Source: a bacterium
GTDB lineage: Bacteria; Hinthialibacterota; Hinthialibacteria; Hinthialibacterales; Hinthialibacteraceae
Length of the DNA: 39,793 nucleotides
Reading direction: 5' to 3'
NCBI GenBank assembly: GCA_963663405.2
Contig: CAXXSM010000108.1
Span: 1-39,793, forward strand
The translations under genes were made by a program, and so were the position numbers. Below the pieces are notes generated by a model that saw only the letters and a list, made by a program, of their open reading frames with translations, ran no database searches and was not told the DNA's origin. This document shows, in pieces, positions 1 to 39,793 of the stretch; within the stretch, counting starts at the first letter, position 1, and every line of letters starts with the position of its first letter.

Positions 1-855
1 GATGAGGTTGAAGCGCTCTGCCAATTCAATAATACCCGCGCGTCTCATTATCTGCGCGCCCGGAACGATCCTGAAGAAGCGCTGCTCCAGCTGCAAGATA
101 ATGATGTTCCCTGCAAGCGGGACACGCGCCTTCCCAGCGCTATCGTCATCGATGAATCGTATTCCAGTTCTCCCGAACTCCTGCGATCTAAACAATGGGT
201 TGTTCAGGACGGCGCGGCGAGTTTGATCGTCCCTCTTTTGGATGCGCGGCCGGGGATGCGAATTTGGGATGTCTGCGCCGCGCCAGGAGGAAAAACTTTT
301 CAACTCGCGGATACGATCGAGGGAAAAGGATTGATTGTCGCAACAGATAAAAACAGAAACCGTCTTGCTTCTCTTAACGAACAAGCGCAGAATCTTGACG
401 TTGAATGTGTTGAATCGTTCACTTGGGACGCGTTATCTGACCCCTTTCCTCTTGATTTCGAAGTATTTGATGCGATTCTTGTGGATGCGCCCTGTTCGGG
501 ATGGGGAACGTTTCGCCGGAATCCCGATCTGCGATGGCGATTGCGTCCAGATACGGAAGCGTATTTGGCGGAAAGAAGCCTGCGTATTCTGGAGCGAGCG
601 CAAGAGCAGTTAAAACCGGGAGGCGTGATGGTCTATTCAACCTGTACACTCGCGCCGGAAGAGAACGAAAAGACCGTGGACACGTTTTTACTGAATCATA
701 AAGAATTTGAACGGGAATCCGTAGCGGCGTATCTCCCGGAAGCGTTTCAACAAGCGGTCACACCCGCTGGGGATTTATCTCTTTTCCCTAGCCGGTGGAG
801 TTTAGACGGCGCCTATGGCGCGCGATTACGGAAGAAAGGAACGTCTGTTGGGTAG
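1..855 (+). CDS. rsmB: 16S rRNA m5C967 methyltransferase RsmB/Sun family, 5'-truncated by the window edge
   Basis: Frame 1 is open from base 1 (DEVEALCQFNN...VVQDGAASL) into ORF 223..855. Motifs: D-x-CAAPGGKT, LVDAPCSGWG, VYSTCT, ENE. Confidence 0.85.
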   Translation, partial: DEVEALCQFNNTRASHYLRARNDPEEALLQLQDNDVPCKRDTRLPSAIVIDESYSSSPELLRSKQWVVQDGAASLIVPLLDARPGMRIWDVCAAPGGKTFQLADTIEGKGLIVATDKNRNRLASLNEQAQNLDVECVESFTWDALSDPFPLDFEVFDAILVDAPCSGWGTFRRNPDLRWRLRPDTEAYLAERSLRILERAQEQLKPGGVMVYSTCTLAPEENEKTVDTFLLNHKEFERESVAAYLPEAFQQAVTPAGDLSLFPSRWSLDGAYGARLRKKGTSVG

Positions 856-1897
856 TTTTTTTGGGACATTGTTTCGCGGTCTGTTCCGCTTGATCAAGTT
901 CGTTATCCTCACTGTGTTTTTCATGGTGTTGCTTCTGGCGGGTATGTACGCCGGAGGGTTTTGGCTTCTGGATTATCTCGTGCGGGGAGAAAAAGTAACC
1001 GTGCCACGGCTTTACGGAAAATCGAAGGCCGAGGCGATCGAAATTCTCGCCGAAAATGGATTAATGCCCAAACTTCCCATTGAAGAATTCCCAAGCCAAG
1101 ACGCTCCAGCGGGGATTGTGATCGGCCAACGTCCGGCGCCGGATAAACTCGTGAAAAGGCGGCGCAGCGTCACACTCATCATCAGTTCAGGAGCGGAACG
1201 GATTCGGATTCCCACATTGATTGGATGGGATGAAGATCAGATTGTTTCGGAATTGCAGAGCGCAGGTTTGGAATTAGGCCGCCGGGCGGCCGTTTATCAT
1301 ACTGAATTTCCCAATGGGACGATCATCTCTCAAGATCCACTCCCTGGACGCCAGTTGCTGCAAGGGAAAAAAATCGATATTCTCGTCAGTATGGGGCCGG
1401 AAGCGGTCAACTATGTCATGCCCAATTTTATCGGTCTCGATTCACCGACAGTGCTTAGTCAGATCGCCCAAGATCCGTTCCATATTCCGGATGATAATAT
1501 CTACTATCAAAAAACCTCCGATTCCTCTCAATGGAACCGGATTATCAAGCAACTCCCCCGCCCCGGCGCGAAAGTGGCCGCAGGTGAAAGCGTCTCCTTG
1601 ACCATTGGATCCAGTGGCCGGGAGTTGGCGAGAATGCGGATGATTCACGTTAATTTCCCTATTACGCCGGCTCTCTCAACCGGTACCATGGCGTTGATCG
1701 TATGGGATGAAGCCTCTTTCATGTTTAAAGAACCCACTCTTTATCCAATCGACGCGTTCCATTCATCGAATGAAGTCGACAAGTGGATACCTGTGTTTGG
1801 GGACACTCTCATAATTCTTGGATTAATCGATCTGAACGATCCGTTCGCGTTTCCTCAGATTCTTGAGAAACAGTTTTATAGAGCGCCTTCGAAGTGA
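848..1897 (+). CDS. Membrane-anchored PASTA-repeat protein
   Basis: N-terminal TM helix followed by three PASTA-like repeats (VPRLYGKS...VIGQRP, IPTLIGW...IISQDP, MPNFIGL...IIKQLP). The start may be TTG 848, overlapping the rsmB stop, or ATG 815. Confidence 0.85.
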   Translation: MGSFFGTLFRGLFRLIKFVILTVFFMVLLLAGMYAGGFWLLDYLVRGEKVTVPRLYGKSKAEAIEILAENGLMPKLPIEEFPSQDAPAGIVIGQRPAPDKLVKRRRSVTLIISSGAERIRIPTLIGWDEDQIVSELQSAGLELGRRAAVYHTEFPNGTIISQDPLPGRQLLQGKKIDILVSMGPEAVNYVMPNFIGLDSPTVLSQIAQDPFHIPDDNIYYQKTSDSSQWNRIIKQLPRPGAKVAAGESVSLTIGSSGRELARMRMIHVNFPITPALSTGTMALIVWDEASFMFKEPTLYPIDAFHSSNEVDKWIPVFGDTLIILGLIDLNDPFAFPQILEKQFYRAPSK

Positions 1898-1924
1898 GTA
1901 TTTGATTTTGATGGAAAAAGAAAG

Positions 1925-1949
1925 GGTGAGTCACGTTTTATTGACCCAC
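1925..1949. terminator. Possible terminator hairpin between convergent genes
   Basis: GGTGAGTCA...TGACCCACC imperfect stem, preceded by an A-run (U-tail on the minus strand). Confidence 0.4.
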
Positions 1950-2021
1950 CGCTAGTAAGTTGTGCTGTAGTAATATTCACTGATTCTACGAGCTATAAAA
2001 ACGCGGTCCAACCTTGCGGAA

Positions 2022-2582
2022 TTAGCTGCCGAAAATATACCAATCGCCGCTGCTGATTGTTCCATTGCTGGAATCGTAAAAATGAAGTGGATTCCCGACC
2101 GCCGCTTCATAATCGGTATCCGGCATGGCGCCATGTAGAACGTAACCGGCTTTCCGGCCTTGTTGCTCGGGGATTAAGCTGAATGTGGATCCACTTTCCC
2201 GGAGGGGATTGGCGTAATCCGGATCCCAAAGTGGAAAAGCGCTGTCTTCGGGTTGGAACATGTCGCTTGAACTTGGATCGATTCCTTCCCGGAATGGATC
2301 GAGAGGGACGGAGGTCATGTATGCGACCGGGGATGTCAACCGAGCCAACCGGGCGTACCGCAGATTCCCCGCCGTGCTGGGTGTCGGTGGATACATATTA
2401 TTGTCGATATTATACATCGCTAAGGCGGTGCTGACAGATTTCATATCCGCCTGGCACCGTGCAACCTTGGCGCGGACTTGGGCGTTGAGAAAATTGGGGA
2501 CGGCGATCGCCGCCAGGATTCCAATAATCGCCACAACGATGAGAAGTTCAATCAGGGTGAAGGCGTTACGATGTTTTATCAT
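2022..2582 (-). CDS. Prepilin-type N-terminal cleavage/methylation protein (type IV pilin / GspG-like)
   Basis: AFTLIELLIVVAIIGILAAIAVPNF class III signal peptide. The AAAGGAG SD upstream of ATG 2582 favours that start over 2603. Confidence 0.85.
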   Translation of the reverse strand: MIKHRNAFTLIELLIVVAIIGILAAIAVPNFLNAQVRAKVARCQADMKSVSTALAMYNIDNNMYPPTPSTAGNLRYARLARLTSPVAYMTSVPLDPFREGIDPSSSDMFQPEDSAFPLWDPDYANPLRESGSTFSLIPEQQGRKAGYVLHGAMPDTDYEAAVGNPLHFYDSSNGTISSGDWYIFGS

Positions 2583-2828
2583 TACAGTTGCTCCTTTCAA
2601 CATCTATTTAACGTAATATATTGGGATAATATTTAACGATACCTGTAAAAGATCGGAAGAAAAGGGATTCAGACGATCTTTTCACAACGATTCAATCCTA
2701 GCTAAATACGATCTTAATAATCGTTATTGCGGTTTTCAAGTTAAAACAGCCTCGCAACGGCAAAGTCATGAATGAAAGCATTTCAAGACATAAATTCCGC
2801 AGAATTACTTTACAGAATTTTGATCCGG

Positions 2829-5800
2829 TTATTTCACCCGAATCACCCGATTTAGCACGGTATCACTGACTAAGATTTCCCTTTTTGCGTGCAGAGGATT
2901 CCTGTAGGCCGTAAGAGTTTTCTTCCCCCCAAGCCTTTGGTAAGGATTTCGATCCGTTCGCCTTCCGGATTGTAGACATAGACGCAACGGCCAATTGGAT
3001 CAGTCAAGTAGATCGTTCCATCGGGGGAGCAAGCCAGGTGGCCTTCAAAACCGCCTTGATTTTCCCATTCCGTCTCGACGGGCCAGATTTGAACGACTGT
3101 TCCATTCGTCCGGTATTCTTTAACCCGCTTATTGAGACTGTCCAGAATCACCAGATTGCCCTTTGGTGTGACCGCAATCCCCACCGGCTCATTGAATGAG
3201 TCTTCACTATCCCCCTTTTTTGTTCCCCACGTACGAATTAATTTTCCTTCCTGGTTCATAATTTTGACTTGGCTGTTGCCTGTGTCGGCGATGTACAGGA
3301 GGCGCGTTTGTGGATGAAACGCGATTCCACGCTGTCCATAAAAGCCCAAGGGAGCCGAGCCTAAGAACGTTCCGTTCTTGTCCAACACAACGATGCGGTG
3401 GTTCCATGTATCGGAGACATAAATCCGGCCGGTTTGGGGATCGAACGCGATATCGTTTGGTTCTTTAAATTCCCCCTCACCATCGCCTTCCTCACCGGTC
3501 TGCCAGAGATACGCGCCATTCTCATTGAACACCTGTACCCGGTGATTCCAAGTGTCAATCACATAAATATTGCCTTCCGTATCTTGGACCATCCCACGAG
3601 GTTCATGGAACTGTCCGTTCATCACGCCTTCCCCGCCCTGGTACATGGATACGCCTTGTTCCTTGGGCTGCAGGGCGGGCGGTGTGTTTTGGGTTCATCT
3701 GGACGAACGGCTCCATAAACGCGGTTCAGACTCCTGTCAATCTCGAAAATGGATTGTTCTTCAATGCGGAACACAAGGTGGAACAGATCATCCCATTCTT
3801 CGATCCGTTTCAACGATTCCGGACCGTATGGCGGGCGATTTCCACGAGGGTCTTCTAATTCCAATTTTCCGAATACGAGATACTCAACTTGATACTGCCC
3901 CAAAAGATCTTTAACGATTTTTTTTGTCTTGCGAAAGATAGATCCGGTTGACGGCGTCCGTGCGAGGGCGCTTTTGATCGGCGTGCATCCGCTCGCCCAC
4001 GTGATGATCCCAGCCGAGAATGGCGGGCAGGCCGGTGTAGGAGCAAAACCGCGATTCATCGTAATATGGACGCAGGGTCAATTCAACAATATTGGGGGAG
4101 CCTTTCACAAATCGATTGAACCATTGGATTCCCGCATACGCTGGATATTCTTTTTTCCGCAGCCAGGAATACGCGTCGAGGGAGGGGACATCTCCCATCG
4201 CGTCTTGATAGGTCAACGCGCGGCCCGTTTTTGTGATGATAACCGGGGAAACGATCGTGAAGGGAAGCGTCAACAGAAACAGGATCAGAAGGGCGGCTGT
4301 CAAAACCACCTGGATGGATATGACGGAGAACCGGGCGATCCCGGTTTCTCAATTGCGCGCAAAGCGCATGAAATCCATTCCAGATCAACGGCAGAGACAG
4401 GGCCGCGAAGATGGCTAGATACTGCCAGACTTGGATATTGAATTTGAAAACCGTGTTGTAGCGGTGATTGGGGATTGACCAGCCTTCGTTGATATGGAAA
4501 AATTCGATCCCCATCGACAAGCCTAAACCGAGGAGTCCAATCAATAAAGTAAAAACACTTGCGCTATCCCGTTTGCGGTTCCAAAGCAATAGGAAAAGAA
4601 CGAACAGGAAAGGCAGAAACATGCCCACGACGGTATAATCGAGCGGCTCTCCCAATCCTCCTGATGTTGTGGGGAGAGAGGGTTTGGTGAACCAGCCGTG
4701 GAAGTACTGTGAATCGGTTTCCAATTTAGCGTTTATATACCAAGTCACGAACTTTGCAACAGCGAATGTTAGTAGATAAAACCCAGTAAAACCGATGACT
4801 CGTTTCTTCGAAAATGAGCCATCTTGATGCGTGAAGGCTAAAAACGTTACGCCAACCGCAACCGGCAGCAGCAGGTGTCCGAAGAAACCGAGATAGGAGG
4901 ATACCGTCGAACTCCCTTCCGACATCCAACCAATTGAGTTAACACGTGAAATGAAATTGTGATGGAAGGGATAATACAACAGCACACCAAGTCCAAAGAC
5001 CGCGAGTATCGGCCCTAATGGAAAACGGAAGAAGGATTGAATTCCCTCCGGTGAGATCCATTGCAACTTCGTAAACCGGGCGGTGGCTAAATCTGATTCG
5101 CGATAGAATTTAATAGCGGCTACAAGTAAAAACGCGATCAACAGGCCGGGTAGATCCCATGTATTCGTACAGATCACCGTTCCCAACAGCAACGCGAGGA
5201 AGAACAACGCAGTTCCCGGCGCCCACGCGCCTTTCTCTTTCAATGGACGCGCGAAGTAGGCGTAAAGCAGAATCAAAAACGCGAAGGTGAATGGTATAAC
5301 CAGCATATGCGCGTGCATGTCGAAGAAGAGATGCGTCCAATAGGGGAACTCGTTTGCGACCGTGCCGGGGAAGATGTGGCTTCTCGCGTTCCAGAACATG
5401 GCGCCGTAGTCGGTATGAAAGATCTTATCCAGCGTGGCTTGTGAGGCCAGCCCTAAATACGTGCAGATCGACATCCAAATCAGTTTCGAGACAGTTTGGA
5501 TTCCTTGGATACAACTCGATACGCTGAATCCCGGCGCGGGCCGGGCGCTTGGATCCCATTTGGTCAGATCAAAGAAGGTGAATAGATGGGCGGAGAATAG
5601 ACCGAGATACAACGCCAAAAGCGAAAGAACCGTCTTCCGGCAGAGCGCGTATGTCAGCGCGAATATTCCCAGCCCCGCCAGCGCCGTCGCGCAGGTCCCA
5701 CCGATGTTGAAGATGTATTCCGGCGGGAGTCCGGCGAAACGTCCAACGATGGTGAAGAGGGCGTGTCCGTAATAGTAATAGTTGACTGGATAGCCGCTGA

Positions 5801-8642
5801 TCCAGGGATCTTCAGGCGGACAGGTTTCCGCGCGGCTCATCGCGCTGACAAAGGATGCGTTCATCGGTTTTTCACCCTGATGCGCGTCGGGGTGATAGGC
5901 CCGTACGATCAGGAAAAATGACCATAAGACGAGGAATAAGACTTCCATCCCCACAAGCAAAGGCCATTTTTGCCGGATAAACGCAAGGATTTCAATCCGG
6001 CGCCGGTACGCGCTCCAAACCGCCGCGCCAAGAAGAACCAGAAAGATAAAGAACAAGCCCCCGCGCGAGAGAGGAAGCGTTCCGATTGACGCCAACACCC
6101 AGCCAATCCATGCAAATAACGCCAATCCAACCGCCTTTGAGATCTCAAATCCCCGGCCGGGCAGTTTCGAACAGAACGGGAAGAGGAAGATAAACGCGAT
6201 TCCCCCTAACAGTTGAAGAACGATCCACCAATTGAGAACGGGATGTTCCGGATACGGGGCGTACACGGGATATCCGTCCCGCGCGGTTAAGATATCTTTT
6301 TCGGTGATCCTAGTAACCCACGTTGGAGGATTGAGAATCAGTTCCTTCAATTCGTCTTTGGAAAAATCGTGGACTTTCTCAAACAGAATCATCTTGGGAT
6401 GATCGTAGATGCGGGCCGTTTCATCTTCTTCATCCACACGAAATTCCCAGCCGAGGAATTGGGGGGGATTAGTTACGATCTTGGCGATGCGGAATCCCAA
6501 TTGTTCGGCAAAAAGGGCTTGTAAGAACTGATTGGTGATTGGGAATTTTTCGGGATTGTGAAGCGTCGATCCATACGGGCGTTTGCTGGGGAAGAGGATG
6601 TAATCATTATTTGCCAGCACATTCGCGAGATACTGAATGCGTTGATTAATATTTTTTTCGGAGTGCACATTGGCGTGTACATCAAACTCTTGGCGGATTG
6701 AAACGCCATGCGCGCTTTCATCCCAATTGTTCTTCGCGATTTTCGCGCCGCGCGGTGTATTTTCCCGGATATATTTTCCCATCGTAATCGCTGGATGCGG
6801 CCGGCTATAGATACCTGAATAAGCCCATCCATAGATGAATCCAAACAATAACGCAGCCGTCCCGCCAACGATGCCGAAACGCTTCAGCGCCGTTTTCCAG
6901 CCGCTGGTCAGTTTTGGAAATTCGGGGGAATAAAACTGGGGCTTTATATGAATCAAATCAGCGATCAGCCGCGCCCCCAAGACGAGAAGAATGGGCAAAA
7001 CGGGGATCATATAACGCGGGAATTTGCTGGAAAATGTGCTGTACAGGATAAAACTGGGGATCGCCCACGAAGCGAGAACGACATCGGCTCCGGATCGTGT
7101 CCAGAAGATTCGATAGATAGCGTAGAGACATCCCACGACGGCGAAGAACGCTGTCATGTGATCTAATGAAGGATAGAAGAGATTATCGAGCGAGGTAAAA
7201 AAGGGAACTGTGTTGCTGAATTGAAGGGTATAGGGCACAGGATATGTTCCTGTCATGTTAATGCCCGATTGTTCGATGATATTTCTCGCAAACGCGACGG
7301 AATCGAAATACGCCATCGGTTCCGCGAAGAGAAACGCGGCTACGCCGATGGGAATCCCGAGAACAAACCATACCCAAGGGAGATAGAGGCGGAAGGCGGG
7401 ACAAAACCAACCGGTTTCGCGATCGTTCCAGATATGCCGTATATACAACATCACCATAGACGCGATGAACAAAAACGCGGCGAAAACGATCCATAAAATC
7501 CAATGATTTCCATAAAACCCGCAGAACTGGGCGAGAGTTACGTTAAACGGGGGCTCCGTCGAACTCGCCGCTTTAAAGAAATGCAGCAAGATCAAGCCCG
7601 CGATCCCCACCCAGACGGTGTTGATCCACCGGCCGACTTTGCCATGCTTGTTATCGCCCCAGGTCCCCACCGCGTGCGCGAGGAGATAAATCCCTGGCAG
7701 CGTGAGTCCGCTCCATTTGGAACCTACCGAAAAACCGGTACAGATGGCGCCGAGAATATACCAGATCAACCTGGGTTTCTGGCTGATCTTCAAGAAACAA
7801 TAGATCGCGGCGGTCACCCAAAATCCGAGAACACCATCGACCGTCATGAAATGACAGGTCTGCACATGCAGCATCGCCACCGCCAGCATCGCGGCGGCGA
7901 TCAGGCCCGCTGTCCGGTTGTAAGCGTCGCGGCCGATAAGGTAGACCAATAGCACAGTGAGCGCGCCCATCCACGCGGTGACGATCCGCCCGATAAGTAC
8001 AATGGAACTCATATCGGGCTGGTAGTTGCTTGCGGCGAAGTCAATGATGAGACTGGGCATAAAGACAACGAGAAGCAGACCGGTGATGGGGATAATGAGA
8101 GAGGGAAAAAGAAACGGCAGCCGCCGCTCATCGAGAACGAGCGGCCCGTGTGTCTCCTTCGCCCGTTTAAAATCGCGGTTGACGGCGATAAACAGCCGAA
8201 TCCCGATCACAAAAACGAAGAAACCCGCCAGGATTCCCAGCCAATCCACGGAGAGGAAATTCCAGGAATTATCCAGACCTTTGTGAGATGATAGATATTC
8301 TTGGTAAAGCAGATAGAGGTGATTGGGAAATGTGCCGTAGTTGTAATTGATAGGACGCAGGCCCGGTTTCCCTGTGGATGAGGGAACGCCTTCTTTGACT
8401 TCCAGATTCCGCTCGTAAAGGATTTGCAACTGTTCGCGCCAGGGCAGATTTCGCTCCTCTTCGGTCAATCCCTGCGGGCGCAGTCCCATAGCGCAGTTGG
8501 TGTAATGCCGTTCGTCAGGATGAAAGTTTGTAATCCGGTCTTTTAATCCCCAATCAGCGCCATACAACCGCAGATACAGCGCAAGTCCGAAGATTAACAG
8601 TAAACAAAGCGAAGAAAGGATGCGTACGATAGCGGATTTCAT
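2829..8642 (-). CDS. Giant multi-domain membrane protein: GT39/PMT-like GT-C domain + DUF2298 (Chlor_Arch_YYY) + C-terminal NHL beta-propeller; four frameshifts in this assembly
   Basis: ORFs 4083..8642, 3911..4309, 3622..4059 and 2870..3646 are consecutive pieces of one protein. Motifs: FHPDE, GEKPMN, DPWISGYPVNYYYYGH, NEFP...DMHAH, NTWD, RYNTVFKF, GLPAILGW, and NHL repeats (FxEPxGI...DTWNHR). Correcting the last shift gives ...KGEILVSDTVLNRVIRVK* ending at 2829. Confidence 0.8.
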
Positions 8643-8695
8643 AATATTTTTGTATCAACTCCAAAAAGAGAATGGATGCAAAATGAACTGTCTAT

Positions 8696-8726
8696 TACTA
8701 TAGGCCAATCCGGTTCTTTATGACAA
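8696..8726 (-). promoter_or_regulatory. Possible sigma70 promoter of the giant membrane-protein gene
   Basis: The minus strand reads TTGTCA-N18-TATAGT about 55 nt upstream of the ATG. Confidence 0.35.
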
Positions 8727-8813
8727 CCTGAATTGGGGTACTATATGCGCTTGTTATAAAACTATCAAAATTGAGATCCAAAGAACAAATGAAAATGAGT
8801 TGTAAAGTACTTG

Positions 8814-8911
8814 GAGAGGGTGGCAAGGGCAAGGTTTTTTTTCTGCCCTTGTGTAATTTTGTACGATTCTATCGTAAGGGCAGACAAAAGCCTTGTCCTT
8901 ACTACCCTCTC
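8814..8911. repeat. REP-like long imperfect palindrome
   Basis: Arms 8814-8850 (GAGAGGGTGGCAAGGGCAAGG...CTGCCCTT) and 8876-8911 (AAGGGCAG...CCTTGTCCTTACTACCCTCTC) are near reverse complements. A related single arm lies at 23466-23504. Confidence 0.7.
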
Positions 8912-9081
8912 TTACTATAGGGCCATTACCTTAAAAGGATTCACTCGGTTGAGCCATCCCTAGTAACTCATTCTCATATAACCACTATTTAAAACGATTG
9001 ATTCCGGCGTTGTGTAATGATCTCTGGAGGCGTTCAGACCGGAAGAACGCAACGCCCGGCAATGTAAAAAAAGGCGCTGTT

Positions 9082-9738
9082 GTGAAATCGGATGATATTC
9101 ATAAAATCGTTGCTATCCTACGGCAAGAAGTGACAAAATGGAAGACACCGGCGGTTACGGTTGTCGCGGGGAAAACGCAAAATCCCTTCAACGTGCTGAT
9201 CTCGTGCATTCTCAGTTTGCGCACAAAAGACGAGACCACCGGGAAAGCGTTCGCCCGCCTGCATAAACGGGCGCGGACACCGCGCGGGATGCTGCGTATC
9301 CCCGTGGAGGAATTGGCGCAGATCATCTATCCTGTGGGATTCTACAACCAAAAAGCGAAGAGCATCCACGCCATCTGCGAGACGCTGCTGCGCGATTATG
9401 GCGGGAAAGTGCCGGATTCCATCGATGAATTACTAAAATTGAATGGCGTAGGGCGGAAGACGGCCAATCTAGTCATAACACATGGTTTCGGCAAACCGGG
9501 CATCTGCGTCGACACCCACGTCCACCGCATCAACAACCGCTTGGGATATGTGTCAACGAAAAATCCCGATGAAACTGAATTCGCGTTGCGGAAAAAACTG
9601 CCCAAAGAGTACTGGATTGAATACAATGATCACCTGGTTACATACGGGCAGAATCTCTGCGTTCCAATATCGCCGAAATGTTCAGAGTGCAAGTTAACAC
9701 CTTATTGTGACCGTGTGGGTGTGACGAAGAGCCGGTGA
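9082..9738 (+). CDS. nth: Endonuclease III
   Basis: HhH motif LNGVGRKTAN, VDTHV, and 4Fe-4S motif C-x6-C-x2-C-x5-C. GTG 9082 is the likely start. Confidence 0.92.
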   Translation: MKSDDIHKIVAILRQEVTKWKTPAVTVVAGKTQNPFNVLISCILSLRTKDETTGKAFARLHKRARTPRGMLRIPVEELAQIIYPVGFYNQKAKSIHAICETLLRDYGGKVPDSIDELLKLNGVGRKTANLVITHGFGKPGICVDTHVHRINNRLGYVSTKNPDETEFALRKKLPKEYWIEYNDHLVTYGQNLCVPISPKCSECKLTPYCDRVGVTKSR

Positions 9739-9778
9739 CGGAGGGCATCATTGAAGGTGGGATGCCCGAGTCGTCAAT

Positions 9779-10669
9779 TCAAAACAGAAACCAATTCGAT
9801 ACCGAAACCGGTTCGAGAAACCGAAGCGTTCCCCACAGGTCTTCGATCTCATGCACGCTTTCCTCTGAAATTTCCCCCGGTTCGTAGAAATAGGCGAACC
9901 AGAACAGTTGAATGTCGCGATGTCCCGCGTAATAGTTCGGATCCGTGACGGTTTGTTCGTCAAAAATCTCCACGTCATCCACCCCGATGTTAAATCCAAT
10001 CTCGCTTCCAGCGGAGGGAGAACCGATAATACTCAGTTTGAACCGCGCTTCCTGGGTCCAGTCCGCCGTCTCATCATTAACGACGGTCTGCGCGTACCAA
10101 TCGGCGCCGGGATCTGATCCAAAGGGCCGTTCGTAATCGCCATACAGTTCCGGCGATACGAAGGGAACCGCAGTGTCTTCGGCGCCGAGTCCATAGATCC
10201 ACTGCCCACCCATTTCGGTTTCAACCGCGTTGCGGCACGATTCCAATGTGCGGCTCGCGTCACCGTCGAAGAAGTATTCCACGGCGTCGTTTTCCCAAGT
10301 GACAGGTAAATCGTATCGATAATCCGTTCCATAATTCTCACTGATATAAATATCATCCGTGACTGAAACACCGATGTAGAGGTACGTATCATCATACGAT
10401 ACGTAGAAAGTATAACTGATATCTTCCACTCCATCGGATTCCCCAGGTCCGTCATTACCCGCGACACCAAGCGTGTCAAAATCGACAAAGTTGGACGCCG
10501 CGCCGTCCCACTCGCCAGGGTTAAGAATCCCATCAATCTCCGGTGGCGCGTAGGTGTAAGGCGCCTGGATCAGTTGACGTCCATCCTCATCAAATTCCTG
10601 TGCGAAGCCAACGGCGCAAAGCAGTAGAAGTATGGAGGTAAGAGTAATTGAAAAGATAATTCTTGACAT
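9779..10669 (-). CDS. Secreted acidic CBM9/DOMON-like sugar-binding domain protein
   Basis: Signal peptide (MSRIIFSITLTSILLLLCAVGFA), PEIDG...GEW, YDDTYLYIGVSVTDD, WENDAVEYFFD and IGFNIGVDD. GGGAGA SD precedes ATG 10669. Confidence 0.7.
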   Translation of the reverse strand: MSRIIFSITLTSILLLLCAVGFAQEFDEDGRQLIQAPYTYAPPEIDGILNPGEWDGAASNFVDFDTLGVAGNDGPGESDGVEDISYTFYVSYDDTYLYIGVSVTDDIYISENYGTDYRYDLPVTWENDAVEYFFDGDASRTLESCRNAVETEMGGQWIYGLGAEDTAVPFVSPELYGDYERPFGSDPGADWYAQTVVNDETADWTQEARFKLSIIGSPSAGSEIGFNIGVDDVEIFDEQTVTDPNYYAGHRDIQLFWFAYFYEPGEISEESVHEIEDLWGTLRFLEPVSVSNWFLF

Positions 10670-10804
10670 TGAATTCTCCCCATTTCTGTGATGTTTATCG
10701 ACAGGATGACATTCGTTCATATTGCGCTATTCGCGAAATAAAATCAATTGGTCTGACGGATGTAAAATCCGAAAAATCCAAGTGGGATTAAAGCAGTAAT
10801 TACT

Positions 10805-12925
10805 CTATTTCCCCCTTTTGCGTATCCGGGGAGCCCGTTTGCGTGGGGGAGTGGGGAGAGCTTTATCCGGTTGATCCAAACCGGTCTGTTCCAATTCAAC
10901 AATCTTGTCGCGGTAAACGGCCGCTTTCTCAAATTCAAGGTTTTTCGCGGCTTCAACCATACGCCGCTTCAATTCTGCGGTGATCTCTTTTTTGTTTTTC
11001 CCTTTTAGTTCCACCGAATCGGAGATCTGGAAGAGCAATTCTTCCGATTCGCGTTTTTTGACCGATCGTGTCTCCAAAATTGACCGCACGGATTTTTGGA
11101 TGGTTTTGGGAACGATGCCATGTTCTTCATTATACGCCAGCTGGATTTTCCGGCGGCGTTCCATCTCTTCGATCGCGCGATTCATGGATTTCGTCGGCTT
11201 GTCGGCGTACATAATGACTTCACCGGCGACGTTGCGGGCCGCGCGTCCGCAGGTTTGAATCAGAGAACGCTCGTCCCGCAAAAAACCTTCCTTATCCGCA
11301 TCGAGAATCGCCACGAGGGACACTTCCGGCAGATCGAGCCCTTCGCGGAGCAGATTGATCCCCACAATCACATCGAAATCACCGGCGCGCAACCCCTCCA
11401 AGATTTCCGCCCGTTCGATCGTGTCGATCTGAAAATGCAGGTACTGGACTTTCAGATTGAGTTCAAGCAGAAAATTTGAGAGGTCTTCGGCCATGCGTTT
11501 GGTGAGTGTGGTGACAAGCGCGCGTTCCCCCCGCTCGATGCGTTCGCGCAGACGCTCGATCAAATCGTCCACCTGCCCTGTCGCTGGGCGTACGATGATC
11601 TTTGGATCGACGAGACCGGTCGGACGGATCAATTGTTCCACGAGATTGTCACTCTTCGACCGTTCAAAATCCCCCGGTGTAGCGGACACGAAAATAGATT
11701 GATTGATACTGTTCCAGAATTCCTCGAAGGACAATGGCCGGTTGTCCAGCGCGGAAGGCAGGCGGAATCCGTAATCCACCAGCGTTGTTTTCCGGCTGCG
11801 GTCTCCTCCCCACATGCCGCGGATTTGCGGCAGCATGATATGCGACTCATCGACAATCAACAAATAGTCGTCAGGAAAGTAATCGATGAGAGTGCTGGGG
11901 GGCACGCCGGGATCACGCCCATCAAGGTGACGCGAGTAGTTCTCAATTCCCTGGCACATGCCGGTCTGCTGCATCATCTCCAGATCGTATAATGTGCGTT
12001 GTTCCAGCCGCTGCGCTTCGACCAGCTTGTTCTGCTTGCGTAATTCCTGTAACCGAATTTGAAGTTCTTCGCGAATGGTTTGGATGGCGCGCATGAGCCG
12101 TTCCGGCGCGGTGACGTAGTGCCGAGCGGGATAAATCGTGATGTTTCCATGCTCCCCCAGGACTTCTCCCGTTACGGGATTGATTCCCAGGATGCGATCT
12201 ACGTCATCCCCCCATAATTCGATCCGGAAGGGGTAATCGCCGTATCCCGGATATACCTCCACTACATCACCCCGGACGCGGAACGTGCCCCGCTGGAAAT
12301 CGATATCGTTGCGGCTGTACTGCAGATCGACCAACCGCCGGAGGAGTTTCTGACGGGGGATTGTATCACCTGTGGCGATGGGGATAATCATCTCGCGGTA
12401 ATCATCGGGCGATCCCAGGCCATAGATACAAGAGACGGAGGCGACAACGATTGTATCGCGCCGTTCCATCAGGTTCGTCGTCGCTTCGAGACGCAGACGT
12501 TCGATCTCTTCATTGATCGCGACATCTTTTTCGATGAAAAGATCTTTGGATGGAACGTACGCTTCGGGCTGATAGAAATCATAGTAAGAGACAAAATAAC
12601 CGACGGCGTTGTTGGGGAAGAATTCTTTAAATTCGCTGTACAATTGCGCAGCAAGGACTTTGTTATGTGAGATAACGAGCGTGGGCCGGTTTAGTTCTGC
12701 GATAACGTTGGCGACGGTGAATGTTTTACCACTACCGGTCACGCCGACCAAGGTTTGGAATTTCTGTTTCTCGCGAATTCCATTTAGAAGATTCTCGATC
12801 GCCGCCGGTTGGTCGCCTTTCGGCTTGTAGTCCGCCACGAGTTCAAAGGGGATCTCTTTAACACCCGCTTTCCGGCGCTCCGCGCTTTCGGTCAGGGCCG
12901 CGAGTTTATTTAACCGCATTACCAT
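10805..12925 (-). CDS. uvrB: Excinuclease ABC subunit B
   Basis: [54 protein letters not shown] and a C-terminal UVR domain. Confidence 0.97.
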
Positions 12926-12982
12926 GAGTTCATATCCGTCTTTGTATTTTGTGGATACATTCCAGTTAACAACTCTTCTTTT

Positions 12983-14455
12983 TTAACGCTTTTTGCCACT
13001 TATCAATCGATGGGTGATTTTCGATCCCAGCGCGCCCGCGAGGCGCTTCCAGGAGATATTGGTCAATTCTTCATCCGTTACGGGTCGATTGATTTGTTTG
13101 CGAAGTTCGGATTGTTTCCAAACGATATATTCCAGTTTCTTCGCCATTTGGTAGTGCATGTAAAATTCATCTTTGGGGATATGTTCGTTCAAGTAGACGT
13201 ATTTCTCAAAGAAGAATTTCTTGTCATCTTGCAGATCTTCCGGTTCGAGAATAATTCCTGTCAGGTTTTTCTCATCAATCAAACCGCGTTTTGTGGCGTA
13301 ATCCCAGATTGGCGTCGCGGGTAAAACCATCAACGGGCCAATAACCAAGGCCGAGAGGGTGTCTAGGTTGTCGATAATAAAATCGAACGTCATCTGTAAA
13401 TCATCGCGGGTTTCACAGGGGGAGCCGATGATAAAACTCGGCGCCGCTTGCATACCGAATTGATGACATAAATCGACCGTTCGCTGTAAATGTTCGGGCT
13501 CCACGCCTTCTTTGGCCAAATACTGAAGCACACGGGGAGAGGCGGACTCGAATCCGAGCGTTAATGTCTTCACATTGAGTTGGAGCAGCGATTCAGCCAT
13601 CTCTTCGCGCATCTGATTGGCGCGCGCCGAGGCGGTAAAGTGAACCTGACCGAGAAGCCCCCGTTCAGCCAGGATTTTTCGAATCGCTTCCAGCCGCCTT
13701 CGATTACTCAGAAACAGGTCATCGAACGCGATGATATGTTCCGCGCCCCAAACCGTAGCGAGTTCTTCGATCTCATCAGCCACGTATTGGGGGGAGAAGA
13801 ACCGGTGTTTGGTTCCCCAATGCTTCACGGTGGAACAGAACGCGCAACGGAAGGGACAGCCCCGCGAAGTCATGATATGCGCGTGATTTTTGATCTTCCC
13901 CCAATGGTCCCCCAGAGCGGCGCGGTCGGGACGGGGGATGGTGTCCAATTGTTCGATCCGCGCCCGCGGAGGATTGAAGACCACACCATTGTCCCCTCGC
14001 CAAATGACGCCCGGAACTTTCGCGAGGCTTTGCGGTTCGAATCGTTTCTCGGCTTTGAAGAGTTCACACAAATCGAGAAACGTAATCTCTCCTTCGCCCA
14101 GCACACCGGCGTCAAAAATCCGGGGCAGCCGTTCGGGCATCGCCGTGATCTGGTTCCCACCGATGATGACGGGCACGCCCAATTCCGCTTTAACTCGCTC
14201 CGCCGCGCGGATAGCGACGTTGAAATTATACGTGGCGCTGGAGATGGCGGCGAGATCGGGTTTCTGCGCGATCAGATCCTCGATCCGCCGCTCGATCGTC
14301 ACCTCAAATCCGGAACCATAGTGTTTCAGATAGGAGGAGAGATAGGCCAACCCTAAAGGCGGCCCAACGGACCAATCTTTATCCCGTTCTTCAACAACCG
14401 CTAGAAACAGACCTGCTTTCATCGATGCGCTCATCCAGCGCTCCCGGCGCCGCAT
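12983..14455 (-). CDS. B12-binding domain radical SAM protein
   Basis: PPLGLAYL and GEGE cobalamin-binding region, plus SRGCPFRCAFC (CxxxCxxC) and GFES. Start position is uncertain. Confidence 0.88.
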   Translation of the reverse strand: MRRRERWMSASMKAGLFLAVVEERDKDWSVGPPLGLAYLSSYLKHYGSGFEVTIERRIEDLIAQKPDLAAISSATYNFNVAIRAAERVKAELGVPVIIGGNQITAMPERLPRIFDAGVLGEGEITFLDLCELFKAEKRFEPQSLAKVPGVIWRGDNGVVFNPPRARIEQLDTIPRPDRAALGDHWGKIKNHAHIMTSRGCPFRCAFCSTVKHWGTKHRFFSPQYVADEIEELATVWGAEHIIAFDDLFLSNRRRLEAIRKILAERGLLGQVHFTASARANQMREEMAESLLQLNVKTLTLGFESASPRVLQYLAKEGVEPEHLQRTVDLCHQFGMQAAPSFIIGSPCETRDDLQMTFDFIIDNLDTLSALVIGPLMVLPATPIWDYATKRGLIDEKNLTGIILEPEDLQDDKKFFFEKYVYLNEHIPKDEFYMHYQMAKKLEYIVWKQSELRKQINRPVTDEELTNISWKRLAGALGSKITHRLISGKKR

Positions 14456-14484
14456 TGTTCGTTATATTTCTCTTTTATTCTACC

Positions 14485-15192
14485 TTACGTTTTCTTAATC
14501 TTGAATGCGTTCCAAGGATATACGTCCGGCGGGGCGCTGTGGAAGACAAGAATTTCCTTTGAAACAGGATGGCTAAGGGTGAGTTTGGTGGACCAGAGCG
14601 CGAGGCTGCGATTTGGTGGATTTAATTCTCTTCCATATTTTTGGTCGCCGTATAATGGATGCCCCAATGCGGCGAACTGGACGCGAATCTGATGAGGGCG
14701 GCCGGTTTTTAAATCCACCTCGGCGAGACTGAGATCCTGCGCGCTTTCAACAATTGTGTATTCCAAAATCGCTTCCTTGCTGTGATCGATCGCGTGAGAG
14801 AACGCTTCCACCATGTTGGTTTGTCTATTTTTAATGAGAAAATGCCGCAACCGGCCGCTGCGTTTTAGCGGAACGCCGCACAGCACGGCAAGATAAGTTT
14901 TTTGAATCGCGTTTTTCCGGATCTGATCTGATAAGCGGGACGCCGCTTTCGAAGTTTTCGCGAAGACCATCACGCCTCCGGCGGGTTGATCCAAGCGGTG
15001 AAGCAAGCCTAGGTAGACGTTCCCTGGTTTGTTATACCGTTCTTTGAGATCCGCTTTCAGCAGCGTCAACATATCCGGCGCGCCGGTGCGATCTTCCTGC
15101 GATAAAACGCCGGGAGGTTTTTCAACCACCAGCAGGTGGTTATCTTCATGGAGGATAGGGATTTTGGACGCTTTCGATTTACGAACATTCAC
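14485..15192 (-). CDS. RluA-family RNA pseudouridine synthase
   Basis: VVEKPPG, HRLD catalytic motif, TGRPHQIRV and GDQKYG. Confidence 0.92.
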   Translation of the reverse strand: MNVRKSKASKIPILHEDNHLLVVEKPPGVLSQEDRTGAPDMLTLLKADLKERYNKPGNVYLGLLHRLDQPAGGVMVFAKTSKAASRLSDQIRKNAIQKTYLAVLCGVPLKRSGRLRHFLIKNRQTNMVEAFSHAIDHSKEAILEYTIVESAQDLSLAEVDLKTGRPHQIRVQFAALGHPLYGDQKYGRELNPPNRSLALWSTKLTLSHPVSKEILVFHSAPPDVYPWNAFKIKKT

Positions 15193-15202
15193 GGCTCGAA
15201 TC

Positions 15203-16111
15203 CTAACAGGACCAGCGGCCGAAAATCGACATAGAGAGTTTCCGTTCGGCCCGCCTTGGTTTGAGAATCAATTCACCGGTTTGGATAGAGCCACTGAAAT
15301 CCTGTGTCAGTTCGCGCAGGAGGCCTTCGAGCAGGATCGAGGATTGATCTGTCGAGTACATCGTCAACACGATAAAAATCGGCTTGTCACTTAATATGTT
15401 CCGGCAGGCGTTCAACAATTCCAACAGGTCTTTCTCGACCTTCCAGACTTCTCCTTTCGGACCGCGCCCGAAGGCGGGTGGATCGAGAATGATGGCGTCG
15501 TATTTCCGGTTGCGGCGCGCTTCGCGTTTCACAAATTTCATGCAGTCGTCAGCGATCCACCGGATGGGGGCATCCTCCAATCCGGATAGTTTCTGATTGA
15601 CTTTCGCCCATTCAATCACGCCCCGCGCTGAATCGACGTGGGTGACGCGGCAGCCTTCCTTGGCGGCGGCGAGGCTGGCGGCGCCCGTATAGGCGAACAG
15701 GTTCAAGACGTCCAAAGAAGACCGTTTCGATTGTTGAATCTGTTTTCGCATCCATCGCCAGTGCGCAATGTTTTCGGGGAAGACGCCGACTTGTTTTGAG
15801 TTGGAGGAGATCCGGGCTTGGAATGTTAAATCATCGAAGCGTAAATTCCACTCCCGTTCGATTGAAGAAAGAAACGACCAGCCCGCCTTGCCGCTGTCAC
15901 TATGAATCGCGTCCGCGTTTTTCCACTGATTTGGAGACAGCGCCGGTTTCAACCAGGCTTTCGGCTCATCACGGACAATCGTGTATTTCCCAAACCGCTC
16001 TATTTTTCTCCGGCCGCCGAAATCGAGCAACTCATAGTCATCACAATCATTCCATTCCGCAAGGATGGTCTGTTTCCGCTGAGGGGCTGGTTTGGGAGAT
16101 TTTTTATTCAT
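15203..16111 (-). CDS. Class I SAM-dependent methyltransferase (RlmI/RlmK-like)
   Basis: LNLFAYTG, THVDS and IILDPPAFGRGP. ATG 16111 is the likely start; 16126 is possible. Confidence 0.85.
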   Translation of the reverse strand: MNKKSPKPAPQRKQTILAEWNDCDDYELLDFGGRRKIERFGKYTIVRDEPKAWLKPALSPNQWKNADAIHSDSGKAGWSFLSSIEREWNLRFDDLTFQARISSNSKQVGVFPENIAHWRWMRKQIQQSKRSSLDVLNLFAYTGAASLAAAKEGCRVTHVDSARGVIEWAKVNQKLSGLEDAPIRWIADDCMKFVKREARRNRKYDAIILDPPAFGRGPKGEVWKVEKDLLELLNACRNILSDKPIFIVLTMYSTDQSSILLEGLLRELTQDFSGSIQTGELILKPRRAERKLSMSIFGRWSC

Positions 16112-16205
16112 TCCTATTGGAGACACAGTTCAAAAGCGCTTGTATATTCTTAAATATTGTAGAATAGGAGATTAGATACTGAAGGACGGTAGTGAATTGT
16201 GTAAC

Positions 16206-16287
16206 TGTCAGAATCTGGATAGCCAGGATAACTTGATCAATATAAATCCTGAGTATCCTGATCATCAAGACCATCCAGATTCTGACA
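16206..16287. repeat. Intergenic inverted repeat with perfect 15-bp arms
   Basis: TGTCAGAATCTGGAT (16206-16220) pairs with ATCCAGATTCTGACA (16273-16287); inner CAGGATA/TATCCTG. Confidence 0.75.
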
Positions 16288-16376
16288 AAAAACTTTGTTT
16301 AAAGAAATATACAAAACCATTCCACCACCTTACAATCGGATACAGTTGGCAAATATGCAATCAACGAGTATCGGCC

Positions 16377-17447
16377 ATGATTAATCCAAAGATTTTGAAA
16401 AAACTGAAAAAAAGCGCGGCGGTCTGGAATCAATGGAGGATGGAGAATCCGGAAGGGCCGCTGGATCTGAGCTGGGTGGATTTGAGCGGCTTGAATCTTC
16501 GTACAGTAAATCTGCGGAGCGCGATTCTCACTGAGGCGGATTTTGTCGGGACGGATCTTTACGGCGCCGACTTGCGCGGCGCGAATCTGACGTGGGCGGA
16601 TCTGAGCCACACGGATCTTCAAACAGCGAATCTGTGCAACGCCAATCTCACTCACACCAATCTCAGCGGCGCCGATCTAAAAGAAGTGAATCTGATCGGC
16701 GCGCATCTGAACGGGACGAACTTGCGTAAAGCAAACCTGACAGGCGCAATACTGCATGACACCTTTTTCTCATCAACCCAGCTGGCCGGGGCCAATTTCT
16801 CGAAAGCGAAAGTCTGGGACACACTTTTCGCGGATGTTGATTTACGCGATGCGCAGGGTCTGGAATCGGTTATTCAGGAAGGCCCATCGACGATCGGCGT
16901 GGATACCCTGTACCGCTCCAACGGGAAGATTCCCCCCGCGTTTTTGAGCAATGCGGGAATCCCGGAGAATTTAATCGCGCAAATTAAATCATTGACAACC
17001 ACGCAAATACCCTTTGATTCGTTCTTCATACGAGGAAGCGCGCAGGATCGCCAATTTTGTGAAATCTTATGGAATGAATTAAAGAACAAAGGCGTCCGAA
17101 ATTGGATTTTATTGGATAGCGCTTTTGAAAATGAATCGGTGAAACGAAAAAGCCGCGGCCTTTACCAGAGTCATTGTAAACTGATTCTCGTTTGCTCTAA
17201 GCATTCGCTTGAGAGTGATTGGATCGAGGAAGAAATCGGCCGGGCGATCGATAGTGAGATCCAGGAGAAGACAGCGGTTCTTTTCCCTATCATCCTCGAC
17301 CGCTTTTACGAACAGTGGGATAATCCCCGCCAACCCAATATCACCGAATCGCTCGCGGGGGATTTCACACAATGGAAACAGAATCCGCATTCGTTCCAGA
17401 CGAATTTACAACGTCTTATTCATGCGTTGCGCGGAATTGAGGAATAA
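16377..17447 (+). CDS. Pentapeptide-repeat + TIR domain protein
   Basis: More than 20 A(D/N)Lxx pentapeptides followed by a TIR_2-like C-terminus (DRQF...L...KGVRNW, LILVCSKHSLESDWIEEEI, VLFPIILD, DFTQW). ATG 16377 is the likely start. Confidence 0.85.
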   Translation: MINPKILKKLKKSAAVWNQWRMENPEGPLDLSWVDLSGLNLRTVNLRSAILTEADFVGTDLYGADLRGANLTWADLSHTDLQTANLCNANLTHTNLSGADLKEVNLIGAHLNGTNLRKANLTGAILHDTFFSSTQLAGANFSKAKVWDTLFADVDLRDAQGLESVIQEGPSTIGVDTLYRSNGKIPPAFLSNAGIPENLIAQIKSLTTTQIPFDSFFIRGSAQDRQFCEILWNELKNKGVRNWILLDSAFENESVKRKSRGLYQSHCKLILVCSKHSLESDWIEEEIGRAIDSEIQEKTAVLFPIILDRFYEQWDNPRQPNITESLAGDFTQWKQNPHSFQTNLQRLIHALRGIEE

Positions 17448-17571
17448 GGAAAATCAAATTGCCCAGGATTATTTGATTCTAGTAGGAATTGCTTTATAAA
17501 ATTAAAACTAGGAATTTTACTACAATTTACCTAATTTAATCCGGCGGTTTATACCCATTCGACCTCAGGGG

Positions 17572-17910
17572 TTATAGCGCATCTTCATCCCGCTCACCGG
17601 TTCGGATTCGGACCGCTCCTTTCACGTTATAAATAAAAATTTTCCCGTCTCCAACTTGTCCCGTAGCTACGGATTTCCGGATCGCGGAAATGATCTCTTC
17701 TTCTTGTTCCGCTTTCGCCAAAAGTTCCACTTTGATTTTTGAAATGAAATGAACGGTGTATTCCCGGCCGCGATAGATTTCGCTGTGACCCTTCTGACGG
17801 CCATACCCTCTTACTTCGGTGACGGTCATTCCTGTGATTCCAAGTGATTCCAATTCTTCGCGAAGTTCATCTAATTTATGCGATCGGATGATCGCTTCAA
17901 CTTTTATCAT
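17572..17910 (-). CDS. glnB: Nitrogen regulatory protein P-II (GlnB/GlnK)
   Basis: 112 aa from ATG 17910. GMTVTEVRGYGRQKG, T-loop YRGREY (Tyr51), TGQVGDGKIF and RIRTGE. glnB and glnK cannot be distinguished. Confidence 0.93.
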   Translation of the reverse strand: MIKVEAIIRSHKLDELREELESLGITGMTVTEVRGYGRQKGHSEIYRGREYTVHFISKIKVELLAKAEQEEEIISAIRKSVATGQVGDGKIFIYNVKGAVRIRTGERDEDAL

Positions 17911-18120
17911 TGCACAGCCTCTCATTTGACATTTTTGTAAGACACGAAAGACATTTTTGAATATCCTTCTGGTAATAATAATATGATTTATTCTCATAAG
18001 TCAAGAATTGACAGCAAGTAAAGTTAAAAGTTGATTGGACTTCTTTAGGTCTTACGTAGAATCTTCATTTGCGATATATTACAAAATTGTTCTATTGCCA
18101 AAATTGTATGGATTGATATC

Positions 18121-18136
18121 GTTACAAATTCGTAAC
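18121..18136. promoter_or_regulatory. Candidate nitrogen-regulator operator GTTAC-N6-GTAAC
   Basis: Palindromic GTTACAAATTCGTAAC in the AT-rich divergent P-II/amtB intergenic region. Confidence 0.35.
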
Positions 18137-18276
18137 ATAGCCGGGATTCAATAGATTTCATTGCGCTGATGGGATAGACCGATCTTGGATTCACATTCTT
18201 CTATCTAGAAAGAAGGAAAGAATCTTAAAGACCGGATCTATATATTGGCCGTGATCATATATTCTCGGAGGATGTT

Positions 18277-19596
18277 ATGAAACAATCAAAACGGTATTGG
18301 TATTATGTGTGTGTATTGGGATTGATCGTCTTGCCCCTCTCCTCATGGGCGGGTGAAGAAACGGCTGTTGACTCGGGGGCGACGGCTTGGATGCTTACCT
18401 CCACCGCGTTCGTTCTGTTGATGATTCCTGGTTTGGCTATGTTTTATGGTGGTCTTGTTCGCGTGAAGAACGTGCTCAGCACGATGATGCATAGTTTTGT
18501 ATGTTTGGCGATCATCGGCGTTCTTTGGGTAGTCTTAGGATATTCCCTTTGTTTTGGAAATAATATCGCATGGGGATTTTGCGGGTGGAATTGGGACTAT
18601 TTCTTTCTTCAAGGAATTGATGATGTGATAACCAATAGCGTTCCTGAATATGTTCTGGCGATGTTTCAAGGGAAATTCGCCATTATTGCGCCTGCGTTGA
18701 TTTCCGGGGCCTTGGCCGAACGAGTTTATTTCAGGGGATATTGTTTGTTTATCACATTATGGTTTTTGTTTGTTTATTGTCCTCTTTGTCATTGGGTGTG
18801 GGCATCGGATGGATGGTTATTCAACGCGGGTGTAATCGATCTAGCCGGGGGGTTTGTGATTCATATATCCGCCGGTTTCAGCGCTTTGGTGGTGGCATTA
18901 TATCTGGGGAAGCGGTTGGGCTATCCCAACACAGCGGTGAATCCCAACAATTATGTCATGACAATGATGGGCGCCGGTTTGCTATGGGTGGGTTGGTTTG
19001 GATTTAACGCGGGATCGACCATACAAAGCGGTCTCGAAACAGCTCGCGCTCTTACAATGACTCAAGTATCCGCCGCCAGTGGGGCGCTGACCTGGATGTT
19101 AATCGAAGCGATCTTGTTCCGAAAAGCAACTTCCTTGGGATTTGTTTCGGGGATTTTGGCTGGTCTCGTTGCGATCACACCCGCCGCAGGTGTTGTGAAA
19201 CCGTACGGCGCCATTATCATCGGATCGTTATCTTCCGTCGCCTGTTACCTCGCCCTGAAAGCAAAGGACTTTTTTGGGTACGACGATAGTTTGGATTGTT
19301 TTGGAATTCATGGCGTAGGCAGCGGTTTGGGCGTATTGCTTCTTTCATTTTTTATCCGGAAATCATGGATTGATTCCGTTATCTCATCCGCGGGACATTG
19401 GTCTGTTTGGGATCAATTGGCAATCCAATTCATGGGATTCTGCACGACGATTGTATTAGCGAGTATTGTGACTCTGATCATCTGTGTCATCGTTGAAAAA
19501 ACTGTAGGTTTCCGGGTGAATGAAGAAACCGAGATCAACGGACTCGATTATTCTCTGCATGGCGAACAGGGTTACGGTTTAATTGGCCCGCGCTAA
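18277..19596 (+). CDS. amtB: Ammonium transporter
   Basis: PGLAMFYGGLVR, DLAGGFVIH, WVGWFGFNAGS, GLVAITP and DDSLDCFGIHG, with the twin His intact. Confidence 0.95.
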   Translation: MKQSKRYWYYVCVLGLIVLPLSSWAGEETAVDSGATAWMLTSTAFVLLMIPGLAMFYGGLVRVKNVLSTMMHSFVCLAIIGVLWVVLGYSLCFGNNIAWGFCGWNWDYFFLQGIDDVITNSVPEYVLAMFQGKFAIIAPALISGALAERVYFRGYCLFITLWFLFVYCPLCHWVWASDGWLFNAGVIDLAGGFVIHISAGFSALVVALYLGKRLGYPNTAVNPNNYVMTMMGAGLLWVGWFGFNAGSTIQSGLETARALTMTQVSAASGALTWMLIEAILFRKATSLGFVSGILAGLVAITPAAGVVKPYGAIIIGSLSSVACYLALKAKDFFGYDDSLDCFGIHGVGSGLGVLLLSFFIRKSWIDSVISSAGHWSVWDQLAIQFMGFCTTIVLASIVTLIICVIVEKTVGFRVNEETEINGLDYSLHGEQGYGLIGPR

Positions 19597-19734
19597 GCGT
19601 ATCTGATAAAAGATGCGAAGAAGATCATACGAAAGCCGATTGGAGACAGAAGCAGGAAGATACGATCTGAATGATAGTGTTAATTACCGAGGCGCTATTC
19701 ATTGAATCAATAGCATGAATACAGGCATTCCTTT

Positions 19735-21351
19735 TTAGAACATTTCCCACTCGATATAACCGGGACTGACATTCACCATGGCGTTGACCATCAGTTCGAC
19801 CAGCCCACCATAATTGATGCTGCATTTGTTCCAAAGATCGTAATACTTAATGAGATCACGCATCGCGCCTTTGCAATTCGAGCAGGGCGCGCAGACGTAT
19901 TTCTTAATCGAGGGATCGAGTTCCTTTTCAAACGCTTTGAGGATCTGATCGAATTTTTTCCGGCTGGCCACTTGATTGCGCCAATCTTCGAAGTTATGAC
20001 CGGACATAATGGCGAAACCCGATCCACCCCCGCAGCAATAGTTATGTACTCCATGCGGCGTCATCTCGCGAAATTGCGGGCAGATCTTTTTGAGAATCCG
20101 GCGCTGGGGCTGAACGATGCCCATTAAACGAACCATGTTGCAGGGATCGTGCAAAGTGACGGGGAAGTCGTTCCGCGAGGGATCAAATTCGAGTTTGCCG
20201 GACGAGACGATATCATCAAGCAGCGTCATGGCGCTCTCACGGTGGATATTAAGGTCGCCGGTCAACACACGGTCGGCGATAACGGTGAGCGCTTTGTGCG
20301 CGTGGCCGCATTCCCCAAGAACAATCTTTTTGACACCGAGTTTCAGGGCGGCTTTCGCGTGTTTGATGGCCACTTTGGCGAGCATGACATCGTCATAAAA
20401 CAGACCGTAATTGATGTTGTCATATCCAAGCGCGTCTTGTGATTCGGATGAGAGAGTCCAGCTGATACCGGCGGATTCCAGGATCGTCGCGAACGCGCCA
20501 TGGTTTTCCGGCCAGGCCAGAATTTCTCCCGCATTGTGGATCAACAGCACATCGGCGCCCTCTTTGTCCCAAGGTGTCTCGATCGTTAAACCTGTTTTTT
20601 CAGATGTGTCTTCATCAATGAATTCGATGTTGTCTTTTACAACGACGGGATTCATACCCGTCGAGGAACCGGATTTCAGTTGGAGCAGTGATCCATCTTC
20701 ATGGAGTTCCCGTGGTGAGATATTTAACTCCTGGCTGAAGAGTTTGCGGAGATCGTGCGCGATCAGGCCGTTGTCGACACCGATCGGGCAAGTCTGCGCG
20801 CAGCGGCGGCAGAGATTACAGCGGTAAGCCAGTTCAGCCAGGCGCAAGACGGTTTTCCAATTGAGATCAATATCACCGTGACGCCACTTCCCGAAAAACT
20901 TGCCGCCGGGTTTGAAATATTTGAAATAGAGGCGCCGGAGGATTTCAGACCGGTAGGTCGGCCGGTAGATATCCATTCCCCCGCTCGCTTCATAAAGGTG
21001 ACAGGCTTCGACACACGTCTGACACCGGGCGCAGTTCTCCATCGAAAGCACTAATGGCTGTAGGAAGGTCCAATTGTTCTCCTTGCTGAATAATTTTTCG
21101 AGGCCGGAGAGAAATTTATTTACTAATTCGCGTTCTTCCTCTTCATTCTTCGGTTTCGGAATGGAGAGAGCGATGGTATCGTCCAGGCACGAGCAGAACT
21201 GTTCCTTGGCTTTATCCGTCAACGGCTTGAACGGGGGCAGATTTTTGGGATCGTCGAAGGGCGCCAGCAGGGGCGGTTGATTCTCTTGCTCCACATGGGC
21301 CAATTGATCGGACGGTTTGCTGATATCTTCTATTTTCAAGCGTTTTTTCAT
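19735..21351 (-). CDS. DsrK/HmeD/HdrD-like Fe-S protein with CCG domains
   Basis: CxxCxxCxxxC twice (CARCQTCVEAC, CNLCRRCAQTCP), plus ECGH, HDPC, NYCCGGG and CAPCSNC. Confidence 0.85.
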   Translation of the reverse strand: MKKRLKIEDISKPSDQLAHVEQENQPPLLAPFDDPKNLPPFKPLTDKAKEQFCSCLDDTIALSIPKPKNEEEERELVNKFLSGLEKLFSKENNWTFLQPLVLSMENCARCQTCVEACHLYEASGGMDIYRPTYRSEILRRLYFKYFKPGGKFFGKWRHGDIDLNWKTVLRLAELAYRCNLCRRCAQTCPIGVDNGLIAHDLRKLFSQELNISPRELHEDGSLLQLKSGSSTGMNPVVVKDNIEFIDEDTSEKTGLTIETPWDKEGADVLLIHNAGEILAWPENHGAFATILESAGISWTLSSESQDALGYDNINYGLFYDDVMLAKVAIKHAKAALKLGVKKIVLGECGHAHKALTVIADRVLTGDLNIHRESAMTLLDDIVSSGKLEFDPSRNDFPVTLHDPCNMVRLMGIVQPQRRILKKICPQFREMTPHGVHNYCCGGGSGFAIMSGHNFEDWRNQVASRKKFDQILKAFEKELDPSIKKYVCAPCSNCKGAMRDLIKYYDLWNKCSINYGGLVELMVNAMVNVSPGYIEWEMF

Positions 21352-21352
21352 G

Positions 21353-22297
21353 TTACTTTTTCTCCTCGGTTTCCTCGGTAGCGATGTCTACCCAAGTCTT
21401 CTTTCCATCCGCGTTGATGTGAGGCGCGGCCCAGGTGACGGGGTATTGCACCTGTTCCATGATTTTCTTCTCGATCTTGCTGCCCGCCAGGTTCGGTTCA
21501 TCGTCCCAGCGGATTTTATGGTAGGTAAACCATTTCAGGAAAAAATGGGACATATGCGTCATGGGGATATACGCGATCAACAGTGAAGCGAGTAGAATTT
21601 CCAATCCAAGCAGCGCGCCGCCGACCGGGGCGGAAAGATTGAACGTTACCAGACTTTGAATGAACGACCGGGTTAAGTTAAAAGTAGGATCGATGGCAAG
21701 AAACACAATCCACGCGATTGCGAACACAACGAGAAAAAAGACCAGATTGAAGATCGCGCTTGGCGTTGTAAAGTCTTCCAATTCCGGATCGCAAAGGCGG
21801 CGGTAGAGCAGTCCGGCCGCGCCTACTGTCGCGAGGATTAGACCACAAACAGCGGCGATTTGAGTCAAGTAATAGACAGCGAATCCGATGAACGAGGCGT
21901 TCGCTCCGACTGTTACACCCGCCAATTCTAAAAGTGAACCACACGCCAGCAGTCCGATTAATCCCGCCAAGATATACAATCCAAAGTGAAACGGGAACGA
22001 GACCCACCAGAGTTTCCGGTTATTCTCAAAGAGAGCGATCAAAAAGAGAATCTCTGGAACCATCGCGCGAAGTTCATTCACTTTGGATTTCTCGATCGGT
22101 TTGGTCCACCAGTCGACTTCCTCCAGATTGGAACCGCCATATCTGGCTTTATCGCCAATTTCATGGCCGACTGGATACAATTCCCACCGGAGATGCAATG
22201 GCATTGACTGCATACGAAAAAACCGGACGATGACAACCAGCGCAAAGACGGCGATCGCCGCGTAGACAATGAGGTGGAGCAAAACCGAAGCGCTCAT
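21353..22297 (-). CDS. DsrM/NarI-like membrane cytochrome b subunit
   Basis: About 6 TM helices, LRWELYPV, PFHFG and PMTHMSH; abuts the DsrK-like gene. Confidence 0.8.
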   Translation of the reverse strand: MSASVLLHLIVYAAIAVFALVVIVRFFRMQSMPLHLRWELYPVGHEIGDKARYGGSNLEEVDWWTKPIEKSKVNELRAMVPEILFLIALFENNRKLWWVSFPFHFGLYILAGLIGLLACGSLLELAGVTVGANASFIGFAVYYLTQIAAVCGLILATVGAAGLLYRRLCDPELEDFTTPSAIFNLVFFLVVFAIAWIVFLAIDPTFNLTRSFIQSLVTFNLSAPVGGALLGLEILLASLLIAYIPMTHMSHFFLKWFTYHKIRWDDEPNLAGSKIEKKIMEQVQYPVTWAAPHINADGKKTWVDIATEETEEKK

Positions 22298-22533
22298 ACT
22301 TACTCTCCTTGTTTGGATTGAACGTCATTCTTGCTTGCAACCGGTCTTCACGACCGGGGAAACACGGATTCGGATCGAACGGCTTTGGTTCCACCACGCT
22401 CGATCTATTATGTTTTATTATACCGGCCGCGAGGCGCTCCCGGTTATTAATTCAAAATTAGAAGGCTGAATGCCCGGTTTCAATTTATTCCCGGACAAGA
22501 CACCCGCGTTCAATTGGGGCGCCCCGCTCTATT

Positions 22534-22563
22534 AAAAAACGAGCGCCCGTGTGGTGGGCGTTC
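22534..22563 (-). terminator. Intrinsic terminator
   Basis: The minus strand reads GAACGCCC-accacac-GGGCGCTC-GTTTTTT. Confidence 0.65.
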
Positions 22564-22707
22564 ACAACCACCCTCCCTTTTCACGCGCGCGATTCGCTGA
22601 TCCAGCGCCGGTTATCGAGATAGGGCGGCGCCGGTATATCGAACAGGCCGATGGATCATTCGATAAAACAGCGGTTATCGAATTCCCTTCGGTCTCTTTT
22701 AAACAAT
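22534..22707 (-). ncRNA. Candidate structured sRNA or leader, unassigned
   Basis: TTGACA-N16-TACTCT promoter at 22741-22714, several stems and a terminator at 22563-22534. Confidence 0.3.
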
Positions 22708-22877
22708 AGGAGTAGAGTAACCTCATACGCCATGCTGTCAAGAACAATTGAGGAGCGATATGATTTATAAACACATCAACCGGTACCATTCTTTTTCGAA
22801 TGAATTTTTTATCCAAGGAAACAATTTTATTTTAACAACAGTCTTAAACATAAAAAAATACAGGGAATTAATACAAG

Positions 22878-23426
22878 ATGAATGGAATTGTTGTGAAGTT
22901 TGACGCGGAACGCGGTTTTGGATTTATCCGGGTATCCGGGAGGGAAGAAGATGTTTTCGTGCATGTATCCAATGTTATTAACCGGAGAGAATTGCATGTC
23001 GGTCAGAATGTGCGGTTTGAATTGGAGTCCAGCCCGAAAGGACCACGTGCGAAGAACGTAAGACCAGGTATAAGACCTACCGATCTGTTTCTGTTGATAG
23101 GATTAATAACAGTAATCGTCACAGTTTCTCTGTTAAGAATTGCTTCCCATGTTTCCTGGATCCTCTCATATCTAGTTGGAATCAATCTCAGCGTATTGAT
23201 CCTCTACGCCTATGACAAAATGGCGGCCAAATTGGACTATTCACGCGTTCCCGAATGGATTCTTCATGCGTTCACTTTCGCAGGGGGGACACCGGCGGCG
23301 GTGTTCAGTCAATATGTCTTTCGGCATAAAACCGTCAAGGAATCGTTCCGGTTCTGGTTTTGGGTGATTGTTTGGATTCAGATTGTATTACTTGCAGGGC
23401 TTCTATATTGGATGTTGGCGGGGTGA
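22878..23426 (+). CDS. Cold-shock domain + DUF1294 membrane protein
   Basis: GFGFI and DVFVH RNP motifs, then YDKMAA...RVPE..LH...GGTP.A...FRHKT (DUF1294). Confidence 0.9.
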   Translation: MNGIVVKFDAERGFGFIRVSGREEDVFVHVSNVINRRELHVGQNVRFELESSPKGPRAKNVRPGIRPTDLFLLIGLITVIVTVSLLRIASHVSWILSYLVGINLSVLILYAYDKMAAKLDYSRVPEWILHAFTFAGGTPAAVFSQYVFRHKTVKESFRFWFWVIVWIQIVLLAGLLYWMLAG

Positions 23427-23465
23427 GTGTAATTACTCTCCAACATAAGCGCTAGCAATTAAGGA

Positions 23466-23522
23466 AAGGGCGGAAGAAGAAAACCTTGCCCTTGGCGCCC
23501 TCTCATAATATTATTATGAGAG
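23466..23522. repeat. Single arm of the 8.8-kb REP-like repeat plus an AT-rich hairpin between convergent genes
   Basis: AAGGGCGGAAGAAGAAAACCTTGCCCTTGGCGCCCTCTC resembles the reverse complement of 8814-8850; CTCTCATAATA-T-TATTATGAGAG hairpin. Confidence 0.6.
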
Positions 23523-23532
23523 TTGAAATGAA

Positions 23533-25281
23533 TTACGATTTCTCATACACGAGACGCCCACCCAGGTAGGTCTGCAGGACTTGAATGTCTTTGATTTCAT
23601 CGACTGGGCAGGTCATATAATCTCTGTCAATCACAATGAAATCGGCCAGTTTTCCCGCTTCGAGCGATCCCCGATCTTTTTCACTGAAATGAAGGTACGC
23701 GCAGTTGATCGTATAAAAGCGGATCGCTTCGACTCGCGAGAGCGCTTGTTCGGGATGAAGCGGACGATCGAGCCATTTCGCCTCCCGCGTCATCGTTGTA
23801 TAGATTCCCAGCCAGGGATCATAGAAATTAATCGACCGCAGCGAGCCGATTTTCTGCATATGATCCGAGCCGCCGCCCGCCATTCCTCCCGCTGCGAAAA
23901 TTGACCGCAGTGGTTGGAACCAAGTCAGGCGCTCGTAGCCGAAATGATGGTTCAATGTCCGGCCATCCAACTGCAGCCACGCCGGTTGGATATCCAAGCA
24001 GATCCCCATCTCCGCCGCGCGCAGGACCGCATCCTCGCTCATAAAGTTGGAATGACAGATCACGGGACGTTTCGCCCGGATATCGAATTGATCCCGCAAC
24101 GCCGCGCAGCCATCGATGATGCCATGCACGGCGCCGTCACCGACGCTGTGCGCGTTGAATTGAACATTGTTCTTCATGCAGGCGGCCAGAATCCCAATTA
24201 GTTTCTCTTCCGGGATGAACCGTGTTCCTCTGTATGCTGGATCTTTTATATTGTACATTTCACTGACGCCCCACGGTTCGCGCATAAACGCGCTGCCCGT
24301 AAGCATCCCGCCGTCCATGTACGTTTTAATCGCTCCGACACGCAGGAGATTGGTTCCTTTATAGAGGGGAGACTGCGCGACCGCGCGGATGTCCCGTTCG
24401 ATATCCTCCATGGATTGGATCGTATCGACATGTTTCGAGAGAAACGACCGGACCATTAATTCCCCCTGATCTTGGAGGCTCTCATAGAGTTTGATCTCAC
24501 TTTCATCGGCGTCCCGCTCACCTACACCGGTAATACCCACGCGGTTGTAATCGGCGAACAGTTCTTTCAGGAGCGCGCCATGTTCTTCGATTGTTGGTTT
24601 TTTGAGAGATGGGTGTTTCAAATACCGCGTGCAGCCTCGCAGGATACCGGTTAATTTCCCCGTTTTGGGATCTTTTTCCGCATAGCCAGGGCCGCCATCG
24701 TCCACTTTCCAATTTTCATCGATTCCGCAAGCCTGCAGCGCAAGTGAATTAACCGACGCGTCGGGACCGGTACGGAAAACAACGGGATTGTCTGGCGCCA
24801 CCGCATTCAGTTCTTCCATCGTTGGATAGCGTTCCTCTTTCAAGCGGGTCAAAAAAACCTGGCTGACCCAAACCCACTCCCCATCCGGGACAACCTCGAT
24901 ACGTGACCGGATATAATCGAGCACATCGGGGATGGATTCCATCAAGGGCAATTTATGATCAAACTCAGCGGCGCAGGCTGCGGCGGGATGCGTATGCGAA
25001 TCGATCAATCCCGGCAGAATCGTTTTTCCACGCAAATGAAAGACTTTCGTCGTGGCCCCCTGGAAACGCTTCACCTCCTGTTCACCGCCGATGGCGATGA
25101 TCCGATCCCCTTGAATCGCCATGGCGTTTTGGATTGAAAAGGCTTCATCGACGGTAATGATCTTTCCCCCCATTAAAATCAGATCGGCTGTTTCTTCAGA
25201 CGCGAATAGGATTGGGGTAACAAAGAACAAACAAAGAATTAACACAATGAATGCGGTGTTTTTTTGGATCATGATGGTCAC
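23533..25281 (-). CDS. Secreted amidohydrolase 3 family (YtcJ-like) metallo-hydrolase
   Basis: Signal peptide, PGLIDSHTH, HSVGD, GGSD and GSLEAGKLADF. Confidence 0.88.
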   Translation of the reverse strand: MTIMIQKNTAFIVLILCLFFVTPILFASEETADLILMGGKIITVDEAFSIQNAMAIQGDRIIAIGGEQEVKRFQGATTKVFHLRGKTILPGLIDSHTHPAAACAAEFDHKLPLMESIPDVLDYIRSRIEVVPDGEWVWVSQVFLTRLKEERYPTMEELNAVAPDNPVVFRTGPDASVNSLALQACGIDENWKVDDGGPGYAEKDPKTGKLTGILRGCTRYLKHPSLKKPTIEEHGALLKELFADYNRVGITGVGERDADESEIKLYESLQDQGELMVRSFLSKHVDTIQSMEDIERDIRAVAQSPLYKGTNLLRVGAIKTYMDGGMLTGSAFMREPWGVSEMYNIKDPAYRGTRFIPEEKLIGILAACMKNNVQFNAHSVGDGAVHGIIDGCAALRDQFDIRAKRPVICHSNFMSEDAVLRAAEMGICLDIQPAWLQLDGRTLNHHFGYERLTWFQPLRSIFAAGGMAGGGSDHMQKIGSLRSINFYDPWLGIYTTMTREAKWLDRPLHPEQALSRVEAIRFYTINCAYLHFSEKDRGSLEAGKLADFIVIDRDYMTCPVDEIKDIQVLQTYLGGRLVYEKS

Positions 25282-25505
25282 CTTTCAGAATGAATGAATA
25301 GGCCTCCATAATCTTATAAAACAGGAGTAAACACAAGCGTTGGAACAAGATTCAAACAGATTATAACAAGAAAAAAAATGGAAAAATTACTTACATTTCT
25401 TTCCATTTTGTATTGTGGAGCCACTTTTTATTCCTTCTTTGATGGGATAACATATGGGAATTAAGGCGAGTAATACGTTACTGTGGAATGAAACGCAGGC
25501 TATTT

Positions 25506-25602
25506 GTTTATAAGAACTATCACGATCGAGATCACAACCTGCGAATGAAAATGAGTTGCGAGAGTTATCGCGAACGAGCAAGTCTCAGAAACTCATTTTC
25601 AT
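25506..25602. repeat. Dispersed repeat with a 13-bp inverted repeat; partial second copy at about 8753-8805
   Basis: ATGAAAATGAGTT (25545-25557) pairs with AACTCATTTTCAT (25590-25602). AACTATCA..AT.GAGATC....AATGAAAATGAGTTG occurs at both loci. Confidence 0.6.
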
Positions 25603-25751
25603 ATAAAACTCAATCAACGCTCACCGGCTGGGGGGTATGATTTGGCCTTGATTGAGACGTCTTACTTCATCACACGGTTTCTATAGGCCACAATCTATTC
25701 GAATCAGAAGGATCCGGCCCCATCAAGCCGGTCATTCTGAGGGGATTTGAT

Positions 25752-27404
25752 ATGTATTTTGATGTTCTCGAACGATTGAACGAACAATTGAAAGAAACTG
25801 CGCTCACACTCGCTCCGGATCAGGAATCGATCACCGCGCCCCTGTTTTTCACTCCAGCGAAAGATCCCCAGCATGGCGATCTAGCGACCAACGCCGCGCT
25901 CGTTTTGGCGAAACCTCTCAAGAAAGCGCCACGTGAGATCGCGGTGGAATTTGCAAAGGCGTTATCGGAAAATAATTTAATAGAAGATGTCTCCATCGCG
26001 GGCCCTGGTTTTATTAATGTGCGGCTCAAGGACATAGTTCTCGTCGATACGCTGAAATCCGTTTTGACCAATGGGACGCAATACGGCCGATCCAACCGCT
26101 ATGAAGGGCAGAACGCGCTGGTTGAATTCGTCAGCGCCAATCCCACAGGCCCCCTGCATGTCGGACACGTGCGTGGCGCGATCGTCGGCGACACAGCGGC
26201 GGAACTTTTAAACGCTGTGGGATACAATGTAACCCGCGAATACTACTACAACGACGCCGGCGTGCAGATGCAGATGCTAGGCCGATCAGTTCAATCCCGC
26301 TACCGGGGATTATTCGGCGCCGACGCGCCATTCCCGGAAAATGGGTATAAAGGCGAATACATCATCGACATCGCCCAGGAACTGAAAGAGAAAGAGGGCG
26401 GCGCGCTGTTGGAAGAGGAATCCTGGGAACCATTCACCGAATTCGCGGCGGAGAAATTGATGGGGATCATCATGGATGATCTTCAAAGGATGCGGGTCGA
26501 ATTCGACACCACCTTCAGCGAACGATCCCTGCACACATCCGGCGCCGTGCAAAAGACGCTTGACGGTCTCGCTCGATTAAACGCGACATACGAAAACGAA
26601 GGCGCCGTCTGGCTCCGCACAACAGATTACGGCGATGAAAAAGACCGTGTATTGGTGAAAAGCGATGGAGAGGTGACCTACGTCACACCGGATATCGCTT
26701 ACCACTGCGATAAATACGAACGGAATTTTGACCTGTTGGTCAATGTGATGGGACACGACCACCACAGCCAAGTAGAGCGAGTCAAAATCGCGGTCGGCTT
26801 GCTGGGACATGACACATCGAATCTCAAGTATCTTTTGAACCAGATGGTCAGCATTCTCCGGGGGGGCGAGAAGGTGAAACTGTCCACTCGCGAAGGGCAG
26901 TTCATGACCATGGCGGAAATGCTCGATGAACTCGGCGCTGATGTCACCCGCTATTTTTACGCGCAACGCAGCTATAATGCGCAGATGACCTTTGATTGGG
27001 ATCTTGCGAAAAAACAGTCGATGGATAACCCCGTCTATTACCTGCAATACGTCCACGCCCGTTCGTGCAGCCTTGCAGAGAAAGCGAGCGAGCGGGACAT
27101 TCAATCGGCGCAGGATTTCGATCCGGCGGTTCTCTCGAACGAACGCGAGCGGCTTCTATTGTTAAAGTTATTCTACTATCCACTCGTTGTCATGGACGCG
27201 GCGGAGCGGTTGGAATCGCATTTAATTCCCGCGTACCTTGAAGATTTGGCGAAAACGTTTCATACATACTACCAGGCGCAGCGGGTGCTCGATCAGGATG
27301 ATCCAACGGGCAGCGCCGCGCGGTTTCAGTTGGTGCTCGGAGTGCGGCAAGTGATGCGCAATGGACTGGGCTTGTTGAAAGTCGACGCGCCCGAGCGCAT
27401 GTAA
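25752..27404 (+). CDS. argS: Arginine--tRNA ligase
   Basis: HGDLATN, EFVSANPTGPLHVGH, KLSTREG, NPVYYLQYVHAR and terminal APERM. Confidence 0.97.
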   Translation: MYFDVLERLNEQLKETALTLAPDQESITAPLFFTPAKDPQHGDLATNAALVLAKPLKKAPREIAVEFAKALSENNLIEDVSIAGPGFINVRLKDIVLVDTLKSVLTNGTQYGRSNRYEGQNALVEFVSANPTGPLHVGHVRGAIVGDTAAELLNAVGYNVTREYYYNDAGVQMQMLGRSVQSRYRGLFGADAPFPENGYKGEYIIDIAQELKEKEGGALLEEESWEPFTEFAAEKLMGIIMDDLQRMRVEFDTTFSERSLHTSGAVQKTLDGLARLNATYENEGAVWLRTTDYGDEKDRVLVKSDGEVTYVTPDIAYHCDKYERNFDLLVNVMGHDHHSQVERVKIAVGLLGHDTSNLKYLLNQMVSILRGGEKVKLSTREGQFMTMAEMLDELGADVTRYFYAQRSYNAQMTFDWDLAKKQSMDNPVYYLQYVHARSCSLAEKASERDIQSAQDFDPAVLSNERERLLLLKLFYYPLVVMDAAERLESHLIPAYLEDLAKTFHTYYQAQRVLDQDDPTGSAARFQLVLGVRQVMRNGLGLLKVDAPERM

Positions 27405-27417
27405 GGAAGAGGATATT

Positions 27418-28434
27418 ATGACCAGAATTGGAATCATTGGATGCGGTGGCATGGGGAAAATGCACGGGCAGGCCTGCCTGGCGAGTCCCACAGCGGAACT
27501 GATCTGCGCCGCGGATGAACTGCGTGATAAAGCGACGGAATACGCAAAACAAATGAATTGCGCTTTGGTGGATTCTCCGGAAGAACTGCTGAAACGGGAC
27601 GATATCGACGCTGTGATGATCTGCACTCCGACGCCCTCCCATCACCCTCTCTCCCTCGCGGCGCTGCGCGCGGGGAAACATGTGTTTGTTGAAAAACCCC
27701 TCGCCCGGACGCTTGCGTTGGCGGAAGAACTTGTGGCCGAGGCGGAACGGACAGGTTTATTCAATCAAGTCGGTCAAGTGCTCCGTTTTTGGCCGGAATA
27801 CACATTTCTGAAAAAAGCCTGTGATGATAACCGCTGGGGAAAACTGAACCAGATTGATCTCTGGCGCGCCTGCGCGCAGCCGGGTTGGTCGGAAAACAAC
27901 TGGTATCTCAATCCAGAAATCAGCGGCGGGGCGGCGCTGGATCTTCATCTCCACGACACCGACGCCGTCCATTATCTCTTTGGCGCGCCAAAGGCCGTGT
28001 TCTCACGCGGCGTGAAGGATGAGACCGGCTGGCGCCATTTATCCACACAATACATACTTGATTCCGGTCCGGTCGTCCAGGCGGAAGGCACATGGCACAA
28101 CGCGGAAAAATACGCTTTCCGCATGGGCTATCTCGCGGCGTTCGAACAAGGCGTTCTCGATTTTGACTCCTCCCGCGAATCGCCGTTCCTGTTTTATCCC
28201 AACCAGGGCGAACCCATCGTTCCAGAATTACCCAAACCGGAAGAGACAAAACCTGTCGAAGGGATCAATATCACCGATCTAGGCGGGTATTTGCTGCAAG
28301 ACCGATATTTCTTTGATTCCATCGCCGCCGGCGCCCAGCCCACACAATCGGCCTTCGCCGATGGGCGGGATTCCCTGCGTACCGTGGAAGCCGAAATCCG
28401 GTCGGCGGAAACAGGAGAATTGGTCTCGCTGTAA
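27418..28434 (+). CDS. Gfo/Idh/MocA oxidoreductase
   Basis: GIIGCGGMG, GKHVFVEKP and SGGAALDLHLHD. Confidence 0.9.
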   Translation: MTRIGIIGCGGMGKMHGQACLASPTAELICAADELRDKATEYAKQMNCALVDSPEELLKRDDIDAVMICTPTPSHHPLSLAALRAGKHVFVEKPLARTLALAEELVAEAERTGLFNQVGQVLRFWPEYTFLKKACDDNRWGKLNQIDLWRACAQPGWSENNWYLNPEISGGAALDLHLHDTDAVHYLFGAPKAVFSRGVKDETGWRHLSTQYILDSGPVVQAEGTWHNAEKYAFRMGYLAAFEQGVLDFDSSRESPFLFYPNQGEPIVPELPKPEETKPVEGINITDLGGYLLQDRYFFDSIAAGAQPTQSAFADGRDSLRTVEAEIRSAETGELVSL

Positions 28435-28466
28435 CATATTCTCCAATCGTGAAGAGGAGAAAGACA

Positions 28467-29450
28467 ATGGTACGAATCGGTCTAATCGGCGCGGGCACGA
28501 TGGGACGGGCGCACGCCGAATCGATTCAACATCTAAACGGCGTCCAATTGACCGCAGTTGCGGATACCGAAATCGGTAAAGCGCATACGTTAGCCGAACC
28601 GCATCAAGCTGTTCCCCTCTCCGAAGCGGGGGAATTGGTGAACCGGGATGACGTAGACGCCGTCATTGTCGCGAGCCCGACTCCATTTCACTACGCCCAC
28701 GCCAAAGCTGCGATGGAAAACGGCAAGCATGTTTTTCTTGAGATGCCTATGGTACGGCGGATCGAAGAAGGCGAAGAATTGATCCAGCTCGCCCAGGAAC
28801 GAAAGATCACACTCACCATCGATCATAACCTGCGCTATTTTCTCGAATACGCGGCGATCAAACAGAAGATCGATGAGGGCGCCGTGGGGAAACCGGGCGT
28901 AATCCGGCTGGGACGGCGGACCTCTCATCCCCGAAACTGGTATTCAAATTTTGAAAGCAGCGGTGGAGTGATTCTGGATGCGATGGTTCATGAAATCGAC
29001 TTTCTGCTCTGGTGCTTCGGTCCCGCGCGGCGCGTGTTCTGCCAGGGTTTGCACGAACGGTTGTCGACGGAACAACTCGATTACGCCCTCGCCATCATCC
29101 GCATGCAAAGCGGCGCCATCGCGCATATAGAATCGTCTTGGAGCCATTACGGGCAATACGCGCACGATGTCGAAATCGCAGGGGACAAAGGCTTGCTCCG
29201 CAGTGACAACCAAAGTTCGATTCCATTACGTCTCTCACTGACGGATTGGCAAACCGGCGGTCGCCGGTATTTTTCGGAAAGCCCCGTCCAGGCGCCGGCC
29301 TGTTTCAATTTATTGAAAGCGTTCCTGTGCGCCATCAAAGGGGAAGGCAAGAATCCCGTGCCCGGCGCAGAGGCGCTCGAAGTCGTGCGGCTCGCGCTGG
29401 CTGCGATCGAGTCGGTGGAATCGAAACAGCCTATCACGTTGAACGCGTAA
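28467..29450 (+). CDS. Gfo/Idh/MocA oxidoreductase (EMP variant)
   Basis: GLIGAGTMG, GKHVFLEMP and SGGVILDAMVHE; GAGGAG SD precedes ATG 28467. Confidence 0.88.
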   Translation: MVRIGLIGAGTMGRAHAESIQHLNGVQLTAVADTEIGKAHTLAEPHQAVPLSEAGELVNRDDVDAVIVASPTPFHYAHAKAAMENGKHVFLEMPMVRRIEEGEELIQLAQERKITLTIDHNLRYFLEYAAIKQKIDEGAVGKPGVIRLGRRTSHPRNWYSNFESSGGVILDAMVHEIDFLLWCFGPARRVFCQGLHERLSTEQLDYALAIIRMQSGAIAHIESSWSHYGQYAHDVEIAGDKGLLRSDNQSSIPLRLSLTDWQTGGRRYFSESPVQAPACFNLLKAFLCAIKGEGKNPVPGAEALEVVRLALAAIESVESKQPITLNA

Positions 29451-29492
29451 CAGAAAAACACCGAGCAAAACCGCCGGTGGAGGTATTCATCC

Positions 29493-30500
29493 ATGGGAAT
29501 CCGAATCGGTATGATCTCGTTCGCTCACATGCACGCCAACAGCTACGCGGCCTGTCTCCAACAGATTCCCAACCGGGTTGAACTCGCCGGGATTTTTGAT
29601 GAAGACAGAGATCGGGGACGCGCAGCCGCGGAGACTTATCAGACACCGTTTTTTGAATCTTGTGACCGGCTGCTGGCGGAAGAGATCAACGGCGTGATCA
29701 TCTGCGCGGAAAACGCGAAACATGAAGCCTATACCATTCAAGCCGCCGGAGCGGGAAAACATGTGCTCTGTGAAAAACCTCTCGCGACAACGATAAAAAG
29801 CGCGCAGGCGATGATCGACGCCTGCCGGGAAAATAATTCCCAGCTAATGACGGCGTTTCCCTGCCGGTACAGTTCACCGCTGATACGCGCCTGTCAGCTC
29901 GTACGGGAACGAAAACTGGGAAAGATTCTCGCCATGAAAGGCACAAATCACGGAACCATGCCGGGCGGTTGGTTTATTGATAAAGAACTCGCCGGCGGCG
30001 GCGCGGTGATGGATCATACCGTGCACGTCGTAGATCTGTGGCGCTGGATGCTTAAGAAGGAAGCGGTCTCCGTATACGCCGAAGCGGGGCAGTTGTTTTA
30101 TCCGGATATCAATATAGAGGACGCGGGGTTGCTGGCGATGGAATTTCAAGGCGGCGTCTTCGCGACGTTGGACACTTCCTGGTCCCGTCCCAACGCGTCG
30201 TTCCCTACATGGGGAGACTTGACCTTGGAAATTGTTGGGGATACGGGTACTTTATTCGTTGACGCATTCAAACAGGATATTGAAATCTATAACAATGACG
30301 CGGTCAAATCGGAGTGGTCCTGTTGGGCTGACAACGTGGATATGGGATTGATCGATACGTTTGTGAAAACCATCGAAGACAACAGCCCCTCTCCTATCAC
30401 CGGTGAGGATGGATTGAAAGCGATGGAAGCCGCTCTCGGCGCCTACCGGTCGCTGGAAACCGGCCAACCCGTCTCCCTGCCACTGGATGCGGACACGTAA
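29493..30500 (+). CDS. Gfo/Idh/MocA oxidoreductase
   Basis: SFAHMHA, GKHVLCEKP and GGGAVMDHTVH. Confidence 0.9.
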   Translation: MGIRIGMISFAHMHANSYAACLQQIPNRVELAGIFDEDRDRGRAAAETYQTPFFESCDRLLAEEINGVIICAENAKHEAYTIQAAGAGKHVLCEKPLATTIKSAQAMIDACRENNSQLMTAFPCRYSSPLIRACQLVRERKLGKILAMKGTNHGTMPGGWFIDKELAGGGAVMDHTVHVVDLWRWMLKKEAVSVYAEAGQLFYPDINIEDAGLLAMEFQGGVFATLDTSWSRPNASFPTWGDLTLEIVGDTGTLFVDAFKQDIEIYNNDAVKSEWSCWADNVDMGLIDTFVKTIEDNSPSPITGEDGLKAMEAALGAYRSLETGQPVSLPLDADT

Positions 30501-30615
30501 TCACGAATGGAGCGCAGGTTAAAAAAAACAAAAGGACACCATTGACTTTACAATCTTCTATAATCGGCAAGAATAATCCCTCACTGATAAATAAATCAAT
30601 GGAATCACGTACGCC

Positions 30616-31857
30616 ATGTCAAACGAAAAACGCATTCTTCTTGTTGATGATAATCCCTCCTACCGGTCCGCCGTTACCCGGAATCTGACGATGGCCGGAT
30701 ACCATGTGATCGAAGCCGAACACGCAGCCGAAGGGATGACGAAAATCCAGACAGACGATCCCCAGGCTATCATCACGGACCTGGACATGCGCACGCATGA
30801 TGAGGGTCTGCATTTCATTAAAGAGGTCAAACAACGTTATCCTCATATCCCCATGATCTTGATCTCAGCGGTGGGCACATTCGACGAAGGCGCGCTGGCC
30901 CGGCAGTATGGGGCGATGTTCGTGTTGAGCAAATCCCGCATCGACGCGGAGATCGACACTCTCTACAAACGGTTGGATCAGATCTACGAACATTTCCAAC
31001 ACCTTACCATACTCCGGGACCGGTTGGACGAATGGGCGCAGCAAGGCGGCGCGCCCCCGGAAGATCTGCGGCGGGAATTGGGTAAACTGATGCGGGATGA
31101 AGATCTCGATTCCGGCATGAAACGCGAAGTGTATGAAATGCTCGATCAGCTGGAAACCCACGAAGCGCAAACCGCGCAGACTGCGGAAGGGATCGACTTG
31201 GAAGCGGGCCGGTCGGCTGTGGCGGACGCGCTGCCTGAAATCGATCAATTGAATAAAGAAACGCAGACGATGCTCTCTGTCGCGGAAAGTATGCAGCAAT
31301 CCGAATCCGCGTCCAATCTTTCGGTCGCCCGTAATGTCTGTTTTTCCTATTCCTTCGCCGTTGAAAACGAAGTCAAGAAACGGATTAATAAAAAAGTGAA
31401 TCGCCTCTTGTCCGGCAAAAATATATCTTCATTAGCGGACGATTTATACGATATAAAAATCGGAAACCTGGATATTTTCTTCAGTCAATACTTGATTCGA
31501 ACCGTCCAGCGGCAGCAGTTGGAACTGAACGCGGACATCACACGCCAGGTTATGGAGAGAATCCTTAAACACGGCCCCAAATACAAACCGGATGGACTTA
31601 AAGCGCTGGGCGTCATTCTCTTTTGCTGGGGAAGGAACCATGAATTCACGAACCGGAAAGGGAAGATCAAAATCCAAAATCCGCTGGGGATCAAAGGCTT
31701 GACCGATGAAACCACAACCCAGCTCGCCGGGCAGTTGATCCTGTTGCAGCACCTGCGGAATCCGTTCATCCATCCAGAATTCAGCGAACGCGAAAAGATT
31801 GAATCTGTGCGGAAAAGCGCGCTGCAATGTTTAGCGTATACCAGTCAAATCGTGTAA
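30616..31857 (+). CDS. Response regulator: receiver domain + helical HEPN-like output domain
   Basis: ILLVDD, ITDLDM (phospho-Asp), ILISA and LSK; C-terminal SFAVENE...KALG...LRNPFIH. The receiver call is secure; the HEPN call is inferred. Confidence 0.75.
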   Translation: MSNEKRILLVDDNPSYRSAVTRNLTMAGYHVIEAEHAAEGMTKIQTDDPQAIITDLDMRTHDEGLHFIKEVKQRYPHIPMILISAVGTFDEGALARQYGAMFVLSKSRIDAEIDTLYKRLDQIYEHFQHLTILRDRLDEWAQQGGAPPEDLRRELGKLMRDEDLDSGMKREVYEMLDQLETHEAQTAQTAEGIDLEAGRSAVADALPEIDQLNKETQTMLSVAESMQQSESASNLSVARNVCFSYSFAVENEVKKRINKKVNRLLSGKNISSLADDLYDIKIGNLDIFFSQYLIRTVQRQQLELNADITRQVMERILKHGPKYKPDGLKALGVILFCWGRNHEFTNRKGKIKIQNPLGIKGLTDETTTQLAGQLILLQHLRNPFIHPEFSEREKIESVRKSALQCLAYTSQIV

Positions 31858-31903
31858 TCCCAGCCTCGCGCCAGCGGGCGAACGAAAAACGATACAACCA
31901 ATT

Positions 31904-33121
31904 GTGAAGATACTCTTTATTCTGCCCCAGATTCCCTATCCTCCTCACAGCGGAGGCCGGATCGTCACATGGAACACGTTGAAACGCTTCGCGAAAACCT
32001 GCTCCGTCAGTCTTGTTTGCCTCTATCATCATCCTTCAGAACTGGAGGCTCTGGAGACAGTCAAAGACTATTGCGAAGAAGCCACCGCGTTTCCCGCTTA
32101 TGGGAAATGGGCGTTTAAACCACTCGTCCAGTCTCTCTTTTCCCGCTGGCCTTACAAAGCGCGCCGGTTTTACAATCCGGATATGTTCGCTTACATCCAG
32201 CGGCTGCTGAAGCGGGAATCATTCGATGTGATTCACGCGCAGAATTTCTATACAACTTCCTACGTCACAGGCGCGGAATCCGCGTTGAAAATCCATTATA
32301 AAGAAAACGTCGAAGGAAACATTTTGACGCGGTATGCGCGAGCGTCCAAAAATCCACTCATTAAAACCGCGGCGTACGTTGAAGGCTGGCGCACACGCCG
32401 GTTTGAACTGCGCGCGTGCCGTAAGTTTGACCGGATCCTATGTATCTCCCCAATCGACCGGGATACGATCGCGGCTCTAGATCCTTCTCTAACCATTCAC
32501 CATCAAAAACCCGGCGTGGATCTTGAAGCGTATCCGTTTCTCGAAGAACCAAGCGGCCCTCCTACGATTGTATTCACGGGGATGATGTCATATTATCCAA
32601 ACAGCGATGGAATGCTTTACTTTCTCCAACAAATCTGGCCGGTTATTAAAAAACGAACGCCGGACGCGCGGTTGCAGATCGTTGGAGCCGGACCACCTGA
32701 GTCGATCCAGCATTATCATGGGAACAATGACGTTGCCGTAACGGGCCGCGTGGAGAGTGTGCGAGAGTATTTATTAGGCGCGCATGTTTTTATTGTTCCC
32801 CTGCGTATCGGAGGAGGAATCCGGTTGAAGATTTTAGAAGCGATGGCGTCGGGCCGGGCGATTGTCAGCACCTCTATCGGCTGCGAAGGATTGGAGGGCA
32901 AACACGGCGAACAATTAGCCATCGCCGATGATCCAGAGGCATTCGCGAACGCTGTCGTGAACCTGATTGAAAATCCAGCGGAACGGAACCGGCTGCGGGA
33001 AAACGCCCGTTCTCTCGTGGAATCCGTTTACGATTGGGATACAGTGATCAGCCGCCAGGTTGCGGATTACCAAATGTTTGTTGAGAAGGCGGTGTCCCCG
33101 GCGCGGCGCCAGGATTCATAG
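31904..33121 (+). CDS. GT4 family glycosyltransferase
   Basis: PYPPHSGG, FTGMMSYYPN and GGGIRLKILEAMASGRAIVST. Confidence 0.9.
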   Translation: MKILFILPQIPYPPHSGGRIVTWNTLKRFAKTCSVSLVCLYHHPSELEALETVKDYCEEATAFPAYGKWAFKPLVQSLFSRWPYKARRFYNPDMFAYIQRLLKRESFDVIHAQNFYTTSYVTGAESALKIHYKENVEGNILTRYARASKNPLIKTAAYVEGWRTRRFELRACRKFDRILCISPIDRDTIAALDPSLTIHHQKPGVDLEAYPFLEEPSGPPTIVFTGMMSYYPNSDGMLYFLQQIWPVIKKRTPDARLQIVGAGPPESIQHYHGNNDVAVTGRVESVREYLLGAHVFIVPLRIGGGIRLKILEAMASGRAIVSTSIGCEGLEGKHGEQLAIADDPEAFANAVVNLIENPAERNRLRENARSLVESVYDWDTVISRQVADYQMFVEKAVSPARRQDS

Positions 33122-34319
33122 AGGGTGTTGGGGGTGGTTCGATATCGTACAGTTCATCCTTACTGGTTTCAATATAGGCTTTGACGATGTCCGCGGCGGA
33201 TTGGGGATTCGTCTTGCTCAATGCGGAGAAAATCTCTTCCCGGTTTTCAATCCGGTTTAATATACGCAACACGATAAATTGATTTTTCTTTTCCGCTTTC
33301 TCTTTCAGAATAGGATCGGCGGCCTCTTCTGGAGTGAGGACGGGAACCGTGTCAAATAGATTGATCAATAAGGGAGCCGCTTCTTTGGGTTTCATCCCGG
33401 CTACGGCGGTGGCCATCTGCTGTTCTCGCTCGCTTAGTTCACTCTTCTCCCGCTCTTCCCGCAGCGTTTCCAATTCCTGCAACGCGGTATACGCGTCCGT
33501 CACTTGCTTGACGAGATCGCTCAGTTCCGCCTGCTGCGCGTCGATCCGCGACTCCCGCTCGTTCAGCAAACGTTCCCGCTCATTCAATTGAGCGATGGTC
33601 TGGCGGATATTCTCCCGTTCTTTGGAAAGATTCTGCAGCTGCTCCGACATCGGCTCGTCTGGATCGCCAATAAATTCCCCAATCGTAAGTGACTCTGGAA
33701 CCAGGGTTGGTGTGGGAAGGGGGATGGGGGCCGTCGCGCTGCGGATATGGTCGCCAAGATAGGGCACATTGGCTAGAATCTGTTTATCAATCACACCGGT
33801 GTATAAACCAATCGCGGCGCCAACCACGGCCAACGCCATAAGAACCATCAAGTAAAATAAAATCCCACCCCGCTCATGTTTATGACGCGCGTAGTTTTGG
33901 GCGCCGATTTCATCCATCAAATAGCCTTCATGTCTCTGCATTTCGGCTCTCCATTCCGCCAGCCGTCGTTCTTTGAGGCGTTCCAGGATTTTTTCTTCTT
34001 GATACAACTCGATCAATTCCTGTTTTTTCTTGTCTTGATCCTTCCGGATTTTATCGATTTCTTCCCGTTTTTGCCGTTCTACTTCGTTGGTGTAATTCCG
34101 GAAAAGATCGAGGCTTAATTCTTCTTGAATCCATTGCGTGTCGTCCACCTCTTCCAGCAACCGCCGCCGCATGTCTTGAACGGCCCGGCGTCCATCTTCG
34201 ATCTCATGAAGCAACCGCTGGATTTGAGCCTCCAACGCGGCGATCTCCTCTTCTTTCCGCTCAATTGAATAGCGTTTAATTCGCATTACGGGATCAAATC
34301 GAAATCGAAACGCTCTCAT
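33048..34319 (-). CDS. fliJ: FliJ fused to a TM + coiled-coil + MgtE_N-like (YlxF/FlbB/MotE-like) domain
   Basis: The N-terminal ~150 aa are FliJ-like (FRFRFDPVMRIK...ILERLKERR...MDE) and lie directly after fliI. They are followed by a TM helix, a coiled coil and MKPKEAAPLL. Confidence 0.7.
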   Translation of the reverse strand: MRAFRFRFDPVMRIKRYSIERKEEEIAALEAQIQRLLHEIEDGRRAVQDMRRRLLEEVDDTQWIQEELSLDLFRNYTNEVERQKREEIDKIRKDQDKKKQELIELYQEEKILERLKERRLAEWRAEMQRHEGYLMDEIGAQNYARHKHERGGILFYLMVLMALAVVGAAIGLYTGVIDKQILANVPYLGDHIRSATAPIPLPTPTLVPESLTIGEFIGDPDEPMSEQLQNLSKERENIRQTIAQLNERERLLNERESRIDAQQAELSDLVKQVTDAYTALQELETLREEREKSELSEREQQMATAVAGMKPKEAAPLLINLFDTVPVLTPEEAADPILKEKAEKKNQFIVLRILNRIENREEIFSALSKTNPQSAADIVKAYIETSKDELYDIEPPPTPSMNPGAAPGTPPSQQTFGNPQPGG

Positions 34320-35692
34320 TCAGCGCCTCCATTTTTGACTCCCGTCTTCTTTTTGGGGAAGCACTGAAGAGAGATATTCTCCATTTGTTGGACCGCTTCT
34401 TCATAAGGAACCGCTTCATGAATCCCTTGACGCAAAAACGCGTTGATCGTGGGCGTCATTTCGATGCTCAGGTCGATTTCCGGATTCGAACCGCGCTGAT
34501 AGGCGCCGATGTTGATCAGGTCTTCCGCGTCACGGTGTGTCGAAATCACCTCACAGATCCGCCGCGCAGACTCCACTTGTTCGCTTGGGACAATATCCAC
34601 CATCACACGGCTGATGCTCTGCAGCACATCGACGGAGGGATAATGGTTTTTATGCGCCAGATTCCGCGAAAGAACAATATGGCCATCTAAGATACCGCGC
34701 ACCGCGTCCGCGACCGGCTCGTTCATATCGTCCCCTTCGACTAATACTGTGAAAAGGCCGGTGATGGTTCCCTGACCGGGCGTTGTGCCCGCCCGTTCTA
34801 AGAATGAAGGCAGCAAAGCGAACACGGACGGCGTATACCCACGTGTCGTCGGCGGTTCTCCTGACGCGAGACCGACTTCCCGCTGCGCCATCGCCATTCG
34901 TGTAACGGAATCCATCATGAAAAGAACGTTGTTTCCTTGATCTCGGAAATATTCGGCGATCGACATCGCGGTTAACGCCCCTTTGACACGCAAGAGGGGT
35001 GGATTATCGCTTGTCGCGACGATTAGAACGCTTCTCGCCAATCCTTCTTCCCCAAGATCCTTCTCGATAAATTCCCGCACTTCCCTGCCCCGCTCACCGA
35101 TCAAGGCGATCACATTGACATCCGCTTCCGTAGCGCGGGCGATCATCCCCATGAGAGTGCTCTTGCCCACGCCGCTGCCGGAAAAGACGCCGATCCGCTG
35201 CCCCCGGCCCCAGGTCAGAACCGAGTCGATCACTTTTACGCCTGTCGAAAGAGGCTGCTTGATACGTTCACGGGTGATGATATCCGGAGGTTTATTGTAA
35301 ATCGATCGCAGCGTGTCCGTCCGGGGCGTTTCCTTCCCATCGCGGGCGGTTCCCAGCCCATCCAAGATACGGCCCAGCAAACCATCGCCGCATTTCACCC
35401 GGAGAGGGCCACCGGTTGAGATCACCTCACAGCCGGGCCGGATGCCGGTGATATCTCCAAACGCCATCAGAATAACACGTCCGGAACGGAATCCGACGAT
35501 TTCCGCCGGGATGGGAGCCTGATCCCCTTCGGGAACTATACGCACAAAATCGCCCACTGCGCCCCCTGGCCCGCGCGACAGAATCACCAATCCGACCAGT
35601 TCATCCACATACCCCCGCTGCCGGACCGGCTTCGCCTGCTCCACGGACCAACGGATCGAATTCCAATCAATCTCATGCGTTTGTAAACTCAT
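34316..35692 (-). CDS. fliI: Flagellar/T3SS export ATPase FliI
   Basis: SGSGVGKST, ALIGERGREV, MDSVTR, GEPP and ILDGHIVLSR; 4-bp overlaps with both neighbours. Confidence 0.95.
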   Translation of the reverse strand: MSLQTHEIDWNSIRWSVEQAKPVRQRGYVDELVGLVILSRGPGGAVGDFVRIVPEGDQAPIPAEIVGFRSGRVILMAFGDITGIRPGCEVISTGGPLRVKCGDGLLGRILDGLGTARDGKETPRTDTLRSIYNKPPDIITRERIKQPLSTGVKVIDSVLTWGRGQRIGVFSGSGVGKSTLMGMIARATEADVNVIALIGERGREVREFIEKDLGEEGLARSVLIVATSDNPPLLRVKGALTAMSIAEYFRDQGNNVLFMMDSVTRMAMAQREVGLASGEPPTTRGYTPSVFALLPSFLERAGTTPGQGTITGLFTVLVEGDDMNEPVADAVRGILDGHIVLSRNLAHKNHYPSVDVLQSISRVMVDIVPSEQVESARRICEVISTHRDAEDLINIGAYQRGSNPEIDLSIEMTPTINAFLRQGIHEAVPYEEAVQQMENISLQCFPKKKTGVKNGGAE

Positions 35693-36414
35693 GAATTCAA
35701 CACAGCGTCGTTTAGAATCTCCACCTGTTTCTCAATCCGGGCGTCAACGCCCCCCGTTCCGGATTCAATGATCACGCCTCCACGATTGACACGGGTGTCC
35801 GCCTCGATCGAGATGGAATCGATTTCGTCAAAGAGACGTGTGAATTCGGGAACCCACTCTTCAATCTTTTCCCGGTCGTCTGGATGAACGAGAACTTGCA
35901 ACGTCTGCCGGTCCGCCGCCAATTTGATCGCGTCAGAGGTGACTCGAACGACAGTATCGTTATCTTCCTCAATGGTCTTTCGCACGACGCGGGAGACAAT
36001 ATCACACACCAGTTTCCGGATCACCGGTTCTTGATCGCGGAACATGGCTTCCAAGATCGCTTTGCCTTCCACTACCATGGATCGCAGGTTCTGGATCACT
36101 CCCGCAGCTTGTTTGACCGCTTCTTCCCGCCCTTGTTTAAGACCGTCTTCAAAACCTTGTTTACGCGCCTCTTCCTTGATGGCTTCCCCGTCGATTTTGG
36201 CTTGCGCAATGATCTCATCCGCCTCGGTTTTCGCGCTTTCCGCGATTCCATCCGCTTGCTGGGACGCGTTGGTCAGAATGGATTCTTCCCGCTCCTGGGC
36301 AGCGCGGATAATCAGGGCCGCTTCTTCCTCCGCATGGAGAAGCGTTTCTACCCGGTCAACCACGTTGAACGGTTTTTCAAGTCGTACATTAGGAGCTTTA
36401 ATGATTCGAGCCAT
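35689..36414 (-). CDS. fliH: Flagellar assembly protein FliH
   Basis: AxxxGxxxGxxxG repeat (ARKQGFEDGLKQG), VHPDD and GGVIIESGTGGVDA; lies upstream of fliI. Confidence 0.9.
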   Translation of the reverse strand: MARIIKAPNVRLEKPFNVVDRVETLLHAEEEAALIIRAAQEREESILTNASQQADGIAESAKTEADEIIAQAKIDGEAIKEEARKQGFEDGLKQGREEAVKQAAGVIQNLRSMVVEGKAILEAMFRDQEPVIRKLVCDIVSRVVRKTIEEDNDTVVRVTSDAIKLAADRQTLQVLVHPDDREKIEEWVPEFTRLFDEIDSISIEADTRVNRGGVIIESGTGGVDARIEKQVEILNDAVLNS

Positions 36415-36432
36415 AATCGATTGATCTTTTAA

Positions 36433-37306
36433 AGGGGTTTAGGTTGAAGACTGAAGACTGAAGGAAAAGCAAAAGGCGCCGCAGGCGCAACCTTCAACCT
36501 TCAACCTTCAACCTTCAACCTTCAACCTTCAGCCTTCAGCCTTCAACCTTCAACCTTCAGCCTTCAACCTTCAGCCTTCAGCCTTCAACCTTCAACCTTC
36601 AACCTTCAACCTTCAGCCTTCAGCCTTCAACCTTCAGCCTTCAACCTTCAGCCTTCAACCTTCAACCTTCAACCTTCAGCCTTCAACCTTCAACCTTCAG
36701 CCTTCAACCTTCAGCCTTCAGCCTTCAGCCTTCAGCCTTCAGCCTTCAGCCTTCAACCTTCAACCTTCAGCCTTCAACCTTCAACCTTCAACCTTCAACC
36801 TTCAACCTTCAACCTTCAGCCTTCAGCCTTCAGCCTTCAACCTTCAGCCTTCAGCCTTCAGCCTTCAGCCTTCAACCTTCAGCCTTCAGCCTTCAACCTT
36901 CAACCTTCAGCCTTCAGCCTTCAGCCTTCAGCCTTCAGCCTTCAACCTTCAACCTTCAACCTTCAGCCTTCAGCCTTCAGCCTTCAGCCTTCAACCTTCA
37001 ACCTTCAGCCTTCAGCCTTCAACCTTCAACCTTCAACCTTCAGCCTTCAGCCTTCAACCTTCAACCTTCAACCTTCAGCCTTCAACCTTCAACCTTCAAC
37101 CTTCAACCTTCAACCTTCAACCTTCAACCTTCAGCCTTCAGCCTTCAGCCTTCAACCTTCAACCTTCAGCCTTCAGCCTTCAGCCTTCAGCCTTCAACCT
37201 TCAGCCTTCAACCTTCAACCTTCAACCTTCAACCTTCAACCTTCAGCCTTCAACCTTCAGCCTTCAGCCTTCAGCCTTCAGCCTTCAACCTTCAGCCTAA
37301 ACCCCT
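36433..37306. repeat. Palindrome-bounded heptamer tandem array: 115 x CCTTCA[A/G] at 36491-37295
   Basis: Counted by hand: 60 CCTTCAA and 55 CCTTCAG, with no indels or other variants. Termini AGGGGTTTAGG / CCTAAACCCCT are inverted; three inverted units on the left; GCGCC-GCA-GGCGC mini-hairpin in the spacer. Confidence 0.97.
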
Positions 37307-37309
37307 AAT

Positions 37310-37380
37310 AAAAACGGAGAGGGCGTGGTTTCAACCTGGCCGGTTATGGAAACAGGTTCGAGAAGACCGCCGCCCTCCCG
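37310..37380 (-). terminator. Long hairpin with U-tail downstream of the NDT-family gene
   Basis: The minus strand reads GGGAGGGCG...AACCTG...CAGGTT...CGCCCTCTCC-GTTTTT. Confidence 0.5.
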
Positions 37381-37424
37381 CTGGATAAACCAAGCATATT
37401 CGTTTCCCGGCGGCTCATTATGAC

Positions 37425-37904
37425 TTACCGGATAAAAGAGAGGATTTTCAAATCATCCAGAGCGGTCACAATCTGTCCGCCGCTTTGTTCTATCCAATAT
37501 TGTACTTGCAGGTTGACGCAAACGCCATCATTTTCACCGGACAACCGGAAATCCCCCCGGTAGCCATTGATCACTTTATTACCCAAGCCGAAGGTATAGC
37601 CGATCTCCGACGCCGTTCCTGAATCCACGTCCGTTCCATCCAAGACAGCGAGCACACCATCGCTGGATCGAAGCAGCTGGGCGTTCCGTTCCGCGATCCG
37701 CATAGAGATTCGATGAAACTCCGCCGCTCGCGCTTCCCGTTTATCGATCGCTCCGGCGCGTTGAAGTTCTTCTTCCAAATCCGGTGAGGCCGACCAGGGA
37801 TCAATAATCTTATACCCCAACGCCTCCATCTTCTCCCGCAAGGGGACAAGAAATCCCCTTGATGATTCCGCGAATCCTAATGGAGAGGCGATGAATATAT
37901 TCAT
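37425..37904 (-). CDS. Nucleoside 2-deoxyribosyltransferase / nucleotide N-glycosidase family protein
   Basis: IFIASPLGF, IIDPW, LDGTDVDSGTASEIGY (catalytic Glu), YRGDFR and NLQV. Confidence 0.85.
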   Translation of the reverse strand: MNIFIASPLGFAESSRGFLVPLREKMEALGYKIIDPWSASPDLEEELQRAGAIDKREARAAEFHRISMRIAERNAQLLRSSDGVLAVLDGTDVDSGTASEIGYTFGLGNKVINGYRGDFRLSGENDGVCVNLQVQYWIEQSGGQIVTALDDLKILSFIR

Positions 37905-37927
37905 AAGATCTCTTTTCCACTATTCGC

Positions 37928-39524
37928 TCAGCTACTCAACCACGATTTAATAATCGCCGCGACTTCTTCCGGTTTCTCGGAGGCGTAATTGATGACATGT
38001 TCCTGCATCTTCAACCGGCGTTGTTCTTCGGCAGGCAAGCTGGATATATCGCCAAATTCAGCAAGCCCCAACTGGGAGAGCGACAGTTCCCTCGCTTCGG
38101 TAACTGGTTCGATGGGGATCTCTTCGCCGATTTCCTCTTCTTTCTTCGGGGGGCGCGAACGCTTTTTGGAAGAAGAAATAGGCGAATACACCAAGCGCAA
38201 TCAACAGAAGCAGGGGGATCGCCGACCGCACGATCGACATAACATTCCCCCAAAATTGTTCGCTCGCTCGTTTTCGTTCCGCTGTGGTATCGAATGGAAT
38301 ACACTTGAGAGTGAATTTATTTGGATCGTTCGGCGCTTCTGTTTCATTTAATCCAACTCCCACCCGGAGCAAACTCTTAAACGCGTCCAATTCTTCGGGT
38401 GTATAAGAAACCTTTTCCCCCGTCTCCACGTCTTCTTTATACCCCACTTGAATCGCGGCCGCGATCGATTGGATTTCTCCTTGATCCTCTTCAATCAACG
38501 TTTCGAACCAGGGATGTATGTAGTTTGTAATTTCCTCCGTAATCTCCGTACTGCTGATATCCGACTCGGAGCCAATGCCCGAATCTTGTACGTTTCCAGT
38601 GACACCCGGCGCGCCGGAGATTCCACGTTCTTTTGTTTTTTCGCCGTATTCTTTCGTGCTGAGTGGAGCCGCGCCGGATTTATCGATGTGGACGTTCTTG
38701 ATCCGTTTTTTCTCCCAATCGAGAACGACATTAACAGACACCTTATAATTGCTCTCACCAACTTGATCGATCAAAAGCGATTCGAGTTTCCTCTTCAACT
38801 TATCTTCAACGTATTGTTGGATTTCAAGTTGTTTATTCATCTTGGCGACACCGGGTTCGATATCGGTGTCTTCACTCAGCATTCGATTCTGGTTGTCGGA
38901 GACAATCACTTTTTGGGGACGCAGCCCAGGCACCGCCGCCGCGACAAGCCGTTGGATTCCCGCTACTTCATCCGATGATATGGGCCGTTGTGAGATGAGT
39001 TTAACCGACGCGGTCGTCTCGATTTTATCTTTTAAAAAGAGCGTTTGGGGGGGATCCGTAATGGTAACATAAGCGGCGGTGATATTGGCGCCATCGACAA
39101 TCGTTTTTTCCAGCACGTTCTGTAAGGCAATAATCGATTGAAGATCGAACATGCGTTCGGTCATTCCCAGGCGGGTTTCTTCAAAAATCTCATACGTTTT
39201 ACCGGGATTAAAACCGATCAATCCCTGCGTAGCCAATTGACGCCGGATTCGAGGGGCTTCACTTTGATCCACTTGGATGCTTTGATCATCCGCTTTATAA
39301 GCGATTCCTTTTTCTTCGAGAAAACTCTCAATCCGGCCCAACTGCGCGTCGTCTCGCGACGTCATCAATGTACTCCACTGGGGTTGACTGGCAAAATAGA
39401 CAGCGGCGCCCATCGCGAGCAGAAGAAGTATGGGCGCGGCGACAAACATCGCCCGTTGCTGCATCGAAAGACTATCCCAAATTCGCATGACTTGTTCACG
39501 AATTTGTTGTATGAAATCCTGCAT
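37928..39524 (-). CDS. fliF: Flagellar M-ring protein FliF, with one frameshift near 38150
   Basis: Two TM helices, YEIFEETRLGMTE, ASVKL and LVAAAVPGL. The C-terminal ...PEEVAAIIKSWL lies in ORF 37928..38200; deleting one base from the G6 run at 38148-38153 joins the two parts. Confidence 0.88.
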
Positions 39525-39572
39525 GATTCAGACTCCAGCAAAATCCCGCGCCGTTTTCCACGCCGGATTGGG

Positions 39573-39719
39573 TTATTGCATTTCAATCCCAACAGGCAGA
39601 TAACTGAATAATACGATCAATAAAAACCACGTGATCAGAGAAATGCCCCAAAGGTAATACGTCAGATCAACGCGCCGTCCCTGGTTCCCCGCGGCGGATT
39701 GGTTGGTGTTTTTTTCCAT
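39573..39719 (-). CDS. Small single-TM protein (48 aa), below the ORF-track cutoff
   Basis: A GGAGA SD precedes MEKNTNQSAAGNQGRRVDLTYYLWGISLITWFLLIVLFSYLPVGIEMQ*, which ends 48 nt before fliF. Confidence 0.55.
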   Translation of the reverse strand: MEKNTNQSAAGNQGRRVDLTYYLWGISLITWFLLIVLFSYLPVGIEMQ

Positions 39720-39793
39720 GATGTTCTCCAGTTTTTCAGTAACGCGCCCTTACAATCGAAGGGAGCCGGATCGATTCTCGCGTTCCATCTTTT

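Follow-up and report, generated by a model that had tools for sequence, protein, structure and literature searches.

The perfect array of 115 heptamers located between the flagellar gene fliH and a nucleoside 2-deoxyribosyltransferase-family (NDT) gene is most likely an intergenic heptamer repeat of a previously known sort at extreme length. Together with a short inverted partner it makes up an inverted-repeat cassette (36433-37306), of which it is the long arm. This feature was overlooked in the original prediction made from the window, that is, from the whole stretch of 39,793 nt analysed here. In our estimate the chances are about even that the array is genomic and arose as the runaway arm of this small intergenic cassette, growing by slippage and pruned by the collapse of long repeats. 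A real array of this size would far exceed every other GGYTGAA array seen (115 units versus at most 16 in 185,579 species genomes) and would be a clean bacterial instance of a two-state variant-repeat code and a very discriminating strain marker; it would also make testable the survival of long bacterial repeats through the loss of long perfect blocks. The present evidence reveals neither a new enzyme nor a new regulatory system.

Structure of the array and its cassette

The long arm (36491-37295) is a single non-coding run of (CCTTCAR)x115, 805 nt long, with A as the last base of 60 units and G as the last base of 55; its 690 constant positions contain no change, and the run contains no indel. 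A recount returned a string identical to that of the original prediction and the same distance of 76 nt between the fliH start (36414) and the array. No other long tandem array is present in the 39.8-kb window (score 1237; the other four rows score at most 49). The minus strand encodes fliF, the NDT gene and fliHIJ. On this strand the unit reads GGYTGAA, in which Y is the single variable position (C/T) and no other C occurs, and the transcribed side of the array has about 43% G and 7% C. Each minus-strand frame has a stop codon every 7 codons across the array, and the plus-strand frames are open through it but have no start codon; the array was therefore rejected as protein-coding.

The order of the two unit versions is close to coin flips. 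There are 48 runs in the A/G string versus 58.4 in 1500 shuffles (P=0.04), a slight clustering, and no periodicity was detected (best autocorrelation z 1.87, P=0.77 versus 1500 shuffles). The longest repeated block comprises 10 units, or 76 nt (P<=0.26 versus 1500 shuffles), and a comparison with 1000 shuffles shows no enrichment of adjacent duplications of blocks of 2-6 units. These autocorrelation, repeated-block and duplication tests detected no hidden period or block structure, so that the reported lack of an obvious higher-order period stands. The array has 99 distinct 8-unit words where 89 were expected from 1500 shuffles (P=0.024); versus 4000 run-matched strings the surplus has P=0.0075, which is modest, as several word lengths were tried.

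Both ends of the array join cleanly to matching inverted ends. On the fliH side, the short inverted arm (36433-36464, minus strand; 32 nt) consists of three heptamers and a matching outer end, terminates 18 nt before the fliH start, and is 88% complementary to positions 37275-37306. It is separated from the array by a spacer of 26 nt (36465-36490), where a 5-bp GC hairpin (36476-36488) with a U-rich tract after it looks like a terminator on the minus strand; two terminator-like calls were obtained, both at this site, versus 1.6 expected by chance. On the other side, the outer end of the long arm (37296-37306) is a degenerate unit with a C-tract and corresponds to the outer end of the short arm.

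The minus-strand RNA of the arms folds at -42.4 kcal/mol (z -6.6, with 0 of 200 shuffles as low) and the plus-strand RNA at -36.4 kcal/mol; the minus-strand fold is the better one because the differences between the arms turn into G-U pairs. In the centroid fold of the whole region, reliable pairing with the short arm is confined to the last array units, and either unit version (C or U) pairs with G of the short arm. According to these predicted folds, 18 nt separate a potential stem-loop from the fliH start. Rfam gave four weak hairpin matches, all far below the gathering score, and no sigma-70-type promoter was detected in 36300-38100. Between the array and the NDT stop, a further stem-loop was predicted at 37310-37375 but is not significant (z about -1.0 to -1.7). 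Another dispersed intergenic repeat of the window, 28 nt long, occurs at 8814-8841 and 23477-23504; its copies are 89% alike, lie in opposite orientations and form a local hairpin each.

With its inverted ends of 32 nt and 88% complementarity, the cassette resembles MITE/REP-like elements with terminal inverted repeats. The flanks share at most AA (read by eye), which is no convincing target-site duplication. The cassette is present in one copy in the 39.8-kb window, where no transposase was found, and there is no transposase among the 24 open reading frames (ORFs) tested around four related arrays described below. A BLAST comparison of the cassette junction with plasmids and phages gave no match under a low-complexity filter that makes this result uninformative.

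Gene neighbourhood and related arrays

Downstream of the cassette lies fliH (35689-36414, minus strand), the first gene of fliH-fliI-fliJ, and upstream lies the NDT gene (37425-37904, minus strand), which occupies the usual place of fliG and is preceded by fliF (37928-39524, minus strand), whose reading frame is broken near 38130, 0.8 kb from the array. The nearest matches share 59-60% identity in FliH, 71% in NDT and 51% in FliF; several are named Ca. Omnitrophota, and one NDT match is Ca. Hinthialibacter, which suggests a Hinthialibacterota-like bacterium as the host. The window is an entire contig. Neither a second copy of the locus nor another carrier of this FliH was found, and FliI has no close relative among plasmids. 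The NDT and FliH matches are apparently co-located in 23 of 36 relatives, as judged from contigs of equal size, an indirect and noisy measure (one of the 23 contigs is too short for both genes). By the same indirect reasoning, the spacer between NDT and fliH is at most 180, 525 and 835 nt on relatives' contigs of 1392, 1737 and 2044 nt, versus 1010 nt here, and a long spacer does not appear to be conserved. The linkage together with the shorter spacers suggests that fliF-NDT-fliH without fliG is the gene order of the lineage and that the long array is local, and the possibility that the cassette displaced fliG was rejected on the same linkage.

Two further genes of the window deserve mention. 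At 33048-34319 (minus strand), FliJ carries a fused transmembrane segment and an FlbB/MotE-like C-terminal part (423 aa), and the end of this gene overlaps a convergent glycosyltransferase gene by 74 nt. At 16197-17447 (plus strand), a pentapeptide-repeat protein with a C-terminal TIR_2 domain is encoded in a lower-GC stretch.

We scanned 185,579 GTDB species genomes with a pattern of eight units including a G-then-A junction and obtained four loci (L001-L004) with 12, 16, 8 and 11 units, which belong to a Verrucomicrobiota, a Desulfuromonadales and two deltaproteobacterial MAGs, all unrelated genomes; the array of the window is absent from these matches. Thus the GGYTGAA family comprises five loci in at least three phyla, among which the array of 115 units is an extreme outlier, seven times as long as the longest GTDB array of this unit. 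The pattern demanded both units, so the scan covers mixed arrays only. All four arrays are intergenic and lie beside unrelated housekeeping genes. The layout of L002 is the same as that of the window, with a long GGYTGAA arm after a stop codon, a spacer, and three inverted units before the next gene (z -6.5); an inverted partner is present in just this one of the four related loci. GGYTGAA is on the coding strand in all four co-directional cases (the window and L001-L003, a small sample), and L004 lies between convergent genes.

A/G changes occur at 12 of 43 steps in the four GTDB arrays and at 47 of 114 steps in the window (P=0.14), so the former look blockier. In L001-L003 the neighbouring genes are intact and the variable site is still two-state, so that such a site is not a mark of error-prone contigs alone. 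In the record of L004 itself, which is error-prone, the RND-transporter and formate-dehydrogenase genes are fragmented (958-3989). A different short heptamer array (GCTAAAT-like) is located at 5595-5624 of L001, 1.5 kb from the GGYTGAA array. The original prediction called for a search for other CCTTCAR arrays and for genes that co-occur with them; the arrays exist, whereas the 24 ORFs tested around them include neither a reverse transcriptase (RT) nor any polymerase except an ordinary DnaE. Four 16-mers of the two unit versions gave no match in the body of papers searched. A link of heptamer arrays to four-helix-bundle genes was also considered and dropped, as there was no such link in the literature searched or among the ORFs tested.

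Origin of the two-state order

Several models of array growth were simulated and compared by a joint criterion whose limits were set with the data already known: no repeated block above 11 units, 95 or more distinct 8-unit words, and 42-56 runs. Coin flips satisfy it in 5% of 3000 strings. Plain slippage from seeds of 4 or 12 units does so in 1 of 1295 balanced arrays (from 4000 runs) and was rejected as the sole source of the order, in agreement with the earlier claim that block duplication alone would not leave such a string. When exact repeats of at least 11 units were subject to hard collapse, 7 of 203 finished runs conformed, and at 13 units 2 of 396; soft local collapse gave 12 of 116 finished runs, and 6 of 36 at its best setting. 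These collapse models were tuned after the fact and have few finished runs. The observed 99 distinct 8-unit words were reached in 2 of the 116 soft-collapse and none of the 203 hard-collapse runs. Of the 720 soft-collapse runs, 604 stopped short of 115 units, which fits the scarcity of long arrays.

The length of the perfect match drives deletion of repeats. In our models, a random-looking order is what remains once instability has removed the long perfect matches, be it in the cell or in the assembler. Since slippage with collapse of long repeats yields equally random strings, unit-by-unit synthesis is not needed to account for the order, and the earlier argument from a near coin-flip order to unit-by-unit addition does not hold.

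For the growth of a genomic array by slippage and collapse we propose the following course. The ancestral element would have consisted of a few GGYTGAA units, the GC hairpin and a few complementary units, with the C and T versions both present from the start, as in its relatives elsewhere. The arm would then have lengthened through replication slippage, about 1-5 units at a time, and long perfect repeats within it would preferentially have collapsed, leaving a string free of long repeated blocks; the mixture of two units may be what allows the array to stay long. In the transcript, the last four units would pair with the short arm into a stem-loop just before fliH, and the other 110 units would be surplus. 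G-rich, C-poor RNA is a poor substrate for Rho. The strand composition of the array may thus explain both the strand bias and the tolerance of 800 untranslated bases within the operon, and we infer that the cassette acts as a tolerated mRNA stem-loop or as an attenuator.

Strand-specific change after expansion is an improbable alternative. It assumes that the array first expanded with GGCTGAA units only and that its order was randomised later, either by C-to-T changes on one strand (deamination of a looped-out or non-template strand, perhaps at methylated C) or by patchy repair between out-of-register units, and slippage with about three site-specific switches per event indeed satisfies the joint criterion in 1.3-8.1% of runs. 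However, the variable site would need more than 170 times the rate of the other six positions (60/115 versus 0/690), and no methylase evidence was found. Moreover, both units coexist in blocks in the arrays of other phyla, which favours inherited variants.

Even less probable, in our view, is templated addition of single units, in which a telomerase-like or DRT10-like RT, or fold-back synthesis, copies a two-unit template and the product is inserted in the cassette. The same very low probability is assigned to its most elaborate form, a real and hypervariable array written by an enzyme whose gene lies outside the window and which realigns randomly on a two-unit template, so that a telomerase-like 'tape' within a hairpin cassette tunes read-through into fliHIJ. 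The order of the array is compatible with independent draws, and the short repeated arm beside a stem-loop is loosely similar to the template and stem-loop of the DRT10 RNA (10.1101/2025.10.16.682844). At the same time, DRT10 as presented in the part of that report considered here has one fixed template and a free protein-primed cDNA, and that part does not describe chromosomal insertion. Fold-back synthesis had been suggested before, yet copying of the present short arm predicts TCTTCAR in two-thirds of the units, and none of the 115 has it; the present short arm is therefore not a fold-back template, and this route was rejected. As previously noted, the window has no polymerase or RT gene (no such family among its 31 ORFs); a SLATT gene is likewise missing from the window, and neither an RT nor a SLATT gene occurs among the 24 ORFs tested at L001-L004. 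Diversity-generating retroelements vary at all template adenines and depend on an RT. Such an element was rejected for the array, where one of the two A in each unit stays constant and the other changes to G alone, in a window without RT. The simpler models of slippage and collapse suffice.

The main competitor of a genomic origin is a sequencing or assembly artefact, which we regard as unlikely but clearly more plausible than the two preceding alternatives. The order of the array could be noise from a miscalled modified base or from a consensus over a mosaic of alleles, or its length could derive from library amplification or from a path through the assembly graph. The contig is indeed not free of errors. 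Beyond the FliF frameshift near 38130, the C-terminal 70 residues are encoded in another frame and are 83-94% identical to all 12 of 12 close homologues. A very large gene for a DUF2298/PMT/NHL membrane protein (2830-8642, minus strand) is apparently split, with four probable frame switches near 4330, 4050, 3680 and 2875, which would reflect either sequencing error or a pseudogene. All these frameshifts, like the array, lie near the contig ends, and they suggest a low-coverage long-read consensus. Nanopore ambiguities are mainly A/G and C/T, with the minimal motif RA/TY (10.1101/2023.09.15.556300), but the context in the array differs from the motif given in the part of that work considered here. 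The longest exact repeat, of 76 nt, is the most that a k=77 graph would leave, although chance gives it in about a quarter of strings, and forced collapse at this repeat length reproduces the array statistics; an independent copy of the locus was not found.

Several observations speak against an artefact. Coding sites that carry the 6-7-mer of the array encode family-typical residues at ArgS 124, 256 and 496 and RluA 23, compared with solved homologues, and at FliH 184 and FliF 114, 129 and 239, compared with homologues (no information came from FliH 88, FliF 344 or FliF 243, the last of which is synonymous). Elsewhere the C form is not clearly depleted (12 versus 17.3, P=0.12; 14 versus 16.0). 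The same site varies in L001-L003, and the 805 nt free of indels and other substitutions end in the matching inverted ends. The part of the literature on basecalling artefacts in repeats that was covered concerns human repeat expansions only.

Comparison with known repeats

Tandem arrays of a short unit are also the product of DRT10 and of telomerase; DRT10 requires an RT, an ncRNA and a SLATT protein (10.1101/2025.10.16.682844, as far as covered here), and no DRT10-type RT with an adjacent SLATT gene and ncRNA was found in the window. Closer in organisation are the minisatellite variant-repeat (MVR) maps, where near-identical units likewise form a code by their variant order, and where, in the part of the source used here, the intermingled order arises by turnover and exchange and no special polymerase is invoked (PMC2674676). 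Those minisatellites are eukaryotic with longer units, whereas the present array is bacterial, with a 7-nt unit, two states and a hairpin cassette.

Among bacterial repeats, TAACTGA direct repeats with up to 43 copies are known from Beggiatoaceae, Cyanobacteria and Bacteroidetes, where they are mixed with related heptamers, change length in 7-nt steps and are scattered over phyla (PMC4679880, from the sections considered, which also cite Mrazek 2007 for an excess of heptamers and a slippage proposal). They share with our array the intergenic position of a heptamer, stops on the coding strand with open frames on the other strand, the mixture with related heptamers and the scatter across phyla. 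They differ in the unit, in being mostly direct repeats that lack an inverted arm, and in their number of at most 43 copies, compared with an inverted arm and 115 units here.

The heptamers of Xanthomonas (GGGAATC) and Nostoc (GGGGA(C/T)T) are intergenic arrays of 2-26 units that are transcribed and often form inverted pairs, 70 of them in Xcc (PMC4692102, as far as this source was used). The array described here differs from them in its unit, which has GG only and no G3 tracts for a quadruplex, and in its 115 units, aperiodic two-state order and single copy in 40 kb. Like them, it has a 7-nt unit, an intergenic position between co-directional genes and an inverted pair, with the G-rich strand following a stop on the coding strand and preceding a start on the opposite strand, and like the Nostoc heptamer it has one C/T-variable site. 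Intergenic heptameric long repeats typically have many dispersed copies per genome and vary between strains in 7-nt steps; here one cassette was seen in 39.8 kb, and the spacers of relatives appear shorter by indirect evidence. Of the other properties of such repeats, this array has the head-to-tail 7-nt unit, far longer than chance, the non-coding location between genes and, in a small sample of four co-directional cases, the strand polarity tied to transcription.
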